Positions 1 through 64,000 of a stretch of DNA of 64,000 nt are shown here, piece by piece. The stretch's first letter is position 1. Every line of letters begins with the position of its first letter. The DNA is from Escherichia phage SUT_E1620. Location of the stretch: the sequence record OQ939939; one strand, written 5' to 3'. The notes below the pieces were generated by a model, which saw only the letters and a program-made list of their open reading frames with translations, searched no databases and was not told where the DNA came from. The position numbers were made by a program, and so were the translations under genes.

Positions 1-1
1 T

Positions 2-1054
2 ACTAATGAAACTACTTCAGGTATAGCGGTTTTTAGTAATAGAAATACGGAAGGGACTCAACTTTCCTATTCTAGAATGTACCATGAAATTCAGAGTGGT
101 GTTGGTAAAACTACTATTCAGACTACAAGAGAGGGCGGGGCGACTAACTATTTCCAAATTGATGAGTATGGTAATATTGGGAATATTAACTCAATTATTG
201 CATATGGATATATGGGATTAGGTGCTGCTAATGCTATGGGAAATGCCTCTATTGCGATTGGTGACTCTGACTCTGGGCTAAAATGGAATAGTGATGGTAA
301 CATAAGTACCATAGCAGATGGTGTAAAAATAGCCACATGGACACCTCATGGATTTTATACACATAAAATAATAAGCTCAGATGTTGCTAATACCGAAAGA
401 GGGATGTATGTAAACGGGGTTAGGACTACCGGTGCCTCCGCTCTTGTAGCTGGGGTTGTAGAAGCTGGATCTCATGTTGGTTGGAGAGATAGAGCTTCAG
501 GTATGCTTGTTGAATTGAATACTAGAGGAGCTGCTGCCAATATCTGGAAAGCAACTAGATGGGGTGATCAACATGCTGGTGCATCTGACATCGTTATTTA
601 TGATGATGGATCTCCTTATTATAGAACTCTTGTAGGCGGTGGTGAATTTGGGTTCAATGGCCTTGGACAAGCTACCTGTACTTCTTGGATTAGTACATCT
701 GATATTAGGCTTAAGGCACAGCTAAAAGAGATAGTATCTGCTAAAGATAAGGTAAAATCCCTACAGGGGTACACTTATTTTAAACGTAATAGTTTGGTTG
801 AAGATGAGCATTCTTTTTATTGTGAAGAGGCAGGATTAATCGCACAGGATGTTCAAACTGTACTACCGGAAGCTGTATATAAAATAGCTAACTCAGATCT
901 TCTCGGTGTTAATTACTCTGGTGTTACCGCATTATTGGCTAACGCAGTAAAAGAGATGTTGGCGGATGCGGAGGCTCAGGAAGCTCGTATCAGTAATCTA
1001 GAGGAAGAACTGGCAGAGTTAAAAGCTCTAGTAGCCACTCTGGTAAATAAGTAA
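2..1054 (+). CDS. Tail fibre protein, C-terminal part (5'-truncated by window edge) with C-terminal intramolecular chaperone (peptidase S74-like) domain
   Basis: Frame is open from window position 2 (track ORF 77..1054 is the in-window Met). Gly/Ala-rich fibre-like repeats; C-terminal coiled-coil tail (EEELAELKALVATLVNK) resembling autoproteolytic chaperone domains of L-shaped tail fibres. Confidence 0.7.
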   Translation, partial: TNETTSGIAVFSNRNTEGTQLSYSRMYHEIQSGVGKTTIQTTREGGATNYFQIDEYGNIGNINSIIAYGYMGLGAANAMGNASIAIGDSDSGLKWNSDGNISTIADGVKIATWTPHGFYTHKIISSDVANTERGMYVNGVRTTGASALVAGVVEAGSHVGWRDRASGMLVELNTRGAAANIWKATRWGDQHAGASDIVIYDDGSPYYRTLVGGGEFGFNGLGQATCTSWISTSDIRLKAQLKEIVSAKDKVKSLQGYTYFKRNSLVEDEHSFYCEEAGLIAQDVQTVLPEAVYKIANSDLLGVNYSGVTALLANAVKEMLADAEAQEARISNLEEELAELKALVATLVNK

Positions 1055-1097
1055 GAGTATAGGGGAGTAATTCTCCCCTATTTACTAAGGAAATACT

Positions 1098-3392
1098 ATG
1101 TCACGTAATTTAATGCCTAAATCTGGCGCAATGGCGCCATACATTGTAGTTAATAGAGACGCTGCTGTTGCTGGTGTTTTCTCTATTGACGGAGAAGCTG
1201 GCGCTGTTGTACTTACTTCTAAGTACTTACAAATCTCTAAATATAATTTAGATCAGCAAGCTCTAGCTACTCGTCTTACTGGAATAGATAGCTCTATTCA
1301 AAGTAATACTGAAGCTATTGGAAATATTAATACTGCAATTGGTAGTATTAATAGTAGTCTAAGTGCCAAAGCGGCTAAGGGTGCTAATAATGATATTACA
1401 GAATTAAATGCACTTACTAAGGCTATTACTGTATCTCAAGGTGGTACAGGTGCTACTTCTCCAGATGGAGCACGTTTAGCACTAGAATTAAATCATCTCA
1501 CTAAGTCAACAGATGTCTCATATATGGGATCTCCTGATGGTTCAAAGTTACTTTATATTAGTAATGAGGGGGCTTGGGGAGTTACTGCTGAGGGTGGTGG
1601 CACTAACTATGCACTACCTATTACTCAAGGTGGTACAGGTGCTTTAAGTGCAGCAGAGGCACTAGTTAAGCTAATGGATGGTAAACCATTACCATTAGCT
1701 GCAGATGGGCAAGCTCCTTATGATGCTGTAACTGTAAGGCAACTATCTAATATTTCTGGTGGCGGAAATGCTAGCATGAGTGGAGTTATGAATAACTTCA
1801 TAGGTGCTGTTGAGTGGTTTAATGGTAACCGTACTAAGCTACCTGCCGGCTATATACCAGCAGACGGTCAATTAGAAAGCCGTACCGATCCTAAGACTAG
1901 GGATCTATGGGCGGCAGTTTCAGGTGGATTATTCGTAAGTGTTAGTGATACAGAGTGGATAACTAACTCCTACGGTCAGGATTACCAAAAAACAGGGAAT
2001 AGAGGTGCATATTCTACAGGAGATGGCTCTACTAACTTCCGTGTACCTGATTTAAACGGCGTTAGAAGAAATGGGGATACTATGGATGGAATTCCTTTTG
2101 CAGGATATGATACCCCTTATGCAGCATTCCTTCGTGGTGACGGTGGTGGTAGTATTAATGGAGTATTTGCCTCTGGGGCGCTAAATATGAGTGCTGCCCC
2201 TAATATAATAGGTAACTTTTCTGTAAGAGTACCAAATAACCATGGAATGTACGCTACTGGTATTTTCTCGGGTATAAATCATACAGGATGGCCTGATGCT
2301 CCAGATGCTAGTTATTCTGGAGGAAGTGGAACAGCGGATTTTGTAGATACTCAGAAGTATGGATATTCTCTAAATGCTGCAGCAGGTAGCCCAGTATATG
2401 GAAGAGATGGTACATCAGAGGTACGCCCTACTGCTGTTACTGGTCTTTGGATTATCCGTGCTAACGGTTCTTTTAACGCTGCTGGTTCACAGTATCATGT
2501 TATTAATGGAGACTCTACACGCCCTGCTGATGGAACTACTACTTATGGTGGCTTTGCGTATAGTGACTACAGAATAGGGGAAACAGTTAATCACTCAGCT
2601 TTAATAGTAAGTGCCAAAAGATTTGGTAATCCTTATAGTGTTGCTGTTCTTCAGTCCTATAATGATGAGACAGGGGATCTTGCCAACCTAGAGGTACAAT
2701 CTAATGGTGTTGTTAACTTACCTACTTCGATTAATAATAAATCCTGGATACAAGCTTTTGGTGCCAACGGCCTGCATTTAGATGCTGCTACTACTGCTCA
2801 AGATCTACATACTATGCCTGGTGGAGGTTGTGGTGTATCTCAAGCAGAGAGAAATGCTATCGAGTTGAATAATAACCCAGGTGCTGTAGGTTCTGGTGGT
2901 TATGTTAACTGGCTGCAAGGATGGTGGTATGACGATAGGTTCCAGTTCGGTGCTATTCGTAGTGGTTCTACTGTATTGGATGCTGTAGCCTTATCTACAT
3001 ATTCTAATGCATTGGGGTTAAAACAGTGGTTCTTTAGGGCTAATGATGGTAGGATTGCTTCCACTGCAGGTACTATTGCTATTGAAGGTTCAGATATCAA
3101 ACTTAAGGAGAATATAGTTAGAGCACCAGAAGGGGCCTTAGATAGAATAACTAAAATCACCCCTAGAGAGTTTGACTGGAAAGCTGGAGGTAGGCATGAT
3201 AGAGGATATATTGCTCAGGAATTACGTGATGTAGATCCTACCTATGTATATTCATCAACTGTTGGGGAAGGAGAAGAGGTATTAAACGTTAGTACATCTG
3301 CTTTGATTTCTGACTTAATAGCTGCTGTTACAACTCTTAAACAAGAGTTGGATTCTGCCAAATTAGAAATTAAAAAGCTAAAAGCTAAATAA
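1098..3392 (+). CDS. Tail fibre protein (764 aa) with C-terminal intramolecular chaperone domain
   Basis: RBS AAGGAAA upstream; repeated QGGTGA motifs; C-terminal REFDWKAGGRHDRGYIAQEL plus coiled coil, similar to the end of the upstream ORF; strong terminator follows. Confidence 0.75.
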   Translation: MSRNLMPKSGAMAPYIVVNRDAAVAGVFSIDGEAGAVVLTSKYLQISKYNLDQQALATRLTGIDSSIQSNTEAIGNINTAIGSINSSLSAKAAKGANNDITELNALTKAITVSQGGTGATSPDGARLALELNHLTKSTDVSYMGSPDGSKLLYISNEGAWGVTAEGGGTNYALPITQGGTGALSAAEALVKLMDGKPLPLAADGQAPYDAVTVRQLSNISGGGNASMSGVMNNFIGAVEWFNGNRTKLPAGYIPADGQLESRTDPKTRDLWAAVSGGLFVSVSDTEWITNSYGQDYQKTGNRGAYSTGDGSTNFRVPDLNGVRRNGDTMDGIPFAGYDTPYAAFLRGDGGGSINGVFASGALNMSAAPNIIGNFSVRVPNNHGMYATGIFSGINHTGWPDAPDASYSGGSGTADFVDTQKYGYSLNAAAGSPVYGRDGTSEVRPTAVTGLWIIRANGSFNAAGSQYHVINGDSTRPADGTTTYGGFAYSDYRIGETVNHSALIVSAKRFGNPYSVAVLQSYNDETGDLANLEVQSNGVVNLPTSINNKSWIQAFGANGLHLDAATTAQDLHTMPGGGCGVSQAERNAIELNNNPGAVGSGGYVNWLQGWWYDDRFQFGAIRSGSTVLDAVALSTYSNALGLKQWFFRANDGRIASTAGTIAIEGSDIKLKENIVRAPEGALDRITKITPREFDWKAGGRHDRGYIAQELRDVDPTYVYSSTVGEGEEVLNVSTSALISDLIAAVTTLKQELDSAKLEIKKLKAK

Positions 3393-3396
3393 AATA

Positions 3397-3428
3397 AAAC
3401 CCCAGTGGACAATCCACTGGGGTTTTTT
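3397..3428. terminator. Bidirectional rho-independent terminator
   Basis: CCCCAGTGG-ACAATC-CCACTGGGG hairpin flanked by A-run upstream and TTTTTT downstream; sits between convergent genes. Confidence 0.85.
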
Positions 3429-3429
3429 A

Positions 3430-3702
3430 TTACTCTTTACTGCCTGCGATAATACCTAAGTTATATACGGCAAGCATAGCCCTAAGGGTAGGATCTTGAG
3501 ACTCAGAACACAGTTTAATAAAACCTTCTTCATCCCATTGCTCTACATTGCCAAACATATCCACTTTTAATACTACCTTATCAAGGGTAGGGGGTGCTAC
3601 AATCACATCATAGAAATTCGGGTGTTGATTAACATCAATCTCTATTTGATTAGGATCAGCAAAATTATTTACTTCCTGAGCTTCCAAAGCCGCCTTCTCC
3701 AC
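3430..3702 (-). CDS. Hypothetical protein (90 aa)
   Basis: Six-frame ORF; overlaps start of downstream dUTPase gene in operon-like fashion. Confidence 0.5.
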   Translation of the reverse strand: MEKAALEAQEVNNFADPNQIEIDVNQHPNFYDVIVAPPTLDKVVLKVDMFGNVEQWDEEGFIKLCSESQDPTLRAMLAVYNLGIIAGSKE

Positions 3703-4111
3703 GATTAGTCTCCTCTAGTTCGTCAACGATTTCAAAATGATGAGTTGAGTAGTGTGGTAGTACCACTAACTGACAAAGTCTCTCGAAATTCTCCAGAGTT
3801 TGCATTTCAGAACCATAGTTATAAAGGTTCATCTTAATAGTACCACGGTAGTCTGAGTCGATCACTCCTGCGGTGTTTGCGATCATTAGTTTACGCTTAC
3901 CTAAAGAGCTGCGAGGAACTACCAAACCAAACCAACCTCGCGGAATTTCCACCGCGACACCGGTGTCAATCATAAGGGATTTGCCTGGTGCAATAGCACG
4001 TAAATCTGCCGCAAGGTTAGTACCAAAGAATGCACGCAGATCCATACCTGCGGCATCATCAGAACCAATCCTCGGCATGCAATCTGGATGAGTTAGTTTA
4101 ATTTTAATCAT
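3665..4111 (-). CDS. dut: dUTP pyrophosphatase (dUTPase)
   Basis: 148 aa; dUTPase motifs AGMDLRA, PRSSLG, GVIDSDYRG, RGEGGFGSSG. Confidence 0.9.
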   Translation of the reverse strand: MIKIKLTHPDCMPRIGSDDAAGMDLRAFFGTNLAADLRAIAPGKSLMIDTGVAVEIPRGWFGLVVPRSSLGKRKLMIANTAGVIDSDYRGTIKMNLYNYGSEMQTLENFERLCQLVVLPHYSTHHFEIVDELEETNRGEGGFGSSGSK

Positions 4112-4983
4112 TGTCCTGCGATCTCCAAAATATCTTTCGTAAACTTATCTAATACGTCTTGACCCACAGCAGCAATAGCATCTACACAATAGGTCGGTAA
4201 ATCAACCAGAATCAGATTTCGGAAAAGCAACTCCTCCGATGCGTTCAGATTCTGTATATATTTCTGTTTCCCAGGCAGAGGGAGTTGATCAATAATATCC
4301 AGAACATTACCAAATTCACGGATAATATTATAACCACGTTTTGCACCGATGCCTTCAACACCACGGATGTTATCACCAAGATCTCCCATAATTGCTTTCA
4401 GAGAGATAAACTGATCTACATCGTCAACGTTATGATGTTCATACATATCACGAAGATGGTACTCACGACGTGTGGTGAAGGAGAAGCGAGAAACTCGATC
4501 AGTTAATAGAGTATCCCAGTCACCATCAGTAGAGATCAGCCAAACGTGATCATATAAATGACCAATGAGCTTAACAACATAAGCTGCCATATCGTCTGCT
4601 TCTACACCACGAATAGTGAAAGTTGGGAATGTGGTTTCACACAACTCGAAAGCATCACGAAGATACTCGAAGAACTGTTCATCTAGTGCTTTCTCTTCTT
4701 CTGTACGTTGAGCATACTTTTCATCACGGTTGCCCTTATAATCAGGAAGGTGCTCTAAACGGAATACAGACTTTCCTTTATCACCGAGAACGATTGTAGT
4801 TCTAGCTGAGTAGGATTTTGCGAGAGATTGAATTGTAGAAACATAACTTGAAGCGAAGGGTTTCTTACTATTATTATGTTTGAAGCGGAAGCCTAAGTTA
4901 GTTCCATCAACAATCATTAGGTTGCGACGAGAAGCCAGCTCAGCTTCTTCCTCTTCAATAAATTTTCCCCAGGATTTACTCAT
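4108..4983 (-). CDS. Flap endonuclease / 5'-3' exonuclease (T5 D15-like)
   Basis: 291 aa; PIN-like N-terminal and helix-3-turn-helix region (GIGAKRG); length and position match T5 D15. Confidence 0.85.
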   Translation of the reverse strand: MSKSWGKFIEEEEAELASRRNLMIVDGTNLGFRFKHNNSKKPFASSYVSTIQSLAKSYSARTTIVLGDKGKSVFRLEHLPDYKGNRDEKYAQRTEEEKALDEQFFEYLRDAFELCETTFPTFTIRGVEADDMAAYVVKLIGHLYDHVWLISTDGDWDTLLTDRVSRFSFTTRREYHLRDMYEHHNVDDVDQFISLKAIMGDLGDNIRGVEGIGAKRGYNIIREFGNVLDIIDQLPLPGKQKYIQNLNASEELLFRNLILVDLPTYCVDAIAAVGQDVLDKFTKDILEIAGQ

Positions 4984-5465
4984 TATTTAATTAAGTCCTC
5001 AACAGATGCGTGATGTAACCACGGTTCGAATAACCCGATTACGATTTCTATGTCTTTCTTATTTAACACCATATGGGTACGACTCATTAAGTTGTCGACC
5101 ATAGGGTCTGAGCTATCCAAAGCAATTAACCACTGTCCTCTGTCTTTCTTGAATATTAAGGCTGGTTTGGAGTTCATCTGTTCACCTTCACGGGAACACT
5201 GCTGCCACCACTTCTCTAGAGTGGATTCACCAACGTTAAATAAATTACTTGATATGTTATCATCTTTATACCACTTAACTTCGAAGCAGTATTTACTAAT
5301 GTGTCCGCTTTGTGGTGGAAGGTAGATGTCACCCTTCAGTCCATGGCTCTGGCCAAAAGCACCAGAACCTGGAACACGTTCCCACTCAAGACCTGTACGT
5401 TCACGTAGTATATCTCTTACCTGATATTCCCCACGTTTACCTTTCTCTCTACTATCTACGGCCAT
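4983..5465 (-). CDS. Hypothetical protein (T5 D14-like position)
   Basis: 160 aa ORF, start overlaps stop of upstream gene; synteny with T5 recombination cluster. Confidence 0.55.
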   Translation of the reverse strand: MAVDSREKGKRGEYQVRDILRERTGLEWERVPGSGAFGQSHGLKGDIYLPPQSGHISKYCFEVKWYKDDNISSNLFNVGESTLEKWWQQCSREGEQMNSKPALIFKKDRGQWLIALDSSDPMVDNLMSRTHMVLNKKDIEIVIGLFEPWLHHASVEDLIK

Positions 5466-5468
5466 GTT

Positions 5469-7307
5469 TTATTCTAAGTAGGAAAATCCTTCTGCATCTT
5501 TTTTAACAGTAATCTTATGGGCTAATGGATGCGTATGCCCATGAGAAACAATGATAGAATTCAGACTATCTTCCTCATTTAATAATTCAACGAGAGTATC
5601 AAGTCCTTTCGTATCAATAAAGCTAATAACTTCGTCAAGGAACAGAAGATTAATATTAACTTTACTAATAGATGTTAACAGCATTCGAATAGCTAACAGA
5701 GTTGCTAGGTTAATTCTACTCTGCTGACCAGTAGAGCAGTTCTCCATACTGGTACGGTTTCCATCATTGAAGATTACTACTTGTAATTTAGTTTCATCAA
5801 GCTCAAATCCAAGTGCGAACTTACCACCAGTCATAATAGAAAGATATTTATTAATCAATTCCTCAAATACTTTCACACTATGTTCTAGTTTATATCCTAC
5901 CAGATTTTTCAATGCAGCAATCAGAATATCAAGATCAGCAACAGCTTCTGATACTCCATCCAGTTTGGACGTTATCTCAGACATTTCTGCCTCAGCTTTT
6001 TCAATCTGTTCTAGTTTCGCTTTATACTTTGCATTGGCTAACTCGACATTTGCATTATGCTCTTTGGCAATTGCAACTTTAGAACGTCCATCAGCGATTT
6101 CCTGTTCTAATTGTCGGATTTGCACCTGTAGGATTTGCACATTGAGTTCTTCAAAAGAAGCGTCACTCATTGAATTTTTGAACTCGTCTCTAGCTGCTAC
6201 TGCCTTATCCAAAGCATCCTTAGCTCTAGTATACGCAGTGTACTCGACTTGTTCTTTCTTCAACTGCTCCAATGTAGCTTCAAGAGATTGTTTCTCTTTG
6301 AACAGAGGATCGTATTCTGTTCTAGCCATATCCATTGCTTTTTGAGCAGCAGTTGTATCAAGATGCGTACCACAAGTAGGACATTCAGTATTTGAAGCCT
6401 CTTGCTTAAACTTCTGATAACGTTTCTTGACTTCTCCCGCACGTGAGGTAACAATCGTTAAGTCACGCGTAACACTTGAGATCTCTTCAGATTGGTCAGT
6501 GGGCGCAGGGAAATTTTTGAAAGGCTCGAAAGATTGTTCGGCAACTTGTACAGCTTTGTCCAAATTACGGAGTTTAGTAATATTAGCCTCTTGTGACTTG
6601 GCTAATGCCGCCTTAATTTTCGATTCAGTAAGTTCTTGTGCTAACGGTTCTTCATCAAATTCTGGAACTTCAACTGGCTCCTGTAAACTTCCGAGATTAC
6701 CTTTTCCATTGAGGATCTTCGTAATTACGGCCATCTGGCCTTGCAAGTTACTTAACGTACTTGCCACTTCTTTACGATCAGCCTTAATAGTTTCTGACAT
6801 CTCTTTATACTGTTCCTGATTGAACAGATTAACAAGAAAAGCTTTACGTGTTGCATCAGTTGCTTTGAGGAAGTCTAGATTGGAACCAACAGATTGATAG
6901 ATTAGTTTAGTGAATGTTTGGAAGTCACCACCCATAATCTCTTCAATCATCTTGTACGTTTGAGTTGCTGTGTGTCCACTGATATCTTCTCCATTCTTAA
7001 TCAGTGTAACCTTAGCAGTTGATTTAACTACTTTATGCAATTCATACTCATCTTCATCTTTCGAGAAGTAAGCATGCATATCATACTCTTTCTTCGGAGA
7101 ACCCCAAGAGAATAGGGCGTCCTTCTTGATACCACGTGAGTTCTTGTTATAAAACAATTCCTCAATAACAGTAGCAATAGTGGACTTCCCTAGACCGTTT
7201 CCTCCGATTAACTGAGTAACTGGATTCTTATCGAAATGAATTACGATATCCTTACCGTAAGACATAACGTTGCTGAATTTTAGTGTCTTAATTATAATCT
7301 TTGACAT
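5469..7307 (-). CDS. SbcC/Rad50-like ATPase (recombination nuclease subunit)
   Basis: Walker A GGNGLGKST near N-terminus, long central coiled coil, C-terminal signature/D-loop region (LLFLDEVISFID). Start placed at internal Met (MSKIIIKTLKF) to avoid overlap with SbcD-like gene. Confidence 0.8.
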   Translation of the reverse strand: MSKIIIKTLKFSNVMSYGKDIVIHFDKNPVTQLIGGNGLGKSTIATVIEELFYNKNSRGIKKDALFSWGSPKKEYDMHAYFSKDEDEYELHKVVKSTAKVTLIKNGEDISGHTATQTYKMIEEIMGGDFQTFTKLIYQSVGSNLDFLKATDATRKAFLVNLFNQEQYKEMSETIKADRKEVASTLSNLQGQMAVITKILNGKGNLGSLQEPVEVPEFDEEPLAQELTESKIKAALAKSQEANITKLRNLDKAVQVAEQSFEPFKNFPAPTDQSEEISSVTRDLTIVTSRAGEVKKRYQKFKQEASNTECPTCGTHLDTTAAQKAMDMARTEYDPLFKEKQSLEATLEQLKKEQVEYTAYTRAKDALDKAVAARDEFKNSMSDASFEELNVQILQVQIRQLEQEIADGRSKVAIAKEHNANVELANAKYKAKLEQIEKAEAEMSEITSKLDGVSEAVADLDILIAALKNLVGYKLEHSVKVFEELINKYLSIMTGGKFALGFELDETKLQVVIFNDGNRTSMENCSTGQQSRINLATLLAIRMLLTSISKVNINLLFLDEVISFIDTKGLDTLVELLNEEDSLNSIIVSHGHTHPLAHKITVKKDAEGFSYLE

Positions 7308-8265
7308 ATTTAGCAGCTCTAGCCAAGATTCTATCAATGTCGTCTTGAGACAGCTTTTCAACTTCACGGAAGTAAAGCTCAAGCTCGCCTAACATATCAA
7401 GATCAACAAGATTTAACTTAGCATCTTTAGTAACTCGATGGTTAATCTTTTTATCTAAGAGATCAGAATCTTTAATAGACTTTAACTGAACGACGTCACC
7501 AGTGACTTCATAAATTACACGGTCATAGTCACTAGGCTCCATTTCCTCACCAACTCCGATTGTTTTACGAATCAGTTGTGGTAAGTCACCAAGTTCAATC
7601 CATTCTACTTTTAATGTGTCGGTATCAATGATAAAACAACCATTTGTACCTTTTGTTCGTTCTCTATGGAACGATGTAGTTAATGGAGATCCTGGATAAA
7701 GAAGTCTAGTAGAACCAACAGTTTGACTATTAGTATAAGAATGTAAATCGCCAGCAATTACAGTGTCATAACAGTTATACCTCGTTAGATCAATCTCTGG
7801 TTTTACATGTGGAGGGATTTCACCACGAACATGCGTGAAACATAGTTTTGATTCAGATGGTTTCCACTTTGGTTTGTGGATTTCATCATAAGGGATAATA
7901 TCAAATTCAGGAGAACGATATGGTTTAGTAATGACTTCCCAATTTCCGTTTGTTACTTTATTAATAACTCCTGCATAATGATACAGACATGAAATAGTTT
8001 TAGTTAACATTTCATGGTTCCCAGTGAAGATCTTGCCTGAATGGTCAAGTCTTGACATGAACTGTTCAAGAAGTTCTATTTCTTCCGACGATGGGTCGGC
8101 AACATCAAGAATATCACCACCAGCAATATGCAGATCACAGTTATGATTATGGAATATGTCATTTAACCGTTCTCCTAGCATCAGGAAGCGACGCTTCTGC
8201 CATTCCTTTGGAACTTTATCTTGTCCTAATTTGATATGATGATCAGCACTAAATAGTATTCTCAT
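7288..8265 (-). CDS. SbcD/Mre11-like metallophosphoesterase nuclease
   Basis: Calcineurin-like motifs ADHH, GGDILD, GNHE; adjacent to SbcC-like ATPase. Confidence 0.8.
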   Translation of the reverse strand: MRILFSADHHIKLGQDKVPKEWQKRRFLMLGERLNDIFHNHNCDLHIAGGDILDVADPSSEEIELLEQFMSRLDHSGKIFTGNHEMLTKTISCLYHYAGVINKVTNGNWEVITKPYRSPEFDIIPYDEIHKPKWKPSESKLCFTHVRGEIPPHVKPEIDLTRYNCYDTVIAGDLHSYTNSQTVGSTRLLYPGSPLTTSFHRERTKGTNGCFIIDTDTLKVEWIELGDLPQLIRKTIGVGEEMEPSDYDRVIYEVTGDVVQLKSIKDSDLLDKKINHRVTKDAKLNLVDLDMLGELELYFREVEKLSQDDIDRILARAAKYVKDYN

Positions 8266-8270
8266 AAGTT

Positions 8271-8296
8271 AAAAAGAAAGGGAGCCGTAGCTCCCC
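8271..8296 (-). terminator. Rho-independent terminator (minus strand)
   Basis: GGGAGCCGTAGCTCCC hairpin followed on minus strand by T-run (plus-strand AAAAAGAAA). Confidence 0.7.
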
Positions 8297-8304
8297 TTGG
8301 TTTA

Positions 8305-9078
8305 TTAGTCGTCCAGATCGCTAGCAGCTTCAGCGTCGATGCCTTTCTGAGAACCAGCATCACCACCAGACTTAGCGTCACCGCCGTCTTGCTTCTCACG
8401 ACCTTCCATGAAGGCGAGAATAGCTTCTTTCTGCTCTTCATAGGACGGAACCGGGTAGGTTTCTTCCAGAGAAGGAACTTTTTCGAACTTGATGAACTCA
8501 CCAGTATCATCACACATAGCTTCACCGAGGATATCAACATCAGCGGCGTGCAGTTTAGACTCAGCACTGGTAGGATCTTTCAGTTTCATCTGGAACTGCA
8601 TTGCTGCGATCTGCTGTACATCGTACTCAGTATCGAAGCCTTTACCTTTCTTCTCGATAGAAATATCGATATCGAATGGATCTGCCAGTTCAAGCTGCTT
8701 CATGATAGACTGGATGCCTTTCAGGATAGTAGCTTTAACTTCCATAACTTTCAGTTTGTTATCGGAACGGTCGATAACGAAAGCAATGTAGTTTTTCTTC
8801 GGTTTCAGCGGAACACGATTACCATCTTTGTCCAGCTCTTTCTCGAAGAAGCCCATTTCGTGAATCGGGTCAGCTTTACCGCGAACGAAGCTCTCTTTAG
8901 TACGGTTGAAACGCAGACACTCAAACGGAGCTGCATTACCATCTTTGTTAGTCAGCCAGTAGACATAACGTGGAAGAACACCAGAAACGATACGAACACG
9001 AGTTACACCGTTGTTGAATTTCAGGAAGTCGATTTTATCGTTAGAACCGCCAGTAGTTTCGCCCCAAGACTTAGCCAT
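8305..9078 (-). CDS. Putative abundant DNA-binding protein (possible ssDNA-binding protein), acidic C-terminal tail
   Basis: 257 aa; host-optimal codon usage (CTG, CGT, GGT, ACC) suggesting high expression; acidic C-terminus DAEAASDLDD as in SSB-type proteins. Functional call is inference. Confidence 0.45.
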   Translation of the reverse strand: MAKSWGETTGGSNDKIDFLKFNNGVTRVRIVSGVLPRYVYWLTNKDGNAAPFECLRFNRTKESFVRGKADPIHEMGFFEKELDKDGNRVPLKPKKNYIAFVIDRSDNKLKVMEVKATILKGIQSIMKQLELADPFDIDISIEKKGKGFDTEYDVQQIAAMQFQMKLKDPTSAESKLHAADVDILGEAMCDDTGEFIKFEKVPSLEETYPVPSYEEQKEAILAFMEGREKQDGGDAKSGGDAGSQKGIDAEAASDLDD

Positions 9079-9433
9079 ATTTTATTTCCTCTTTAAAGAT
9101 TATCTTCGATTTATTGATTGCAATTAGTGGGTTAGTGTCGATTACAGAACGTGGTATCCATATGGGGACATATTGCATGTCTAAACTCGGATCGTTTGTA
9201 AACTTATATTCGGCATAATTTCGTAGACTTAGAATTCCTAGATATTCTGCCAGTTGTCTATTAGACAATTTGTAAGGGTTATCAACAATAGTTGATTCAT
9301 TCAAGATGAATGAAGAACCGACCAGTAACTGGTGAGCATCAGGCTCTGCAAGCATTCTATTAAATAGCTTGACAATCAGGTCGGAGTTTCCTCTAGCTAA
9401 GAGGTAAATTCTCTCGTAATCAAAGAATTTCAT
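9071..9433 (-). CDS. Hypothetical protein (120 aa)
   Basis: ORF downstream of two consensus minus-strand promoters. Confidence 0.55.
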   Translation of the reverse strand: MKFFDYERIYLLARGNSDLIVKLFNRMLAEPDAHQLLVGSSFILNESTIVDNPYKLSNRQLAEYLGILSLRNYAEYKFTNDPSLDMQYVPIWIPRSVIDTNPLIAINKSKIIFKEEIKYG

Positions 9434-9449
9434 TTTTGTCTCTCATCAA

Positions 9450-9495
9450 TTTATGTATATATTATACATTAAATAGGGAGGATTTGACAAGTACA
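9450..9495 (-). promoter_or_regulatory. Sigma70-type early promoter (minus strand)
   Basis: Reverse complement reads TTGTCA-N18-TATAAT followed by conserved CATAAATTGATGAGAGA box and start codon. Confidence 0.6.
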
Positions 9496-9554
9496 ATTTT
9501 TATTTTTCTGCTTCGGACTTTCTTATCAATCCGAAACTTTCTCTCTCAAATTTA

Positions 9555-9595
9555 TGTGTATATTATACAATAATTATGAGCAGTTGCCAAATGCA
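9555..9595 (-). promoter_or_regulatory. Sigma70-type promoter embedded in 3' end of helicase gene (minus strand)
   Basis: Reverse complement TTGGCA-N17-TATAAT plus conserved downstream box; -35 lies in last codons of ORF 9574..10926. Confidence 0.55.
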
Positions 9596-10926
9596 ATTTT
9601 AGCTAATTGTACTGCTTTCTCCGGAGTCATAGTAATAGTTTTCCATGCATTATTGCGATACACGGCCATACGTCCAGAAGCCTGTCTTAAACCAGTACCT
9701 CCTTTCATAATTAAATCTACAACAATCGGATCTAGCTTTCCGTCAACAATACGTTGAACGCGGCCTGCTAACTGTTCTATGAGAGATTCATTATTAATGA
9801 GACTTCCCATTATTAAACAAGACAGCTCGTTAAGAGAAATACCTTCTGAGAAGATACTCTGAGCTGCTGCAAGCACACAGGGTCCGCCCTCCGCTACATC
9901 TTTCTGGATTCTCAATCGGTCATCCAAAGGAGTTGCACCTATAATCTCATAGGTTGTAACACCACGTTGAGCGAGAGCTTCTAGTATTGTTTGAATTAGT
10001 TCTGTTCTATCACTTACAAAGAGAACCTTATGCCCCATAGACACATATAAATGTGCTAAGTTTATAATAGTTTCCCGATATTCAGGATGATTATACACAT
10101 CGTTAGCACGTAATGCCCACGGTACGTTCTGGTTTCCTGATAATTCTACAGGCACGGAGTACCTATGGATTGTGGGTGGAACAGTATTATTAACCGGAGG
10201 ACTAAAGATCTTATATCCAAAGAAGTCTTTGAACATAACTTGTAGCCCATCTTTACGTTTTAATGTACCTGATAGACCGATCTTGTAGCGAGCACATGAG
10301 ATCTCTAGGAAATTAGTGAAAGTTGTAGCTACACAGTGGTGAACTTCATCAACTATAACAGTACCGAATACCTTAGAAAGATTATTCGCATGTTTGTTCA
10401 CTGTTTGTATATTACTGACCACGATTGGTGGATCAATGTTATACTTTCCAGAACCTATAATACCCGGCTCGAATCCAAACCATTTACGAACTTCTGCAGC
10501 CCACATTTCACGAATGGATGTGTTAGTGCAGATTACCAGAGTTTTCTGGCCAAACTTATATGCAAGAGCTAGAGCTAGGATAGTTTTACCAAATCCAGGC
10601 TTACCATTGATAATACAAGTATCATCGCACTCTTCATATATAGGAAGCTGATCTTCCTCACGTAGCTTGAACTGAGGTTCTGGTATTTCTACCGGAGCTA
10701 ACGTGCGTTTGTCAACTAATTCGTATTTTACTCCCTTAGCATCTAGTAAATCTAGACGCGTAATGGGAATCCACTTAATCTCTTTAGCAACAACACCACT
10801 ATTCTTATACATAATAGGGTATTTACTAGTCATTGTCTCGATGTGATAAGTGGTTTGTTTACTACAGTAATCCCAGAGTTCATCATCGGGCTTGAAATAG
10901 GCTTTATTAGATATAACAACCTTCAT
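9574..10926 (-). CDS. DNA helicase, superfamily 2 (T5 D10-like)
   Basis: Walker A GKPGFGKT, DEAH-like DEVHH, helicase C-terminal motifs (QLAGRVQR). Confidence 0.85.
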   Translation of the reverse strand: MKVVISNKAYFKPDDELWDYCSKQTTYHIETMTSKYPIMYKNSGVVAKEIKWIPITRLDLLDAKGVKYELVDKRTLAPVEIPEPQFKLREEDQLPIYEECDDTCIINGKPGFGKTILALALAYKFGQKTLVICTNTSIREMWAAEVRKWFGFEPGIIGSGKYNIDPPIVVSNIQTVNKHANNLSKVFGTVIVDEVHHCVATTFTNFLEISCARYKIGLSGTLKRKDGLQVMFKDFFGYKIFSPPVNNTVPPTIHRYSVPVELSGNQNVPWALRANDVYNHPEYRETIINLAHLYVSMGHKVLFVSDRTELIQTILEALAQRGVTTYEIIGATPLDDRLRIQKDVAEGGPCVLAAAQSIFSEGISLNELSCLIMGSLINNESLIEQLAGRVQRIVDGKLDPIVVDLIMKGGTGLRQASGRMAVYRNNAWKTITMTPEKAVQLAKIAFGNCS

Positions 10927-11420
10927 AATTTTATTCTAAGTCTAGGAATTTCAGGCTCCTCTTGATGGACTTGATAAATAACAGGGCTATTATTTACCAG
11001 AATATAGCTTATATAAGCTGGAACATAGGATAGCACGAATGGATACGGGACTTTAGCCACATAGCATTGATACTTTCCATTATAAATTCTTGCAGAATGC
11101 AGAACTTTAGATGTGCTAACATCATAGAACGTAGTTTTCTTCCAGTTAATGAGATTTCCATCAGAATCTATGAACTGGCTACGCTTTGACCCAACTAATT
11201 GGGACAACATTGATATTCTACCACGAATAGGATAGAGCTTATAAGGTAATTCTTTCCGCTTCTCAAATAAGGCTAACCTACGTTGAGAGAATGTGCCAGG
11301 CAACTCCCTGTTATCTAACACATATTTATTATATCTTGTTGTAATTATGGAATAATCACCTTCCTGCTCAATTGATACAAACGCCCGTAAAGCATATACG
11401 GGCAATTTGAAATCAAGCAC
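10923..11420 (-). CDS. Hypothetical protein (165 aa)
   Basis: ORF with start/stop overlaps to flanking replication genes. Confidence 0.55.
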   Translation of the reverse strand: MLDFKLPVYALRAFVSIEQEGDYSIITTRYNKYVLDNRELPGTFSQRRLALFEKRKELPYKLYPIRGRISMLSQLVGSKRSQFIDSDGNLINWKKTTFYDVSTSKVLHSARIYNGKYQCYVAKVPYPFVLSYVPAYISYILVNNSPVIYQVHQEEPEIPRLRIKL

Positions 11421-13980
11421 CTAAAATCCTTTTCACATTATCCAGATCTTTACATACAGCAATAAACTTATCATCCTTGTACTTGCTGTGGTCTGGATGC
11501 TCTTTATCCATTGCAGCTAACTTCTTATACTCGAAATCTGCATCGAGTAATACACCCTTAACATAACGAGTATACTCATCATCATCAATACAAGCGATTG
11601 ATGGGTGCTGTTTCTTCATCTTACCACAAGAGTAGTCACGAGAACCACCTTTCTCAGAATCAGAATCAATACCGATTGGGCAGCCAGGGATACTAATACC
11701 ACGATCCTTCTGGATGTTACGAATCAGAATCTCGTTATACTGATCGATCAGATCTTCACGTACAATGGCAACCACGGAGTCGTGAACCAACATGACGATC
11801 TTCATCTCTTTTCCTAGACCCAGGGACAGGATTTCTTCATCAGCATCAATAGCCCCTAACAGGAGACTATCAGAAGATGCAGACTGAATGATTGCGTTAA
11901 ATCCAGAACGGATTTCTTCACCCTGAACACCACGATCTTCGGAATGGATGTTATGCAGACGACGCTTACGACCAAAGTGACTATAGATGAATCCAAAGTT
12001 CTTGATCTGATCGTGGCACTTATCAATCCAACGCTTAAGCTGAGGGAACTGACCGAAGTAAGTTTCGATATAGTCCTTCGCATCTGCAACGGTACATTCA
12101 ACAAACGGTTCGCCTGTCTTAGCGGCCTGTTCCAGAAGAGCTTCGTTAACAGAGTGAGCGACTTTAGCTGGGCCAGAACCATACAGAATACCGAAGGTAA
12201 TTGCCTTAGCAGCCTGACGCAGAGCTGGGAACAACTTCTTAACATCACGCGGTTCACAGGTCAGTTTAAATACCATGTGTGCGATGTTTGAGTGGAAGTC
12301 AGGATATTTATCAGGTTCATTCTTCATGTTGATAAATACTTGTTGCATATTTCTGTCACCAGACAGAACAGCAGCATAGTAAACTTCCGCAGTTGTTAAG
12401 TCCCATGCAATTACACGATATCCAGGAGGAGCTACTACACAACCCTTGATAATAGATTCATCACGTGGTAACTGTTGTAGGTTCAGCTTACCAGAAGAAC
12501 TCAGACGACCAGAAGTAGTCATATGTTCGTGGAAACCGGTACGAATACAACCATCTGCATCGATGCTCAGAAGAATCTTCTCAACATATGTAGAGATCAG
12601 CTTAGTCAGCTTACGAATCTCTAGCAGAGTTTTAGCAATCGGATGCTGAGTAGCCAATTCATTCAGAGCTTCTGCGTTTGTAGAATCTGCACCTGTATCT
12701 GTCAGTTTACCAGTTGGAGTCAGACCAACATAATCAAACAGAAGAACACGAAGTTGCTTAACAGAGTTCGGGTTAAATGCTTCGTTCTGATCTTTCTCTA
12801 GCTGAACGACTTCTGGATAAGTATACAGCTTTTCACGAGCCTTGTTCAGGTTGTGAGTTAACTGATACTGAGCTTCTTTCAAGCGATCAACAGAAATCGG
12901 TACACCTCGATCTTCAACACGTTGAAGGAATACACAACCAGGCATCAGAACGTCATAGTACAGACTGCAAAGCTTTTCATTCTTCTCAATTTTTGGTAAG
13001 AAGAAGTTATGCAGACGCAGAGTAGCATCGGTATCTTTTGCAGCATATGGCCACATAATATCAAATGGAATCAGATCATAGCTGAAATCCTCTTTTTTGA
13101 TCTTATGTGCCTTGCAATAATCATCCTTGAACTTATCCAGTTCAAAGTCGTAATCGCCCATGTCAGTATACTTCATAGCCAGAGATTTCAGGCCGTGGGT
13201 ACCACGACGTTCATCGAGAACATAGTGTTGTAACATGGTATCGTGAAGTCTACGCTCTTTATGTGCTTTCTCGAAGGAAAGTCCTAGATGATAGGAATAA
13301 AAGTGCATATCGAACTTCAAGTTATGGAAAACGATCTGATGATTCTTGCTATCCAGAATTTTCTGGAGATAATGTACAGCTACTTCGGTGATACTGTCAG
13401 AATCAATATAGACACCCTGATACTCTTGGTGAGACATAGAAACACCAAGTAGATAACCATCACGAGCGTACAGAGCTGAGGTTTCGGAGTCGAATGCGAT
13501 AGGACCGATAACCATGTTATACACCATCTTGATGTATTCTTCAGCTTCATCTGGATCAGTAATAGGACGATAATCACCAGCTTTTGCAATCTTCTCACGA
13601 CCATTAATAATATCGTGAATACTTTCTACAGTTGCATCGAAAACTGGTTTCATTTCAGGTTTAAAGTGTAACTGAGCTGGACTAATACTTGCAATCCAAT
13701 TGGCATAGCCGCCATGCTCTACACGTTTACCAGTATAATCACCGATACCTTTCTTACCTGCGAAATACAGGAAAGGTTCAGCACCAACTAGTACAACAAA
13801 ATCGTAATCGTTCGGATCGAACGGGTTATCTGGAGTTCCGATTGTAATATGCTTTTTCAGCAAACGGCCAGATAACTTCTCGTTACACATATGGAATACA
13901 TCAACTTCCTCACCATAAAGCTGGAAGTGTTTATCATAACGAGTGTTATTTAGAGCTTTATCAACTACTGCAATTTTCAA
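11413..13980 (-). CDS. DNA polymerase, family A, with 3'-5' exonuclease domain
   Basis: 855 aa (same length as T5 DNA polymerase); exo motifs (FDSETSAL), polymerase motifs (RxxxKxxxFGxxYG-like KAITFGILYGSG; VHDS). Confidence 0.9.
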   Translation of the reverse strand: MKIAVVDKALNNTRYDKHFQLYGEEVDVFHMCNEKLSGRLLKKHITIGTPDNPFDPNDYDFVVLVGAEPFLYFAGKKGIGDYTGKRVEHGGYANWIASISPAQLHFKPEMKPVFDATVESIHDIINGREKIAKAGDYRPITDPDEAEEYIKMVYNMVIGPIAFDSETSALYARDGYLLGVSMSHQEYQGVYIDSDSITEVAVHYLQKILDSKNHQIVFHNLKFDMHFYSYHLGLSFEKAHKERRLHDTMLQHYVLDERRGTHGLKSLAMKYTDMGDYDFELDKFKDDYCKAHKIKKEDFSYDLIPFDIMWPYAAKDTDATLRLHNFFLPKIEKNEKLCSLYYDVLMPGCVFLQRVEDRGVPISVDRLKEAQYQLTHNLNKAREKLYTYPEVVQLEKDQNEAFNPNSVKQLRVLLFDYVGLTPTGKLTDTGADSTNAEALNELATQHPIAKTLLEIRKLTKLISTYVEKILLSIDADGCIRTGFHEHMTTSGRLSSSGKLNLQQLPRDESIIKGCVVAPPGYRVIAWDLTTAEVYYAAVLSGDRNMQQVFINMKNEPDKYPDFHSNIAHMVFKLTCEPRDVKKLFPALRQAAKAITFGILYGSGPAKVAHSVNEALLEQAAKTGEPFVECTVADAKDYIETYFGQFPQLKRWIDKCHDQIKNFGFIYSHFGRKRRLHNIHSEDRGVQGEEIRSGFNAIIQSASSDSLLLGAIDADEEILSLGLGKEMKIVMLVHDSVVAIVREDLIDQYNEILIRNIQKDRGISIPGCPIGIDSDSEKGGSRDYSCGKMKKQHPSIACIDDDEYTRYVKGVLLDADFEYKKLAAMDKEHPDHSKYKDDKFIAVCKDLDNVKRILGA

Positions 13981-14034
13981 ATTTAGTCTCCTTTTGGTAA
14001 GTAAGTATAACTTCAGTGTTTCTTCTCTAACTTA

Positions 14035-14080
14035 CCAATATATTATACCAAATCTTTGAGCGATTCGGCAACTAAAATTT
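14035..14080 (-). promoter_or_regulatory. Sigma70-type promoter for DNA polymerase gene (minus strand)
   Basis: Reverse complement TTGCCG-N18-TATAAT; -10 overlaps primase stop codon. Confidence 0.55.
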
Positions 14081-14933
14081 CAATACGTTGAGCCAACATA
14101 TCGATCTCTTCTTTATTTAAGTCACCTGGGTCTTTGCCTTCTGGAAGAAGGAAGTTACCAACTACAGGTGTTAAACGTGTTTTTGTACGAATTAGCTTCG
14201 CTAGTGCTTGGGCAGCTTTATTACCAGAGGCATCATTATCTAGCAAGATAACAACTACTCTTACTCCAGCAATAATGTAAGGACTGAACTTATCAGCAAT
14301 GTTATCAGATGTAAACTGATGTGTACCAAAGCAGCAAGAAGCATAATCCACACCGTTATCTTCTAGATTTAACATATCAAAGATACCTTCAACTAGAACA
14401 AGAACTGGTGTATTATATCGTACAGGGAAAATCGGTGGTGAAACTTGTTTTGGTTTTACTAAGTATTTAGGAGGGGCAGAACTGTTTATAGAACGTCCCA
14501 GAAATAGGATATTGCGTCCAACAGCATCTGTTATTGGGAATACAATTCTGCCTTCCCAGTCTGCTTGATGTTGGAAAGCAAAATATTTCTTCAAGGTCTT
14601 AGAACTGATACCTCGGAAATCACCTTCGAAAAGGTAAGCAGATTCAGGAATTGCAAGATTCGTAGATCCATTCCTAATCTCTGAAATCTTTTTACGTACT
14701 TGTGACAATCTTGGTGACTGTCTGTACTGAGTCTCATTAAAATAATGGTAAATGCTCGGTATTCCTCTACCGAAGCCACAACTCAAGCAGTGCATAATAC
14801 CTGATTCAGGATCAATACGCAAACTTGGGTGTTTATCATCATGATCTGGATTGAGACAACAGATGAGGATGTCCCCACCTGTGTCTTTGTATTCAATGCC
14901 TTTCAGATCAAGTAGTTCTGTTATTCTACTCAT
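14043..14933 (-). CDS. DNA primase (zinc-binding + Toprim domain)
   Basis: CHC2-like zinc motif (CCLNPDHDDKHPS...CLSCGF), Toprim acidic motif (VLVEGIFDMLNLED). Confidence 0.8.
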   Translation of the reverse strand: MSRITELLDLKGIEYKDTGGDILICCLNPDHDDKHPSLRIDPESGIMHCLSCGFGRGIPSIYHYFNETQYRQSPRLSQVRKKISEIRNGSTNLAIPESAYLFEGDFRGISSKTLKKYFAFQHQADWEGRIVFPITDAVGRNILFLGRSINSSAPPKYLVKPKQVSPPIFPVRYNTPVLVLVEGIFDMLNLEDNGVDYASCCFGTHQFTSDNIADKFSPYIIAGVRVVVILLDNDASGNKAAQALAKLIRTKTRLTPVVGNFLLPEGKDPGDLNKEEIDMLAQRIEILVAESLKDLV

Positions 14934-16402
14934 ATATCGCTGGCCTGTTCACCTGTTGAATTTTCAGCTTTGTCTTTCTTAGCACGTTTAGGTTGAGCTG
15001 GTTTATCCTTTTCAATAGGAATAACGAACTCAGCTTCCATTTGCGCAATATCTTCCATTGCTAGGTTGGTAGTGTTATCCATTCGTAGAGTTTCCCAGTT
15101 CATCTTAGGCATAAACTTCACACTATCAGAGGAACGAGTCTTAACGAAGTCAAACATAATAGCACCTTGACCGTTATCAGCTTTTGCAGCATTAAGATTA
15201 GCAGCCATATCTGCGGAATCAAGAATCCCTTTAGACATACGCGTTCTACCATCTTGGTCAATCTGGTAAGGGGCAACACCAGCCACGTTATGTTTCTGGC
15301 AGATAGATTTGAAAGATGAACTAACAACCATCTGTTCTTTCCAGTCATACATATCAATGGTCTTTGAATCTGGAAGTCTTGTTTGGTTAATATAGTCTAG
15401 AAGAGCTACAGTAACCTTATCACCATACTTAGCAACTAGTTTATTTAATTCTACGTCAACCGTCGTAATAGACAGTTCAGGATCGTAAACGATGATCATA
15501 GGAGTGTGAAGCTCATAGCCTTCAAGGAGTTTACTTTCCATATCATAGAAGTCACTCATTTTAGCCATAGTGTATTGCTTAACGAAGTTATCGAAAAGCT
15601 CTTCACCACCATTAAACATCCTAGCCCTAGTTCTGGCTAATCTCAACAGAGCAGCACCTTCAAGAGTGTTGTTACGCATTGCTAATGCAGATACTCCAGC
15701 TAACATAGCCAGATTACGTCTAAACACTTCGTGCTCTTTCATCTCAATTGAGAAATATGGAGCAATGTCTCCATTCAAATATTGCTGAACCTGTATGTTT
15801 GAACAGATAATGGATTTACCAGTACCACGCCAACCACCAAGCAGTAACGTTTCTGTGCGAGCTAAACCAATTTGAGCGTCGAACTCATTACAAATACCAA
15901 GAGCGATCAAGTTCAGTTTGGTATCTTCTTCTCTCTGGAAAATACGCATTGTGTCTGCGTTGAATACCTTTCCAGTATTCGTTACTTTCTCTTCTAATTT
16001 TAAGTGAAGGGAGGCAACTCGGTTGAGAATTTCTCCCTGATCCAGCATTGTTAAATCTTGAAGCACGTCTGTTTCTAGAAGCTTCAGGAATAGATCCTGT
16101 GTATATTCGGCTTCTAGGACTTCAAGCGCCTGTTCCATGCTCACTTCTGGAATTTGAGTGTTAGCTAAGACGACAAGAGCTTGAGAAAGGCGGGCGTTCC
16201 TATTGGCCTCAAGCATCAGTGCGTCAATGGACGGCATTGCGTTATATTTCTTATAATAATTCTGGACGGCTTGGTAAATTGAGGAGAAAGCGTCATTAAA
16301 ATGATCTTTATGCAGTTTTGAGAATGTTTCCAATGCTATTTGCTTCTGTTCAGAAGCGAGAAGCATCTTCAACACTACAGCTTGCACGTTAAACAAGGTC
16401 AT
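14930..16402 (-). CDS. Replicative helicase, DnaB-like (RecA-fold ATPase)
   Basis: Walker A GGWRGTGKS; start set at internal Met preceded by AAGGAG (track ORF extends to 16453). Confidence 0.75.
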   Translation of the reverse strand: MTLFNVQAVVLKMLLASEQKQIALETFSKLHKDHFNDAFSSIYQAVQNYYKKYNAMPSIDALMLEANRNARLSQALVVLANTQIPEVSMEQALEVLEAEYTQDLFLKLLETDVLQDLTMLDQGEILNRVASLHLKLEEKVTNTGKVFNADTMRIFQREEDTKLNLIALGICNEFDAQIGLARTETLLLGGWRGTGKSIICSNIQVQQYLNGDIAPYFSIEMKEHEVFRRNLAMLAGVSALAMRNNTLEGAALLRLARTRARMFNGGEELFDNFVKQYTMAKMSDFYDMESKLLEGYELHTPMIIVYDPELSITTVDVELNKLVAKYGDKVTVALLDYINQTRLPDSKTIDMYDWKEQMVVSSSFKSICQKHNVAGVAPYQIDQDGRTRMSKGILDSADMAANLNAAKADNGQGAIMFDFVKTRSSDSVKFMPKMNWETLRMDNTTNLAMEDIAQMEAEFVIPIEKDKPAQPKRAKKDKAENSTGEQASDI

Positions 16403-16435
16403 TCTCCTTTGCACGCTTTCGTGCCTTCTAAATGC

Positions 16436-16468
16436 AAAAAGGGGAAGGAGCATAGCCCCCTCCCCTTA
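16436..16468 (-). terminator. Rho-independent terminator (minus strand)
   Basis: GC-rich hairpin (GGGGAAGGAGCATAGCCCCCTCCCC) followed on minus strand by T-run. Confidence 0.6.
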
Positions 16469-16484
16469 GGTTTAATTTACCAGA

Positions 16485-17252
16485 TTATTCAGCAGCCGCA
16501 GCTTTTGCATCCAGTTTAGCACGCTTAGCGGCACCATCATAGTCCTTAGCAACCAGACCACGACGAGACAGCATAGATTTAACACCGCGCTCAGACTTAC
16601 CAGTTTTCTCAGCGATCTCAGCAACAGTCATGTTAGCCAGATCCAGACCTTCTAACAGATCTTCACGAGTTTTAGCACTTGAAGTTTCCTGTACCGGCAT
16701 AGCAGCGATACGACCTTCACGAAGCAGACTCAGAGCTTTACCACGGATCTGCTTAATATTGCGACCGAAGTGAGCAGCGATAGCTTCAATAGTAGCACCA
16801 GCAACAACCTGATTAACGAAATCAGTTTCTTCGTCAGGAGTGAAGGAACGAACAGCAGCAGCTTTTTCGGTTGGCTTAACAGAAGCAGTCATTTCCAGAC
16901 TCAGGATCTTACCCTGTACCTGCTTAGCACCGAACTGACCACCAGCTACAGCAGCAGCGATTTCAGCGTAAGTATACTGACCAGCATGAGCGTTCAGGAA
17001 ATCAACCAGTTCAGCTTCCTGCTCAGGAGTCCACGGGGATTTCTGTACTTCGTTTGCTTTCTGTACTTCGAAACCTTCTTTACGCAGCTTAGAGCCAACA
17101 GAGCGAGCGGTAACGTCTTTACCAGTCTCGGTAGCCAGTTCAGCAGCGATAGCAGCTACTTGTTCTTGAGAGATTACAGCAACACCCAGAGCAGTGGCTT
17201 TTGCTTTCAGAGACTCGGTTACACCTTCTACGTTCCAGTTCAGTTTAGACAT
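16485..17252 (-). CDS. Abundant DNA-binding protein (T5 D5-like position), Ala-rich with internal repeats
   Basis: 255 aa; host-optimal codon usage; duplicated GxKxLSL/HTH-like segments; synteny next to ligase genes. Confidence 0.55.
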   Translation of the reverse strand: MSKLNWNVEGVTESLKAKATALGVAVISQEQVAAIAAELATETGKDVTARSVGSKLRKEGFEVQKANEVQKSPWTPEQEAELVDFLNAHAGQYTYAEIAAAVAGGQFGAKQVQGKILSLEMTASVKPTEKAAAVRSFTPDEETDFVNQVVAGATIEAIAAHFGRNIKQIRGKALSLLREGRIAAMPVQETSSAKTREDLLEGLDLANMTVAEIAEKTGKSERGVKSMLSRRGLVAKDYDGAAKRAKLDAKAAAAE

Positions 17253-18027
17253 TATTATTTTTCTCCAATAGTTCTTTAATCGACAGGATTTCTATCCCAT
17301 TCGTTTCGGCTTTCTTATAAGATGAGGAAGAACGTTTTGATTCATCCTCACAGATTAGGTATTTGACGTCTTTGGTAACGGACTTCTTAACCGTATATCC
17401 TAGACTTTCTAAATAGTTTGTTGCATCCGTTCGATTTGCAAAATCTTGCAAAGATCCGGTAATACAGACCGTGATTCCATTTGGCTGGGCAACTAAATCA
17501 TCTGTAATGATGATATCAGCTTTAGCACCTCGAATACCAGTTGAGAATTTCCACGGTAATTCAATAACATCCTTGCCTTGTGGGGAATTTAGCCAGGTTT
17601 TGTAATTTTCTCCAGCCTTGCCGTCAGCCTTCACATCGTGGAAGCTAGTGCAATTTTGGGACAGTTTCTTTGCTGCAACCTCTCCAATAAGAGGAATTCC
17701 TAAAGAACCGAGAACCGAACCAAAGTCAATGTCTCCGCGAACCTTAGTATTTAACTCGCTAATCAACTTAGCGGCAACCTTGCTACCCACAGCTCCGACC
17801 AAATCTTCTTCGGTCAGGTAAAACAGTTCTGAGATCTTAGTCAGTTCCAGCTTCTCAATAGTTTTCGGGCCAAAGCCCTTTAACTTCATTTTTGTGCAGA
17901 AGTTCTCGATTAACTTACTTGATTGCGCTGGACAGTTGGACTTATTCCTACAGAATAATTGCCCGTTGACAAGATCTAGCTTAGAACCACAAGAGGGACA
18001 TTGTGTTGGAATTTCGATTTTCATCAA
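17245..18027 (-). CDS. NAD-dependent DNA ligase, subunit B (Zn-finger/HhH/BRCT part)
   Basis: Cys4 motif CPSCGSKL...CRNKSNC, HhH-like GIGPKT, C-terminal BRCT-like region. Confidence 0.75.
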   Translation of the reverse strand: MMKIEIPTQCPSCGSKLDLVNGQLFCRNKSNCPAQSSKLIENFCTKMKLKGFGPKTIEKLELTKISELFYLTEEDLVGAVGSKVAAKLISELNTKVRGDIDFGSVLGSLGIPLIGEVAAKKLSQNCTSFHDVKADGKAGENYKTWLNSPQGKDVIELPWKFSTGIRGAKADIIITDDLVAQPNGITVCITGSLQDFANRTDATNYLESLGYTVKKSVTKDVKYLICEDESKRSSSSYKKAETNGIEILSIKELLEKNNNV

Positions 18028-18044
18028 ATTTCTTCCTTATCAAT

Positions 18045-18095
18045 TTATATAAATATTATAGCAAGTATTTAAGCATTTAGCAACTACAATTTTAA
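18045..18095 (-). promoter_or_regulatory. Sigma70-type early promoter (minus strand)
   Basis: Reverse complement TTGCTA-N17-TATAAT plus conserved ATAAATTGATAAGG box immediately before ligase B start. Confidence 0.7.
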
Positions 18096-18226
18096 CTAAC
18101 TTTGCTTACCCTCGCCATAACTTTCTATCCCTCAACTGAATGATAATAGTATATACCTAAGCGGCGAAAATGTCAATAACCACTTTATAATTCCGACACG
18201 GTAAACGGGTAGCAAAGGGTTACGAA

Positions 18227-19198
18227 TTAGTCGTATACTCGCTCTACTATACAAGGGATTACACCACCAGCACGAATCACTCGAATCTGGCAACCGATCT
18301 CTAAATCGAGAGCGTTAATATAATCAACGTTATTAAGAGTTGCTTTAACGATTGTGGCATCATCAATAATCACCGGTTCGAAATAACCAACTGGAGTTAC
18401 TTTACCAGAAGCCCCTACTTGCCATTCAACTTTAACAAGTGTGGTAATTTCGCCTTCTTCATCCTCTTTAATAGCAAATGCACCACGAGGAAATTTATTA
18501 GTCCAACCTTCACGGAAGAATTTATTGTTGTCGTTAATACGAACAACTTTACCGTCCGTCGGAATCCATTTAAAAAAGGAACGAACATTAACAACTGTCA
18601 AGAAGTTCTCATTCTCTAGCCAAAGCATATCTTTTAAATAGGCTTCTGTAATACCGACTGTTTCCGCTGAACACTGGATACCATATGCAACGAAGATTAA
18701 ACCACCTTCACCAATACGTTGCATGAAATCATCACTATCTTTCAGGTTAATAGCACCCGAAGCGTAGTTACGTTTGTTCTCTACTTCTTTAGTAATGAGA
18801 ACTTCACCAGTGATTTGAGTTGGTACTTTTTGGGAAATAGTTTTGGGGATGTTTAGCATTTTAACATTATGCGTTACATCATTCCCTAGAATACCGTTAC
18901 CACGAGTTAACGCTTGAACAAATTCACCATTAATGTATAATAGAGAAATCGCACAACCATCTAACTTATCAGTTTCAACCTGACCTAATGGATTAAACGG
19001 AGCTTTATCACCACGATCGTAATAGACTTTCTGTAAAGAATACATACGATACAAATGAGGAATATCACCTTTCGGCCCGATTTCTTCCTCTAGCGGGAAT
19101 CTTTTAATCAGACGATCATATTCTTCATCGGAAATAAGACTCATTCCCTGGTAGTACGCTTCTTGACAACGTTTGATAAAGTCTTTTACATTATTCAT
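18227..19198 (-). CDS. NAD-dependent DNA ligase, subunit A (adenylation/OB part)
   Basis: KxDG adenylation motif (ETDKLDGC), NAD-ligase N-terminal region. Confidence 0.8.
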   Translation of the reverse strand: MNNVKDFIKRCQEAYYQGMSLISDEEYDRLIKRFPLEEEIGPKGDIPHLYRMYSLQKVYYDRGDKAPFNPLGQVETDKLDGCAISLLYINGEFVQALTRGNGILGNDVTHNVKMLNIPKTISQKVPTQITGEVLITKEVENKRNYASGAINLKDSDDFMQRIGEGGLIFVAYGIQCSAETVGITEAYLKDMLWLENENFLTVVNVRSFFKWIPTDGKVVRINDNNKFFREGWTNKFPRGAFAIKEDEEGEITTLVKVEWQVGASGKVTPVGYFEPVIIDDATIVKATLNNVDYINALDLEIGCQIRVIRAGGVIPCIVERVYD

Positions 19199-19409
19199 CG
19201 TCTGCGATTTCCATTTTGAGTTCTTTGTTATACTGAGCAGCCATACCAGCTAAATCAGCAGCTTCTTTCAACCACGCATCTTTGTACGCTTTCTGGTTTG
19301 GAGTGCCGATACTATCCTGGTAATTGATTCTTGCTATGGAGAGCAAATTAAGTTTTGCTTGAATCTTTGGAAGTGTTATTGTCATTGCCATAATTGATCC
19401 TCTCATCAA
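19191..19409 (-). CDS. Hypothetical protein (72 aa)
   Basis: ORF directly downstream of consensus minus-strand promoter. Confidence 0.6.
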   Translation of the reverse strand: MMRGSIMAMTITLPKIQAKLNLLSIARINYQDSIGTPNQKAYKDAWLKEAADLAGMAAQYNKELKMEIADDE

Positions 19410-19460
19410 TTTATATAAATATTATATATGAAAACTGAGTCGAAAGCAAGTACATTTATA
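19410..19460 (-). promoter_or_regulatory. Sigma70-type early promoter (minus strand)
   Basis: Reverse complement TTGCTT-N17-TATAAT plus ATAAATTGATGAGAGG box. Confidence 0.7.
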
Positions 19461-19476
19461 AAGAAAAAGCCAAGAA

Positions 19477-19785
19477 CTAGGCATTCTTGGCTTTGAGTTC
19501 TTCAGCTCGTTTCTGTACTTCATGCAAGACCTCGGATTCACTGAGGATTTGCGTAAAAGCGTAAAATAGCTGTGATGTAGTTTCTAGGGTATAAGGAAAA
19601 GAGAAGCCGGATTTCGTTGGAAACCACTCTCCAGTAATATCTTGGAGCCAGTAACGAATTCCCATGTATAGATTCCCACGAAATTCAGATACGGTTAGTC
19701 TTACTTGTTCCCCCTCCTTCTCCCAAAGCATGATGGACTGGTCGTCAACGTGTCCTTCATAGTTTTGATTTACCTGATCACTCAT
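19477..19785 (-). CDS. Hypothetical protein (102 aa)
   Basis: Six-frame ORF; terminator downstream of preceding gene. Confidence 0.55.
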   Translation of the reverse strand: MSDQVNQNYEGHVDDQSIMLWEKEGEQVRLTVSEFRGNLYMGIRYWLQDITGEWFPTKSGFSFPYTLETTSQLFYAFTQILSESEVLHEVQKRAEELKAKNA

Positions 19786-19794
19786 TTACATATC

Positions 19795-19826
19795 CCAAAT
19801 ACACAAAAAGCCCCATATAGGGGCTA
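19795..19826 (-). terminator. Rho-independent terminator (minus strand)
   Basis: AGCCCCATATAGGGGCT hairpin followed on minus strand by TTTTTGTGT. Confidence 0.7.
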
Positions 19827-19835
19827 ATTGGTTTC

Positions 19836-20132
19836 TTATCGGCCTACTGGAGAAGCACGATCTAACTCTGACTGGAGGCTCGTCACACGGCGAACTTTCG
19901 CAACAGGAATGAAACGGAAGCTATCATTAGTACGAGAGAAAACGAGGATTTCATCTTCTTTCGGCTTACGGATGTGCTCACGTTTAATACGCTCAGCCAG
20001 GTATTTATCCTGAGCTGGATCAAATTCCATCGTACCCTGAAGGTACGTGGTTCCTTTCTGACGAAGTTTTTCGTAATGAAGATAAAACTCACCAAATTTT
20101 TCGCATTGAGCAATAATTTCAGCTTTATTCAT
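19836..20132 (-). CDS. Hypothetical protein (98 aa)
   Basis: Six-frame ORF. Confidence 0.55.
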   Translation of the reverse strand: MNKAEIIAQCEKFGEFYLHYEKLRQKGTTYLQGTMEFDPAQDKYLAERIKREHIRKPKEDEILVFSRTNDSFRFIPVAKVRRVTSLQSELDRASPVGR

Positions 20133-20168
20133 AACTGTATTCCTTGTGTTGGTGGATTTATCTAAGAA

Positions 20169-20579
20169 TTACTTAGTGATAGCTCGGATAGCTTCTGCCA
20201 GATGAGCAGCTGCTTTACCGGTCAGCTTGTCGATGATTGCGTCGTCCAGGAAGTCCGGTGCTAAGCCAGCATCAGAGAATGCAGAGCGAAGATCGGAGTG
20301 AGCCTGAGCTTTGGAAGTACGAGAACCACCAGAAGCTTTTTCTCCAGTAGATACGCTTGATTTAGCAGTAGAGCCAGCAGCTTTCTTGATATACAGACCT
20401 GCTTTGGTCAGCTTCATACGGAAACCGTTCGGAGTTACACCATTTTCCTGAGCAATTTCGCTAACAATTTCCATGCTAACGCCCGGACGCTCATCTTCTG
20501 GGAATTGCTCCATACGAGCAACGTAGTCGGAAGACATTTTTTCGAACAGTTCATCAGTCCACTGAGTTGGAGTAGTCAT
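20169..20579 (-). CDS. Hypothetical protein (136 aa), likely highly expressed
   Basis: ORF after consensus promoter; host-optimal codon usage. Confidence 0.6.
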   Translation of the reverse strand: MTTPTQWTDELFEKMSSDYVARMEQFPEDERPGVSMEIVSEIAQENGVTPNGFRMKLTKAGLYIKKAAGSTAKSSVSTGEKASGGSRTSKAQAHSDLRSAFSDAGLAPDFLDDAIIDKLTGKAAAHLAEAIRAITK

Positions 20580-20629
20580 ATTTTTCGATTTCCTTAATTA
20601 AGAATTAAACAGAATAGTTCTTTCAAACT

Positions 20630-20675
20630 ATGAGAATATTATATCAAGAATTATAGGATTAAGCAACTGAAATTT
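20630..20675 (-). promoter_or_regulatory. Sigma70-type early promoter (minus strand)
   Basis: Reverse complement TTGCTT-N17-TATAAT. Confidence 0.65.
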
Positions 20676-20686
20676 TTCAGTAACTG

Positions 20687-20941
20687 CTACACATCTAGTT
20701 CAACGATCTCCCAATCGTCGGCCAGAGCTTCGTCTAGAGTTAGCTCAGTGGTTTTCCACGATGCATCGTCTAGCGTGAGTTTAGTGCGTCCATCTTTAGA
20801 CCACCACCAAGTAAATTCTATGATGTCATTATTATAAACATCTACTTTGATAATAGTGGTAGAATAGGTATTATTTTCCCAGCTATCTCGCTGGAGATAT
20901 TTTACGTCTCCAGCTTTTAACAGATCAGTTAGTTTACTCAC
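20687..20941 (-). CDS. Hypothetical acidic protein (84 aa)
   Basis: Six-frame ORF, stop overlaps upstream gene. Confidence 0.5.
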   Translation of the reverse strand: MSKLTDLLKAGDVKYLQRDSWENNTYSTTIIKVDVYNNDIIEFTWWWSKDGRTKLTLDDASWKTTELTLDEALADDWEIVELDV

Positions 20942-21638
20942 GGCGTTTTCCTTTCTCTTTATCGAGTTTCAAGGCAGCTTTAACAGCTTCATTAACCAAT
21001 GTGATAACTTCTTCACGACTCCACTTAAAGCCTAGAGCTTTAACATCAACTCCCAGCTTTTCCAGATGTTTAACAGAAGCTAATTCGTAGTGCATATAGT
21101 GAACGTTCTGTTGTTTACCTTCTGATAACAACCAGACACGATAACAACCAACTGGGTTAGTCATTGCTTTCTTGATTTCACCAATACACTGATAGCCAGG
21201 AACCCAAACAAGTTCACCAACTTCAAATTCTTCTGCCATTGCATCATCAGGAATCAACGGAGGATTCAATGGATCAACAATATCGTTTAAACGAAGCAGA
21301 GCACCATAACGTTCCAGAACAGATTTAATCATCGCTACAGAACGATAGTTACGATCAGCAATTTCTTCAAAAGAATCACCAGAAAGATACTGTTCAATTA
21401 CGTTTGCAAGCTCAACACCTTCAATCAGTGTTCCACGCTTCTTCTTTTTCATTTCCGCAACCTGAACCTGACGATCTCTCCATTCTTCAATCATTCGTTC
21501 CATAGTTGGGTTAGAAGAAACACCGAGCATTTCACATGCTGCTTTCTTAGTACCACCATTCTCCAAATGTTCAATAACCTTTTTAAAGGTTTCATCAGGG
21601 ATTTCATGGATAAGTTTCTTTCTACGAGAACCAGCCAT
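20934..21638 (-). CDS. Hypothetical protein (234 aa), possible HTH regulator
   Basis: ORF after consensus promoter; basic C-terminus. Confidence 0.55.
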   Translation of the reverse strand: MAGSRRKKLIHEIPDETFKKVIEHLENGGTKKAACEMLGVSSNPTMERMIEEWRDRQVQVAEMKKKKRGTLIEGVELANVIEQYLSGDSFEEIADRNYRSVAMIKSVLERYGALLRLNDIVDPLNPPLIPDDAMAEEFEVGELVWVPGYQCIGEIKKAMTNPVGCYRVWLLSEGKQQNVHYMHYELASVKHLEKLGVDVKALGFKWSREEVITLVNEAVKAALKLDKEKGKRRE

Positions 21639-21654
21639 ATTTAAACTCCTCTCT

Positions 21655-21710
21655 CAAATTTATGAATCTATTATACAGAAAATTTTTGCATAAAGCAAGA
21701 AAATTTTTAA
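21655..21710 (-). promoter_or_regulatory. Sigma70-type early promoter (minus strand)
   Basis: Reverse complement TTGCTT-N17-TATAAT plus CATAAATTTGAGAGAG box. Confidence 0.7.
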
Positions 21711-22165
21711 ACTGGATACAGTTCAGCTTTGAAAGCGGCTCTAACCTCTATGGCCTCTTCTAGAGAACTGCACTGTTGGTACTTACGAACACCATGCTTC
21801 TGCATCAACACACAGTATTTTTCACCGCGCATGTAGATATTGGGTTCACCTAACTTATTATCTTTCCGCACGTCTATGTTGTGCATTTGATCAGATCTAT
21901 TGGAATCTTCTAGGTTCTCAATAAAATTACAGTCTTTTATTCTATTCTTGTGGTCTATTTCTTCGGGAATATAGCCCTTATGATATAGAAATACTAGCTG
22001 ATGCTCTCCCCAATGACGACGTTTGAATCCAATTCTGATATACCCTTTGTGCTTACCGCCAGCAAATTGACCTATTAGTCTCTTCTGTGTGGTTTTCTTC
22101 CATTTAAGATGTCCGGTTTCAGGATCATACTCAAAGGCTTCTCTAACTTCCTCTTGAGTTATCAT
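21707..22165 (-). CDS. HNH homing endonuclease
   Basis: Motif LVFLYHKGYIPEEIDHKNRIKDCNFIENL shared with other HNH ORFs in the window. Confidence 0.8.
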   Translation of the reverse strand: MITQEEVREAFEYDPETGHLKWKKTTQKRLIGQFAGGKHKGYIRIGFKRRHWGEHQLVFLYHKGYIPEEIDHKNRIKDCNFIENLEDSNRSDQMHNIDVRKDNKLGEPNIYMRGEKYCVLMQKHGVRKYQQCSSLEEAIEVRAAFKAELYPV

Positions 22166-22377
22166 TTTCTTTAATAAGTTCCCCTAATTCTCTATAAACT
22201 TGGTCGAGTTCAAACCCTATTCGTAAGGATATCCGCACCTTCCGTTGTTTTAGTAACCAAATAGACACATTTGGGATACCTGCTAACCTCGGAGGAACTA
22301 CACGACATAGTTTCTCCGCAGTATCGTAAACAGAAGTTTTACGTTCTTTTATGGGAAACTTCCTTGTTTCCCACTTT

Positions 22378-25290
22378 TTATTCTTCACTATCATTTCTAG
22401 CTCCCAATTCAGCAAGAGCTTCCTCATGCATCTGACGTTCTTCGTCTGTCATAAACTTAACTGGAATCGGCATACATTCGATCTTACAGTAAGTTCTGTA
22501 CCAGTCCACAATCTTTTCCGTATCCAGATCTTTACCGATACCCATCATGCCAAGATACATACGAGCATATTTTGGGTTAGCACTCTGACCTGTCTTAAGG
22601 AAGAAATCCTTCTTCTTATTCTTAAGAGCTTCGATAAACGGTTTGATTGTTACATTTGAACACTTCTTAATATCTTCCCAGAACATGTCGTGCATCTTAT
22701 GGAAGAATGCAGCTCTATCGTTTGGTTTATCCTTGATATACTGTTCAACGTGTTCCACTGTTACATCTTTAATAGAATCCAGATGATAATAGCGAACCAG
22801 AAGTAACTTGGCTTCATAGGCATCTGCATGACGTGGTGCGCAATATTCAGGAGTTGAGTGCAAAATAGCTTTGATTCGCTCTTCTGTATACTCTTTGCCT
22901 GCACCTTCGATAGTCCCCCAGCTTTCACTGAAGATATCAATAGTTGCACCTTGATCGAGAAGATAATAACGCAAAGTACTGGTATAGTTTCTAGATTCCA
23001 GCTCACGACGGCGTGCGTACAGTTGCTGAGCTAACTCAATCCAACCCTCGTCAATATTATATTGCTCGGAACCCGCAGAGAATCCACTCGTAGATTTATC
23101 AATAAAATAATAAATGTTCTGAGCACCACGGTCGCGCCTGATTGCTTGAAAACGCATGTTTGGCGCTTGGTTTGAGGTTCTAGTGATTACGAATACGTTA
23201 TCAAAATAGTTAAAGTCAACACCACTCGTTACAGATGGACTACATAACAAACAATCAATCTGTTGATCAATTAGCTCATTAGTTGTATAATCCAGAATAC
23301 GTCGGATATCTACATCAGACGTAGAGTTTGAGTGAATTTCTTTAACTAACGCACCAGTATTACGACGTAATGCCATTCCTTTTTCATTCAGTTCATCCGG
23401 TCCACAGTCAGATACTAGGATTGACTTCTCACCCATCTCTAGAGATGTTTGAAGTGCAACCCAAATACTGGATTCGTCAGGGAATTCATAAGCGTGAGCT
23501 TTCGCCAGCATTTTACGGTGATGATTATAGAATGCAACTGGTTTATCAAAATCAATCAAAGAACCATAGGCTTCAATCGTTTCTGCACTGATATCACCAT
23601 CAGATAAGATAACAGTTTTAGCAGTAATAAGGATATCACGAAGAACCTGAATACATTCACGACGGTTTTTAACAACCGGAGCGAATAACAGATCATTCAT
23701 TACTGCGTCACATTCATCAATAAAGATCGTATCAATCTGACCCACAAAGCTCTTGAACTTATGGATAGAGTGAATAGTTGAAGACATACGATCAATAGCA
23801 CCACGTTTGAAGTTCAGCATATCAACTGACTTATCATACTGGCCAGCACCGAATTTCTTCGCGTTAGAAGATACAAGTGCCCTAGTATTTGTGATTGCAA
23901 TAAAGTTTCCTGGAAGAACACCTGCATCTAGCCACTTAGTTACTGCTGTAGTTTTACCCGTACCAAGACTTGCCTTAACAAATGTTAAATGTCCTTTTGG
24001 GGGTACAATGTTAATCTTCAGGTATGGAACTTCGGGAGGTGAATCTGTATCCAGACGTTTTAATGGTACGCCTTTTAAGTTGGGCGGAATCTCACGTTTG
24101 GAGTTATTTACAAATGCTTTGAGAGCCTGCTTACGACCGTTATTAAAGTAATCTTGAATATTACGACTATTATCTTTAGTTGCAATATATTCAGATAAAG
24201 CTGGTTTAATCTCACGTTCTAACCACGTAAAGTCAACACCATCTTCTAACGCTCTGTGATAAAGTTTTGGGATAATACGCAGGTACACTCCATCCTCAGC
24301 TTCTTCTAGCTCGCTGATGGTTTCTTCCACTTTATCAGATGCAGCCTTCTTGCCTTTAATTTGGTCAAGTAAGGAGTAGAATTCTTCTTTGAACTCACCT
24401 CTAGTTGTTTCAAAGTCAACTAGGTTATTAGGTAGATTCACCTTCGAACCCTTAACATACACAAGACGTGGTTTATTCTCCGCTTTAAACGGATCGACTA
24501 TACCATCATCAAATAGGGGATCTGCAAAATAGTGAAGCTGAACAGAAGAATAATAAGCTAAGTCAGCAATATCAAAGCCATACTTTTGCTTACTACTGTC
24601 ATTTATAGATGTAAATAAGAACTTTAACTGTCCCTGCGTTACCTTGACATTAGATTCTAGCATTAAGTGCATTCGGATACCTGGTTTTAATCCAGCCGAA
24701 GACGATGCATGGGCAATAAACCCTGCATCAAGAGGAAACATATCCTCACTAATACTATTCAACATCTTAATAATATGACGTGCCATGCCAACAAGATTAA
24801 ACTTGTCATAGCCCCCAGTATCTACAATACCATCCACGTCCATAGCAATAATATGACTAGGATTGGATACGTTAAAGTTTCCTCTGGTACGACGCACATT
24901 ATCTTTTGGAGCTAAACATTTACCACGAATAGCTACAATATGCGGGTCTTTGGTAAGACGACGCATGATAGGTAACATTTCAGCAAGGTTTTGCGGGTCA
25001 AGTTCTTCAAGTACATCAAATTTGAAGGGCATGGAAGCTGGTTTACCTTCTGGATGCTCTTTAGAGAATCGCTTTGCAAAGGTGTAATCTTCCACTTTGA
25101 TCTCTTTCCAGATGCCAGTGGCTTTATCTCTGGAAAATCCTGCGTGACCTTGTAGGATTGAGAACACAACAATACTCCTATGTTGGTTATTCGGATATCT
25201 TTCTTTAGGACTATTCAAAAGAATAGAACAACTATTACTACCATTTACACAAACATTAATCATCATCAAGCAGTATGAATAAGTTATCAT
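22378..25290 (-). CDS. Replication-origin-binding-protein-like ATPase/helicase (large, ~900+ aa); true start uncertain
   Basis: Walker A LGTGKTT, Walker B-like FIDECDA; large size and position as in T5. The first ~60 codons of the track ORF look non-coding. Confidence 0.6.
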   Translation of the reverse strand: MITYSYCLMMINVCVNGSNSCSILLNSPKERYPNNQHRSIVVFSILQGHAGFSRDKATGIWKEIKVEDYTFAKRFSKEHPEGKPASMPFKFDVLEELDPQNLAEMLPIMRRLTKDPHIVAIRGKCLAPKDNVRRTRGNFNVSNPSHIIAMDVDGIVDTGGYDKFNLVGMARHIIKMLNSISEDMFPLDAGFIAHASSSAGLKPGIRMHLMLESNVKVTQGQLKFLFTSINDSSKQKYGFDIADLAYYSSVQLHYFADPLFDDGIVDPFKAENKPRLVYVKGSKVNLPNNLVDFETTRGEFKEEFYSLLDQIKGKKAASDKVEETISELEEAEDGVYLRIIPKLYHRALEDGVDFTWLEREIKPALSEYIATKDNSRNIQDYFNNGRKQALKAFVNNSKREIPPNLKGVPLKRLDTDSPPEVPYLKINIVPPKGHLTFVKASLGTGKTTAVTKWLDAGVLPGNFIAITNTRALVSSNAKKFGAGQYDKSVDMLNFKRGAIDRMSSTIHSIHKFKSFVGQIDTIFIDECDAVMNDLLFAPVVKNRRECIQVLRDILITAKTVILSDGDISAETIEAYGSLIDFDKPVAFYNHHRKMLAKAHAYEFPDESSIWVALQTSLEMGEKSILVSDCGPDELNEKGMALRRNTGALVKEIHSNSTSDVDIRRILDYTTNELIDQQIDCLLCSPSVTSGVDFNYFDNVFVITRTSNQAPNMRFQAIRRDRGAQNIYYFIDKSTSGFSAGSEQYNIDEGWIELAQQLYARRRELESRNYTSTLRYYLLDQGATIDIFSESWGTIEGAGKEYTEERIKAILHSTPEYCAPRHADAYEAKLLLVRYYHLDSIKDVTVEHVEQYIKDKPNDRAAFFHKMHDMFWEDIKKCSNVTIKPFIEALKNKKKDFFLKTGQSANPKYARMYLGMMGIGKDLDTEKIVDWYRTYCKIECMPIPVKFMTDEERQMHEEALAELGARNDSEE

Positions 25291-25654
25291 ACCTCAGTGC
25301 TGCGCTCTCTTAACTCTTATCCAGATCAGAACCTAGGTCATTGGCCGCTAAGCCGATTCTGATTGCCCTCACTATCCTATTGGTAGGTGGCTACTGGACG
25401 TGTCACCATTCGCTGCTCTTTTCGTTCGCACCCCCATATAAAGCTCTGCCTATATAACGAGCTAAATATGCACGGTTTGGATTTACCTTTCCGAATTCAG
25501 GGTACGCAGATCACTTAATTGATAATTAACTAATGCAGTATAAACACTAGTAATAGTTAAAACAACCCTTAATGGGGCAGCCTAACTGTTCCGTATTGCG
25601 GATTGTAAACAAGAAAAATTAGCAAAATCAATTTTTACTAATGTCTCTCATTTA

Positions 25655-25700
25655 TGGGAATATTATACTATAAAATAATACTCCCTTGCAAATGAAATTT
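25655..25700 (-). promoter_or_regulatory. Sigma70-type promoter (minus strand) with ~350-nt leader before origin-binding-protein gene
   Basis: Reverse complement TTGCAA-N17-TATAAT plus CCCATAAATGAGAGA box. Confidence 0.6.
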
Positions 25701-26152
25701 TACTGGATTGATTCCCTACCGTATAATTGACCTCTAAACATCTTGGCCATAGAACATGCAACCTCATAGTTGTCATATGTTCCTTTAACTATACGTTTAC
25801 GGTTAATAGTAAATACTACTTGCCAATTCTTACTACCAGAAGGGTAAACATGCATTCCTTTCTTATATTTGATATTTCTTAGATTACCGGATACTGTTTG
25901 CTCTCTAAGATTTTCAATACGATCATCACCTTTTATAGTATTCACATGATCTACTAAATCAGGTAAGTATCCATGATGCATTAAAAATATTGCTCTATGC
26001 CGAAGCATAGTCCTATTCCCTAGAGATATACGATAATATCCGTTACCCGTAGAAACACAACATTCTTTCCCTGCATTTCTTCCTGTAGTTCTAAATAACT
26101 TACCATCTTCATATCGGAAGTTATCTAAAAGTTCTTGCTGTGTGAATGACAT
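25700..26152 (-). CDS. HNH homing endonuclease
   Basis: Motif HRAIFLMHHGYLPDLVDHVNTIKGDDRIENL; start set at internal Met MSFTQQ. Confidence 0.75.
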   Translation of the reverse strand: MSFTQQELLDNFRYEDGKLFRTTGRNAGKECCVSTGNGYYRISLGNRTMLRHRAIFLMHHGYLPDLVDHVNTIKGDDRIENLREQTVSGNLRNIKYKKGMHVYPSGSKNWQVVFTINRKRIVKGTYDNYEVACSMAKMFRGQLYGRESIQ

Positions 26153-26291
26153 CCTCACCTCCAATACATATATTATTACATAATCCATCCAAATTGTCAA
26201 CGACAATTTATTTTGACTGTCAATCGACTGGAAAGATTACGTAATAATCCGAGCACTAATAGCCCGGATTACAAATTTCAGCTAATAAAAA

Positions 26292-26687
26292 TCATTCATC
26301 ATTTAAGCCCGAAACATAAATCCCAACACGATTTAATTGTTCTTTAGCTTCTGCGAGAATATTTGGAGTGTACTCCCAAATATCATCTTCCACCTGTAAA
26401 AGATGGGGCGAACAACCGTCATCAGGCACACGACATATGGCCAAACCACGTGGATGGAATATAGAGAAGTTTAGGGCAACAATCAAGCCCATGCTGGACA
26501 ATTCATTCCAGTCAGCTTCCCAACCATCATCTTCATTTTCGTCCACAAAGACACCTACACTAGGGTCTGTTACAGAAGTAAACGGAAATGTTACACTAAC
26601 CTTGTCAACCCCCCACCAACGTGCAAGGAGCCCCTCAGCACGCTCTACCAAACTAGGATCTATCTGACGCCAAAATACTTGTTCCAT
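26292..26687 (-). CDS. Hypothetical acidic protein, paralog A of tandem pair
   Basis: Shares DWxELxxMGLxxALNxxxFxP and C-terminal WxYxP...LxRxG motifs with adjacent ORF. Confidence 0.6.
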   Translation of the reverse strand: MEQVFWRQIDPSLVERAEGLLARWWGVDKVSVTFPFTSVTDPSVGVFVDENEDDGWEADWNELSSMGLIVALNFSIFHPRGLAICRVPDDGCSPHLLQVEDDIWEYTPNILAEAKEQLNRVGIYVSGLNDE

Positions 26688-26696
26688 TCTGCCTCC

Positions 26697-27125
26697 TTAA
26701 GCAGTTAAACCTGGGATCATATACCCGAAACGACGAAGTTTCTGAATTCCCTCATTTACTTCCTCGGGCGAATATGACCAGCCCTCACGTTCATTTACCT
26801 GGAAAGCAGGAGCTTCACCAGTGCGATAATTTACAATAAGACGGTGATTTGCAGGCATAAACAGCTTATGGTTCAAGGCAAAAACCAGACCCATTTCATC
26901 GAGTTCTTTCCAGTCTACAATCTCTTCTACTCCCTCCCCTAAATCCACGCTAACTCCAATACACGGAGCTTCCTCTAGCGGGCCTTTAAAGGATAAGAAG
27001 ATATCGTTATTCTCACACCAAATCTTGAGCAGATTGATGGTTTCATTATACATACCATTAGGGAGAGAGCGCCAGAAGTTGAGAAGCATAGGATTTACCT
27101 CTTTCATGAAAATATTATTGAACAT
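26697..27125 (-). CDS. Hypothetical protein, paralog B of tandem pair
   Basis: See paralog A; tandem duplication. Confidence 0.6.
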   Translation of the reverse strand: MFNNIFMKEVNPMLLNFWRSLPNGMYNETINLLKIWCENNDIFLSFKGPLEEAPCIGVSVDLGEGVEEIVDWKELDEMGLVFALNHKLFMPANHRLIVNYRTGEAPAFQVNEREGWSYSPEEVNEGIQKLRRFGYMIPGLTA

Positions 27126-27127
27126 GC

Positions 27128-27667
27128 TTATACCTTAAGTTTCTGAAGAGCCTTACACATTTCAAGATCTGGACTAAATTCCAGCATATAGCTGATAGCA
27201 TTTAAATCTTGAAGGTTTATTCCAGTCCTACCATTTACAATAACAGTAGGAAATTGGTACATCATAGCACCAGCATCATCTAGGACGCACCAATGCTTGA
27301 GCTTATGTTTTTCTACGAAACGTAAGACAGAATTACCTCGAGATAAACCACCTCCAGTAAAATCTGTTGTACCAAGGAAACGATCGATCAAACCGAGCCC
27401 GGTCATAATCTGAACGTTCTCCATCTCGTTTCGTACAGAAAACCATGAAGATACCCCAACAATCATTATTGGAGAAGGTTTAAGGAAGTTCTGAAAAGCC
27501 TGGAGTAATGGCTTATAAACCCAATCACTACCAAAGAATAGCTTTTCACTATCTGGAGCATGATGGTGAGAGATGCTCGAATTGAGCACCCCATCAATAT
27601 CCAGGAAAATTATAGGAGTATTACTTATTTCCACCAGTAGCATCCCACGTCCAGACTTTAACTTCAT
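27128..27667 (-). CDS. HAD-superfamily hydrolase (phosphatase/nucleotidase-like)
   Basis: N-terminal FLDIDGVLN matches HAD motif I (DxDGxx); 179 aa. Confidence 0.65.
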   Translation of the reverse strand: MKLKSGRGMLLVEISNTPIIFLDIDGVLNSSISHHHAPDSEKLFFGSDWVYKPLLQAFQNFLKPSPIMIVGVSSWFSVRNEMENVQIMTGLGLIDRFLGTTDFTGGGLSRGNSVLRFVEKHKLKHWCVLDDAGAMMYQFPTVIVNGRTGINLQDLNAISYMLEFSPDLEMCKALQKLKV

Positions 27668-27806
27668 CAGTAAAAGGAACTGGAACCTTCAGCTCACCTT
27701 TACCCCACATAACAGATAGGAACAGAGAATAAATGGTAATCATACCGATTAGGTTGACAAACCATACTAGACCTTTCCAGATACCCTTAAAAATCTTCTT
27801 TATCAT
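27621..27806 (-). CDS. Small membrane protein (61 aa)
   Basis: Hydrophobic helix WKGLVWFVNLIGMITIYSLFLSVMW; overlaps neighbours in operon fashion. Confidence 0.45.
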   Translation of the reverse strand: MIKKIFKGIWKGLVWFVNLIGMITIYSLFLSVMWGKGELKVPVPFTDEVKVWTWDATGGNK

Positions 27807-28018
27807 TCGTTCTCCTCTAGGAACGCTTTATGTTCCGGTGTGTCGATATAGATTACACAGAAATCATCTGACATATAATCCATTTCCCACAACTCTTCAC
27901 GATAGCACCATGTTTTATCTGGCCATACAATTATATCATCAGGGTGTCTTTTAGGTGATTTGTAAAATCGGGGATCTGATCCCATATCTCCCATTTTACC
28001 CTTATTAGGATGCGACAT
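27803..28018 (-). CDS. Hypothetical protein (71 aa)
   Basis: Six-frame ORF in operon. Confidence 0.45.
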   Translation of the reverse strand: MSHPNKGKMGDMGSDPRFYKSPKRHPDDIIVWPDKTWCYREELWEMDYMSDDFCVIYIDTPEHKAFLEENE

Positions 28019-28847
28019 AAATAGTTCCTTCCATAAAGGCTTCTACTTGACCAATGAAATGCTTGTTACCAAAAACTTCGGCAGCTCCAGCACGCCATAC
28101 AGTAACACCACGTTTCTCATACTCAAGCTGTTCGTCATAACGAACTTGTGGGTTAACAACCATCATCTTAGTTCCACGACATACAGCAGGAAATAGCTCC
28201 CAGTTGAAGTCGATTACTTGGTTGCTACAACCTACTACAATAACCATATCATTGCTAGTAAGTGTATCAAACAGGTTAATCTGACCCATATACCACGGAG
28301 CCGTCTCACCAAAGAATGTTACGTTTGGTTTTACCCATTCGTAATCCTCAGGGGCAATCGCAGTATACCCAACATCTTCGATGATTTGGTTGCGACCCTG
28401 ACGATAGATCACCTCTTTCAAGTACCCGTGAGCGTGAATGATTTCATCACGAGGGATACCAGCACGTTCCAGAAGGTCATCAACGTTAGTAGTGAAGTTC
28501 TTCACGCTATCCGCACCATAACGCTGGAACCATTCTGCAATTCGCAGATGGGCAATGTTAGGCTCAACAGTCTGTAATTCCTGACGACGCATATTGTAGA
28601 ACTCATGAGTCTTGAGATACAGATCGTTACCATCTTCATCAATGCCATGGAAACGAGCACTGAAGTAGTTAGGGTCATCTTCACCACAGAAGCGACGGAA
28701 GCCAGCTTCAAAGTTAGGCAAGCTACATACTTCCTCTAGATCGTACTCATCCCACAAGGATTTCCCACTAGCAGTATCAGTACGGAAAGCACGAACACCA
28801 CTATCTACACTCAAACCTGCACCACTAACAACGATTAGTCTACGCAT
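28005..28847 (-). CDS. Sir2-like (sirtuin-fold) NAD-binding protein lacking the zinc-ribbon module
   Basis: GAGxSxxSGxxxFR (VSGAGLSVDSGVRAFR), TTNVD (cf. TQNID), catalytic-type HG (HAHGY), VVVGCS (cf. VVVGTS); no CxxC pairs. Confidence 0.7.
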   Translation of the reverse strand: MRRLIVVSGAGLSVDSGVRAFRTDTASGKSLWDEYDLEEVCSLPNFEAGFRRFCGEDDPNYFSARFHGIDEDGNDLYLKTHEFYNMRRQELQTVEPNIAHLRIAEWFQRYGADSVKNFTTNVDDLLERAGIPRDEIIHAHGYLKEVIYRQGRNQIIEDVGYTAIAPEDYEWVKPNVTFFGETAPWYMGQINLFDTLTSNDMVIVVGCSNQVIDFNWELFPAVCRGTKMMVVNPQVRYDEQLEYEKRGVTVWRAGAAEVFGNKHFIGQVEAFMEGTIYVAS

Positions 28848-29041
28848 TATACGATTCCTTGCTTGAATCCTTCGATGATATTTTGGAGCAGAATTGCTTC
28901 TTCTGGGCGAACCTTCTCTTGCTTAATAAGCATATCCAAACCAGCAATACAAGTAGCTACCCCAGCATTATATCCAGCATTCCACTGCTCCATGAGCATA
29001 TTTTCTAAATTACTTTTTAGATTCTGATTCAAGAAGTCCAT
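28847..29041 (-). CDS. Hypothetical protein (64 aa)
   Basis: Start at internal ATG (MDFLNQ) preceded by GGAGG. Confidence 0.45.
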   Translation of the reverse strand: MDFLNQNLKSNLENMLMEQWNAGYNAGVATCIAGLDMLIKQEKVRPEEAILLQNIIEGFKQGIV

Positions 29042-29214
29042 AAAGTTTTTCCTCCAATTCCATAATACGATTTTCGTAAGAAGCACGCAGCTTCTCGATG
29101 GACAAAGCACGAACTGTAACTTCATCTGAATTGATCGCTAGCTGAGCTAGATCTTCTGTTTCCATACGTCCGTTGTAAATTAAGCGATACTTAAGATGTT
29201 TTACGTTTTTCATA
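29010..29214 (-). CDS. Hypothetical protein (68 aa)
   Basis: ATG (MKNVKH) preceded by GAGAGGAG directly downstream of promoter. Confidence 0.5.
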
Positions 29215-29229
29215 TTTTCTCCTCTCAAA

Positions 29230-29280
29230 TTTATGAGAATATAATATCAAATAAAAGCGATATAAGCAAGTACTTTATTT
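29230..29280 (-). promoter_or_regulatory. Sigma70-type early promoter (minus strand) for accessory operon
   Basis: Reverse complement TTGCTT-N17-TATTAT plus CATAAATTTGAGAGG box. Confidence 0.65.
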
Positions 29281-29965
29281 ATTTTTCTACCTTCACACAC
29301 CCATTATTAATTAAATACTCTTCCGCGACTGTAGCAGATATATCGAAGAATTCAGTACATCCAGCAAATCCTGTATACTTTAACCTATATCCTGAAAAGT
29401 ATTCATGAGCCTGCTTCTCAATAGCTCTACTTTTAGACTTGGTACCTATATCTACTGAATAGACACCAAAAATATACAAATCCATTATATTGGAACTTTT
29501 AACTATCTCTTTCCTTCGTCTTTCAGGAGAGACACTAATTCCTATTTTAGTTCCCATATTACTACACATAATGTATATAAAACCAGGAACACTCCAATCA
29601 GTATCACATACAGGACATCCAGAATTCTTATTCTTTACATTACCTACTGTAGCTTCCCACGTATGCCCATACTCACATTCAAAAAGGGTTTTAGTAGCAT
29701 TATTTTTATACTCTCCAATAAGGGTTATACCTCTGCCACGTAACTCTTCGTTCACCGAATCTTTGGTAAGCTTTAAAGTACCTGAGCATATTGGACAGCC
29801 AGATTTGCTGTTCCTTACATTATTAACCGTAGCTTCCCACGTATGACCTATATTACATCTGAACGTACCCTTACTAAGGATTCCTGAATACTCGCTTACT
29901 AGCTTAATTCTTCTAGGCTCTAAATCTTTATTGATAGTATCTTTATCTAACTTCCTTCGTACCAT
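29279..29965 (-). CDS. Duplicated zinc-ribbon protein with C-terminal T5orf172-like (GIY-YIG-related) domain
   Basis: Two repeats of GHTWEATVxNVxNxxSGCPxC; C-terminal GFIYIMCSNMGTKIGIS resembles T5orf172 domain core. Confidence 0.6.
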   Translation of the reverse strand: MVRRKLDKDTINKDLEPRRIKLVSEYSGILSKGTFRCNIGHTWEATVNNVRNSKSGCPICSGTLKLTKDSVNEELRGRGITLIGEYKNNATKTLFECEYGHTWEATVGNVKNKNSGCPVCDTDWSVPGFIYIMCSNMGTKIGISVSPERRRKEIVKSSNIMDLYIFGVYSVDIGTKSKSRAIEKQAHEYFSGYRLKYTGFAGCTEFFDISATVAEEYLINNGCVKVEK

Positions 29966-29974
29966 TTAGTCCTC

Positions 29975-30020
29975 CTTATACTATTATACACAAATTTTTA
30001 GCTCGAAAGCAAATAAAATA
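29975..30020 (-). promoter_or_regulatory. Sigma70-type promoter (minus strand)
   Basis: Reverse complement TTGCTT-N18-TATAAT. Confidence 0.55.
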
Positions 30021-30047
30021 AAAGCCAGGTCGACTAGCAACCTGGCT
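30011..30047 (-). terminator. Rho-independent terminator after nrdD (minus strand)
   Basis: GCCAGGT...ACCTGGC hairpin followed on minus strand by TTTTATTTTATTT. Confidence 0.75.
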
Positions 30048-30053
30048 GATTCA

Positions 30054-31928
30054 TTATTTAGCGCGAATGTCCTGATGTTTCACTCGACCCATAACCTCAT
30101 GTTGTTTACCTGGGTTAAACGGACGAGCACCTGGATTTCCAAGATATCCACAAACTCGACGAGTTACCTCAAGAGTCTCAGGATCATGATTGCCACAAAT
30201 TGGGCATTTGAAACCATCCTCAGAAGCTATAGTTTCACCCAAGAACCCACATTCCCCACAAGAGTCTACTGGAGTATTAATACCGAAGTAATGAACTTTA
30301 CTTGCAGCATAGTTAATAACCCATTCCAGTGCATCAGGGAATCGTTTCATATCCGGTAATTCCACATAGGAAATGCACCCACCAGAAGCAATAGGAGTAA
30401 AGTTAGACTCATAATCAAACTTCACATTTGGAGCAACCTTACGTTCTACATCAAGGTGATGGGAATTAGTGTAATATCCTTTAGCCAGAATATCTTCATG
30501 CTCTGGGAAATACTCACGGTCTAGGCGACAGAAGCGATCACATAGAGATTCAGATGGTGTAGCATACAGACTATACCCTAATTGAGTCTCTTCCTTCTTC
30601 TGATCAGCACGATCACGCATGTATTGTAGCACACGTTGAACGAACTTGATACAAGACTCAGACATTGTATCTACATCTTTACCAAACATGAGTTGCAACA
30701 TTTCGTGGCAGCCAATATATCCTAGGGATACAGAAGCACGCTTGTAGAAATGATCAAATACATATTCATCTGGCCCCAGACGTAATCCAAAGGCTCCTGA
30801 CATATAGAGGATGGGCGCAGCTTTAGCTTGAATGTATTTTAAGCGATCAACCCTCCACTCCAATGCTTTTAACGCGGTATCCACACGCAGCTCAAGCAGA
30901 TCGAAGAATAGATCAATATTTCCTTCCGCTTCGATAGCGATTCGAGGAAGGTTTACGGAAACAACGCCTAAGTTGTTACGACCAGAAGTTTCACCATCTT
31001 CCGCAGCAGCCAGGAATGAACGACAGCCCATAGAGACTTTGTAGTCCCCCGTAACTTCTACAACCTTATCATAACTGATGTAGTCAGGATACATACGTTC
31101 AGCAGTACATTTCATAGCTAACTTCTTGATATCATAGTTAACATCACCAGGTTTCATGTTTACGCCCTCACGCAAAACAAATACCAGTTTAGGGAAGATA
31201 GCTGTACGTTTATTGATACCCAAACCATCCATACGTACTTCTAGTATTGCTTTCTGTACAAGACGTGCTTCCCAAGAAGTTCCTAGACCAAAACCAAAGG
31301 TAATAAACGGACTTTGACCATTAGAGTTGAACATCGTATTGATTTCATACTCCAGGCCCTGACAGGCATCGTAAACTTCTTTCTCAGTCATTTCCGTAGC
31401 CATTACAGATGCTTTAGCTTCATCCTTAGTCCAACGCTTTGCAAACGCATGATTCTTATCATAAGACTTACGAACATAAGGAGCCAATACTTCATCTAAT
31501 CGGTCTACAGAAGTACCCCCATATTGATGTGAACTAACCTGAGTGATAATCTGAGCTGTGATAGCAGCCGCAGTAGTAATAGAGTTTGGTGTACTGATTT
31601 CAGCATTACCAACCTTCATACCATTCTTCAACATATCTTCCAAAGCAACCAGGCAACAGTTAGTCATACCTAACGCAGCGTAATCAGCATCATGGAAGTG
31701 AATATCACCAATCATGTGAGCATTTCGAATCTGGATTGGCATTTCTTCCAGAATCAGATATTTACTCAATTCCCCTGCAAGCATATCCCTTTGTGTAGGG
31801 AAACGTTCTGAGGGCTTATTGGCATTATTAAACAGCAGCTCTTCATCTGCTGAACCTTCGATAATTTCTTTGCAGTTTCGAATCAAGGACTGCATTCCTT
31901 TATACTTTAGTTCTTCATTGCGATTCAT
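30054..31928 (-). CDS. nrdD: Anaerobic ribonucleoside-triphosphate reductase (class III RNR)
   Basis: 624 aa; C-terminal zinc site CGECGF...CPICG and glycyl-radical motif RVCGYLG. Confidence 0.9.
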   Translation of the reverse strand: MNRNEELKYKGMQSLIRNCKEIIEGSADEELLFNNANKPSERFPTQRDMLAGELSKYLILEEMPIQIRNAHMIGDIHFHDADYAALGMTNCCLVALEDMLKNGMKVGNAEISTPNSITTAAAITAQIITQVSSHQYGGTSVDRLDEVLAPYVRKSYDKNHAFAKRWTKDEAKASVMATEMTEKEVYDACQGLEYEINTMFNSNGQSPFITFGFGLGTSWEARLVQKAILEVRMDGLGINKRTAIFPKLVFVLREGVNMKPGDVNYDIKKLAMKCTAERMYPDYISYDKVVEVTGDYKVSMGCRSFLAAAEDGETSGRNNLGVVSVNLPRIAIEAEGNIDLFFDLLELRVDTALKALEWRVDRLKYIQAKAAPILYMSGAFGLRLGPDEYVFDHFYKRASVSLGYIGCHEMLQLMFGKDVDTMSESCIKFVQRVLQYMRDRADQKKEETQLGYSLYATPSESLCDRFCRLDREYFPEHEDILAKGYYTNSHHLDVERKVAPNVKFDYESNFTPIASGGCISYVELPDMKRFPDALEWVINYAASKVHYFGINTPVDSCGECGFLGETIASEDGFKCPICGNHDPETLEVTRRVCGYLGNPGARPFNPGKQHEVMGRVKHQDIRAK

Positions 31929-31949
31929 TATACCCTCCTTCTCTAACTA

Positions 31950-31995
31950 AGACTACTATTATAACTCATTCGAAGGCGGATGTCAACAATATTTT
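31950..31995 (-). promoter_or_regulatory. Sigma70-type promoter for nrdD (minus strand)
   Basis: Reverse complement TTGACA-N17-TATAAT. Confidence 0.6.
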
Positions 31996-32169
31996 ACTAT
32001 AAAGTTCTGTAACATGATCTGAGTCAAAAAATTTTATTTGCCAACCTCTACTAAAAATAGTATAATCACGCATCCGTGTACGCGATATAAAATGATTATC
32101 TAGTACCATACATCTCCCAATAAAAGCAAGCAAATTTTTTATTTAAATGCAATATCATAGGCTTATTTA

Positions 32170-32215
32170 AAATTGTAGTTGCTTTCTCCCGTATATATTG
32201 GTATAATATATTTGT
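32170..32215 (+). promoter_or_regulatory. Sigma70-type early promoter
   Basis: TTGCTT (32179-32184), 17-bp spacer, TATAAT (32202-32207); second TTGCCA-N17-TATAAT at ~32040-32069. Confidence 0.65.
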
Positions 32216-32280
32216 AAGTTGATAAACAAGATCTTTTTGTTGATCCTCTGTTAGCGAAGTACACTATAGGAGTGTTATTT

Positions 32281-33033
32281 ATGGGAAAAGCACGTCAAAA
32301 AAGAGAGAACCGCAATGGTTCAAGAAAGCGTGGCAACAAGTATGAGAGTAACGTAATTCAAGCAGATTTCTCTGGTGATTACGCCAATCCAGTTGCTAAA
32401 TCCCTAGTTGGTAAAAACCGTGAGCAAAAATCATATATCAATATGATCAAGAACAACACAGTGACTGTGGGTATTGGTGAACCAGGTACTGGTAAAACCT
32501 TTATTCCGTCCGTTCTTGCAGCTCAGGAACTCGTAGACATTCACTCAGATATTGAGCAAGTGATCCTCGTGCGTCCGAACGAACCTCTAGGTAAATCTCT
32601 TGGTATGCTCCCAGGTGATCTGGCAGAAAAGCTAGAGCCTTGGTTGGAACCAATAGCCGATGGCATGAAATGGGCAATCGGTGATCACGCCTACAAAGGA
32701 TATGTCGAACGTCAGAAAATTAAATTCCTGGCTATCGAACATGCCCGTGGCCGAACTTTCAACAACTCCTATGTAATTGTCGATGAAGCTCAGAATATCT
32801 CCGTTGAAGCAATGATCTGTCTTTTGACTCGTGTAGGACAAGATTGTCGTTTAATTATCTGTGGAGATATAGCTCAGAAAGACATCAAGGGTGATTCAGG
32901 TCTAGCACTTCTTATGGAAGTCTATGAGAAGTACGAAAACTCTCCTTTCTCTATGATCGAACTGATCGACAACGTTCGCTCACCAGAGTCTAAAGCATTC
33001 TACGATATCTTTAAGGATATGGGGAAGGTGTAA
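32281..33033 (+). CDS. phoH: PhoH-like ATPase
   Basis: Walker A GEPGTGKT, Walker B VIVDEAQ; ATG at 32281 preceded by AGGAG (track ORF uses upstream GTG). Confidence 0.85.
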   Translation: MGKARQKRENRNGSRKRGNKYESNVIQADFSGDYANPVAKSLVGKNREQKSYINMIKNNTVTVGIGEPGTGKTFIPSVLAAQELVDIHSDIEQVILVRPNEPLGKSLGMLPGDLAEKLEPWLEPIADGMKWAIGDHAYKGYVERQKIKFLAIEHARGRTFNNSYVIVDEAQNISVEAMICLLTRVGQDCRLIICGDIAQKDIKGDSGLALLMEVYEKYENSPFSMIELIDNVRSPESKAFYDIFKDMGKV

Positions 33034-33034
33034 T

Positions 33035-33277
33035 ATGGGAAACGTCGTACATCTGCACCGCAAAACTAAGATCCACCGTACTTCATTGAGTGCTGCTAAT
33101 ATGATTACACGTAAGGAAGGGGAAGAAAGTCCTAAGACTACCCTAGCGTGGAAAATTGTAGCCTCTAATCCAAATCGGCCTTTCAACTATAATGAACTGA
33201 GTACTTCTATAGACATTCTTATGGCTAAGGAAATACGACAGAAACTAACTGATATGACCGATAAACTTAAATGGTAA
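33035..33277 (+). CDS. Hypothetical protein (80 aa)
   Basis: ORF overlapping phoH stop; terminator follows. Confidence 0.5.
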   Translation: MGNVVHLHRKTKIHRTSLSAANMITRKEGEESPKTTLAWKIVASNPNRPFNYNELSTSIDILMAKEIRQKLTDMTDKLKW

Positions 33278-33285
33278 GACAGACG

Positions 33286-33318
33286 AGCCTGGGTATGAAA
33301 ATATCCGGGCTCTTTTTA
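33286..33318 (+). terminator. Rho-independent terminator
   Basis: GAGCCTGG...CCGGGCTC hairpin followed by TTTTT. Confidence 0.7.
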
Positions 33319-33400
33319 TCTGTAAAATTGTACTTGCAAAATGACTCAAAACAAAGTAGAATATCTCCTAAATCCTGATAACTACAAAAAGGAAAGCCAA

Positions 33401-35731
33401 ATGAGCCATCGTATAGAAAAAGTAATTAAACGTGACGGTACTGTTCAGGACTTTGCTCCTGAAAAACTCAATGATTGGGCTGCATGGGCATGTAAAGATA
33501 CTGACGTAAGTTGGTCTGCCGTAGTTATGGCTGCCCTGAAAAATCTACCCAAAGGTGTTGTAGACTCCGATACACTCCAAGATGTGTTAATTAAAGCCGC
33601 TGAAGGTCTTATCAAAGACAACCCAGCATATGATACTGTAGCAAAGGAATTACGTCTTGCGCAGATGCGTAAACGCCTATACGATTCCTTTGAACCTCCT
33701 TCTCTGCGTTTCTTCCACGATCATATGGTTCGTGTTGGCGCCTGGGAAGACATGAGTGCATGGATTAGCGATGATCAGTTTGATGCTCTGAATCAAGTTA
33801 TTGATCATGATCGCGATCGTTTATTCACCAGTGGTGGGCTGAAACAGTTCTTCGACAAGTATTCCCGTCGTAATATTGCAACTGGTGAAATTTATGAAAC
33901 CCCGCAGTTTGCTTACATGGGTATGGCAATGGCGATGTTATCTCAACCTAACTGGACAATTCTAGATGCAATCGACCTCTACAATGCAATGTCGCTCCAC
34001 AAAATCAACGTTCCTACGCCGCCACTGGTTGGCCTGCGCTCTAGTGACCGTGGATTTGCTAGTTGCTGTCTCGTGGATTCCACTGACACGCTGGATTCAA
34101 TCGACACAGCCGAGCACATCGTCTTCAAAATGGTCGCAGCCAGAGCGGGAATCGGGTATCATCTTGAAAGCCGATCAATTGCTGATCCGGTGCGAAATGG
34201 GGCATTCCCGCATTCCGGAAAACTGCCATATTATCGACACATTGACCGATCAGTAAAAGCTAACACTCAGCAAACCCGTGGCGGTTCTGCTACTGTGTCT
34301 TATCCATACTTCGATCCTGAAATCATTCAGTTGATGCAGGTTAAGCAGCAACGTGCTACAGACGAGAATAAAATCGATAAGATGGATTACTCTCTGAGCT
34401 TTAACAACCTTCTATTAAAACGTTACCTGAAAAACGAAGATATTACGCTAATGTCCTACTTCTACGCACCAGAAGTTCATGAAGCGTTTTATGGCGAAGA
34501 TGAGGCTAAGTTTGAAGAAATCTACGTGGCAGCGGAGAAACGTGTGGCTTCTCTTACAAAGATCGACCACGAAGGAAAAACAATTCCAGCAGCTCCTAGA
34601 ATCTCTGCAAAAGAAATCCTAGATACTTGGTTACGTATCCGTATGGAAACAGGGCGTATGTATGCTCATCACATTGGTGAATCTAACCGTCATGGTAACT
34701 TCCTTGACCCGATTCGTATGACCAACCTTTGTGTTGAAATTACTCAGCCAACCCGTCCATTCCATCACATTACGGAGCTGTATAAGACCCAAGATCAGTT
34801 AGACGATATGCGTCCAGAAGATATTGGTGAAGTATCTCTGTGTAACTTAGGTGGTGTTGTACTAGGTCGTATGGAATCTCTGGCTGAATGGGAGAAAACT
34901 TGCTACATTCTTCTGAAATTCGTTGATACAATCATCGAGATTCAGGATTACCCATTCCCAACTATGGAGTACACGGCTAAGAAACGTCGTAACGTTGGTA
35001 TTGGTCTGATGAACGCAGCAGGTGCAATGGCAGCAGAAGGTTTGGCTTACGAAGGTGTTGAAGCCCGTAACTGGATTCACCGTGAAGCTGAAAAGCTGTC
35101 CTACTTCCTACATAAAGCCTCTGTACGTCTGGCTAAAGAACAAGGTGCATGTGACTGGTTTAATCGTACTAAGCCTTCGCAAGGAACTCTGGTAATCGAC
35201 ACGTACAAGAAAACTGTTGATGAACTGGTAACTGTAGGTCTAGAAATGGATTGGGAATCTCTGCGTGCAGATATTCTGAAATATGGTATGCGCAACTCTG
35301 TTCTTACTGCTCAGATGCCAGGTGAAAGTTCCTCTGTACTGCTAGGTGTTACTAACTCTATCGAACCGCCCCGTAAGATCGTATCTATCAAGGGTAGTGC
35401 AGTGAATAAAGTAATTGCAATTGCTCCAGGTGCAACTGATTGGGATACATTAATGAGCTATAAACTGGCTTATGATGTAGATCGTATCGAGTGGATCAAA
35501 TGGGTAGCAACCATGCAGAAATTCTTCAGCCAGTCTATCAGTACGAATATGTACTATGACTACACCAAGTTCGAGAATGAAATCATTCCCGGCCCAGTAG
35601 TAGTTCGTGACTTTATGACTGCTGTTAAGTACGGTTGGAAAACTTGGTACTACGCTAACTTCAACACTGAAAATGGTGGTGGAGCTGGTGAAGAAGCAGC
35701 AGGTTGTGCATCAGGTGGTTGTAACCTATAA
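33401..35731 (+). CDS. nrdA: Ribonucleoside-diphosphate reductase large subunit (class Ia)
   Basis: ATP-cone N-terminus (VIKRDGT), active-site NLCVEI, C-terminal Cys pair; start at MSHRIEK with RBS AAGGAAA (track start 33341 lies in promoter). Confidence 0.9.
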   Translation: MSHRIEKVIKRDGTVQDFAPEKLNDWAAWACKDTDVSWSAVVMAALKNLPKGVVDSDTLQDVLIKAAEGLIKDNPAYDTVAKELRLAQMRKRLYDSFEPPSLRFFHDHMVRVGAWEDMSAWISDDQFDALNQVIDHDRDRLFTSGGLKQFFDKYSRRNIATGEIYETPQFAYMGMAMAMLSQPNWTILDAIDLYNAMSLHKINVPTPPLVGLRSSDRGFASCCLVDSTDTLDSIDTAEHIVFKMVAARAGIGYHLESRSIADPVRNGAFPHSGKLPYYRHIDRSVKANTQQTRGGSATVSYPYFDPEIIQLMQVKQQRATDENKIDKMDYSLSFNNLLLKRYLKNEDITLMSYFYAPEVHEAFYGEDEAKFEEIYVAAEKRVASLTKIDHEGKTIPAAPRISAKEILDTWLRIRMETGRMYAHHIGESNRHGNFLDPIRMTNLCVEITQPTRPFHHITELYKTQDQLDDMRPEDIGEVSLCNLGGVVLGRMESLAEWEKTCYILLKFVDTIIEIQDYPFPTMEYTAKKRRNVGIGLMNAAGAMAAEGLAYEGVEARNWIHREAEKLSYFLHKASVRLAKEQGACDWFNRTKPSQGTLVIDTYKKTVDELVTVGLEMDWESLRADILKYGMRNSVLTAQMPGESSSVLLGVTNSIEPPRKIVSIKGSAVNKVIAIAPGATDWDTLMSYKLAYDVDRIEWIKWVATMQKFFSQSISTNMYYDYTKFENEIIPGPVVVRDFMTAVKYGWKTWYYANFNTENGGGAGEEAAGCASGGCNL

Positions 35732-35740
35732 TAAAAACAA

Positions 35741-35768
35741 GGAGATCTTCGGGTCTCCTTTTTTCTTT
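35741..35768 (+). terminator. Rho-independent terminator
   Basis: GGAGATC-TTCG-GGTCTCC hairpin + TTTTTTCT. Confidence 0.8.
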
Positions 35769-35771
35769 GAA

Positions 35772-35815
35772 ATTTTACTTGCTAATCGCTACCAGATTTG
35801 CTATAATATTCCTGA
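35772..35815 (+). promoter_or_regulatory. Sigma70-type early promoter
   Basis: TTGCTA (35779-35784), N18, TATAAT (35803-35808). Confidence 0.65.
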
Positions 35816-35838
35816 AATAGTGAGAAAGAGGAAAATCA

Positions 35839-36984
35839 ATGACTACTTTACTAAACCTGAATTGGGATCATACTAACGCTGACCTTTTCCTGGGCGATTC
35901 TCTTGGTATCGCAGATTACGTTCGTGTAGCACATCCTGAACTTGAGCGTCTAGCACTTCTGCAACGTTCTCAATTTTGGACTGAAACTGAAATCAGTCTG
36001 GAAGCCGATAAGAAACAATGGCCAAACCTTCCGCGTGATATTCAGGAAATTACTCTCCTGAACTTAGCATGGCAGACCCAAACAGATTCTTTCATTAGCC
36101 GTGCTCCTGAAGCAGCTATTATGCCGCTTGTAAGCCGTCCTGAATTGGAGGGTATGCTCAAGCAGTGGAGCTACTTCGAAGATCTGCACAGCCGTGCGTA
36201 TAGTAATATTATTCGTAACGTTCTGACTGATCCAGCAGAATTTATTGATTCTGTAACTAAAAACCAAGAAGCATTTGCACGTATCGCAGATTCTGTTGAA
36301 CTGTTTGATGAATTGTATCTGTTAGGTCAGTATTTCCTTGCAGTACGTAATCATCGTGGTGATAATACTTATCCAGAAACTGAGTTCCCTGAAGTTAAAC
36401 GTGAAACTCAGGCTAAGCTGTTAGATGCTTACTTTGCAATCTACGGTCTGGAAGCAATGCAGTTCTACGCATCCTTTGCATGTACCTTTGCTCTAGCAGA
36501 GAACGATATTCTGCAAGGTATTGCTAAGAACCTGCAATTAATCGCTAAAGATGAAGCTCTACATACTCAAATGTCTAAAGCTATCATCCAGATTATGTTC
36601 CAGCAGTTTGATAAAGATCTGGTAGACGAAGCATTAGCTAAAGCACCAGCACAACTCCTAAAAACTCTGAAAACTGAGATTGAATGGGGCCACTTTATCT
36701 TTAAAGGCCGCAGTCTGATTGGTTTGAACGCAGAATTGCTTGAAGAATACCTTTACTTTGTAGGACGTAACGCATTTATGCACATTGGTGTAGAATGGCC
36801 AAACCACTTACCTGTAATTACTAAGAATCCGATTCCGTGGATCATGAACTGGTTGGATACTACTTCTCTACAACCTGCTCCGCAAGAGATTCAGATTGGT
36901 GCAGCCTACCGCGTAGGTCAAGTCACAGAAACCTCTGCTGATACTCTGAAAGATCTTGGCAACGAATTTGAGGGTATGTTCTAA
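35839..36984 (+). CDS. nrdB: Ribonucleoside-diphosphate reductase small subunit
   Basis: 381 aa; di-iron ligand motifs (ExxH pairs), directly downstream of nrdA. Confidence 0.85.
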   Translation: MTTLLNLNWDHTNADLFLGDSLGIADYVRVAHPELERLALLQRSQFWTETEISLEADKKQWPNLPRDIQEITLLNLAWQTQTDSFISRAPEAAIMPLVSRPELEGMLKQWSYFEDLHSRAYSNIIRNVLTDPAEFIDSVTKNQEAFARIADSVELFDELYLLGQYFLAVRNHRGDNTYPETEFPEVKRETQAKLLDAYFAIYGLEAMQFYASFACTFALAENDILQGIAKNLQLIAKDEALHTQMSKAIIQIMFQQFDKDLVDEALAKAPAQLLKTLKTEIEWGHFIFKGRSLIGLNAELLEEYLYFVGRNAFMHIGVEWPNHLPVITKNPIPWIMNWLDTTSLQPAPQEIQIGAAYRVGQVTETSADTLKDLGNEFEGMF

Positions 36985-37514
36985 TGATAGCAGCAATCTA
37001 TGCAACTGGGCCGAATGGGGAGTTCGGCCTCAATGGTAAACTCCCTTGGGGTTCTTTCAAAGAAGAACTAAATACTTTTTATGCTACTTTGGATTCTCTA
37101 GCACCTGATAATATTATTGTAGGAGCAGGAACTTGGTTAGCCTTCCCTGAGACTCTGCAAAAAAGAATACTAGGAGATTCTGACCTATTTATTTATGCAA
37201 ATAGACCACTACCTAACTCTGTAGGATCAGCTACACGCATAAGCAACATTGGATACCGTCTGCCTGATTTTCTCAAGGAAGAGGTAACTGTAGTATTAGG
37301 GGGAGCAACTCTGCTTCTTGAAATGTATGTCAAAAATCATCTAGATATGGCGTATATCTCTACTATTACTTCAGCCACACCATTATCTGCTGATGTACAT
37401 CTACATCATCATATTACTTTAACTAATTCAATGGCAACTAGAATGGACTATGTGGCAGGACAGAATGCAGATAAAACGCTTTCATTCTTACAAGAATTGG
37501 TGATATTTAAATGA
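36984..37514 (+). CDS. Dihydrofolate reductase
   Basis: 176 aa; N-terminal IAAIxxxGxxG...LPW motif; precedes thymidylate synthase. Confidence 0.75.
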
Positions 37515-38365
37515 AGCAATATATTGAAACTGGAAAACGTATTCTTGAAGAGGGTGTATGGGTAACGAATCCTAGAACAGGGGTTCGTTGCCTAACCATT
37601 ATTGATGCAGACTTTACCTTTAACGTAGGAGCAGGAGAACTGCCGCTAGTAACTACTCGTAAAGCATTTGCTAAACAAGCAATAATGGAAATGATCGGAT
37701 ATCTCCGTGGGTACGACTCAGCAGCACAATTCCGCGCTATTGGTGTTAATACATGGAATGCTAATGCAAATGAAAATATTGCTTGGCTAGGTAATCCATT
37801 CCGTAAAGGCGAGGATGATATGGGACGAGTCTATGGTGTTCAAGGACGTCATTGGACTAATTCTGATGGTATGGTATTTGATCAGTTAGCCAAAGTCTAT
37901 CATAATTTGAAAAGAGGGATTGACGATCGTGGAGAAATTTTAACTTTTTGGAACCCTGGGGAATTTCGTAAAGGATGCCTACGTCCGTGTATGCATACCC
38001 ATCAATTCTCTATTTTAGGTGATACACTATACCTAAACTCTTTCCAGAGGTCTAATGATTTCTTGCTGGGCCAAGTATTTAATATGGTGCAATGCTATGC
38101 ACTTCTAGCTATTATGGCACAGATTACAGGTCTTAAGCCAGGTATTGCTCGTCAAAAGATTATTAATCTTCATATCTATGAAGATCAGTATAATGTTCTG
38201 ATGGAGCACAAGCAATTCGATCGTGAACCTTTTGCATCTCCTACTTTAGAAATCAATCCAAATATTAGAACTTTGGATGATGTATTAACGTGGGTAAGTA
38301 AGGATGATTTTACTGTTCGTGGCTATGAACACCATCCTGCTATTGCATATCCATTTACGGTGTAA
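37511..38365 (+). CDS. thyA: Thymidylate synthase
   Basis: 284 aa; catalytic-Cys region [10 protein letters not shown], conserved N-terminal region. Confidence 0.85.
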
Positions 38366-38368
38366 CAT

Positions 38369-38722
38369 ATGTTAATTATACTATTATTTGTCATATTCTT
38401 TCTAAAACATTTTATGGCCGATTATCCACTCCAAACACCATATATGCTAGGAAAGACGCATAAAATAGGGTGGAAACTTCCATTATTAACCCATTCGCTA
38501 GTACATGCTGGATTAACATTTGCAATTCTAATCCTATTCACATCACCAGGAATGTCTATAGCTTTAGCTATTATGGAATTAATTCTACACTTTATTATAG
38601 ATTATTGGAAAGCACAACGCTGCAAATACGCTATAAGCGATGCTAAGTTTTGGATAGCTTTAGGATTTGATCAGTTACTGCATTATCTGACATACGCCCT
38701 AATAATCTTGATTATAATCTAA
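38369..38722 (+). CDS. Small integral membrane protein (117 aa)
   Basis: Multiple hydrophobic helices; terminator follows. Confidence 0.55.
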   Translation: MLIILLFVIFFLKHFMADYPLQTPYMLGKTHKIGWKLPLLTHSLVHAGLTFAILILFTSPGMSIALAIMELILHFIIDYWKAQRCKYAISDAKFWIALGFDQLLHYLTYALIILIII

Positions 38723-38726
38723 TTCA

Positions 38727-38755
38727 AATAGCCCTTCGGGGCTATTATATTTAAA
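38727..38755 (+). terminator. Rho-independent terminator
   Basis: TAGCCC-TTCG-GGGCTA hairpin followed by TTATATTT. Confidence 0.7.
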
Positions 38756-38800
38756 TTTCATTTGCTTACTGAGTGAAATTCAAATATAATATACTTCTAA
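38755..38800 (+). promoter_or_regulatory. Sigma70-type early promoter
   Basis: TTGCTT (38762-38767), N17, TATAAT (38785-38790). Confidence 0.7.
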
Positions 38801-38820
38801 TTTGACAGAAGGATTTAATA

Positions 38821-39399
38821 ATGACAGCCATAGTAGCATTTAAATATAAAGATAAAGTATACTTAGCTGGTGATCGTATGGGTTCTAATGGCTATACGAA
38901 ACTGCTGGTTAAAAATCCGAAAGTATTCAAAATCTCTGATGATTTGTACTTCGGATACACTAGTTCCTTCTACATGGGACAATTACTAGAGCATAGCTTT
39001 ACTGTACCACCACGTTTAGCAGATATTTCCGATGATAAATATTTATATACGGAAATAGTACCTAAATTACGTGATATGTTTAACCAGAAAGATTTTGGCG
39101 AAAAGAAAAATGAAAAATATGCTGAACCTAATCTGGGACAATTTATTATGCTCTACAAAGGAAGAATCTTTATTTTCCAATCTAATGCTTCTATTCTAGA
39201 AGTTGAACATGCCGGTGTAGGCTGTGGAGGAGAAGATGTACTTTCCAGTATTCGTACAGGTTTAGCTATTGCGGATTGTCGAGCCACAGATTTAGATGTA
39301 GATGATATATTTGAAATCATTGATCTGGCTTTTACGCATTGTGCAGATTATATGTGTGGTGTATCTTCTCAACATGATGTTTTAGTAATTGGAGAATAA
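38821..39399 (+). CDS. Putative Ntn-hydrolase (HslV/proteasome beta-subunit-like peptidase)
   Basis: N-terminus MTAIVAFKYKDKVYLAGDRMGSNG parallels HslV [24 protein letters not shown] (Thr after initiator Met, AGD motif). Confidence 0.5.
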   Translation: MTAIVAFKYKDKVYLAGDRMGSNGYTKLLVKNPKVFKISDDLYFGYTSSFYMGQLLEHSFTVPPRLADISDDKYLYTEIVPKLRDMFNQKDFGEKKNEKYAEPNLGQFIMLYKGRIFIFQSNASILEVEHAGVGCGGEDVLSSIRTGLAIADCRATDLDVDDIFEIIDLAFTHCADYMCGVSSQHDVLVIGE

Positions 39400-39401
39400 A
39401 T

Positions 39402-39671
39402 ATGTCTATTCTTTTATCTGCTTTAGAAGCAAAACAAAATACTATTGCTAGCATTAAAAAGGAAGTAATTGACCTAGAATCACTTATTGCCGTAGAGATT
39501 GACAAAGCTATTAAAGATAAAGAATTTAATTGTCACATCCAGGGATTAACTGAATACTCAGAAAACGCTAGAAATAGCGTCATGCAAAAACTTAGCAAAC
39601 TAGGTTATGTTGTAGAAGCTAAGTATGAACAGCGTGAAGGTTTTTGGCTTGAAATTGATTGGAGCAAATAA
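39402..39671 (+). CDS. Hypothetical protein (89 aa)
   Basis: ORF tightly packed between neighbours. Confidence 0.5.
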   Translation: MSILLSALEAKQNTIASIKKEVIDLESLIAVEIDKAIKDKEFNCHIQGLTEYSENARNSVMQKLSKLGYVVEAKYEQREGFWLEIDWSK

Positions 39672-40147
39672 TGTCGGTTTTCCACATATATACAGATGGT
39701 GCATGTAAAGGCAATCCTGGTTTAGGTGCGTGGGGATTCGTTGTCTATAATGATAATGATGATCGTATTGGCTCTAAATCTGGCTTCAGCCCTAAAACTA
39801 CTAATAACGAAATGGAACTTACTGCAATTGTAGAAGTTCTTCGTTGGTCTACTAAGAAAGATAATCGTCCAGTAATTATCTACACTGATTCTGCTTACTG
39901 CAAAAATGGTATGGAAAGCTGGATGTGGTCTTGGCAGAAGAAAGGCTGGAAGAAGGGAGATGGTGAAACTCCTCTTAATCTAGAACTCTGGCAAGAAGCA
40001 TTTAAACTAACTCAACAGTATATTAACTTCCATGATACCAATCCAACCTTTGTTAAGGTTAAAGGTCACTCAGGTATTCGTGGTAATGAAGAAGTTGATG
40101 CTCTATGCAATACTGTAATTACTGAGCAAGAACTTGCTGAGATGTAA
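39659..40147 (+). CDS. Ribonuclease H
   Basis: HIYTDGACKGNPG, MELTAIVEVL, IYTDSAY and C-terminal GNEEVDAL motifs of RNase HI. Confidence 0.85.
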   Translation: MEQIMSVFHIYTDGACKGNPGLGAWGFVVYNDNDDRIGSKSGFSPKTTNNEMELTAIVEVLRWSTKKDNRPVIIYTDSAYCKNGMESWMWSWQKKGWKKGDGETPLNLELWQEAFKLTQQYINFHDTNPTFVKVKGHSGIRGNEEVDALCNTVITEQELAEM

Positions 40148-40157
40148 TAAATAATTT

Positions 40158-40205
40158 AAAAATTCACTTGCTTAAAGCCCTCGAATTTAGTATAATATTC
40201 GTATT
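40158..40205 (+). promoter_or_regulatory. Sigma70-type early promoter
   Basis: AAAAATTCACTTGCTT (-35 at 40168-40173), N17, TATAAT (40191-40196). Confidence 0.75.
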
Positions 40206-40223
40206 GAAAGTGAGGAGGGCTTT

Positions 40224-40502
40224 ATGCGAATTTACAACTCAAATTCATTAGGATTTAAACCTTTGAGAAAACGCGCACAATCTCCGCGTCAGATCAGAAA
40301 GGCAAATATTGGTGAGCCAGAAACTAGGCTTCCACCACCTCCGGAGCAGCGTCTAGTTTATCTAGATGAAGAATTAGCCGAAAGGGAACGCAAAGCTCAA
40401 GAAGAAATTGAGCGCAAGAAACTGTGTACTGCTCCTGCATATAACAAGGGTGGTTATCAGTACGTTTCCAGTGAGGAACAAGCTAAGATGATCGGCAGAT
40501 AA
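40224..40502 (+). CDS. Hypothetical protein (92 aa)
   Basis: ORF after consensus promoter and GAGGAGGG RBS. Confidence 0.6.
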   Translation: MRIYNSNSLGFKPLRKRAQSPRQIRKANIGEPETRLPPPPEQRLVYLDEELAERERKAQEEIERKKLCTAPAYNKGGYQYVSSEEQAKMIGR

Positions 40503-40509
40503 TTTTTAA

Positions 40510-40560
40510 AAAATTCATTTGCTAAACGCTTCAAAATTTCGTATAATATATCTCATAAAT
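40510..40560 (+). promoter_or_regulatory. Sigma70-type early promoter
   Basis: TTGCTA (40519-40524), N17, TATAAT (40542-40547), downstream CATAAATTGATCAAC box. Confidence 0.75.
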
Positions 40561-40585
40561 TGATCAACAAAAAGGAAAACAAATA

Positions 40586-41101
40586 ATGGCTAAGCAGAAA
40601 AACGCAAAAACTCAGGCAGCTCCGGCAGTTAAAACTTTCGCTCAGACCGAAGCCAATCGTAAGGCTCGTCTGGAACGTCATCTGCGTAAGCATCCTACTG
40701 ATGCTCAGGCTCAGACTGCCCTGAAGTCTGCGGCTCCGGTTCGCCAGAAGCCGAAGGCCAAGAACTCTACTCGCGCAACTGCTAAGCAGGTTGTGTTCAT
40801 CAAGGGTGAAGGTCATAAGTCTGTACCGGTAACTCTGAGCTTTAACGGCGGTGCTGAGATGTTCGCCCGCAACGGTATGGCTCTGAAAGACTACGAAAAA
40901 GCAGTCAATCAGAAGCGTAAGCCAATGGCTGACGTAATGCGTGAATCCCGTGGACAGTTTGGCTCCGTTAAACCGAATATCTTCGGTGTAGAGTACAGCC
41001 GTGACAACGTTCGCGCTCTGTGCTATGGTATCGGTATTAAGTTTACTGGTGCTTCTGATCGTAAATCCGCTAAACCTGCTCGTAAGCGTAAAGCGAAGTA
41101 A
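40586..41101 (+). CDS. Lysine/alanine-rich basic protein, likely highly expressed (unknown function)
   Basis: 171 aa; strong RBS AAAGGAAAAC; host-optimal codons; the 190-aa minus-strand ORF over the same DNA is judged antisense artefact. Confidence 0.65.
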   Translation: MAKQKNAKTQAAPAVKTFAQTEANRKARLERHLRKHPTDAQAQTALKSAAPVRQKPKAKNSTRATAKQVVFIKGEGHKSVPVTLSFNGGAEMFARNGMALKDYEKAVNQKRKPMADVMRESRGQFGSVKPNIFGVEYSRDNVRALCYGIGIKFTGASDRKSAKPARKRKAK

Positions 41102-41107
41102 TGATTG

Positions 41108-41125
41108 ATGGGGCGAAAGCCCCAT
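41108..41125 (+). terminator. GNRA-tetraloop hairpin (weak terminator or processing site)
   Basis: TGGGGC-GAAA-GCCCCA hairpin, weak T-tract; motif recurs at ~41388 and ~43337. Confidence 0.4.
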
Positions 41126-41162
41126 ATATTAACTCTTTCTCTGACTAATTAAGGATATTTTT

Positions 41163-41378
41163 ATGTTCTCTAAGAAACCACGTTCCGTTACTGAAATCGT
41201 TGCTTCCTTTACCACTATTACTGATGAACTTCAAGCTCGTATTGAAGCTGACCAGAAAACTGCTGCTGATATTCAGAAACAGCAAGAAGAACTCGCTCTG
41301 AAACTGGCTGAAACCAATAAGAGTGAAAAATCTGCTCAAACTATTAAGGAAAATATCCTTAAACTGCTGGGCAAGTAA
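41163..41378 (+). CDS. Hypothetical protein (71 aa)
   Basis: ORF with host-optimal codons. Confidence 0.55.
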   Translation: MFSKKPRSVTEIVASFTTITDELQARIEADQKTAADIQKQQEELALKLAETNKSEKSAQTIKENILKLLGK

Positions 41379-41419
41379 TTTAAATCAGGGGGCGAAAGCC
41401 ACTCTTATTTGGAGAAACT

Positions 41420-41632
41420 ATGCGTAACTTCGTTGCAAAGAATGATTTTAACCGTGCTAGCACTCACAAGTCTGCTAGAGACTACACTCGTCTTTCTAAA
41501 CATGAGCTTCTAGAAGAAATCATGGAAGAAAACTGGGATGTTAGTGAAAATGGAACAGACCTGTTTGAAGAAGAGGAACTTCCTCTGAAAGACCCCAAAC
41601 AGTGGGAGTCTATTAAAGAGACAGCTCTTTAA
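41420..41632 (+). CDS. Hypothetical acidic protein (70 aa)
   Basis: ORF with RBS GGAGAAA. Confidence 0.55.
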   Translation: MRNFVAKNDFNRASTHKSARDYTRLSKHELLEEIMEENWDVSENGTDLFEEEELPLKDPKQWESIKETAL

Positions 41633-41662
41633 TAGTTTTCTACAACAATAAAGGACATAATT

Positions 41663-42364
41663 ATGAAATTCAAGCCCTTTGGTATGCTGGACATTGAATC
41701 TCTAGGTACTCCAGGAAATTGCGGTACTACTCATATTGCAATGCCTTCTTTCGCTTTTGTAGCGATGCACGGAATTGATAAAGATCCTGATCTGGTATTC
41801 GTTACTCTAGACGTTCAAGATCAGCTTAATGCGGGTGCTAAGGTAACTGCCTCTACTATTGCATTCTGGATGGATCAAGCTAAAAACAGTCCATCTGCGC
41901 TCCATATTATGGAGGCTCTAAATGGTCGTAATCCTAAACTGATTGCCTTCCGTGATGGTAAGCATCACTGCACTAATGACGTAGGCTCTAATTATGCTGC
42001 CTTCTCTATGGCTCAGAACATTATGGAATTGTCTCTAGGAGATAATGCTCTGTATTACGGCAATGGCCCAGAGTTTGATATGACAATCTACTCTGCAAAT
42101 ACGTTCCATGCCGGAACCAATGAAGAAATAGTTCCGTGGAAATTCTGGAACTTAGGTAACGTTCGATCTTTCCGTAATCAGTGGATGCAAGCTGGTTATA
42201 GCTATAAAGATCTAGAAGCCGAAGGTGCTAGCTGGGCAAAAGCTAAAATGGAAAAAATGGACACCATTCGTTATGGAATCTACCCTGTGAAGCATGATCC
42301 AGCATTCGATGCTTTAGTTGAAAGTTATTGTGTAGCCGTCATGATCGAAAAAATCAAAATTTGA
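41663..42364 (+). CDS. Putative DEDDh-type 3'-5' exonuclease
   Basis: N-terminal MLDIESLG (exo motif I-like DxE), C-terminal HDPAFDAL (motif III-like H...D); weak, by eye. Confidence 0.4.
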   Translation: MKFKPFGMLDIESLGTPGNCGTTHIAMPSFAFVAMHGIDKDPDLVFVTLDVQDQLNAGAKVTASTIAFWMDQAKNSPSALHIMEALNGRNPKLIAFRDGKHHCTNDVGSNYAAFSMAQNIMELSLGDNALYYGNGPEFDMTIYSANTFHAGTNEEIVPWKFWNLGNVRSFRNQWMQAGYSYKDLEAEGASWAKAKMEKMDTIRYGIYPVKHDPAFDALVESYCVAVMIEKIKI

Positions 42365-42410
42365 TTTGCTTTCAGCTCCAAAATTCTGTATAATATATTC
42401 ATAAATTTGA
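42360..42410 (+). promoter_or_regulatory. Sigma70-type early promoter
   Basis: TTGCTT (42366-42371), N17, TATAAT (42389-42394), CATAAATTTGAGAGAAC box. Confidence 0.75.
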
Positions 42411-42434
42411 GAGAACAACAAAAGGAAAACAATT

Positions 42435-42617
42435 ATGCCAGTATCTAAAAACGTCCGTAAAAATGGTAAAGTAGCAAAACGTAACCTGGGTCTACGTCGT
42501 ATGGCTGAACGTCAGTCCGGCATCCAGAAAATCTTTAACGTACTGAATCGCGCCAATCCGAATATTGATAACAGTTCTGATACTGTTCTGCGCACTCTGC
42601 TCGCAATCGGTCTGTAA
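42435..42617 (+). CDS. Hypothetical basic protein (60 aa)
   Basis: ORF after promoter with RBS AAAGGAAAAC. Confidence 0.55.
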   Translation: MPVSKNVRKNGKVAKRNLGLRRMAERQSGIQKIFNVLNRANPNIDNSSDTVLRTLLAIGL

Positions 42618-42668
42618 TAGACCGTTTTTAAAACAAATTCAAATCTCAAACTTCATATAAGGAAGCAA

Positions 42669-43310
42669 ATGATGACTACTCGTATCTCTAAAACTCGTGC
42701 TCTGGCAACTATCAAGTCTCTGGAAGCTAAAATCCGTAAAGCTACTGAACAACAGCTTTTGATTGCTGTTGGTGAAGGTAAAGACAAGAATCAAGTTGTC
42801 GTTGGTGCTGCAATCGAAGTAGATGCTCTGTCTACTCGTATTAAAACTGATTTCCAGTCTCTGCTGGATATGATGACCCAGCGTGATCATCTGAAAGCAG
42901 CGCTGATCAAGAGCAATGCTGAAACTGTTGTAGAGATCGGTTCCCGCTCTATGACTGTTGCGGAAGCAATCGAAGCTAAGCGTTCTATGGAACTCAAAGC
43001 TCAGTTGCTGGCTAACATGCGTAAGCAGTTCCATGCTGCTACTGTTAAGTTTAACACTCAGAAGGCTCAGTTTGATGCCAAGTATGAGCGTTTGCAGGAT
43101 ACCATGGCTACCCGCGATAAGAAGACTTCCGAGGATGAAGTTAAGATGCAGCTTAACCTGCTGGAACTCAAGAACACTCCGTTCCTGATCGATCCGCTGG
43201 AGCTGGAAAAGCTGATCAAGCAACACGACGAAGAATACCAGGACTTTGCAACCAACGTTGACTTTGTTCTGTCTGAGTCCAACGCCTCTACTTTTATCGA
43301 AGTAGAGTAA
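42669..43310 (+). CDS. Hypothetical coiled-coil protein (213 aa), likely highly expressed
   Basis: Host-optimal codon usage; overlapping minus-strand ORFs judged antisense artefacts. Confidence 0.6.
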   Translation: MMTTRISKTRALATIKSLEAKIRKATEQQLLIAVGEGKDKNQVVVGAAIEVDALSTRIKTDFQSLLDMMTQRDHLKAALIKSNAETVVEIGSRSMTVAEAIEAKRSMELKAQLLANMRKQFHAATVKFNTQKAQFDAKYERLQDTMATRDKKTSEDEVKMQLNLLELKNTPFLIDPLELEKLIKQHDEEYQDFATNVDFVLSESNASTFIEVE

Positions 43311-43684
43311 TAATTTAAAAGACTAGTAAATCGGTAGACGAAAGCCCAAGCATCTTACCTCGCAGCAGCGGTTGAAATACGAGGTTAAATAAGACCGCTG
43401 ACCATACTATAAGGTATAATCTATTGGAGATTATGTTTATTACATCAGACATTTAATCTGACACGTAAAAACAAAAGGTCGTTGGTAGTACCAACACAAC
43501 TTCAAAGATCAACGCTCAAGTATGAAAGCTGAAAAGTTAAAAGCACTCAAACTTCTAACCTTCTAAAGCTAAAAGATGCAAAGTATTCGTTGATGATTCA
43601 AACCCTAGATCAAAGGTACATGGCTCATAAGATATGGCCTGTGGCGCCTCTAGGCTGTTTATCGGTTTACTAGTCTCTCAATTT

Positions 43685-43730
43685 AAAAATGTATTTGCTA
43701 ATTAGTTTAGTTTTCTGTATAATATATTTT
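43685..43730 (+). promoter_or_regulatory. Sigma70-type early promoter
   Basis: TTGCTA (43695-43700), N17, TATAAT (43718-43723). Confidence 0.7.
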
Positions 43731-43753
43731 TAAATTGATGAGACGAGGCTCCT

Positions 43754-44071
43754 ATGACTTTACATATTTTGTTTGATGATGTACGTGACTTAAATGGAAT
43801 GGATATCATCATCAGAAACCCTGATGTAGCGTACGAAATGCTCTATCAGTTACAACTCCAGGGTAATTATCTTTATTTAGATAATGACATGGGTAGTAAA
43901 GTAGAAGGCCACCATTTGTTAAGTCGTATCCTAGAAGATAAAGATTTGTACCCTAAAAAGGTGGTTTTAGTCACCAGCAATTCTGTTGCTGCAGAAAATA
44001 TGCGCCAACAGTTAAAAACAGCTGGTTATCAAGAAAACCCCAATCGTATTGAGTACGATTGGCAGGAGTAA
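43754..44071 (+). CDS. Hypothetical protein (105 aa)
   Basis: ORF after consensus promoter. Confidence 0.55.
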   Translation: MTLHILFDDVRDLNGMDIIIRNPDVAYEMLYQLQLQGNYLYLDNDMGSKVEGHHLLSRILEDKDLYPKKVVLVTSNSVAAENMRQQLKTAGYQENPNRIEYDWQE

Positions 44072-44075
44072 ATAA

Positions 44076-44600
44076 ATGGAAATAACCCAGGAAAACCTAT
44101 TATCCTTATTTCACTACAATAGTGAGGAAGGTAGATTGTACTGGAAAGCTAATCCCAATAAAGCCCCTGCATGGAATGCCAAATGGGCGGATAAGCCTGC
44201 TGGGGCTAAAGATGGGAAATCAATAGTAGTGTCCATTGATAATAAATCATACAGACACCATAGATTAGTATTTTTATATCATAAAGGATACTTACCAGTA
44301 CAAGTTGATCATAAAGATAGGACTAGGCATGACACTAATCCTTTCTGCGATAAAATAGAAAATCTCAGAGACGCCACTCATTCACAAAATAATGCTAATA
44401 AAGATATTGGGAAGGCCAATACTTCTGGCTATAAAAATGTGTATAAAACACATCAAGGGTGGAGGGTTATTGTAAAGAAAGATAAAAAGCCTATAGAGGG
44501 CGGAACCTTTCTTAGTCTAAAAGAAGCGGTAGATGTAGCAAATGATTTAAGGTTTGACCTATTCGGTGAATTTGCACTATACCAGCCGTATAAGGAGTGA
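44076..44600 (+). CDS. HNH homing endonuclease
   Basis: Motif HRLVFLYHKGYLPVQVDHKDRTRHDTNPFCDKIENL. Confidence 0.8.
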   Translation: MEITQENLLSLFHYNSEEGRLYWKANPNKAPAWNAKWADKPAGAKDGKSIVVSIDNKSYRHHRLVFLYHKGYLPVQVDHKDRTRHDTNPFCDKIENLRDATHSQNNANKDIGKANTSGYKNVYKTHQGWRVIVKKDKKPIEGGTFLSLKEAVDVANDLRFDLFGEFALYQPYKE

Positions 44601-44604
44601 TACT

Positions 44605-45054
44605 ATGTTGAAAGTATTACTCCTGCTGGCCACTACTATAAGTAGCTTACCTGCTTATGCCACACATGATGCTAAAGAGATAGACTGTATTGCAAAAAAC
44701 ATCTATTTTGAGAGTCGTGGTGAGGGCACTAAAGGAATGATCGCAGTTGCACAGGTTACTAAAAACCGTGTTAACTCTGGTACTTTTCCTGATTCTTACT
44801 GTAAAGTAGTATATCAGTCTAACCAGTTCTCTTGGGTGGCCAAGAGACCAAAAGTTGATAAAACCGATGAGGCTTGGCAAGTTGCTAAGAATTTAGCTAG
44901 AGTGATATACTACGTTGATTTACCACAAGATCCAACACATGGAGCGTTATACTTCCATAGTGGTAAAGATAAACCGTACTGGACAAAGAAGTTTAAGAAA
45001 ACAACGAAGATTCAAGGCCATACGTTCTACAAGCCTGTGGTTAAGAAAACTTAA
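44605..45054 (+). CDS. Secreted cell-wall hydrolase (SleB-like)
   Basis: Signal peptide MLKVLLLLATTISSLPAYA; motif NIYFESRGEGTKGMIAVAQVTKNRV; start set at internal ATG after AAGGAG. Confidence 0.7.
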   Translation: MLKVLLLLATTISSLPAYATHDAKEIDCIAKNIYFESRGEGTKGMIAVAQVTKNRVNSGTFPDSYCKVVYQSNQFSWVAKRPKVDKTDEAWQVAKNLARVIYYVDLPQDPTHGALYFHSGKDKPYWTKKFKKTTKIQGHTFYKPVVKKT

Positions 45055-45100
45055 AAATTCGATTGCTTAAAGCCTTAAATTTCTGTATAATACTTTCATA
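45055..45100 (+). promoter_or_regulatory. Sigma70-type early promoter
   Basis: TTGCTT (45063-45068), N17, TATAAT (45086-45091). Confidence 0.7.
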
Positions 45101-45122
45101 AATTAATGAGAGGAAGCGAAAT

Positions 45123-45293
45123 ATGAAATCAGTTGTAATTATTGGTGTTAATACTCGTGGTATCCGTACTACGAAAACAGTTAAAACTACTAACGTTGCT
45201 GAAATTACTACAAACCCTAAGAAGTTTGATTTCGCTAAAGTCTCGGCAGTTATGACAGAACAATCTTTTAACCAAGCACTGGGAATTAAATAA
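45123..45293 (+). CDS. Small hypothetical protein (~56 aa)
   Basis: ATG after GAGAGGAAG RBS downstream of promoter; below track size cut-off. Confidence 0.35.
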   Translation: MKSVVIIGVNTRGIRTTKTVKTTNVAEITTNPKKFDFAKVSAVMTEQSFNQALGIK

Positions 45294-45736
45294 TGGAAGA
45301 GAATATTCTAGATGTTTTGCGTAGGGCTTTGCAGGAATCTAAGGTTGATGGTTCTGATAAAGAAGTAGCTAAAAGCTACCAGACCATAATCGGAGATCTT
45401 CAGCGTGTTGATAAAGACTTCATTACTTCTGAACAGTTTGTATCTTATCTAAAAGCTCAACTGAAAAGCATTAATCAGACGAAAGCTAAACTTCACGGTC
45501 AAGACCTTGATAATTATAGCTTGCAGTCTGCTCAGTATGAGTATATACTGAACAAATGGCTACAACAGTATCTGCCGCCTCAGTTATCTGATTCTGAGAT
45601 TCGCAAATACTTTGCAGAATTAGTTAAGTTGAACCCTGGGATTACAAAAGGTATGCTGATGAAAGCGATTAAGGAAGAGTTTCCTGGTCGTTACGACGGT
45701 GGCATTGCTGCTCAGGTTGCTGGCGAATTTAATTAA
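45293..45736 (+). CDS. GatB/YqeY-domain protein
   Basis: 147 aa; pattern YLPxQLSxxEI...GITKGMLMKAIKEEFPGRYDGGIAAQVAGE parallels YqeY C-terminal region. Confidence 0.55.
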   Translation: MEENILDVLRRALQESKVDGSDKEVAKSYQTIIGDLQRVDKDFITSEQFVSYLKAQLKSINQTKAKLHGQDLDNYSLQSAQYEYILNKWLQQYLPPQLSDSEIRKYFAELVKLNPGITKGMLMKAIKEEFPGRYDGGIAAQVAGEFN

Positions 45737-45780
45737 AAATTGATTTGCTAAACGCCTCAAAATTCTGTATAATAGATTCA
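45733..45780 (+). promoter_or_regulatory. Sigma70-type early promoter driving ORF-free tract
   Basis: TTGCTA (45745-45750), N17, TATAAT (45768-45773), CATAAATTAGAGAAC box; no ORF for ~830 nt downstream. Confidence 0.7.
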
Positions 45781-46621
45781 TAAATTAGAGAACAGCGAGC
45801 CGATTACGCTGAGTGAGTTTAGTGATTCCTACTAGGATAGCTATTCCACTGAATAGAGTCGGTGAGTTGGAGACTAGTAAGTACTCTGAGAGAGGCTACG
45901 AGCTAACGCTTATTGCTATTGATAGGGAACTGAAAATCTGCGGAAAACTCGGGAGCTGTCCCGAAATCTCGTAAACTCTTCTCTAGTTTATGTTAGTGGG
46001 GTGTCGAACTGACTTATGTGATAACACTGCCGTCCTAGTATAAACGGTAATATCAAACCGTAACTGGTGGAAGATGCAGGTTCGAATCCTGCGGTCGGAA
46101 AGAATCAGATAACTCGGGCTTATACCGGATAAGCATTCGCTGCTGGAGTACATACTATGACGGTTCAGGAGGTACGCCGCCTGATCAGTATTAGGTTAGA
46201 ATCGAAACAGCTAAACCACGAGGAAACCTGACGGCCTCAACCAAACTCGGAACTCGGGATCACTGCCTAGTGTGTGCCCCGTTTAACATAGAGACTAGGC
46301 ATCGAAAATCGGAGGTGTGATTCTACCAGACCGCGTGAATATGAGAGTGGGAAATGCTGGCATGAGAGATGTCACTAATGGTGCCCAATAGTACAGGTAA
46401 TTCGCGATAATTCCTGTTGAGTGGCAGCAGTAGGCTGGGAGTCATGACCTAAGCCTAACCGAGTTCTTCACATACGGAGAACATAACCACAAAGTCACCC
46501 TGACTTAAACTGGAGGATATTGTCTGACGGAAGGGCTGCAGAGCTTAATCTGAGGGGGCTGACCCTACCTACCGTCGGGTATCTTTAAGAGCTTTTATAA
46601 GAGTTCTTAAAAATACCTAAA

Positions 46622-46693
46622 CGGGGTGTAGTCTAAGGGATAGGCAGGAGTCTTCTAAATTCCTTTATGCAGGTTCGAATCCTGTCACCTCGG
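46622..46693 (+). tRNA. tRNA-Arg (anticodon TCT)
   Basis: Hand-folded cloverleaf: acceptor CGGGGTG/CACCTCG, anticodon loop CTTCTAA, T-loop GGTTCGAATCC, 3' GCCA. Confidence 0.75.
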
Positions 46694-46722
46694 CCAATTT
46701 TATTAACTGTTAGGAAAATAAA

Positions 46723-46923
46723 ATGAAAACACGATATATAGTAAAAGTAGTAGGTGAACATTCACAAGTAAATACCACCGATGTTACAGCACTAGCATTT
46801 GAGGTAATCTCCGGTATAGTCATATTTCATAATGGAGATATCAAAGCTCCTGAATTTGCTGTGGATGCTAGCCTGTTTATTTCTGCAACTAAAGTAACTG
46901 TAGTAGCTAACTCTTCTAAATAA
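46723..46923 (+). CDS. Hypothetical protein (66 aa)
   Basis: ORF with RBS AGGAAAA. Confidence 0.5.
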   Translation: MKTRYIVKVVGEHSQVNTTDVTALAFEVISGIVIFHNGDIKAPEFAVDASLFISATKVTVVANSSK

Positions 46924-46934
46924 TAAGGAAATAT

Positions 46935-47879
46935 ATGTTTACTAAAAACACTAAAGAACTGACTTCCGATCAAAAAGTAATTCGTACTATTAAACGTTGG
47001 GGTGTTGGTGCTGTAGTTGGTCTTGGCGCTCTTATTCTGGCTCTCAATTCCTATACAGTTGTTCAGGACGGTACGGTTAAAACTCAGACTTTCCTGGGTA
47101 AAGTTAGTCCTAATCCTGTATTGCCGGGGTTCCATATTGTTAACCCATTTGCTTCTTTTGATACTTTTAGTACGAAAGATATTTCCATGAAACTGGATAA
47201 ACTTCAGGTTCCTAGCCAGGATAAGTTTAAGTCTACTGTTGACATTACCGTTATGTTGCAGTTTGATGGTGCTAAAGCTCCTATGAACCGTGTTAACGCA
47301 GGTACTCAGGATCAAGCTCTGAACAAGTACGTTGAAGAGAAGATGCTGTCTACGATTCGTGAGTTTGGTAAGTCTGTACCAAAAGCACAAGATCTGTTCG
47401 ACGCTAAGATTCAGGCTCAACTGCAAACCGCTATTCAGCAAGAAGTAGAAGAGTACGCGCGCCCTTATGGTTACACCGTTAAGCAAGTATTCCTTCAGGA
47501 TATTACTCTGCCACCGGTAATTATGGAACAGGTACAGAACACCAAAGTTCGTGAAGAACAAGTTAACGCTGCAAAAGCTGAACTGGCTCGTGTTGAACAA
47601 GAAGCACAGCAGAAAGTTAAGCAAGCTGAGGCAGATCGTTCCGCTCGTGAAAATATGGCAGTAGCTAACGAACGTGACGCAGATGCTAAACTGTACGCAG
47701 CTAAGAAAGAAGCTGAAGCTAACGCCGCTCTGCAACGTACCATTACTCCTGAAATGATTCGTTGGAAGCAGCTGGAAGTTGAAATGCTTCGTGCTGAAAA
47801 ATACCAAGGTGGTGTACCGCAGACTGTTGTCGGTACTGGCTACGATGGTCAAATGATCATGGATATGCGTAACAAGTAA
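46935..47879 (+). CDS. SPFH/band-7 (prohibitin-like) membrane protein
   Basis: N-terminal TM helix (WGVGAVVGLGALILAL), SPFH-like core, C-terminal coiled coil; 341-aa minus-strand ORF here judged antisense artefact. Confidence 0.7.
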   Translation: MFTKNTKELTSDQKVIRTIKRWGVGAVVGLGALILALNSYTVVQDGTVKTQTFLGKVSPNPVLPGFHIVNPFASFDTFSTKDISMKLDKLQVPSQDKFKSTVDITVMLQFDGAKAPMNRVNAGTQDQALNKYVEEKMLSTIREFGKSVPKAQDLFDAKIQAQLQTAIQQEVEEYARPYGYTVKQVFLQDITLPPVIMEQVQNTKVREEQVNAAKAELARVEQEAQQKVKQAEADRSARENMAVANERDADAKLYAAKKEAEANAALQRTITPEMIRWKQLEVEMLRAEKYQGGVPQTVVGTGYDGQMIMDMRNK

Positions 47880-47902
47880 TAGTTACACGTAATCTTCGAA
47901 CC

Positions 47903-47938
47903 AAGCCCGCGTTTCCTCCGAGAGCGCGGGCTTTTCTG
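47903..47938 (+). terminator. Rho-independent terminator (first of tandem pair)
   Basis: AAGCCCGCG...CGCGGGCTT hairpin followed by TTCTG. Confidence 0.75.
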
Positions 47939-47954
47939 TATTTAAGGCAAAAGA

Positions 47955-47992
47955 AAAAGCCCCTTACCTTTCGGCAGGGGCTTTTGTTTTTT
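47955..47992 (+). terminator. Rho-independent terminator (second of tandem pair)
   Basis: AAAAGCCCCT...AGGGGCTTTT hairpin followed by GTTTTTT. Confidence 0.8.
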
Positions 47993-48053
47993 GGTTTAGA
48001 ACCATACTCTTGGTGTACAGCAACCACCCATACGGGAGAGAGAGGAATCAAAC

Positions 48054-48350
48054 ATGAAACGCATTGTACTTGCATTGACTCTAGTATCTACTTCTGTATT
48101 TGCTGCTCCGCAACAGGAACTTTGTCAAGTTCAGGTTTGTAATAAGTTAGAACGATTTACTTTGGATATTTGGTCACACATTAAAGATAATATGGGTGAA
48201 CAGTGTTTTGATATTGTTCTGCCAAAAGAGCAGGCTGTTCCTGGTGCTGTTCTTAGCTCAGAGTCACGTTGGTGGCAGGGTTCTTCTATCAACCCAACTA
48301 AGAAGTCAGTGACACGTATCAAACAAGTATATCAGTGCAACGTTCAGTAA
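48054..48350 (+). CDS. Secreted small protein (signal peptide)
   Basis: 98 aa; N-terminal MKRIVLALTLVSTSVFAAPQ signal-peptide-like; RBS GAGAGAGG. Confidence 0.6.
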   Translation: MKRIVLALTLVSTSVFAAPQQELCQVQVCNKLERFTLDIWSHIKDNMGEQCFDIVLPKEQAVPGAVLSSESRWWQGSSINPTKKSVTRIKQVYQCNVQ

Positions 48351-48351
48351 A

Positions 48352-48398
48352 ATTTCACTTGCTTAATGCCGAAATTTTCTGTATAATATATTCATAAA
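48352..48398 (+). promoter_or_regulatory. Sigma70-type early promoter directly upstream of tRNA-Ser
   Basis: TTGCTT (48359-48364), N17, TATAAT (48382-48387); tRNA starts ~15 nt after -10. Confidence 0.75.
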
Positions 48399-48401
48399 TT
48401 T

Positions 48402-48492
48402 GGAAGATTAACCCTAAAGGTAAGGGAGCTGTTTGCTAAACAGCCAGTAGCTGTGGAGACACGGTGTGCCAGTTCGAATCTGGCATCTTCCT
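48402..48492 (+). tRNA. tRNA-Ser (anticodon GCT), long variable arm
   Basis: Acceptor GGAAGAT/ATCTTCC, anticodon stem-loop GCTGT-TTGCTAA-ACAGC, T-loop GCCAGTTCGAATCTGGC, CCA encoded. Confidence 0.75.
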
Positions 48493-48500
48493 CCAAATTT

Positions 48501-48575
48501 GGTTCTCAAGCTCATTTGGTATGAGCCGTCGCCTCATAAGCGAAAGGTAGGTAGGTTCGAATCCTCCGGGAGCCA
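48501..48575 (+). tRNA. tRNA with CAT anticodon (Met, fMet or Ile-lysidine)
   Basis: Acceptor GGTTCTC/GGGAGCC, anticodon loop CTCATAA, T-loop TTCGAAT, CCA encoded. Confidence 0.7.
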
Positions 48576-48595
48576 CCAATTAACTAGGAGACTAT

Positions 48596-48781
48596 ATGTC
48601 TAGATTCTATGAAATGAAGAAAGCATTAGAAGAATGTCGGTGTAAGGATTGTCATGGTGGTGGTAGGCAGGATGATGCAGAACCTGGGGATATTTTCTAT
48701 AGAGAATGGGAATGTCCTACATGTAAAGGTACTGGTATCAACCCTGAATATGCAATTTGTCTAGACATTGAGCGAGGCTAA
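48596..48781 (+). CDS. Small zinc-ribbon protein (61 aa)
   Basis: CxCxxC...CPTC cysteine pairs; RBS AGGAG. Confidence 0.5.
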   Translation: MSRFYEMKKALEECRCKDCHGGGRQDDAEPGDIFYREWECPTCKGTGINPEYAICLDIERG

Positions 48782-48782
48782 G

Positions 48783-49121
48783 ATGGATATTTTTACTACT
48801 CCGGCAATAAACCTTTTAGGTGTTGGCTTGTTCCAAGCTACGGTGTATCGTACTGATGATTCTACTGATGTGGTAACGTTCATCGTACCTGAGTTCTTCC
48901 TAGAAAAGTTCTTTGAAGAGTTTGAGCAGTTCCGTGAAGAACACAATGCTCATTCCGATATGGAAGATCTAGCAGCTATGTTCCCTGCGGTTTACGGCTA
49001 TATCTTTGAAGGTAATGGCCTAGATCTTAATAAATCTGAACTCGTTGAACTTAACTGGGGCATCAATTTTGAAGTTGGCTCTCCATTCCCTCGATATTTC
49101 CAGGGTTTAGAGATTCGCTAA
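48783..49121 (+). CDS. Hypothetical acidic protein (~112 aa)
   Basis: ATG (MDIFTT) immediately after upstream stop; acidic composition. Confidence 0.55.
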   Translation: MDIFTTPAINLLGVGLFQATVYRTDDSTDVVTFIVPEFFLEKFFEEFEQFREEHNAHSDMEDLAAMFPAVYGYIFEGNGLDLNKSELVELNWGINFEVGSPFPRYFQGLEIR

Positions 49122-49129
49122 GATTACAT

Positions 49130-49203
49130 GGGGGTGTAATCGAATTGGCATAGGTACTGGACTTAAAATTCAGGTTTTGTGGGTTCGAATCCCACCACCC
49201 CTA
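49130..49203 (+). tRNA. tRNA with TAA anticodon (Leu-type decoding UUA) but short variable loop
   Basis: Acceptor GGGGGTG/CACCCCT, anticodon stem-loop CTGGA-CTTAAAA-TTCAG, T-loop GTGGGTTCGAATCCCAC, A73, CCA. Confidence 0.6.
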
Positions 49204-49357
49204 CCAAATTAAGGAAATAAAATGAAAGCTATTAAGAAAGCACTACGTAAATTTATGTACTGTCGTTTTCATAGCATCAAGGCTTCAACTAATGGTACGA
49301 CTTACGATCGCTATGATCCTAAGTTTGGCTTACATTCTAAATAACTGGAGATAATAA

Positions 49358-49564
49358 ATGGCTAATCCTGAAATTACGGCACAACGCTTTATGCTGAAAG
49401 GAATTATTGCTGAAGCAGGCATGACAGAAGAAGTTGCAGATTTTCAAAAGCAGTTCCTAAATATTCTCACTCAAGCCAAAGAGCTAGGAGAGAAAGAACA
49501 TGGCGCGGCTATTATGGCAATCACATTGGTTGGGCTTGATCTGGCAGAAGAATCAGGAGTTTAA
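49358..49564 (+). CDS. Hypothetical protein (68 aa)
   Basis: Six-frame ORF with RBS GGAGATAA. Confidence 0.5.
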   Translation: MANPEITAQRFMLKGIIAEAGMTEEVADFQKQFLNILTQAKELGEKEHGAAIMAITLVGLDLAEESGV

Positions 49565-49577
49565 CTCCTCCAAGCAG

Positions 49578-49625
49578 AAATTTTAAAAATGTACTTGCTT
49601 TTTACTTAAGATTTCTGCTATAATA
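49578..49625 (+). promoter_or_regulatory. Sigma70-type early promoter
   Basis: TTGCTT (49595-49600), N18, TATAAT (49619-49624). Confidence 0.65.
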
Positions 49626-49654
49626 GTTATATAAATTGATGAAGGAGTTAACGA

Positions 49655-49930
49655 ATGTCAAAACGTGTTACTGCAACTGGTGTTGAAAGTGCTGTTTGTA
49701 AATCCTGGGGTGGCTGGGAAGGTGAGATTGAATGGCTTTATTTCTACGATGTAGAACTTCTGCCGGAAGTCAAAGCTAAATGTGTGGAAGCTGGTATGGC
49801 TCCTGATGCAAAGGCTGATATCGAAATCACCATGACTAAGCTAGAAGGTCGTGTAATTACGCTCAATGATGATTATGAAGAAGTGTTCGAGCTTCCATTC
49901 AAACTGAGTGTCACTCCTAGCTTCGAGTAA
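49655..49930 (+). CDS. Hypothetical acidic protein (91 aa)
   Basis: ORF after promoter with RBS GAAGGAG. Confidence 0.55.
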   Translation: MSKRVTATGVESAVCKSWGGWEGEIEWLYFYDVELLPEVKAKCVEAGMAPDAKADIEITMTKLEGRVITLNDDYEEVFELPFKLSVTPSFE

Positions 49931-49957
49931 CTGATATAGCACTGAGCAAGTTCTTTA

Positions 49958-50000
49958 AAATTTGACTTGCTCAGTCCTTCAAAACTTGATATAATATTTA
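49958..50000 (+). promoter_or_regulatory. Sigma70-type early promoter upstream of tRNA cluster
   Basis: TTGCTC (49967-49972), N17, TATAAT (49990-49995). Confidence 0.65.
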
Positions 50001-50118
50001 TCTAATTTGGAAACATATCTGAATGAGAAGTAATTAAGCGAGTTGCTTTTAGGGGTAAAGTCAGGAAATCCTGAAATATTCCACCTTGAGTTTAACCGAC
50101 TTACTTTTCATTCAAATA

Positions 50119-50196
50119 TGGGGGATTGGCTCAGTGGCGACGGCGCCTGGCTGTAGACCGGGTATATCACGCGGAGGTTCGAGTCCTCCATCCCCC
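50119..50196 (+). tRNA. tRNA-Tyr (anticodon GTA)
   Basis: Acceptor GGGGGAT/ATCCCCC, anticodon stem-loop CCTGG-CTGTAGA-CCGGG, extended variable region, T-loop GGAGGTTCGAGTCCTCC, CCA. Confidence 0.7.
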
Positions 50197-50207
50197 ACCA
50201 AATTTAA

Positions 50208-50279
50208 TGCACCTATCGTCTAATGGTTAGGACATCAGGATTTCAATCTGAGAATCGGAGTTCAATTCTCCGTGGGTGT
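50208..50279 (+). tRNA. tRNA-Glu (anticodon TTC), isotype tentative
   Basis: Acceptor GCACCTA/TGGGTGT, anticodon stem-loop TCAGG-ATTTCAA-TCTGA, T-loop CGGAGTTCAATTCTCCG, GCCA end. Confidence 0.6.
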
Positions 50280-50291
50280 GCCAATTAATAA

Positions 50292-50359
50292 TTGGGGTAC
50301 GCATAGGTTGCTAGTGGGCCTCCAAAACCCATGAAAAGGTTTCGAATACCTTTACCCCT
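50292..50359 (+). tRNA. tRNA-Trp (anticodon CCA), 5' boundary uncertain
   Basis: Anticodon loop CTCCAAA, T-arm AAGGTTTCGAATACCTT, 3' TACCCCT-G-CCA; short D-arm, position-1 mismatch. Confidence 0.5.
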
Positions 50360-50377
50360 GCCAGATAAGAAAATAGT

Positions 50378-50941
50378 ATGTTTAAGACAATACCTGAATT
50401 TCCTATGTATAAAATTTCTGAAACAGGCAAAGTTTACTCATTGCATGTTAACAGAGAAATAGCTACTTATCTTAACAATAAAGGTTATCCATGTGTTAAG
50501 CTAAGTAAAAATGGTGTTGAGCATACTCTTTTAATATCTAGACTATTATGCAGAGTATTTAAAGATTTAGAAGATCTTTATTCCTCTAAAGAAGTAGACC
50601 ATAAAGATAGAAATCCGGCAAATTTTGAACTAAGCAACCTACAAGTTCTTAGTAAAGAAGAGCACGTAATAAAAACATGTTCTGATAACAATATTAGTAG
50701 AAGAACGGATGTTTGTCCTATTTGTGGTGATACTAAGCATAAATCCTCAAAAGCCTGCTTAAAGTGTACTGCTTCGGCTAGGATTAAGAGTAGAGATATT
50801 ACAAAAGAAGATATAGAGTATTGGGTACGAAACTTCTCCTGGGCTAGAGCTTCAAGAGAACTTGGACTATCTGATAATGGACTCCGAAAGAGATATAAGG
50901 CTCTTGGGGGAGACCCTAAAAATATTTGCACCTTTAGCTGA
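50378..50941 (+). CDS. HNH homing endonuclease with C-terminal DNA-binding module
   Basis: HNH core (EVDHKDRNPANFELSNL), Cys cluster, C-terminal LSDNGLRKRYKALGG shared with ORF 52201..52782. Confidence 0.75.
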   Translation: MFKTIPEFPMYKISETGKVYSLHVNREIATYLNNKGYPCVKLSKNGVEHTLLISRLLCRVFKDLEDLYSSKEVDHKDRNPANFELSNLQVLSKEEHVIKTCSDNNISRRTDVCPICGDTKHKSSKACLKCTASARIKSRDITKEDIEYWVRNFSWARASRELGLSDNGLRKRYKALGGDPKNICTFS

Positions 50942-50999
50942 GATGGATTAGCGCTTGCCTGAAGAGCTTGAGAGGTTGGATCGTTACCAACGGGGTGCA
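50928..50999 (+). tRNA. Candidate tRNA-Phe (anticodon GAA) with non-canonical T-loop and weak anticodon stem
   Basis: 7/7 acceptor pairing GCACCTT/GGGGTGC, D-stem GCTG/TAGC, anticodon loop CTGAAGA, T-stem GTTGG/CCAAC with loop ATCGTTA (54/58 swapped), A73-CCA; anticodon stem has two U-U mismatches. Confidence 0.45.
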
Positions 51000-51019
51000 C
51001 CAATTTGAAGGAGATGCTG

Positions 51020-51292
51020 ATGCATCCTGAAAACTTCTTTATTTACTGTGCGGATAAGTCGCTGAAACGTAGAATTAACAAAGTCTATCATTATCGTGCC
51101 AGTCAACAGCCTTATGTTTACGCTTTTGACGGAGATCACATTCCACTAGATCAATTAGCGTGTGATTACATGGTATTGAAGAACTTTGATGAGACAAAGA
51201 TCTCAAGCGTTCATAATCGACAGAATCCACTAACGTGGAAGTATAAGAAGAAAAAGAAAGGCATCATATTTCTGAAAAATGTAGTTGCTTAA
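51020..51292 (+). CDS. Hypothetical protein (~90 aa)
   Basis: ATG after AAGGAG RBS (track ORF starts at upstream TTG). Confidence 0.5.
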   Translation: MHPENFFIYCADKSLKRRINKVYHYRASQQPYVYAFDGDHIPLDQLACDYMVLKNFDETKISSVHNRQNPLTWKYKKKKKGIIFLKNVVA

Positions 51293-51320
51293 CCGCTTAA
51301 AGTTCTGTATAATTATTACA
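51280..51320 (+). promoter_or_regulatory. Sigma70-type early promoter
   Basis: TTGCTT (51285-51290), N16, TATAAT (51307-51312). Confidence 0.6.
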
Positions 51321-51342
51321 TAAATTGAACTGGAGAAGCAAC

Positions 51343-51567
51343 ATGACTGAACAAGAACTGAAAGAACGTAAGCTGGTAATGCTTCGTTTACTAAACATTT
51401 TCTCTGGTATGGATGGTGGAATTGACTTCATTAATCTACGTTGCTTTGTAGAAGAAGCAGAAGGCGAATCTATCACTAAAATTCTTAAACATATGGGATT
51501 ACTTTTAGATGCTGCTGGTGTAGCTACTGAATATAAACTAGAAGATTTGCCGGAGCGTGTTAAATGA
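51343..51567 (+). CDS. Hypothetical protein (~74 aa)
   Basis: ATG (MTEQELK) after GGAGAAG RBS; track start 51325 lies at the transcription start. Confidence 0.5.
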   Translation: MTEQELKERKLVMLRLLNIFSGMDGGIDFINLRCFVEEAEGESITKILKHMGLLLDAAGVATEYKLEDLPERVK

Positions 51568-51755
51568 AAAAGTTAGTCAAATTTAAGTGTTGTGGTTCTG
51601 AACATATCTTCACACGTTTGCGTGAATTTAAAATGTGTAAGTGTGGTAAATCAGGCTATGATGCTGGAGACGGTTATTACTCCCGTACTCTAGGAGATTT
51701 CAACGATTTAGAATTCGTTGATCTCGAAAAACAAGATAAATCGACCGTTGGCTGA
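51564..51755 (+). CDS. Small Cys-rich protein (63 aa)
   Basis: CCGSEH...CKCGKSG zinc-ribbon-like; 3' end overlaps tRNA-Cys. Confidence 0.5.
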   Translation: MKKLVKFKCCGSEHIFTRLREFKMCKCGKSGYDAGDGYYSRTLGDFNDLEFVDLEKQDKSTVG

Positions 51756-51814
51756 ATGGCTTAGGCGGAGGCCTGCAAAACCTCCTTATGTGAGTTCGAA
51801 TCTCATGCGGTCGT
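51742..51814 (+). tRNA. tRNA-Cys (anticodon GCA)
   Basis: Acceptor CGACCGT/GCGGTCG, anticodon stem-loop GAGGC-CTGCAAA-ACCTC, T-loop GTGAGTTCGAATCTCAT, T73, CCA. Confidence 0.7.
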
Positions 51815-51825
51815 CCAAATTTTTA

Positions 51826-51905
51826 GGGTCGTTAGCCAAGCGGTTTGGCGGTGGACTGTTAATCCATGTCGAAAGACAACGTAGGTTCGAATCCTACACG
51901 GCCCG
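51826..51905 (+). tRNA. tRNA with GTT (Asn) anticodon and a 13-nt hairpin variable arm
   Basis: Acceptor GGGTCGT/ACGGCCC, D-stem GCCA/TGGC, anticodon stem-loop GTGGA-CTGTTAA-TCCAT, variable arm GTCGAAAGACAAC, T-loop GTAGGTTCGAATCCTAC, G73, CCA. Confidence 0.6.
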
Positions 51906-52011
51906 CCATATTCTGTGTAGAGTTAAGTAAACCGGTAGCCAACCAGTTATCATTGCTGATATCGAATTCAGTCACAGATACCATTTTTCATTAACAACTG
52001 AGGAAATAGAT

Positions 52012-52197
52012 ATGACAACTCGTGCAATTGCTCGACTAGAAGCTGATCGTGATAGTCTGATTAATAATATTAAGGTTCGTGATAATATTATTAAGGCTCT
52101 GAAAGCTGAACTTCTTGAAGAACTTCAAGGTCAAGTAGAGCGTCGTGAAGCTCTAAAAGAGGTTGAGGAAGCTATCGAAAAACTCAAAGCTGAGTAA
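52012..52197 (+). CDS. Small coiled-coil protein (61 aa)
   Basis: ORF with RBS GAGGAAATAG. Confidence 0.5.
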   Translation: MTTRAIARLEADRDSLINNIKVRDNIIKALKAELLEELQGQVERREALKEVEEAIEKLKAE

Positions 52198-52200
52198 ATT

Positions 52201-52782
52201 ATGCACGGAATATCCTTACCCATTCCAGGGTTTGAGGAGTACTTAGTAAGTTTGGATGGGTTAGTATTTAGTATCAAATCAAACAAAATACTAACCCCAA
52301 TAACCAGTAATTACGGATACTTATCTATACGTCTCCATAAAAATGGTCAACAGAGAAATACCGGTGTACATAGGATTTTAGCATGTGCATTTAAGAAATT
52401 ACCAAGTCTAGACTCTGAACTAGAAGTTGACCATATTAACACAGACATTACTTATTGGGGTCTTAATAACTTACAAGTGCTCACAAAAGAGCAGCATCTA
52501 GAAAAGACTTTAAAAGATAAAGGATTTAGTAAACTAAACCATGATAATTGTTGTAAGGATTGTGGTAAAGCTATTTCTTTAAAAGCTGAAAAATGTCAGG
52601 AGTGCTCTTCACATAAACCAAAAGATATCTCTATAACTAAAGAAATAATCGAGGTTACAGTAAGAGAGCTAGGCTGGTCAGGTGCAGGGAGAAAGTTAAG
52701 TTATTCAGATAATGGGTTGCGTAAAAGATACACTTCTTTAGGAGGCAATCCTAAAGAACTTAAAAAGTTAAAGGTACTATAG
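52201..52782 (+). CDS. HNH homing endonuclease (paralog of 50378..50941)
   Basis: HNH core (EVDHINTDITYWGLNNL), Cys cluster, C-terminal LSYSDNGLRKRYTSLGG. Confidence 0.75.
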   Translation: MHGISLPIPGFEEYLVSLDGLVFSIKSNKILTPITSNYGYLSIRLHKNGQQRNTGVHRILACAFKKLPSLDSELEVDHINTDITYWGLNNLQVLTKEQHLEKTLKDKGFSKLNHDNCCKDCGKAISLKAEKCQECSSHKPKDISITKEIIEVTVRELGWSGAGRKLSYSDNGLRKRYTSLGGNPKELKKLKVL

Positions 52783-52844
52783 TCTAACGGTTAGGATACT
52801 CCCCTGTCACGGGAGAGGTAGGGTTTCGATTACCCTTAGTACCG
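52773..52844 (+). tRNA. tRNA-Asp (anticodon GTC)
   Basis: Acceptor GGTACTA/TAGTACC, anticodon stem-loop CTCCC-CTGTCAC-GGGAG, T-loop AGGGTTTCGATTACCCT, G73, CCA; first 10 nt overlap HNH gene stop. Confidence 0.75.
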
Positions 52845-52853
52845 CCAAATTAT

Positions 52854-52926
52854 ACATCCATAGCTCAATGGTTAGAGCTACCGCCTCTTAAGCGGAGGGT
52901 TCTAGGTTCAAGTCCTAGTGGGTGTA
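52854..52926 (+). tRNA. tRNA-Lys (anticodon CTT)
   Basis: Acceptor ACATCCA/TGGGTGT, D-stem GCTC/GAGC, anticodon loop CTCTTAA, T-loop CTAGGTTCAAGTCCTAG, A73, CCA. Confidence 0.65.
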
Positions 52927-53141
52927 CCAAACATCAGAGCAGCGTGATGTACTGCAAAGACCCAAAGTCCGGGGGGACTTCTTGATTCAAAGGAGCAGGC
53001 ATTAATTATCATTCTAGCGTGGTGGAGAGGGGACACCAGCTTGCCGAGGGTAGAAGCTCGTTCGATTCGAGTGAAAGAATGGTTCTCGTAAATCCGCACA
53101 AGTGATAGCAGGTTCAAGTCCTGCCTAGATTGACTTATTAT

Positions 53142-53212
53142 GCGTTCGTAGTTAAAAGGTATAATTTTTGGTTGCCAACCAGAAGTTGAGGGTTCGATTC
53201 CCTCCGACCGCA
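53142..53212 (+). tRNA. tRNA-Gly (anticodon GCC)
   Basis: Acceptor GCGTTCG/CGACCGC (one mismatch), anticodon stem-loop TTTGG-TTGCCAA-CCAGA, 4-nt variable loop, T-loop GAGGGTTCGATTCCCTC, A73, CCA. Confidence 0.65.
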
Positions 53213-53459
53213 CCAAATTTAGGTTTCTGCTTCCTAGAGAACGGACTCCTAGATAAACAAGGCGATGAGTTTCCGGCCGGTTCTAGTCGCTGAAAATCCT
53301 CCCGACCAGGTAGGTGTAGGTAAACGAAAGTTTACTTATTGAGTAGGTTCCGATAGATCGGCGGATCTATTCTGGCATTTAAGAGAAGTCTCGCAAACTT
53401 CTTTGTCAGCAGAGCGTTTGAAGCGTGAGGTGGCCTACACAATAAGTAAATTTATTAAA

Positions 53460-53505
53460 AACTCATTTGCTATTTCACTTAATTCTCTGTATAATATATC
53501 TTATA
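53460..53505 (+). promoter_or_regulatory. Sigma70-type early promoter upstream of tRNA-Pro
   Basis: TTGCTA (53466-53471), N18, TATAAT (53490-53495). Confidence 0.7.
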
Positions 53506-53527
53506 AAGTGAGTTAACAAAGAATATT

Positions 53528-53602
53528 CTCCGTGTAGCTCAGTTTGGCCAGAGCGTTCCGTTTGGGGCGGTAGGGTCGGGGGTTCAAATCCTCCCACGGA
53601 GA
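53528..53602 (+). tRNA. tRNA-Pro (anticodon TGG)
   Basis: Acceptor CTCCGTG/CACGGAG, D-stem GCTC/GAGC, anticodon loop TTTGGGG, T-loop GGGGGTTCAAATCCTCC, A73, CCA. Confidence 0.75.
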
Positions 53603-53611
53603 CCAAACAAT

Positions 53612-53686
53612 TGCGGGTTAGATCTCTGGTAGAGATCGCTAGTCTCATAAGCTAGAAAGAGGTAGGTTCGATTCCTACACCCGCTT
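53612..53686 (+). tRNA. tRNA with CAT anticodon (Met, fMet or Ile-lysidine)
   Basis: Anticodon stem-loop CTAGT-CTCATAA-GCTAG, T-loop GTAGGTTCGATTCCTAC, 3' ACCCGCT-T-CCA; 1:72 U-U mismatch. Confidence 0.65.
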
Positions 53687-53710
53687 CCAATTTAATAGAA
53701 GGATTTCGAA

Positions 53711-53874
53711 ATGAAATTATTTCGTTTAAAAGTAAGTGACCTGCGATCTAGCAAAGATCGTAAGAAGTATCCACTAGCCCATTACGGTAAAGATGAAAAC
53801 GAAGTGATGGCGGAATTTGGTATTAATCATCCTTACTTGAAAGTCTACTCTATTAAGGAAGTCTATGCTAATTA
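53711..53874 (+). CDS. Small hypothetical protein (~54 aa)
   Basis: ATG after AAGGA RBS; below track size cut-off; stop overlaps next ORF start. Confidence 0.35.
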
Positions 53875-54338
53875 ATAAAGTTTTAGCTGCCTTAAACCTT
53901 CCTGATAACTTCATTATAGATGATAAGCTCATAAGAGCTTATATGAGCAAATATAACGAAATTTCGGGTAAAGAAGGTAAGTTAAAAACTTCAGAGTTTA
54001 GATTCTGTTATCGAATGGCAGCCTTAAATCTCTTAAAGTATAAAAGGGAGCATAAAATACCTATAACGGAAGGTTTTGTATATGTAATTGGTAATCCAGC
54101 ATGGCCAGGCATGTATAAAATAGGTATGACTATAGATGTGAATGAGAGGTTAGCAAGTTATCAAACTTATTCACCTAATAGAGACTACAAGCTATACCAT
54201 TTCAGATTTTCGTCGGATAAAAGACGTACAGAGAAAGAATTACATAATCTTCTTAAAGATTATAGAGTATCTGGAGAGTGGTTTGAAGTACCTATACTAG
54301 ATGCTTTTAAATTATTAGTAGAAAAATTGGATTGCTAG
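53865..54338 (+). CDS. T5orf172-domain (GIY-YIG-related) protein
   Basis: Core GFVYVIGNPAWPGMYKIGMTIDVNERL; 3' end overlaps tRNA-Lys. Confidence 0.6.
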   Translation: MLINKVLAALNLPDNFIIDDKLIRAYMSKYNEISGKEGKLKTSEFRFCYRMAALNLLKYKREHKIPITEGFVYVIGNPAWPGMYKIGMTIDVNERLASYQTYSPNRDYKLYHFRFSSDKRRTEKELHNLLKDYRVSGEWFEVPILDAFKLLVEKLDC

Positions 54339-54403
54339 CTCAACTGGATAAGAGTAGCGGACCTTTAATCCGTCAGTTCTGGGTTCGAATCCCAGGCAAT
54401 CCA
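54329..54403 (+). tRNA. tRNA-Lys (anticodon TTT)
   Basis: Acceptor GGATTGC/GCAATCC, anticodon stem-loop GCGGA-CCTTTAA-TCCGT, T-loop CTGGGTTCGAATCCCAG, A73, CCA; first 10 nt overlap upstream ORF end. Confidence 0.7.
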
Positions 54404-54410
54404 CCAAACT

Positions 54411-54481
54411 GCTCGGTTAGTTTAATGGGAGAACCCCGTCTTTACACGGCGGTTGCGATAGTTCGATTCTATCACCGAGTA
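54411..54481 (+). tRNA. tRNA-Val (anticodon TAC)
   Basis: Acceptor GCTCGGT/ACCGAGT, D-stem GTTT/GAAC, anticodon stem-loop CCGTC-TTTACAC-GGCGG, T-loop GATAGTTCGATTCTATC, A73, CCA. Confidence 0.7.
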
Positions 54482-54503
54482 CCAATTAACTCAAAATAAG
54501 GAA

Positions 54504-54866
54504 TTGCAAATGCAATTATCAAGCAAGGTTCAAGGCTATTTCGGTCATGTAACAATGGAGTTCGCTATCTCTAAAGGTTGGGATTTCGAGCAAGATCTAG
54601 CTGAGTTCTACAAAGATATTGATCTGAACGTACCATACATGGGACTCTCCACTGGTCAAGTGATCACAGAAGGCGATGTGTTCAAGGCAAGTCAAGGTGA
54701 GGTAACACCTAGTTTTGCCAAGTTCTGGTTAGGACTTACTTTGAAGGAAGATGCACCAGAGGATGGTGTGGTTATACAGAGTATGCACTCTGGAAGCTCT
54801 GATTACTACCTTTTCGTTAGCGACGTTAAGGAACTACAAGAAATCGCTAAAAATGTACTTGCTTGA
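54504..54866 (+). CDS. Hypothetical protein (120 aa)
   Basis: ORF with RBS AAGGAATTG. Confidence 0.55.
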   Translation: MQMQLSSKVQGYFGHVTMEFAISKGWDFEQDLAEFYKDIDLNVPYMGLSTGQVITEGDVFKASQGEVTPSFAKFWLGLTLKEDAPEDGVVIQSMHSGSSDYYLFVSDVKELQEIAKNVLA

Positions 54867-54900
54867 TGCTTAATTTCTTGTTATAATATTTATATAAATT
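54855..54900 (+). promoter_or_regulatory. Sigma70-type early promoter (overlaps 3' end of upstream ORF)
   Basis: TTGCTT (54859-54864), N17, TATAAT (54882-54887), ATAAATTGATGAGGAG box; ~250-nt untranslated leader before tRNA-Ala. Confidence 0.7.
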
Positions 54901-55149
54901 GATGAGGAGAAATCCTCATCAAAGTTCACTAAGGTATTAGCTCGACCTAGGACTGGCTGCCAAAAAGCACAATTGCAATTAGACCCCTAATGGCGGGGGA
55001 TACTTTGCAATAAGTTCTAGATTAGTCCACTAGATTCAGCGGCAACTGAATAGTGTATCGGGTTTGTGAAGAGCGGTTATCCTCTACTGGCTAATGTCTG
55101 AGGGTAATACGCACACCGAGCTAATAGCCTTAGTAAACTTAAAGATTTT

Positions 55150-55220
55150 GGGGATATAGTTTAATGGTAGAACATCTGCTTTGCACGCAGAAGACGAGGG
55201 TTCAACTCCCTCTTTCTCCA
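55150..55220 (+). tRNA. tRNA-Ala (anticodon TGC)
   Basis: Acceptor GGGGATA/TTTCTCC with G3-U70 pair, anticodon stem-loop TCTGC-TTTGCAC-GCAGA, T-loop GAGGGTTCAACTCCCTC, A73, CCA. Confidence 0.7.
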
Positions 55221-55228
55221 CCAAATTC

Positions 55229-55301
55229 GGGGTCATAGGTTATTTGGTTAAACTTACTGCCTTGCAAGCAGTGGAACTCAGTTCAATTCTGAGTGGCTCC
55301 A
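55229..55301 (+). tRNA. tRNA with TGC anticodon (second Ala-type; isotype tentative)
   Basis: Acceptor GGGGTCA/TGGCTCC (G3-U70 present), anticodon stem-loop ACTGC-CTTGCAA-GCAGT, T-loop CTCAGTTCAATTCTGAG, A73, CCA. Confidence 0.55.
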
Positions 55302-55323
55302 CCAAACAAATTAAGGAAATAAT

Positions 55324-55542
55324 ATGGTATTCTTAGCAACCTCTGTAGTTCTTGCAGCTTTAGCACTAGCTATCTATTTTAGAACTGCTAAAGATTTAGC
55401 TAAAGAAAAGAAAACTTTCTTTACTGATTATTCTTGGGGCGCTCCATATACTGTCCGCTTTATCAGCTTAGAAGCTATGCTGATAATGGTATTCAGTGGC
55501 GTAGGTTCCATTGTTGCGGGATTATTATTTATTTCTAACTAA
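55324..55542 (+). CDS. Small membrane protein (72 aa)
   Basis: Two hydrophobic helices; RBS AAGGAAATAA. Confidence 0.55.
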   Translation: MVFLATSVVLAALALAIYFRTAKDLAKEKKTFFTDYSWGAPYTVRFISLEAMLIMVFSGVGSIVAGLLFISN

Positions 55543-55549
55543 ATAAAAT

Positions 55550-55627
55550 GGGGATGTGGCGAAATTGGCAGACGCGCTAGATTTAGGTTCTAGTCTTCGG
55601 GTGTGGGTTCGAGTCCCTCCATCCCTA
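55550..55627 (+). tRNA. tRNA-Leu (anticodon TAG)
   Basis: Acceptor GGGGATG/CATCCCT, anticodon stem-loop CTAGA-TTTAGGT-TCTAG, extended variable region, T-loop GTGGGTTCGAGTCCCTC, A73, CCA. Confidence 0.7.
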
Positions 55628-55646
55628 CCAAACATTGGATTAACTC

Positions 55647-55859
55647 ATGATGAAAACTCCTATAACTGATATCTGGTTAGCTGTTAATACATTAACTAAA
55701 GAGTATGTGTTTATAGAGTATGGTCAGAGGTATGACCAAAAGATGTATAATCTCATACTTCCAGTATCCGCTAATGAAGTTTATGATTTAATCCTGAGAT
55801 CTACGGAAGAGCAAATCGACTTGGTGACGAAAACCGCTTGGAAAGTGGCTGACTTGTGA
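55647..55859 (+). CDS. Hypothetical protein (70 aa); 3' third overlaps tRNA-Ser
   Basis: Six-frame ORF; last ~55 nt coincide with tRNA-Ser(GGA), so coding status uncertain. Confidence 0.4.
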   Translation: MMKTPITDIWLAVNTLTKEYVFIEYGQRYDQKMYNLILPVSANEVYDLILRSTEEQIDLVTKTAWKVADL

Positions 55860-55894
55860 AAGCAGGCTTGAGAGTTCGAATCTCTCTTCTTCCG
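55805..55894 (+). tRNA. tRNA-Ser (anticodon GGA), long variable arm
   Basis: Acceptor GGAAGAG/TTCTTCC, anticodon loop TTGGAAA, ~20-nt variable arm, T-loop GAGAGTTCGAATCTCTC, G73, CCA. Confidence 0.65.
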
Positions 55895-55904
55895 CCAAAC
55901 AACT

Positions 55905-55991
55905 GGAAGGTAGGACATAGTGGTATGTAACAGGTCTTGAAAACCTGCCCGCTGTAGCGATATGGTGATGGTTCGACTCCATTACCTTCTG
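55905..55991 (+). tRNA. tRNA-Ser (anticodon TGA), long variable arm
   Basis: Acceptor GGAAGGT/ACCTTCT, anticodon stem-loop CAGGT-CTTGAAA-ACCTG, ~19-nt variable arm, T-loop GATGGTTCGACTCCATT, G73, CCA. Confidence 0.7.
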
Positions 55992-56359
55992 CCAAATCTT
56001 GAAGTATGCCGGAATCGGTAGACGGGGCTTCCTAAAGGGCGTAAGGGGAACATCCACTCCTCATAAGATACCCGAAAACGAGGCTGAGATAAATGGTCTA
56101 TCTCGTGAAGGTTCAAGTCCTTCTGCTTCTTGATATTCAATGGCTCAAAGAGTAACGGTGCTATTTGATGCTCTTAGTAAGACTTTCCCGACATGCGTTC
56201 GGGAGTAAGCTGCTAAGGCTAGAGTAGAAGAGTTTCGGAGAGCCGCCACAATTGAAAATTCGTACTCGTCTTGAGCTGCGTGCAATAGGAGATAACTTGA
56301 TTAGTATTCTAGAAAATGCTATTTGAGGATGGTTTCGCTAATCCTGCGAGTTTTCAATT

Positions 56360-56433
56360 GTGGCTATATCATAATTGGTTAATGATCCTGATTGTGAATC
56401 AGGCCTATGTGGATTCGAATTCCACTAGCCACC
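56360..56433 (+). tRNA. tRNA-His (anticodon GTG)
   Basis: Acceptor GTGGCTA/TAGCCAC, D-stem TCAT/ATGA, anticodon stem-loop CCTGA-TTGTGAA-TCAGG, T-loop GTGGATTCGAATTCCAC, C73, CCA. Confidence 0.75.
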
Positions 56434-56442
56434 CCAAATATT

Positions 56443-56514
56443 GCGTCCTTATTTCAATGGAAAGAATGTAAAGCTACGAACTTTACGATCGGGGTTCGAT
56501 TCCCTGAGGATGCA
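56443..56514 (+). tRNA. tRNA-Arg (anticodon ACG)
   Basis: Acceptor GCGTCCT/AGGATGC, anticodon stem-loop TAAAG-CTACGAA-CTTTA, T-loop CGGGGTTCGATTCCCTG, A73, CCA. Confidence 0.7.
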
Positions 56515-56541
56515 CCAATTAACTTATATAGGAACTAAAAT

Positions 56542-56742
56542 ATGGCTGATTTCTGCAAAGAATGCTCTATCGATATGTGGGGCAAAGATACTGGTGATCT
56601 TTCTGGTCTGATTACAGAAGCCGAAGTTAAAGAAGGCTATGGTGCTGTTGTAATCTGTGAAGGTTGTGGTATTATTCGTGTTGATCATAATGGTAAACGT
56701 CTAGAAGAACCAGATCCAATTGCCACGGTTCCTGTAGAATAA
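56542..56742 (+). CDS. Small zinc-ribbon protein (66 aa)
   Basis: CKEC...CEGC cysteine pairs; RBS TAGGAACT. Confidence 0.5.
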   Translation: MADFCKECSIDMWGKDTGDLSGLITEAEVKEGYGAVVICEGCGIIRVDHNGKRLEEPDPIATVPVE

Positions 56743-56749
56743 AAATTAT

Positions 56750-56822
56750 CGGGATGTAGATCAATTGGCAGATCGTCGGCCTCTGACTCCGAAGGTTCCA
56801 CGTTCGATCCGTGGCATCCCAG
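56750..56822 (+). tRNA. tRNA-Gln (anticodon CTG)
   Basis: Acceptor CGGGATG/CATCCCA (C1-A72 mismatch), D-stem GATC/GATC, anticodon loop CTCTGAC, T-loop CCACGTTCGATCCGTGG, G73, CCA. Confidence 0.7.
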
Positions 56823-56831
56823 CCAAACAAT

Positions 56832-56904
56832 TGGAGAGTAGTGTAACGGTTAGCACAACGGCCTTTGACTCCGTTAATGGTAGGTTCGATTCCTCCTTCT
56901 CCAG
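56832..56904 (+). tRNA. tRNA-Gln (anticodon TTG)
   Basis: Acceptor TGGAGAG/TTCTCCA (U1-A72), anticodon loop CTTTGAC, T-loop GTAGGTTCGATTCCTCC, G73, CCA. Confidence 0.7.
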
Positions 56905-56913
56905 CCAATTTAT

Positions 56914-56985
56914 GCGTGATTAGTTCAGTGGCTAGAATAACTGGCTTCCAACCAGTAGACACGAGTTCGACTCTCGTATCCCGCA
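56914..56985 (+). tRNA. tRNA-Gly (anticodon TCC)
   Basis: Acceptor GCGTGAT/ATCCCGC (one mismatch), anticodon stem-loop ACTGG-CTTCCAA-CCAGT, 4-nt variable loop, T-loop ACGAGTTCGACTCTCGT, A73, CCA. Confidence 0.7.
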
Positions 56986-57004
56986 CCAAATATAAGGAAA
57001 CGTT

Positions 57005-57226
57005 ATGGACGTTTTTGAGTTTCGTAATAAAAACCCCAATAGACGAGTTTTAATTATTGGTGAAACATATCGAGCTTATGAGCAAGAAGATGGTTCGGTT
57101 TTATTAAATGATGAAAAACAAGGCTATAGCTTTCATCCAGAAGAAACATATGAAGAATTTCGTACTAAGTTTCTTTTACCAGACTGGCTAGCAATAGCTG
57201 AGCAAAGAGAATCCGAAGATGGCTGA
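57005..57226 (+). CDS. Hypothetical acidic protein (73 aa)
   Basis: ORF with RBS AAGGAAACG. Confidence 0.5.
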   Translation: MDVFEFRNKNPNRRVLIIGETYRAYEQEDGSVLLNDEKQGYSFHPEETYEEFRTKFLLPDWLAIAEQRESEDG

Positions 57227-57383
57227 TAATCTAAAGCTAAAAGTAGATAAACGAATGAAGTGCGTTGAGGTTGAGTTAGGAGAAGAACGTTTAAAACTCT
57301 CATTCGAATTTCTACAGCAGTTGGCTATGACAGTAATGTCTGATAAGTCCCCTATATTTGAAAAAGAAATCCCGTTGAAATAA
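57219..57383 (+). CDS. Small hypothetical protein (~54 aa)
   Basis: ATG overlapping upstream stop; below track cut-off; coordinates approximate. Confidence 0.3.
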   Translation: MADNLKLKVDKRMKCVEVELGEERLKLSFEFLQQLAMTVMSDKSPIFEKEIPLK

Positions 57384-57392
57384 TGGGTTTAT

Positions 57393-57464
57393 TGCTCCTA
57401 AAGCATTGCTGGCGATGCAGTTGCCTTGTAAGCATCTGAACCGGGTTCGATTCCTGGTGGGAGC
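57393..57464 (+). tRNA. tRNA-Thr (anticodon TGT)
   Basis: Acceptor GCTCCTA/TGGGAGC, D-stem GCAT/ATGC, anticodon loop CTTGTAA, T-loop CCGGGTTCGATTCCTGG, A73, CCA. Confidence 0.7.
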
Positions 57465-57474
57465 ACCAAATTTA

Positions 57475-57525
57475 AAAAATTCATTTGCCTTCTCTCTTAT
57501 TTCTTGTTATAATATTTATATAAAT
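57475..57525 (+). promoter_or_regulatory. Sigma70-type early promoter
   Basis: TTGCCT (57484-57489), N17, TATAAT (57507-57512), ATAAATTAATGAGAGGG box. Confidence 0.7.
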
Positions 57526-57543
57526 TAATGAGAGGGAAACCAA

Positions 57544-57837
57544 ATGAAACGTTATCTTTCTGTCGTGTTCCAAACTGGTGGTCAACGCTACACTTATGAA
57601 TTTCCTGAGTCCTGGAAAATTAAAGAAGGTGATCAAGTTGTTGTATTAACACCTCGTGAAGGCTTCAAAGTAGTAACGGTTAAACAAGTATTTCCAAAAG
57701 ATCACGAACCATCTAAGTCTATTCAGTACAAGATGATTCATGGTCTAGTTCGTAAAGTACCACGAACTGAGGTAGAAGTAGATAAGACTGGTGAAGCTAA
57801 ATACCAGTATACTTCTTACTTAGATGAAATGATGTAA
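57544..57837 (+). CDS. Hypothetical protein (97 aa)
   Basis: ORF after consensus promoter, RBS GAGGGAAAC. Confidence 0.6.
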   Translation: MKRYLSVVFQTGGQRYTYEFPESWKIKEGDQVVVLTPREGFKVVTVKQVFPKDHEPSKSIQYKMIHGLVRKVPRTEVEVDKTGEAKYQYTSYLDEMM

Positions 57838-57838
57838 T

Positions 57839-57911
57839 GCTCTGATAGTTCAACAGGTTAGAACAGGCGACCGATAATCGTCAAATCTTGGTTCGATCCC
57901 AAGTCGGAGTA
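57839..57911 (+). tRNA. tRNA-Ile (anticodon GAT)
   Basis: Acceptor GCTCTGA/TCGGAGT, D-stem GTTC/GAAC, anticodon stem-loop GGCGA-CCGATAA-TCGTC, T-loop CTTGGTTCGATCCCAAG, A73, CCA; begins 2 nt after upstream stop. Confidence 0.7.
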
Positions 57912-57920
57912 CCAAATTAT

Positions 57921-57993
57921 AGTTAGTTGGCAGAGTGGTTATGCACCTCCTTCATACGGAGCGACTACAGTGGTTCAAATCCACTACTAACTA
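57921..57993 (+). tRNA. tRNA with CAT anticodon (third CAT tRNA)
   Basis: Acceptor AGTTAGT/ACTAACT, anticodon loop TTCATAC, T-loop AGTGGTTCAAATCCACT, A73, CCA. Confidence 0.7.
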
Positions 57994-58033
57994 CCATTAA
58001 AAGAGCTAGAGATAGCTAAATATAGGAGCAGTT

Positions 58034-58228
58034 ATGTTAACAGTTAAAGTAATGGCCACTAATGGTGGTGAAGAAATTCATGATGGTACTAGTGTAGGAT
58101 TTAATCCCAAAAATAAAAGTATTCATATTTCAGGGTTAGATCAACCAATTTTCTTAAAGGAGAATGAAGTCGCCTACGTTATGAACCAAAACGGTAAAAC
58201 TGTTTCCGTTTACCACGGAAAGCAGTAA
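58034..58228 (+). CDS. Hypothetical protein (64 aa)
   Basis: ORF with RBS TAGGAGCAG. Confidence 0.5.
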   Translation: MLTVKVMATNGGEEIHDGTSVGFNPKNKSIHISGLDQPIFLKENEVAYVMNQNGKTVSVYHGKQ

Positions 58229-58599
58229 AGAACAGAGGATTAGGTCTTTGCACCAGATCCTGCTGAGAAGAGAGCCCACATTCTATAAATGGCCGGGCGT
58301 GACAGCAGGAAGTAGACTGCAACTCCATGCTATCCAGGAGTATAAATGTAGAAGCTAAGACTTTAGATAGCCATTGTCTTAGCGTGAGCAATCACGTAGT
58401 TGCAACAGACCTGGAAGATCGCAACGTTAAAATCAAAGTTCCAGTGCTTATTTATCTAATCGAGACCATCAATCTCACCGGAATGCTAGCACCCCAACAG
58501 TAGCTAGTGATTAGATAGTAAGCAAGCCTGCCTTCCAGTTTTTATCTTGCTTCTGGGTTAACAAAAAGCTGAGCCAAATTCTAACATCAGGGAGATCTA

Positions 58600-58968
58600 A
58601 TGAAAGCATATCAAAGTCTTAAGTCTGGCGTAATTAACATTGTTCATAACAATCAGATCATTCAACTATATTCTAAAGATGGTGAACTTAAACAGAAAGT
58701 TCTAGTCGAAGATCTAGAAGGTATCACACCTCACTTTGACCCTGAGGCCTTTCGCATTGTAGATGTGGAAGTGGTTCCTCAAGTCGAGGGTGGTCAGCAC
58801 CTAAATGTCAATGTGTTAAGCCGTGATCAGCTTTTGGATGCACAGAAACATCCTGAAAAATATCCTCAGTTGACCATCCGTGTCTCTGGCTATGCTGTTC
58901 GATTTAACGCATTGACGCGTGAACAACAGAACGACGTTATTAGTCGTACATTTACTCAGGCGATATAA
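58600..58968 (+). CDS. grcA: Autonomous glycyl-radical cofactor (GrcA/YfiD-like) protein
   Basis: C-terminal ~70 aa ([12 protein letters not shown]...[23 protein letters not shown]...RTFTQ) closely matches GrcA/PFL C-terminus as I recall it, including RVSGYAV glycyl-radical motif. Confidence 0.75.
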
Positions 58969-59049
58969 TGGGGTTTGGATACGATTTCTCCCAGCTACGC
59001 AAGGTAGTCGAGCAAACTCCATTTATCTCCCAAGTTTTAGGAGAAATGT

Positions 59050-59343
59050 GTGGATCGAGCATTAAGACGCCATCACCGGCAACGTGTGAAAAACAATCGC
59101 AAAAAGTATTGGACAGTCTTCCCACATGAAGAAAGCCCTAAGCGGTTAGGCATTATCACTACCACTCCTTGCATCTGTTCTTGTTGGATGTGTGGGAATC
59201 CTCGCAAATACTATAAGAATAGTAAAGCAGGCATGAAAATCTCGGAGATTAAAAAGATGGATGCAATGATCTTAGGTATCGGATACGGCGAAGGTATTTC
59301 AAATGATGAATTTGATGGCTTCGTAGGTTTCGGTAAAGGTTAA
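59050..59343 (+). CDS. Basic Cys-cluster protein (97 aa)
   Basis: Motif PCICSCWMCGNP (CxCxCxxC), basic N-terminus; function unknown. Confidence 0.5.
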   Translation: MDRALRRHHRQRVKNNRKKYWTVFPHEESPKRLGIITTTPCICSCWMCGNPRKYYKNSKAGMKISEIKKMDAMILGIGYGEGISNDEFDGFVGFGKG

Positions 59344-59352
59344 TTAATAATA

Positions 59353-59388
59353 AACCCCAGCTATTGAATAAGTAGTCTGGGGTTTTCT
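59353..59388 (+). terminator. Rho-independent terminator
   Basis: AACCCCAG...CTGGGGTT hairpin (large loop) followed by TTTCTTG. Confidence 0.6.
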
Positions 59389-59407
59389 TGTATATAGGAT
59401 TTTCGAA

Positions 59408-59593
59408 ATGAAAATTTTTAAAGTGAACTATAGCGGCCTGTGGTTAAGTGGTACAGCTATTGTTGTTGCGGAAACTGCGGAAGAAGCAATCGAACTGGCT
59501 AGAAATCATAGAAGTTCTATAGAATTCGAGAATGTGACAGTAGAAGAACTCCCTAGCAGTGGGGTAGTATACAACGACAACGGAGATTACTAA
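59408..59593 (+). CDS. Hypothetical protein (61 aa)
   Basis: Six-frame ORF. Confidence 0.45.
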   Translation: MKIFKVNYSGLWLSGTAIVVAETAEEAIELARNHRSSIEFENVTVEELPSSGVVYNDNGDY

Positions 59594-59651
59594 TGTTATA
59601 TTTTGAAGTTCGTCCACATTAAGTTAATTTAAAAGACTTAATGGAGGTAAT

Positions 59652-59999
59652 ATGAGCCGTACATATCGTAAACAATCTGGTGATCAGTGGTGGAAATCTA
59701 AAGCTAAGTATATTCAGGAGTACACGTTCCTTAAAGGGAGTGGCTACTGGATTCGGGTTACTTACGCTAAATCCTGGGATGAAATAGAGCAGGAAATGAA
59801 GGAAGCAACTATCCACAACGAGAAAAAGGATGGTTACAACTGGGATTCTGTTAGCAAGAATGTTAAGTGGCATTCTAACAAAATGGTTCGTCAGGGAAAC
59901 CGTCGTGAGCTTCACCGTGTGATGAAAGATCCAGAAAATTACGACTATAATCGCGATCATGACCTGCGTAAGCGTGGGTTGTGGTGGTGCTACGACTAA
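59652..59999 (+). CDS. Hypothetical basic protein (115 aa)
   Basis: ORF with RBS GGAGGTAA. Confidence 0.55.
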   Translation: MSRTYRKQSGDQWWKSKAKYIQEYTFLKGSGYWIRVTYAKSWDEIEQEMKEATIHNEKKDGYNWDSVSKNVKWHSNKMVRQGNRRELHRVMKDPENYDYNRDHDLRKRGLWWCYD

Positions 60000-60005
60000 G
60001 GAAAT

Positions 60006-60503
60006 ATGGAAACCTGGAAAGACATAACAGGTTTTGAGGGTAAATACCAGATATCTAATAATGGGAATGTCTCTAGTTATTTATCTGGTAAAATTCTCAA
60101 ACCCCAAGTAAATAGACAAGGGTATCTTGTCGTCAACCTATATTATGAAGTAGGTAAAGCTAGAAAATTTAGGATACACAGACTTGTAGCTGAGCACTTT
60201 ATACCTAATCCAGATAATAAACCCTTCGTTAATCATCTGGATGGTGATAAGTCAAATAATGACGAGGATAACCTAGAATGGAGCACCTCGGAAGAGAATA
60301 ATAGACATGCCCGTGAAAATGGTTTAGCTAATTGGGCGAAAGGGGAACAGCATGGTAGGTGTAAACTATCTGATGCAGATATCTTTTGGATAAGAAGTCA
60401 TTATCAGCCAAGAAACCGAGAATTTGGTCAAGCTGCTTTAGCTAGGATGTTCGGTGTAAGTCAACCTCACATATCGTATATAATTAACGGGCATAAAAGG
60501 TAA
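60006..60503 (+). CDS. HNH homing endonuclease with C-terminal HTH
   Basis: N-terminal ITGFEGKYQISNNGNV motif, HNH-like HRLVAEHFIPN...NHLDGDKSNN, C-terminal HTH-like segment. Confidence 0.7.
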   Translation: METWKDITGFEGKYQISNNGNVSSYLSGKILKPQVNRQGYLVVNLYYEVGKARKFRIHRLVAEHFIPNPDNKPFVNHLDGDKSNNDEDNLEWSTSEENNRHARENGLANWAKGEQHGRCKLSDADIFWIRSHYQPRNREFGQAALARMFGVSQPHISYIINGHKR

Positions 60504-60509
60504 AAATGA

Positions 60510-60560
60510 AATAATTCATTTGCTAAAGAACCTCTTTATTGATATAATATTTATATAAAT
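60510..60560 (+). promoter_or_regulatory. Sigma70-type early promoter
   Basis: TTGCTA (60519-60524), N18, TATAAT (60543-60548), ATAAATTGATAGAGAGGG box. Confidence 0.7.
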
Positions 60561-60579
60561 TGATAGAGAGGGCTTTGAA

Positions 60580-60861
60580 ATGAAAACTCGCCTAGACTGT
60601 GCTGTTCATGTACTTGAGCATGATATTATTGGGACTTGTATGTCCTATCATGAAGCAGGCAGAATGATTGTTAAACGTGTTGCTGATGTTTGTAGTTTGA
60701 AAATCACAGAAGATGAAGCAGACGAACTGCTTGGACAGGCAATAGAGAAAACAGAAATTTTCTTATGTGATTCTTGTTCTTGGTGGTGTGAAGCTCACGA
60801 ACATTCTTTCAATGATTATGACATATGCCGTGACTGTAAAGAGGACGATGAAGATGAATAA
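60580..60861 (+). CDS. Hypothetical Cys-rich acidic protein (93 aa)
   Basis: ORF after consensus promoter; CDSCSWWC...CRDC motifs. Confidence 0.55.
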   Translation: MKTRLDCAVHVLEHDIIGTCMSYHEAGRMIVKRVADVCSLKITEDEADELLGQAIEKTEIFLCDSCSWWCEAHEHSFNDYDICRDCKEDDEDE

Positions 60862-61150
60862 GTTTATTATTGCTCTAGTAATTTCAGCAGTTAGTTTCGG
60901 TTCTCTGGCATCTACCAAAGTTTCTATGAAAAATAATAATGTTAGAGTTCAGCAGAACGGTATTACCACTGAATACGGTAAAGTTAGGTCGGTAAAGGAA
61001 CGTAATGGTAATATAGAAATTATGACCAATAAAAATTTCTCAACGCCAGCAGTAACTATTCACCGTAATGGTAATATTACTACTCAACGTTCTAATAACT
61101 CCGATTCCTTCACTTGTCGTTACGACTGTGATGTTGAGATGGAAGAATGA
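60848..61150 (+). CDS. Secreted small protein (signal peptide)
   Basis: Start at MKMNKFIIALVISAVSFGSLAS after AAGAGG RBS (track ORF starts further upstream in overlap). Confidence 0.55.
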   Translation: MKMNKFIIALVISAVSFGSLASTKVSMKNNNVRVQQNGITTEYGKVRSVKERNGNIEIMTNKNFSTPAVTIHRNGNITTQRSNNSDSFTCRYDCDVEMEE

Positions 61151-61671
61151 TTACCCAGGAAAGATTAAAAGAATTACTGATATATGATCCGGAAACAGGA
61201 TTATTCTATAGACGCCTAAAAAGCGGTAGAATAAAACCCATAAATAATAAACCTAATAACTATGGGTATATTCAGATTAGGGTTGGGAATGGATATAGGG
61301 AATTAGCACATAGATTAGCCTTCTTATACATGGAAGGGTATATTCCTGAATTTGTTGATCATATCAATAGAATTAGAGATGATAATCGATGGAGTAACCT
61401 TAGGGATAGTTCTAGACAGGAAAATAACAGGAATAGAGCTGCTACTAGCAACTCAGGATACTTAGGAGTATCTTGGGATATTCACCTCCAGAAATGGAGG
61501 GTTTATACTAATAATGATGAGGGTGCAAGAGTTTATGGTGGTCTCTTCAATCATGAAGACTTAGAATCTGCGGTATACAAAGCCAATGGGCTGCGTCTAG
61601 AACTGCACGGTACTCTCGCAGTTATTGAAGAATTTACAGGCTTTCCAAAAGAAATGGAGAGAAGAACGTGA
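61147..61671 (+). CDS. HNH homing endonuclease
   Basis: Motif HRLAFLYMEGYIPEFVDHINRIRDDNRWSNL and AP2-like segment (YLGVSWD...KWRV). Confidence 0.8.
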   Translation: MITQERLKELLIYDPETGLFYRRLKSGRIKPINNKPNNYGYIQIRVGNGYRELAHRLAFLYMEGYIPEFVDHINRIRDDNRWSNLRDSSRQENNRNRAATSNSGYLGVSWDIHLQKWRVYTNNDEGARVYGGLFNHEDLESAVYKANGLRLELHGTLAVIEEFTGFPKEMERRT

Positions 61672-61961
61672 AAGAGCTAAATCTCAACAGTCTAGTACAG
61701 ATTCCAGCAACTGATGCTGTACTAGAATATCTTAGAAAGGATCATGTTAAATTCTGGACTGATTATAGCTACGAGCATAACTCAGATTTAGCTACTGATT
61801 TTGCAAATAAACGAATAGCTGAGTATACAGATCCTAGAGTTAAGAATGGTGTGATTACTTTACCACTTTGGGATGTGATGGAAAAGTTTGGTAAAGATTT
61901 GTGCCCAGGTTGTGTACCATTGTTTGTTACTATTCTAATTGATGAAAAGGATCTTAAATGA
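61668..61961 (+). CDS. Hypothetical protein (97 aa)
   Basis: ORF overlapping neighbours by 4 nt. Confidence 0.5.
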   Translation: MKELNLNSLVQIPATDAVLEYLRKDHVKFWTDYSYEHNSDLATDFANKRIAEYTDPRVKNGVITLPLWDVMEKFGKDLCPGCVPLFVTILIDEKDLK

Positions 61962-62242
61962 TTATCTCTCCATTTGCTTTGTGGTTTGTTATTGGTGCAG
62001 TTGTCGCGATTTACAGCCTGATTGATGATCTGTATATCTCTAAAAATAAAGATGTTATTCTTTATGTAATAAATAAATATCGTCCGCCAGAGTTAGCAGA
62101 ATTTGATGATGAAAAGATGTTCAAATTCATCATGTCTGGCATGCTTATTATGGACACCTTGTTCGGGCCGGTAGCTACTTATTTCTTCTTCCGTAAAACT
62201 CGTAAGATGAAAAAGTTTCGTGCTGAAATGCAGAGCAAGTAA
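61958..62242 (+). CDS. Small membrane protein (94 aa)
   Basis: Two hydrophobic helices. Confidence 0.5.
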   Translation: MIISPFALWFVIGAVVAIYSLIDDLYISKNKDVILYVINKYRPPELAEFDDEKMFKFIMSGMLIMDTLFGPVATYFFFRKTRKMKKFRAEMQSK

Positions 62243-62358
62243 AGAACTCGCGTAGGACCGAGTTGCGTCACCTGCAACTGTTACGGATAAGGGAGTCGTG
62301 CCCCTTAATGCGGTAAGTGGTGAGTTGGTCGCTGACCTCAACTTTAACTGGAGATATC

Positions 62359-62706
62359 ATGAGCTTTATTTTATTCTTTGTAGCAGCATGGTTTATTATT
62401 GGTTTAGGCTATGCTATTGCAGTTATTCGTCATCTGGATGAATATTCTGCTGAATGGTTTATTAAGTACCTACGTTTAGACGATCAAGAACACGAGTTCG
62501 ACAGTGCTGAGGAAAGACAGGCTGTCCAGTCAATGACTCCCAAAGAATGCTTGCTTTACATGCGTGTAATTGGTTTCTTTGGACTGTTGGTAGCGGGGCC
62601 GCTAGGTCTTACTATTGCTCCCTACAAAGAAGTTGTTGACGACATTAAACTATGGAGAACTGCTGGATCGCTACGTCGTGCTAGAGAATTAAGTAAACAA
62701 GAGTGA
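62359..62706 (+). CDS. Small membrane protein (~115 aa)
   Basis: Start at MSFILFF after GGAGAT RBS; hydrophobic helices. Confidence 0.5.
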   Translation: MSFILFFVAAWFIIGLGYAIAVIRHLDEYSAEWFIKYLRLDDQEHEFDSAEERQAVQSMTPKECLLYMRVIGFFGLLVAGPLGLTIAPYKEVVDDIKLWRTAGSLRRARELSKQE

Positions 62707-62740
62707 TGATAATCACCTCCTAGCAAGAATAATAATGACA

Positions 62741-62777
62741 AAGCCCAGCCTGCAATTTTGCGACTGGGCTATTTTTG
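62741..62777 (+). terminator. Rho-independent terminator
   Basis: AAGCCCAG...CTGGGCT hairpin followed by ATTTTTG. Confidence 0.7.
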
Positions 62778-62784
62778 TAATAAA

Positions 62785-62830
62785 ATTTCAGTTGCTCAGA
62801 TGCCACAAGTATTGTATAATATGTTTATAG
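62785..62830 (+). promoter_or_regulatory. Sigma70-type early promoter
   Basis: TTGCTC (62792-62797), N17, TATAAT (62815-62820). Confidence 0.7.
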
Positions 62831-62851
62831 ATTGAGGCAAAAGGATAATTT

Positions 62852-63550
62852 ATGAGAATCATTTCAAAGTTCAATGATGTATACGATTTGCAGAATAGTT
62901 TATTTGATCCAGATCGTGTCTGGGAGCGTAAAACTGAAGAGCTGCTAGTAAAAGTAACCGACGATGTAGAAAAGAATATTGTTCATAATCGTCAGGTGTT
63001 TCGTGAAGGTTCCTTATCCTTCCGTGGTGATTTCGAATACTCAGTAAATCCGCTGTTTATTGCAGGTGAAGTTTACTGGTTACATGAGCTGTCCTGCTGG
63101 CATCCGGCATTCAGTTTCAAAACGTTCAACATCGATGCTGTATTTGATAAAATGGAAGAAATGGGATTACATGCCCGTTCTTACTTACTAGACAAGAATC
63201 GTGGTGATGTTCGTGAAACCATGCGAGATATGTTGGTTGAAGCAAAACCTAAAGCAGAACGTATCTTATCTGAACTGCGCGTACCAATTGCATATGTGAA
63301 AGGTATTAAGAAGAACGATAACGATGATGTTCGTAACTTCGTAATTCAGACAAACATTCGTTTCCACCAGTCAGGTATTCCGTGGCAGGAAATTGAAAGT
63401 AACTTATACCGTTTACACCAAGTTCTCGAACAGTATATCTTCGGTGTACTAGGAACTGGTGAGCCTGATATGATTACCGTATCAGATAAAGACAGGTTAG
63501 CAGCACATGGATTTGATACAAAAACTTCTTTCAGGAATATGGCAAGGTAA
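62852..63550 (+). CDS. Hypothetical protein (232 aa)
   Basis: ORF after consensus promoter, RBS AAAGGATAA. Confidence 0.6.
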   Translation: MRIISKFNDVYDLQNSLFDPDRVWERKTEELLVKVTDDVEKNIVHNRQVFREGSLSFRGDFEYSVNPLFIAGEVYWLHELSCWHPAFSFKTFNIDAVFDKMEEMGLHARSYLLDKNRGDVRETMRDMLVEAKPKAERILSELRVPIAYVKGIKKNDNDDVRNFVIQTNIRFHQSGIPWQEIESNLYRLHQVLEQYIFGVLGTGEPDMITVSDKDRLAAHGFDTKTSFRNMAR

Positions 63551-63956
63551 GTGGTATATCCTGGGAGCAGGTCTAGCGATAGGCATCGGATTCGGTGCTT
63601 ATCACTTAGTAAATAAGGTTGAGACTCTAGCAGGTGATCTTGCAGTAGCTACTAAAAAGATTACGTCCCTAGAGACTTCCCTTAATAATGTGAAAGCTGA
63701 GAGTGAACTTCGTGAAACTCGTATGAATCAGTATTTCACAATGAATAATGTTTCCCAAGCAGATCTAGACAAGAAAATTAGTCAGCTTGATAAAGCACTT
63801 AGTCGTCAAGACATTATAGCTGCAAAGCCTGGATTGGTTACATTAATTGCTAAAAAGCAGAGTAAGGAGTTCGAGGAAAGATTAGCATGTTTAACTGGAA
63901 ACTTGGAGTACTGCTCGCAGCCGCAATCACAATCACAGGCTGTGCAGAAGAAATAA
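63507..63956 (+). CDS. Hypothetical membrane-anchored coiled-coil protein (149 aa)
   Basis: N-terminal hydrophobic segment then coiled coil; start uncertain (overlaps upstream ORF by 44 nt). Confidence 0.45.
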   Translation: MDLIQKLLSGIWQGKWYILGAGLAIGIGFGAYHLVNKVETLAGDLAVATKKITSLETSLNNVKAESELRETRMNQYFTMNNVSQADLDKKISQLDKALSRQDIIAAKPGLVTLIAKKQSKEFEERLACLTGNLEYCSQPQSQSQAVQKK

Positions 63957-64000
63957 AACCAGAGCCTTCACATGAGTTAAAGCAAGCCCATGTTGACTGG

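What the first reader, a model, noticed from the sequence alone, without database searches (positions are those of the whole stretch)
51742..55894. tRNA genes overlapping the 3' ends of protein-coding ORFs
Four tRNAs begin inside upstream ORFs: tRNA-Cys starts 14 nt before the stop of ORF 51564..51755, tRNA-Asp and tRNA-Lys(UUU) each overlap the last 10 nt of their upstream ORFs (52201..52782 and 53865..54338), and tRNA-Ser(GGA) overlaps the last ~55 nt of ORF 55647..55859. tRNA excision from the transcript would remove the stop codon and 3' end of the mRNA, coupling tRNA maturation to inactivation of those messages.
Basis: partly seen in the sequence, partly recalled or inferred. Interest (0 to 1): 0.4.

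Follow-up and report, generated by a model that had tools for sequence, protein, structure and literature searches.

The report
Homing-endonuclease genes running into phage tRNAs
In the tRNA gene cluster of this T5-like phage, several genuine protein genes (three of them mobile homing-endonuclease genes) end a few bases inside the next tRNA gene; the arrangement is real, but it is already annotated in phage T5 and many relatives, and its proposed role in limiting expression is already in the literature.

Summary
The window is a T5-like phage (Epseptimavirus, about 96% identical to phages Shin27 and IrmaTschudi). All four reported overlaps are at the stated coordinates. A fifth lies just outside them: an HNH gene, 50378-50941, runs 14 nt into tRNA-Phe. 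The ORFs are real genes: family matches, and dN/dS of 0.02-0.23 for the four ORFs with diverged homologues. Three are free-standing homing-endonuclease genes, two NUMOD4-HNH and one T5orf172/GIY-YIG-like. The 'tRNA-Ser(GGA)' is a non-canonical, sub-threshold orthologue of T5 tRNA-Ser2. Its 55-nt overlap is a rare read-through allele; relatives overlap by 16-22 nt.

Empty-site relatives show the endonuclease cassettes sit in spacers of 1-11 nt directly in front of a tRNA. Translation then stops at the first in-frame stop inside the tRNA, which is U8-A9-G10 = UAG for tRNA-Asp and tRNA-Lys. In 12 genomes, 10 of 10 endonuclease-to-tRNA junction types overlap, against 10 of 30 other ORF junction types.

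ORF and tRNA share transcription units, so RNase P cleavage must cut off the stop codon. That consequence is inferred, not shown. It was already proposed for T4 segB and the T5 F-Tfl endonucleases (PMC2330249). The same overlaps are annotated in T5 and occur in 57-168 public records. Verdict: real, ordinary, already known.

The parts
49967..49995 (+). T5-type early promoter (TTGCT-N17-TATAAT). It heads the unit tRNA-Tyr, tRNA-Glu, tRNA-Trp-like, HNH gene, tRNA-Phe.
   Evidence: 23 matches in the window against 0.32 expected; the window's promoters fall between the same features as T5 promoters P14a, P14b, P13a and P13b
50293..50363 (+). Non-canonical tRNA-Trp(CCA)-like gene, orthologue of T5 tRNAW. 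Its CCA end lies 14 nt before the HNH start codon.
   Evidence: not called by ARAGORN or Rfam
50378..50941 (+). Free-standing NUMOD4-HNH homing-endonuclease gene (187 aa), inserted in the 6-nt tRNA-Trp/tRNA-Phe spacer. Its last 4 codons and its TGA stop are tRNA-Phe sequence.
   Evidence: Pfam HNH_3 29.3 bits and NUMOD4 24.9 bits; phrog_59; 51% identical to T5 hegD; empty site in IrmaTschudi; dN/dS 0.07
50928..51002 (+). tRNA-Phe(GAA) with a variant T-arm, overlapped 14 nt by the HNH gene
   Evidence: Rfam tRNA 33.4 bits; ARAGORN only at -ps95; cloverleaf fold
51285..51313 (+). T5-type promoter heading the unit that contains ORF 51564, tRNA-Cys, tRNA-Asn, the DUF7337 gene, the HNH gene, tRNA-Asp and tRNA-Lys(CUU)
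   Evidence: position as T5 P14b
51564..51755 (+). Small conserved gene (63 aa, phrog_7042 / DUF7695, CxxC pairs). The last 4 codons (S-T-V-G) and the TGA stop lie in tRNA-Cys.
   Evidence: dN/dS 0.13 against IrmaTschudi; the AKFV33 homologue (62 aa) stops 2 nt before a different tRNA-Cys allele
51742..51817 (+). tRNA-Cys(GCA), allele with C1-G72
52012..52197 (+). DUF7337 gene (61 aa). Its TAA stop is 3 nt before the HNH start codon.
   Evidence: 103 bits
52201..52782 (+). Free-standing NUMOD4-HNH homing-endonuclease gene (193 aa) inserted in the spacer between the DUF7337 gene and tRNA-Asp. Its stop TAG is tRNA-Asp U8-A9-G10.
   Evidence: empty site with the same tRNA allele in phage PS3-1; the junction occurs in 57 records, nearly all at 99% identity or more
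52773..52847 (+). tRNA-Asp(GUC), the allele found with the HNH gene in every HNH-carrying genome sampled and, without the gene, in PS3-1
53467..53495 (+). T5-type promoter heading tRNA-Pro, tRNA-Met, ORF 53711, the T5orf172 gene, tRNA-Lys(UUU) and tRNA-Val
   Evidence: position as T5 P13a
53711..53875 (+). Conserved small gene (54 aa, phrog_6221). Its last codons are rewritten by the endonuclease cassette, and its 3' end overlaps the endonuclease start by 11 nt.
53865..54338 (+). T5orf172/MUG113 (GIY-YIG-like) endonuclease-like mobile gene (157 aa). The start ATG straddles the left insertion junction. The stop TAG is tRNA-Lys U8-A9-G10.
   Evidence: Pfam T5orf172 55 bits, MUG113 67 bits; 47% identical to T5.069; empty sites in Elw, T5, S124 and AKFV33; dN/dS 0.02; junction in 86 records
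54329..54406 (+). tRNA-Lys(UUU). The allele next to the endonuclease gene differs from the Elw empty-site allele only by two compensated acceptor-stem pairs.
54859..54887 (+). T5-type promoter heading the RNA2H homologue, two tRNA-Ala, ORF 55324, tRNA-Leu, ORF 55647 and the two tRNA-Ser genes
   Evidence: position as T5 P13b
55647..55859 (+). phrog_11405 gene, here 70 aa because the usual TAG in the tRNA D-loop is TTG. It runs 55 nt into the tRNA-Ser(GGA)-like gene.
55805..55897 (+). Non-canonical tRNA-Ser(GGA)-like gene (C8, weak D-stem), orthologue of T5 tRNA-Ser2(GGA)

Best explanation
This is the tRNA gene cluster of a T5-like phage. tRNA genes, small ORFs and free-standing homing-endonuclease genes are packed head to tail on one strand and transcribed together from a few early promoters.

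Spacers in front of tRNAs are only 0-12 nt. Endonuclease cassettes, and replacement tRNA alleles, have been inserted exactly at tRNA 5' boundaries. An inserted ORF has no in-frame stop before the tRNA. Translation therefore continues into the tRNA and ends at the first in-frame stop in the conserved 5' part: U8-A9-G10 = UAG for tRNA-Asp and tRNA-Lys, positions 12-14 = UGA for tRNA-Cys and tRNA-Phe. The overlap is thus primarily a junction scar of mobile-cassette insertion in an ultra-compact array. This step is shown.

Its likely functional consequence is inferred. RNase P cutting at tRNA +1 separates the message from its stop codon. Only transcripts translated before processing would yield normally terminated protein; later ribosomes would meet a non-stop end. 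That would keep expression of potentially toxic endonucleases low.
For: Identity of the region.

Coding status: Pfam and PHROG hits for all five ORFs; dN/dS 0.02-0.23 for the four with diverged homologues.

Insertion sites. PS3-1 has the DUF7337 stop, an 11-nt spacer and then the same tRNA-Asp allele. Elw has the upstream ORF stop, 1 nt and then tRNA-Lys. IrmaTschudi has tRNA-Trp CCA, ATATTT and then tRNA-Phe. In the window each of these spacers holds an endonuclease gene.

Borrowed stops. The HNH paralogues share a C-terminal motif (LSDNGLRKRY..L.G..PK). After it they carry different 2-6-residue tails, each encoded by whichever tRNA follows.

Survey of 12 genomes: 10 of 10 endonuclease-to-tRNA junction types overlap by 1-24 nt, against 10 of 30 other ORF-to-tRNA types; Fisher p = 4e-4. 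Conserved core ORFs stop 0-15 nt upstream, mostly with TAA.

Shared transcription: T5-type promoters lie only at 49967, 51285, 53467 and 54859 in this stretch, and no promoter-like or terminator-like site lies between an ORF and the tRNA it runs into.

Processing: all five tRNAs fold as cloverleaves with unpaired leaders when 80 nt of upstream mRNA is included.

Literature: the same down-regulation by tRNA processing was proposed for T4 segB and T5 F-TflI/II (PMC2330249). T5 RefSeq annotates the hegC/tRNA-Ser2, hegD/tRNA-Gln2 and T5.069/tRNA-Asn overlaps.
Against: There are no RNA-end, ribosome or protein data, so cleavage before translation, non-stop rescue and reduced expression are all inferred.

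Two of the five overlapping ORFs in the window are not endonucleases (phrog_7042, phrog_11405), so cassette insertion by homing is not the whole story. For tRNA-Cys the evidence points to tRNA-allele replacement instead.

Ten of 30 non-endonuclease junction types also overlap, although several of those are mechanical ORFs of unverified coding status.

Endonuclease activity and target sites of these proteins were not tested. The T5orf172 family has no demonstrated nuclease activity that I could cite.
Confidence: 0.72

Rival explanations
1. The overlap is a selected regulatory device. The stop codon is placed inside the tRNA so that tRNA maturation inactivates the message, giving 'one-shot' or SsrA-tagged endonuclease production.
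For: Every endonuclease junction type overlaps. The leaders are unpaired and the tRNAs fold well, so RNase P cleavage should be efficient. The idea was proposed for segB and the F-Tfl enzymes. The overlap is kept across diverged paralogues placed in front of ten different tRNAs.
Against: The same pattern is expected with no selection if cassettes simply land in 0-12-nt spacers and read to the first stop. In T4 the segB stop is 5 nt upstream of tRNA-Arg, so overlap is not required for the proposed control. Non-toxic small ORFs show the same overlap. There are no expression data.
Confidence: 0.3
2. The overlap is functionally neutral. Translation is coupled to transcription, so the leading ribosome reaches the stop at tRNA positions 8-14 before the roughly 75-nt tRNA is complete and folded. 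Processing would then have no meaningful effect on protein yield.
For: The stops lie only 6-24 nt into the tRNA in most cases. The overlap is fully explained by the insertion anatomy.
Against: Only the first ribosome(s) would benefit; reinitiating ribosomes would still meet a cut message. In the window allele of ORF 55647 the stop is 55 nt into the tRNA. Not testable here.
Confidence: 0.25
3. The endonucleases recognise the spacer/tRNA 5' junction of endonuclease-free genomes as their homing site. Insertion exactly at that junction destroys the site, so the overlap reflects target-site choice and self-immunity.
For: The insertion boundaries coincide with tRNA +1. The tRNA-Lys allele next to the endonuclease gene differs from the Elw empty-site allele only by two compensated acceptor-stem pairs. 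In the genomes sampled, the HNH gene is found only next to one of the two tRNA-Asp alleles. T4 SegB recognises a tRNA-gene motif.
Against: No cleavage data exist. The same tRNA-Asp allele occurs without the gene in PS3-1. The variant tRNA-Phe T-arm is not strictly linked to the gene: IrmaTschudi and most of about 43 records carry it without the gene.
Confidence: 0.3
4. Artefact: the ORFs are non-coding or decaying, or the tRNA 5' ends are miscalled.
For: tRNA-Ser(GGA) and tRNA-Phe fall below default ARAGORN thresholds. HNH_3 scores below the Pfam cut-off for the tRNA-Asp endonuclease.
Against: Family hits for all five ORFs. dN/dS 0.02-0.23 for the four with diverged homologues. ARAGORN and Rfam give the same 5' ends. 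The acceptor stems pair and CCA is encoded. Independent annotators recorded the same overlaps in Shin27, IrmaTschudi, TrudiRoth, S124 and T5.
Confidence: 0.02

Closest known systems
Phage T5 tRNA-cluster HNH endonuclease genes hegC and hegD (F-Tfl family; Akulenko et al. 2004, cited in PMC2330249, PMC10644984 and PMC3326045)
   Same: Same protein family: the window's HNH proteins are 38-51% identical to hegC and hegD. Same genomic region. Same overlap with the next tRNA: hegC/tRNA-Ser2(GGA) 14 nt and hegD/tRNA-Gln2 23 nt in T5 RefSeq. One relative's copy of the tRNA-Phe endonuclease is annotated 'hegD: H-N-H endonuclease F-TflII'.
   Different: In this phage the paralogues sit in front of other tRNAs (Phe, Asp). 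Activity and cleavage sites are untested here. I could not read the 2004 paper.
T5.069 and S124 orf86, T5orf172-domain genes in front of tRNA-Asn and tRNA-Glu
   Same: 43-47% identical to window 53865-54338. Present or absent between close relatives. They overlap the downstream tRNA by 24 and 15 nt.
   Different: Different target tRNA (Lys-UUU). No biochemical evidence that this family acts as a homing endonuclease.
Phage T4 segB (GIY-YIG homing endonuclease gene in the T4 tRNA cluster)
   Same: A free-standing endonuclease gene between tRNA genes, co-transcribed with them. Processing during tRNA-Arg maturation was proposed to remove its stop codon and lower its expression.
   Different: In T4 the TAA stop lies 5 nt upstream of tRNA-Arg, so there is no overlap with the mature tRNA. 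Different protein family from the HNH genes here.
Mitochondrial 'tRNA punctuation' of polycistronic transcripts (my own knowledge; reviewed in PMC3790967, listed)
   Same: mRNA ends are created by excision of flanking tRNAs, and coding sequences can abut or overlap tRNA genes.
   Different: In mitochondria, incomplete stop codons are completed by polyadenylation. Here the full stop codon lies inside the tRNA, and cutting would leave a non-stop bacterial message.
E. coli mixed mRNA-tRNA operons processed by RNase P (secG-leuU, metT; PMC2241853, listed)
   Same: RNase P separates tRNAs from co-transcribed mRNA.
   Different: To my knowledge the coding sequences there do not extend into the tRNA.

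Membership tests
Free-standing HNH homing-endonuclease genes of the T5 tRNA cluster (F-Tfl type) | HNH catalytic domain with a NUMOD4 DNA-binding module | tested here: met
   ORF 50378: HNH_3 29.3 bits (cut-off 24.8), NUMOD4 24.9 (cut-off 23.4). ORF 52201: NUMOD4 24.2 above cut-off, HNH_3 18.5 below cut-off, but phrog_59/959 'HNH endonuclease' at E = 6e-22 and 3e-18, and the EVDH...N...H motif aligns.
Free-standing HNH homing-endonuclease genes of the T5 tRNA cluster (F-Tfl type) | Homology to T5 hegA, hegC and hegD | tested here: met
   BLASTP: 51% and 43% identity to hegD, 38% to hegC, E = 1e-29 to 3e-61.
Free-standing HNH homing-endonuclease genes of the T5 tRNA cluster (F-Tfl type) | Sporadic presence between close relatives, with a precise insertion between conserved flanks | tested here: met
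   Empty sites in PS3-1 (Asp) and IrmaTschudi (Trp/Phe spacer). The junction is found in 57 records for the tRNA-Asp gene and 4 for the tRNA-Phe gene, among several hundred records of T5-like phages.
Free-standing HNH homing-endonuclease genes of the T5 tRNA cluster (F-Tfl type) | Site-specific cleavage of the gene-free allele and preferential inheritance in mixed infection | not testable with these tools
   Needs enzyme assays and phage crosses.
T5orf172 / MUG113 (GIY-YIG-like) mobile genes | T5orf172 domain above the Pfam threshold | tested here: met
   T5orf172 55.3 bits (cut-off 20); MUG113 67 bits (cut-off 22.3).
T5orf172 / MUG113 (GIY-YIG-like) mobile genes | Presence/absence polymorphism at a fixed site | tested here: met
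   Present in the window, Shin27, IrmaTschudi, TrudiRoth and 86 records including Bf23 and Yersinia phiR2-01. Absent at the same site in T5, Elw, S124, AKFV33 and UTK0009.
T5orf172 / MUG113 (GIY-YIG-like) mobile genes | Endonuclease activity | not testable with these tools
Processing-limited endonuclease expression (the segB / F-Tfl model) | ORF and downstream tRNA are on one primary transcript | tested here: met
   The stop codon lies inside the tRNA, so any translatable message must include the tRNA 5' end. T5-type promoters lie only at 49967, 51285, 53467 and 54859, and no terminator-like site lies between an ORF and the tRNA it runs into. This is sequence-level evidence only.
Processing-limited endonuclease expression (the segB / F-Tfl model) | The processing cut falls at or before the stop codon | tested here: met
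   By coordinates, RNase P cleavage at tRNA +1 lies 7-52 nt upstream of the first base of each stop codon. The predicted folds favour the tRNA structure with a free leader. Cleavage itself was not observed.
Processing-limited endonuclease expression (the segB / F-Tfl model) | Reduced protein output or non-stop rescue in vivo | not testable with these tools
   Needs RNA-end mapping, SsrA-tag capture and reporter fusions.
Canonical tRNA (for the 55805-55897 'tRNA-Ser(GGA)') | Detected by standard tRNA finders at default thresholds | tested here: not met
   ARAGORN default gives none, only -ps90. In Rfam only tRNA-Sec at 25.4 bits against a gathering score of 47. The orthologues in T5, TrudiRoth, IrmaTschudi and S124 are called.
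Canonical tRNA (for the 55805-55897 'tRNA-Ser(GGA)') | Cloverleaf kept despite sequence change between relatives | tested here: met
   The T5-type and Epseptimavirus-type copies differ on both strands of the acceptor, anticodon, T and variable stems, yet both give a cloverleaf as the minimum-energy fold. Pairs were read from the alignment and were not counted formally.
Canonical tRNA (for the 55805-55897 'tRNA-Ser(GGA)') | Conserved U8 and G10 and a regular D-stem | tested here: not met
   C8 and A10, with a 3-bp D-stem; the window copy has an extra D-loop base. The T5 annotation notes that its anticodon-swapped version is not an amber suppressor.

The most novel reading that the evidence does not exclude
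The endonuclease genes may do more than ride next to tRNA genes. By homing to tRNA 5' junctions and dragging the adjacent tRNA allele along, they may drive rapid turnover and diversification of the phage's tRNA set, including tRNA-Lys(UUU) and others relevant to tRNA-targeting host defences. The stop-in-tRNA overlap would then be a selected 'one-shot translation' switch, in which RNase P limits each transcript to a burst of endonuclease before it becomes a non-stop message.
Probability: 0.2. Interest if true: 0.55.

Novelty: already known. Interest (0 to 1): 0.2.

Why it matters
It matters little as a discovery. The same junctions are present, and in many records annotated as overlapping features, in 57-168 public phage records and in T5 itself. 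The processing-coupled control idea dates from 2004-2008.

The value here is a cleaner anatomical rule for annotators. In T5-like tRNA clusters an ORF that ends 5-25 nt inside a tRNA is usually real, and is often a mobile endonuclease cassette. Sub-threshold tRNAs (Phe, Trp, Ser-GGA) and 'hypothetical' ORFs there should not be trimmed to avoid overlap.

If the RNase P / non-stop consequence were shown experimentally, it would be a simple natural example of tRNA maturation limiting expression of a selfish gene in bacteria. It would also bear on how phage tRNA repertoires evolve under tRNA-targeting defences.

Tried and rejected
1. Generic sigma-70 scan: 15 promoter-like sites against 17 expected, so uninformative. 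Replaced by the T5 consensus TTGCT-N16-19-TATAAT, which gives 23 against 0.32 expected.

2. Idea that upstream mRNA pairs with the tRNA acceptor strand and gates RNase P: rejected. At most one leader-tRNA pair is predicted, and all cloverleaf pairs are kept.

3. Idea that the odd T-arm of the window's tRNA-Phe is an immunity allele linked to the adjacent HNH gene: not supported. IrmaTschudi, which lacks the gene, has the same allele, and about 43 records match it at 99% or more while only 4 carry the gene.

4. Expectation that T4 segB overlaps tRNA-Arg: false. The stop is 5 nt upstream.

5. Attempt to read Akulenko et al. 2004 (PubMed 15456135): not held.

6. Literature searches for T5 RNA-end mapping, or for explicit work on phage ORF/tRNA overlap with non-stop consequences: nothing beyond PMC2330249.

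7. I did not use the large protein-database searches, structure prediction or metagenome scans. The annotated phage collection already answered the question.

Full report
**What the region is.** The 4.6-kb stretch is 96% identical to the tRNA gene region of Epseptimavirus phages (Demerecviridae, T5-like) such as Shin27 and IrmaTschudi/Bas28. Megablast finds matches in 554 phage records. ARAGORN finds 27 tRNA genes at 46.6-58.0 kb, all on the + strand, and Rfam agrees on their 5' ends.

**Checking the observation.**
- The ORF list and the sequence confirm three overlaps exactly: ORF 51564-51755 with tRNA-Cys (14 nt), ORF 52201-52782 with tRNA-Asp (10 nt), and ORF 53865-54338 with tRNA-Lys(UUU) (10 nt).
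- For Asp and Lys the stop codon TAG is tRNA positions 8-10. For Cys the TGA is positions 12-14.
- The fourth tRNA, Ser(GGA) at 55805-55897, is not called by default ARAGORN and appears only at -ps90. It reaches only 25 bits against the Rfam tRNA-Sec model.
- It is nevertheless the orthologue of the annotated T5 tRNA-Ser2(GGA). It differs from the T5 copy on both strands of all four stems, while both fold as cloverleaves.
- The overlapping ORF, 55647-55859, belongs to phrog_11405, normally 58 aa. In Shin27 it ends at a TAG in the tRNA D-loop and in IrmaTschudi at a TGA a few bases further on. The window has TTG where Shin27 has TAG, and reads on to 70 aa.
- This exact allele occurs in only two other phages. 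Relatives still overlap by 16-22 nt.
HNH ORF 50378-50941 runs 14 nt into tRNA-Phe 50928-51002, which scores 33 bits in Rfam and is called by ARAGORN only at -ps95.

**Are the ORFs genes?** Yes.
- 50378 and 52201 are NUMOD4-HNH endonucleases.
- 53865 is a T5orf172/MUG113 (GIY-YIG-like) protein.
- 51564 is phrog_7042/DUF7695, and 55647 is phrog_11405.
- Pairwise dN/dS against homologues is 0.02-0.23 for four of them. ORF 55647 had no diverged homologue to compare.
- The HNH proteins are 38-51% identical to T5 hegC and hegD. The T5orf172 protein is 47% identical to T5.069.

**How the overlaps arise.** Relatives with empty sites give the insertion boundaries.
- Phage PS3-1 has the same tRNA-Asp allele but no HNH gene. 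There the DUF7337 gene ends in TAA, followed by an 11-nt spacer and then the tRNA. In the window, roughly that spacer is replaced by the HNH cassette, whose frame runs out of the cassette into the tRNA.
- Phage Elw has tRNA-Lys(UUU) 1 nt after the upstream ORF's stop. In the window the T5orf172 cassette replaces the last 13 nt before the tRNA. Its ATG straddles the left junction (TAT|G) and its stop is tRNA U8-A9-G10.
- IrmaTschudi has tRNA-Trp CCA, the spacer ATATTT, and then tRNA-Phe. In the window the second HNH cassette sits in that 6-nt spacer.
- For tRNA-Cys, the AKFV33 homologue of ORF 51564 (62 aa) stops 2 nt before a different tRNA-Cys allele. In the window the alternative allele (C1-G72) starts one base after ...GATAAA-T, and the protein gains a four-residue tail, STVG, encoded by the tRNA.
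- The HNH paralogues share a C-terminal motif and then carry different 2-6-residue tails dictated by the following tRNA: CTFS, VL, KSK, KVSQVG.

**Survey.** I called tRNAs and ORFs uniformly in 12 genomes. All 10 distinct endonuclease-to-tRNA junction types overlap, by 1-24 nt. Of 30 other ORF-to-tRNA junction types, 10 overlap (Fisher p = 4e-4). The widely conserved core ORFs stop 0-15 nt upstream, mostly with TAA. Several of the other overlapping ORFs are themselves small inserts that vary between genomes, for example the 80-aa ORF before tRNA-Ser(UGA) and the 47-aa ORF before tRNA-Val.

**Prevalence.** The HNH/tRNA-Asp junction is in 57 records, nearly all at 99% identity or more. The T5orf172/tRNA-Lys junction is in 86, including Bf23 and Yersinia phiR2-01. 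The ORF/tRNA-Cys junction is in 168. The overlaps are annotated as such in Shin27, IrmaTschudi, TrudiRoth and S124. In T5 RefSeq they appear as hegC/tRNA-Ser2, hegD/tRNA-Gln2 and T5.069/tRNA-Asn.

**Consequence for expression (inferred).**
- T5-type promoters (TTGCT-N16-19-TATAAT; 23 in the window against 0.32 expected) lie on the + strand at 49967, 51285, 53467 and 54859. They fall between the same features as T5 promoters P14a, P14b, P13a and P13b.
- No promoter-like or terminator-like site lies between an overlapping ORF and the tRNA it runs into. Any translatable message must in any case contain the tRNA 5' end.
- All five tRNAs keep their cloverleaf when folded with 80 nt of upstream mRNA, and the leader is unpaired. 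RNase P cleavage at +1 should therefore be unhindered, and it would remove the stop codon.
- Whether this limits protein output, for example through non-stop rescue, or is irrelevant because the first ribosome terminates before the tRNA is complete, cannot be decided here.

**Comparison with what is known.** Brok-Volchanskaya et al. 2008 proposed that T4 segB mRNA is impaired by a processing cut between its last codon and its stop codon during tRNA-Arg maturation. They state that the same lowering of expression had been proposed for the T5 endonucleases F-TflI and F-TflII in the tRNA cluster (PMC2330249). In T4 itself the segB stop is 5 nt upstream of tRNA-Arg, so the T5-like case is the more extreme true overlap. 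Homing-endonuclease genes are recognised as the main source of local differences among T5-like genomes (PMC10644984; PMC3326045).

**Verdict.** The better-supported explanation of why the overlaps exist is cassette insertion and tRNA-allele replacement at tRNA 5' boundaries in an ultra-compact, co-transcribed array. Nothing here is new in kind. Interest is low.

Noticed in passing
window 45974-46621, 51911-51983, 53010-53134, 53343-53441, 54935-55069, 55998-56141, 56142-56248, 56253-56358: The non-coding stretches between tRNAs are homologues (79-97% identity) of the T5 'stable RNAs with unknown functions': RNAX, RNA3, RNA2, RNAIV, RNA2H, RNA1, RNAI and RNAIII. Some are described as tRNA-like in the T5 record. 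No Rfam family matches them.
   Followed up: partly
window 50928-51002: tRNA-Phe has a T-loop ATCGTTA (positions 54 and 58 swapped relative to TTCGATA in Shin27) with a compensated T-stem. This puts it below ARAGORN's default threshold. The allele is shared with UTK0009 and IrmaTschudi and matches about 43 records at 99% or more, so it is not strictly tied to the adjacent HNH gene.
   Followed up: partly
window 50293-50363: A 71-nt tRNA-Trp(CCA)-like gene, orthologue of T5 tRNAW, is missed by both ARAGORN and Rfam. Its CCA end is 14 nt before the HNH start codon, so that message would be bounded by tRNAs on both sides.
   Followed up: partly
window 51742-51817; L006 6205-6279: tRNA-Cys has an unusual C1-G72 first pair. 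A second, canonical G1 allele (GCATCC...) occupies the same site in AKFV33, S124 and UTK0009.
   Followed up: partly
window 52773-52847; L003 (reverse strand) 10347-10423: The two tRNA-Asp alleles in T5-like phages share an identical anticodon arm (TACTCCCCTGTCACGGGAGAG) but have unrelated acceptor, D and T arms, as if the rest of the tRNA had been swapped.
   Followed up: no
window 46029-46100: A weak tRNA-like element (Rfam tRNA 29.3 bits; ARAGORN -ps95 calls it 'Ser(act)') lies inside the RNAX homologue. S124 annotates a tRNA-Ser-ACT in the corresponding part of its tRNA region.
   Followed up: no
L011 (EASG3) about 885-925: Where the phrog_7042 gene is absent, a 10-codon mini-ORF (MTEQDKSTVG) remains that still ends inside tRNA-Cys. 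The 13 nt in front of this tRNA are conserved across genomes.
   Followed up: no
L001 (Shin27) 5920-6162; L007 12827-13069; L005 8906-9049; L013 11785-11928: Small inserted ORFs that vary between genomes and are absent from the window (80 aa before tRNA-Ser(UGA), 47 aa before tRNA-Val) also end 16 and 10 nt inside the downstream tRNA. The rule may therefore apply to inserted cassettes in general, not only endonuclease genes.
   Followed up: partly
window, whole: There are 23 exact matches to the T5 early-promoter consensus TTGCT-N16-19-TATAAT (0.32 expected). Apart from one + strand match at 7270, those up to about 30 kb are on the - strand and all from about 32 kb onward are on the + strand, marking a divergent transcription switch.
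   Followed up: no

What the first reader, a model, noticed from the sequence alone, without database searches (positions are those of the whole stretch)
51826..51905. tRNA with Asn anticodon (GUU) but a class-II-like 13-nt hairpin variable arm
All stems fold cleanly (7-bp acceptor, 5-bp anticodon stem, canonical T-arm, G73-CCA), and the anticodon loop CUGUUAA gives GUU. Between the anticodon and T stems lies a 13-nt insert (GTCGAAAGACAAC) forming a 3-bp stem with a GAAA loop, which is normally restricted to Leu/Ser/Tyr/Sec tRNAs. This could be an identity-switched tRNA, a misacylation device, or a non-decoding tRNA-like RNA.
Basis: seen in the sequence. Interest (0 to 1): 0.55.

Follow-up and report, generated by a model that had tools for sequence, protein, structure and literature searches.

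The report
Phage asparagine tRNA with extra arm
This T5-like phage carries a real asparagine tRNA with a small extra hairpin of the kind normally seen only in Leu, Ser and Tyr tRNAs; the same design recurs in hundreds of unrelated phages but almost never in bacteria, so selection keeps the hairpin, although its function has not been tested.

Summary
Window 51826-51908 (+) is an 83-nt tRNA-Asn(GUU) with G73 and an encoded CCA. Its variable region is 13 nt long: a GUC/GAC stem, a GAAA loop and an AAC tail.

It is not a one-off. More than 520 phage records hold a full-length homologue, in T5-like, T4-like and Phapecoctavirus phages. I collected 111 distinct long-arm tRNA-Asn sequences from viral contigs and tRNA arrays.

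- **Conservation:** the extra helix covaries (60 different stems, mostly capped by a GNRA loop).
- **Distribution:** variable-region lengths are bimodal. About 16% of motif-matching phage tRNA-Asn genes are long-armed. None was found in 5,426 E. coli genomes, and only 30 loci in 185,579 species.
- **Identity:** the family keeps the full Asn identity set (GUU plus G73). Most members classify as Asn by body sequence; the window copy itself is ambiguous but not class II. The arm geometry resembles Tyr, not Ser.

An identity switch or mischarging is therefore not supported. The best reading is an Asn-decoding phage tRNA whose extra arm is under selection.

I suggest the arm makes the tRNA a poor substrate for host tRNA nucleases. 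This rests only on analogy and is untested. The published PARIS rescue data concern a different, class-I tRNA-Asn allele in T5 itself.

I found no paper describing this arm.

The parts
51826..51908 (+). Whole tRNA-Asn(GUU) gene, 83 nt including the encoded CCA
   Evidence: ARAGORN; Rfam RF00005 at 59 bits; cloverleaf minimum-free-energy fold
51826..51832 (+). Acceptor stem 5' strand GGGUCGU. It pairs with 51898-51904 (ACGGCCC). The first pair is G1-C72, and there is one U4-G69 wobble.
   Evidence: Sequence; ARAGORN bracket structure
51835..51849 (+). D arm: 4-bp stem GCCA/UGGC with a 7-nt loop AGCGGUU. This is a class-I-type D arm.
   Evidence: T4-like homologues instead have a 3-bp stem and a longer loop.
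51851..51867 (+). Anticodon arm GUGGA-CUGUUAA-UCCAU, with anticodon GUU at 51858-51860. It differs from the E. coli tRNA-Asn arm (GCGGA-CUGUUAA-UCCGU) by one base pair (28-42).
51868..51880 (+). Variable region of 13 nt: stem 51868-51870 (GUC) pairs with 51875-51877 (GAC), GAAA tetraloop at 51871-51874, unpaired tail AAC at 51878-51880. C51880 is the likely partner of G15 in the 15-48 pair.
   Evidence: Fold; covariation in homologues; 15:48 is G:C or A:U in 64 of 111 family members
51881..51897 (+). T arm GUAGG-UUCGAAU-CCUAC
51905..51908 (+). Discriminator G73 and genome-encoded CCA
   Evidence: G73 occurs in 101 of 111 long-arm Asn tRNAs.
51742..51817 (+). Neighbouring tRNA-Cys(GCA), 8 nt upstream. 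In phage T5 a homing-endonuclease gene lies between tRNA-Cys and a different tRNA-Asn allele.

Best explanation
This is a functional, phage-encoded asparagine tRNA. It belongs to a large, almost phage-restricted family of tRNA-Asn(GUU) genes that carry a short extra hairpin in the variable region.

**Shown.** The gene folds as a normal cloverleaf with an Asn anticodon loop, G73 and CCA. The extra helix (0-1 nt, a 3-4 bp stem, usually a GNRA loop, then a 3-4 nt tail) is maintained by compensatory changes across more than 100 distinct sequences. Across the family, the body outside the arm is mostly Asn-like.

**Inferred, decoding.** Host AsnRS charges the tRNA through GUU plus G73, and it decodes AAC/AAU during infection. 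It would supplement or replace host tRNA-Asn.

**Inferred, role of the arm.** The arm protrudes from the junction of the anticodon stem and the T stem, 3-4 nt from the 40|41 site where the PARIS nuclease AriB cuts host tRNA-Asn. I propose that it makes the phage tRNA a poor substrate for host nucleases that dock on the anticodon stem and tRNA core, while leaving the synthetase determinants untouched. This last step is the most likely function in my view, but it rests only on analogy.

**Confidence by step.** About 0.9 that this is a genuine, selected long-arm tRNA gene; about 0.8 that it is charged with Asn; about 0.35 that the arm serves nuclease evasion. The overall figure of 0.55 is for the statement as a whole.
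For: **A real tRNA.**

**Conserved and widespread.**
- 560 phage records match and 520 hold a full-length homologue, spanning Demerecviridae, several Straboviridae genera and Phapecoctavirus.
- At least 120 viral contigs match a long-arm pattern.
- There are 111 distinct sequences with 60 distinct stems and 62 GNRA loops. Mean stem length is 3.50 bp against 2.76 in shuffles.
- All 4 pairs of the extra helix change on both sides. The whole structure is 95.6% paired, against 74% in shuffles and 32-42% in slid controls.

**A discrete class, enriched in phages.**
- Gap lengths are 9-11 or 16-24 nt with nothing between; 19 of 120 hits are long.
- Other class-I isotypes in the same kind of loci carry a long hairpin in about 2% of cases.
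- No match in 5,426 E. coli genomes, whereas the class-I host gene is present in 5,425 of them.
- Only 30 loci in 185,579 species, and 10 of the 16 confirmed ones lie in dense tRNA arrays.

**Asn identity.**
- GUU plus G73 is the E. coli Asn identity set (PMC9976931). G73 and the loop CUGUUAA are as frequent as in class-I Asn tRNAs.
- 70 of 90 members classify as Asn by body sequence.

**Defence link, by analogy only.**
- Host tRNA-Asn(GUU) is an AriB target cut at 40|41, and T5's own tRNA-Asn helps neutralise PARIS (PMC12409363).
- At the same locus, T5 has a class-I allele with a disrupted anticodon stem and a lost UAAU motif, while the long-arm allele keeps UAAUC|C. These look like two different departures from the host tRNA.
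- The variable loop of a T5-like tRNA-Tyr is required to escape Retron-Eco7 (PMC12673091).
Against: - There is no direct evidence of expression, charging or nuclease resistance for this allele.
- The published PARIS rescue used T5's class-I allele, not this one.
- The only tested phage with a long-arm allele, Bas34, carries a chimeric and probably dead copy, so it is uninformative.
- The window copy has G1-C72 rather than the U1-A72 usual for bacterial tRNA-Asn. Its body scores no higher for class-I Asn than for Trp or Lys.
- Class II synthetases approach tRNA from the variable-loop side (my own knowledge), so an extra arm could hinder AsnRS.
- The family occurs in phages of very different hosts, where PARIS-like systems may be absent.
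- The environmental members were collected with a pattern that fixes the anticodon stem. Their host-like stem is therefore partly a selection artefact.
Confidence: 0.55

Rival explanations
1. It is an ordinary Asn-decoding tRNA, and the extra arm has no defence role. The arm would stabilise the tRNA core, for example in rapidly made and under-modified phage tRNAs that lack m7G46. Alternatively it is simply a tolerated legacy insertion kept for folding.
For: The short stems are mostly capped by stable GNRA loops, which fits a purely structural element. Phage tRNAs break the class rules in both directions: the window has a tRNA-Leu(UAA) with a 5-nt variable loop, and 23 of 50 phage Leu tRNAs are short. 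This suggests relaxed constraints on the variable region. No data link the arm to a nuclease.
Against: A neutral insertion would not show compensatory changes in every pair across more than 100 sequences, nor a sharply bimodal length distribution. Asn is enriched about 7-fold over other class-I isotypes. The near-absence from cellular genomes also needs a phage-specific selective reason.
Confidence: 0.28
2. It is an identity-switched or dual-identity tRNA. The arm plus G73 would let SerRS, which ignores the anticodon, put Ser on a tRNA that reads Asn codons. TyrRS or LeuRS might do the same.
For: [quoted passage not shown] The window copy has G2-C71 and C11-G24. From memory, these are E. coli Ser acceptor-stem and D-stem elements.
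Against: - The arm has a 3-4 bp stem and a 3-4 nt 3' tail. The 135 phage Ser tRNAs in the same loci have 4-7 bp stems and a 1-nt tail.
- The number of paired and unpaired bases in the arm matters for class II recognition.
- GUU plus G73 is the full Asn identity set.
- G73 is an antideterminant for TyrRS and LeuRS.
- Only 1-5 of 90 bodies classify as Ser.
- It is the only tRNA-Asn in this phage's 27-tRNA set, and a widespread family that mistranslated every Asn codon is unlikely to persist.
Confidence: 0.06
3. It is a non-decoding decoy. The tRNA-like RNA would bind and titrate a host tRNA-targeting nuclease. It resembles both host tRNA-Asn (anticodon arm) and host tRNA-Tyr (variable arm).
For: The PARIS authors raise the possibility that over-expressed viral tRNAs inhibit AriB by competition. 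The window's variable region has the same length (13 nt) and the same GUC/GAC stem as that of E. coli tRNA-Tyr, and Retron-Eco7 cuts tRNA-Tyr in that region.
Against: All features needed for charging and decoding are intact and conserved: the acceptor stem, G73, CCA, the U33-GUU-A37 loop and the T loop. A pure decoy would not need them. A shared 3-bp stem can easily arise by chance.
Confidence: 0.08
4. It is a chance match or a decaying pseudogene in a tRNA cluster.
For: T5-like tRNA clusters do contain tRNA-like remnants (T5 'rna3') and chimeric tRNAs (Bas34).
Against: The gene scores 59 bits against Rfam tRNA, is 100% identical in more than 200 phage genomes, and shows covariation in every helix.
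Confidence: 0.02

Closest known systems
E. coli host tRNA-Asn(GUU), genes asnT/U/V/W
   Same: The anticodon loop CUGUUAA, G73 and CCA are the same. The anticodon arm is identical in the T4-like homologues and differs by one base pair in the window copy.
   Different: The host tRNA is 76 nt with a 5-nt variable loop (AUGUC) and U1-A72. The phage tRNA is 83 nt with a 13-nt hairpin arm and G1-C72. BLAST finds no similarity outside the shared motifs.
Phage T5 tRNA-Asn(GUU), T5t17, the allele used in the PARIS rescue experiments
   Same: It occupies the same locus, downstream of tRNA-Cys and upstream of 'rna3' and tRNA-Asp. It has the same anticodon, G73 and CCA, and homology resumes in the T arm.
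   Different: The T5 allele is 78 nt and class I. Its anticodon stem has U-U and G-A mismatches and reads UAAG instead of UAAU. A homing-endonuclease gene precedes it and overlaps its 5' end. The 5' 58 nt are not homologous to the window gene.
Bacterial tRNA-Tyr, a class II tRNA
   Same: The arm geometry matches: 0-1 nt, about a 3 bp stem, then a 3-nt tail. The E. coli variable region C-GUC-AUC-GAC-UUC is also 13 nt with the same GUC/GAC stem.
   Different: tRNA-Tyr has anticodon GUA and A73. The window tRNA has GUU and G73. Tyr arms are rarely capped by GNRA loops (5 of 66, against 62 of 111 for Asn). Only 2-3 of 90 bodies classify as Tyr.
T5-like (SP15) tRNA-Tyr, whose altered variable loop is needed to escape Retron-Eco7
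   Same: It is a phage tRNA in the same gene cluster that differs from its host counterpart in the variable region. That region matters for evading a tRNA-cutting defence (PMC12673091).
   Different: It is a different isotype, and the defence nuclease cuts inside its variable loop. For tRNA-Asn no nuclease is known to act there, and nothing has been tested.
Nematode nev-tRNAs and bacterial allo-tRNAs: tRNAs with a long arm and an anticodon that does not match their charging identity (from my own knowledge)
   Same: They also combine a long variable arm with an anticodon from a class-I codon box.
   Different: Those tRNAs have Leu- or Ser-type bodies and identity elements and are charged accordingly. 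Here the body and the identity set are Asn-type.

Membership tests
tRNA (Rfam RF00005) | Cloverleaf that scores above the family's gathering threshold | tested here: met
   59 bits against a gathering score of 29, E 2.6e-12, full model 1-71. ARAGORN also calls it.
tRNA (Rfam RF00005) | Conserved core nucleotides: U8, A14, G18G19, U33, the T loop UUCGAAU, and a 3' CCA | tested here: met
   Read directly from the sequence and the ARAGORN structure.
Bacterial tRNA-Asn | Anticodon G34 U35 U36 | tested here: met
   GTT at 51858-51860 in the loop CTGTTAA.
Bacterial tRNA-Asn | Discriminator G73, which together with the anticodon forms the E. coli AsnRS identity set | tested here: met
   G at 51905. 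The identity set is taken from PMC9976931.
Bacterial tRNA-Asn | Class-I architecture with a 4-5 nt variable loop | tested here: not met
   The variable region is 13 nt with a 3-bp hairpin.
Bacterial tRNA-Asn | U1-A72 first pair, which is typical and required by GatCAB but not by AsnRS | tested here: not met
   The window copy has G1-C72. 69 of 111 family members have U1-A72.
Bacterial tRNA-Asn | Body sequence outside the anticodon resembles Asn tRNAs | tested here: inconclusive
   For the family, 70 of 90 classify as class-I Asn. For the window copy, class-I Asn ranks below Trp and Lys.
Bacterial tRNA-Asn | Aminoacylated with asparagine | not testable with these tools
   This needs an aminoacylation assay or analysis of charged tRNA from infected cells.
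Class II tRNAs (Leu, Ser and bacterial Tyr) | Variable region longer than 10 nt that forms a stem-loop | tested here: met
   13 nt with a covarying helix.
Class II tRNAs (Leu, Ser and bacterial Tyr) | An anticodon for Leu, Ser or Tyr | tested here: not met
   The anticodon is GUU.
Class II tRNAs (Leu, Ser and bacterial Tyr) | Discriminator A73 for Leu and Tyr | tested here: not met
   The discriminator is G73, which is an antideterminant for LeuRS and TyrRS.
Class II tRNAs (Leu, Ser and bacterial Tyr) | Ser-type arm: a long stem with about 1 unpaired nt on the 3' side | tested here: not met
   The window arm has a 3-bp stem and a 3-nt tail. The 135 Ser tRNAs in the same loci have 4-7 bp stems and mostly a 1-nt tail.
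Class II tRNAs (Leu, Ser and bacterial Tyr) | 3-bp D stem with an enlarged D loop | tested here: not met
   The window copy has a 4-bp D stem and a 7-nt loop. The T4-like homologues do have the 3-bp form.
Phage counter-defence tRNAs (T5 tRNA-Lys, Thr and Asn against PARIS; T5-like tRNA-Tyr against Retron-Eco7) | Phage-encoded copy of a host tRNA that a defence nuclease cleaves | tested here: met
   Host tRNA-Asn(GUU) is an AriB target (PMC12409363). The gene lies in the T5-like tRNA cluster.
Phage counter-defence tRNAs (T5 tRNA-Lys, Thr and Asn against PARIS; T5-like tRNA-Tyr against Retron-Eco7) | Sequence change at or next to the nuclease's cleavage site | tested here: inconclusive
   U36AAUC|C41 is unchanged. 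Only the 28-42 pair differs from the host, and the arm starts at position 44.
Phage counter-defence tRNAs (T5 tRNA-Lys, Thr and Asn against PARIS; T5-like tRNA-Tyr against Retron-Eco7) | Demonstrated resistance to cleavage, or rescue of infection | not testable with these tools
   Published tests used T5's class-I allele. Bas34's long-arm copy is chimeric.

The most novel reading that the evidence does not exclude
Phages have evolved a general tRNA design that, as far as I could find, has not been described. A short hairpin, usually GNRA-capped and followed by a 3-4 nt tail, is inserted into the variable region of class-I tRNAs. It is commonest in Asn and also occurs in Cys, Trp, Thr and Ile, sometimes next to a class-I copy of the same isotype. 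Under this reading the hairpin acts as a steric shield or identity mark. It would let phage tRNAs escape host tRNA-targeting immune nucleases while host synthetases still charge them.
Probability: 0.3. Interest if true: 0.8.

Novelty: new variant of a known kind. Interest (0 to 1): 0.55.

Why it matters
Textbook tRNA classification reserves long variable arms for Leu, Ser, bacterial Tyr and Sec. A large, structurally conserved and almost phage-only family of long-arm tRNA-Asn genes is a clear exception, and it is already present in hundreds of sequenced phage genomes.

tRNA cleavage is now recognised as a major anti-phage strategy (PARIS, retron Eco7, PrrC and others), and phage tRNAs as countermeasures. 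So far only point changes in the anticodon arm and one variable-loop change in tRNA-Tyr have been tied to escape. If the extra arm is a shield, it is a new, modular escape mechanism and a simple experimental handle: delete or transplant 10 nt. It would also mark counter-defence tRNAs in metagenomes.

If the arm is not a shield, the family still shows that AsnRS, EF-Tu and the ribosome accept a class-II-like Asn tRNA. That is useful for tRNA engineering.

Tried and rejected
- **BLAST against E. coli.** Searching the tRNA against 5,426 E. coli genomes gave only weak tRNA-Lys-like hits, so no host source was found.
- **First variable-length parse.** My first parse of ARAGORN brackets was wrong when the arm was itself bracketed. 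It was replaced.
- **Nearest neighbours by identity.** This did not point to a Ser or Tyr ancestor. It was replaced by a position-weight isotype classifier.
- **Covariance-model alignment A2.** It mixed in Tyr, Ser, Cys and Lys tRNAs, so I did not count pairs on it. I used a gap-free 49-column alignment of 37 Asn sequences instead.
- **The T5 assumption.** I first assumed that the T5 tRNA-Asn of the PARIS paper was this gene. Checking NC_005859 showed a different, class-I allele, so that experimental support was withdrawn.
- **Bas34.** I tracked down Bas34 (SelmaRatti, MZ501103) hoping for a natural test of the long-arm allele against PARIS. Its copy is a chimera with a broken acceptor stem, so it is uninformative.
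- **Literature.** Searches for any description of a long-arm phage tRNA-Asn found none. The PARIS specificity paper and the eLife phage-tRNA paper never mention the variable region.
- **Supplementary files.** None were held for the PARIS paper.

Full report
**1. The observation**

The window holds a T5-like tRNA cluster of 27 tRNA genes between 46.6 and 58 kb. ARAGORN calls tRNA-Asn(gtt) at 51826-51908. Rfam's tRNA model scores 59 bits against a gathering score of 29, and places a 10-nt insertion in the variable region. The minimum-free-energy fold is the cloverleaf plus an extra 3-bp hairpin, at -30.5 kcal/mol and z = -2.3.

Read base by base, the gene is:
- acceptor stem GGGUCGU/ACGGCCC
- D arm GCCA-AGCGGUU-UGGC
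- anticodon arm GUGGA-CUGUUAA-UCCAU
- variable region GUC-GAAA-GAC-AAC at 51868-51880
- T arm GUAGG-UUCGAAU-CCUAC
- G73 and an encoded CCA

No alternative fold gives a class-I tRNA.

**2. The gene is not an isolated oddity**

BLAST against 50,697 phage records found 560 with a match, and 520 cover at least 80% of the query. Of these, 207 are at least 99% identical; these are T5-like phages of Salmonella, Escherichia and Klebsiella. About 220 are 60-80% identical.

The distant matches include T4-like Straboviridae (Winklervirus CHI14, Karamvirus CC31 and PG7, Bragavirus, Roskildevirus), a Phapecoctavirus and Proteus Novosibvirus PM135. All of them have GUU, G73, CCA and an extra hairpin, but the stems differ: GUC/GAC, GUUC/GAAC, AUCC/GGAU and GUCA/UGAC.

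I then scanned IMG/VR for the Asn anticodon arm followed by a long gap and the T arm. Together these searches gave 111 distinct long-arm tRNA-Asn sequences.

**3. The arm is under selection**

Across the 111 sequences the variable region has a consistent layout:
- 0-1 unpaired nt on the 5' side
- a 3-4 bp stem, with 60 distinct stem sequences
- a 4-nt loop that is GNRA in 62 cases (GAAA in 46)
- a 3-4 nt tail on the 3' side

Mean stem length is 3.50 bp, against 2.76 in shuffled variable regions; the highest of 200 shuffles was 2.95.

I also counted pairs on a gap-free alignment of 37 members with a 15-nt variable region. All four pairs of the extra helix change on both sides. The inner three pairs are paired in 97-100% of sequences and use 3-5 pair types each, which is as good as the T stem. 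The whole structure is 95.6% paired, against 73.8% in shuffles (0 of 500 reach it) and 32-42% when the partners are slid.

The last variable nucleotide covaries with position 15: G:C or A:U in 64 of 111. This is what a normal 15-48 tertiary pair would give.

**4. A discrete and almost phage-only class**

A scan that allowed any gap from 7 to 24 nt returned 101 loci with gaps of 9-11 nt (class I) and 19 with gaps of 16-24 nt. Nothing fell in between. About 16% of phage-contig tRNA-Asn genes with this motif are therefore long-armed. This is a lower bound for truly phage-encoded genes, because some class-I hits are host genes at prophage ends.

In the loci chosen through class-I Asn genes, other class-I isotypes carry a long hairpin in only about 12 of 520 cases.

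In cellular genomes the picture is very different:
- The long-arm pattern found 30 loci in one genome for each of 185,579 species.
- ARAGORN confirmed 16 of these as long-arm Asn, and 10 of the 16 lie in dense tRNA arrays of 7-25 tRNAs within 2 kb, for example in Micromonospora.
- No E. coli genome out of 5,426 holds anything similar.
- By contrast, the class-I host tRNA-Asn is present in 5,425 of those genomes, at a median of 4 copies.

**5. Amino-acid identity**

E. coli Asn identity is the anticodon plus G73. G73 is also an antideterminant against TyrRS and LeuRS (PMC9976931).

The long-arm family matches class-I phage Asn tRNAs in these features:

| Feature | Long-arm Asn | Class-I Asn |
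|---|---|---|
| G73 | 101 of 111 | 84 of 97 |
| Loop CUGUUAA | 109 of 111 | 96 of 97 |

A position-weight classifier built on 54 structurally aligned positions, without the anticodon, has a self-accuracy of 0.87. It assigns 70 of 90 long-arm members to class-I Asn. With the whole anticodon arm masked it still assigns 51 of 90. Only 1-5 go to Ser, 2-3 to Tyr and 1 to Leu. The window copy, which has G1-C72, is less typical: after the long-arm class it scores about equally for Trp, Lys and class-I Asn. It does not score as a class II tRNA.

Arm geometry was compared within the same loci:

| Isotype | Stem | 3' tail |
|---|---|---|
| Ser | 4-7 bp | mostly 1 nt |
| Leu | 3-4 bp | 2 nt |
| Tyr | about 3 bp | 3 nt |
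| Long-arm Asn | 3-4 bp | 3-4 nt |

The Asn arm is therefore Tyr-like and not Ser-like. The E. coli tRNA-Tyr variable region (C-GUC-AUC-GAC-UUC) even has the same length and the same stem as the window's.

Serine identity depends on the arm and not on the anticodon, so SerRS is the only serious mischarging risk. The arm geometry argues against it. The identity-switch reading is not supported, although only an aminoacylation assay can exclude it.

**6. The link to defence, and a correction**

[quoted passage not shown] Co-expression of the T5 Lys, Thr and Asn tRNAs rescues cells (PMC12409363).

I first took that T5 tRNA-Asn to be this gene. It is not. Phage T5 (NC_005859) has a 78-nt class-I tRNA-Asn at the same locus. 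Its anticodon stem has U-U and G-A mismatches, and it reads UAAG in place of the UAAU motif. A homing-endonuclease gene (T5.069) precedes it and overlaps its 5' end.

Homology between the window and T5 covers tRNA-Cys and then resumes in the T arm of tRNA-Asn. The 58 nt in between are unrelated. The T5-type allele is in 152 phage records, and the long-arm allele at 90% identity or more is in about 284. T5-like phages thus carry one of two alternative alleles, each departing from the host tRNA in a different way. One has an altered anticodon stem. The other keeps a near-host stem, with UAAUC|C intact, and adds an arm that starts three nucleotides after the AriB cut site.

A precedent exists for variable-region remodelling: the enlarged variable loop of a T5-like tRNA-Tyr is required to neutralise Retron-Eco7 (PMC12673091). 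These points make a nuclease-shield function plausible. They are analogies and not tests.

**7. A natural test that failed**

The PARIS paper notes that phage Bas34 needs T5's tRNA-Asn although it encodes its own. Bas34 is SelmaRatti, MZ501103. Its gene has the long-arm 5' part. From the T loop onward, however, it is fused to the 3' part of a tRNA-Met, through a 1.76-kb deletion corresponding to window 51899 to 53662. This leaves three mismatches in the acceptor stem. The copy is probably dead. That explains the published puzzle but says nothing about what the arm does.

**8. Verdict**

This is a real and conserved tRNA-Asn gene of an unusual architecture: class-I identity with a class-II-like arm. 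Databases already annotate it as tRNA-Asn. The arm, its covariation and its phage-restricted distribution are not discussed in any paper I could find.

I rate it a new variant of a known kind, with moderate interest. The anomaly is solid and easy to test. Its function remains inferred.

Noticed in passing
window 49130-49206 (+): tRNA-Leu(UAA) is only 77 nt, with a 5-nt variable loop (GUUUU) and A73. It is a Leu tRNA that has lost the class II arm. In phage loci chosen independently of Leu, 23 of 50 Leu tRNAs are short. This fits E. coli LeuRS not needing the arm.
   Followed up: partly
window 51822-51883 compared with NC_005859 33952-34524 (L262): T5-like phages carry two alleles at the tRNA-Asn locus. 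In the window, the long-arm gene lies 8 nt after tRNA-Cys. In T5, a homing-endonuclease gene (GIY-YIG/T5orf172-type) is followed by, and overlaps, a class-I tRNA-Asn. The endonuclease may spread its linked allele by co-conversion, which could account for the two alleles without any role for defence systems.
   Followed up: partly
L270 (MZ501103, phage SelmaRatti = Bas34) 10600-10682: This is a chimeric tRNA: the 5' part of the long-arm tRNA-Asn is joined at the T loop to the 3' part of a tRNA-Met by a 1.76-kb deletion, and the acceptor stem has 3 mismatches. It probably explains why Bas34 needed T5's tRNA-Asn in the PARIS study despite encoding a tRNA-Asn.
   Followed up: yes
window 51911-51980 (+): This is the homologue of T5 'rna3', annotated as a putative tRNA-like RNA. 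It has a 6-bp acceptor-like stem and a T-arm-like hairpin, but neither ARAGORN nor Rfam calls it, and its fold is weak (z = -1.6). It looks like a decayed tRNA.
   Followed up: partly
window 45293-45736 (+): A 147-aa ORF about 0.9 kb upstream of the tRNA cluster gives a weak match to the YqeY/GatB-tail tRNA-binding domain (PF09424, E 1.7e-5, 25.4 bits against a cut-off of 27). By position it appears to correspond to T5.081, annotated 'tRNA amidotransferase'. GatB acts on tRNA-Asn and tRNA-Gln, so a link to the phage tRNAs is conceivable.
   Followed up: partly
L049, L050, L015 and L023 (IMG/VR contigs of 64-405 kb): Some environmental phage tRNA arrays hold long-arm versions of Cys, Trp, Thr(UGU) and Ile(GAU). 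Most have a similar layout (short stem, often a GNRA loop, usually a 3-4 nt tail). They often sit beside a class-I copy of the same isotype and share a similar T arm, which suggests the scaffold is reused by duplication and anticodon change.
   Followed up: partly
L105, L027, L211, L253, L030 and other loci: ARAGORN calls Ile tRNAs (many as Ile(tat)) with very long variable regions (up to 29 nt) that contain a hairpin with a 7-nt loop CAGATAA or CAGATTA. This resembles a second anticodon-like loop reading GAU. I have no explanation; it may be a mis-called arm or an intron-like insert.
   Followed up: no
window 50120-50200 (+): The phage tRNA-Tyr(GUA) is 81 nt, with a variable region of about 9 nt that forms no clear hairpin and an anticodon loop CUGUAGA (G37). 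It differs from the E. coli tRNA-Tyr, which is 85 nt with a 13-nt hairpin arm.
   Followed up: no
L159 (Azoarcus sp. L1K30) 114-200: A cellular tRNA-Asn matches the long-arm pattern only because of a tandem duplication (CCGTAGGTC-AT-CCGTAGGTC) in its variable loop. It is not a member of the hairpin family.
   Followed up: no
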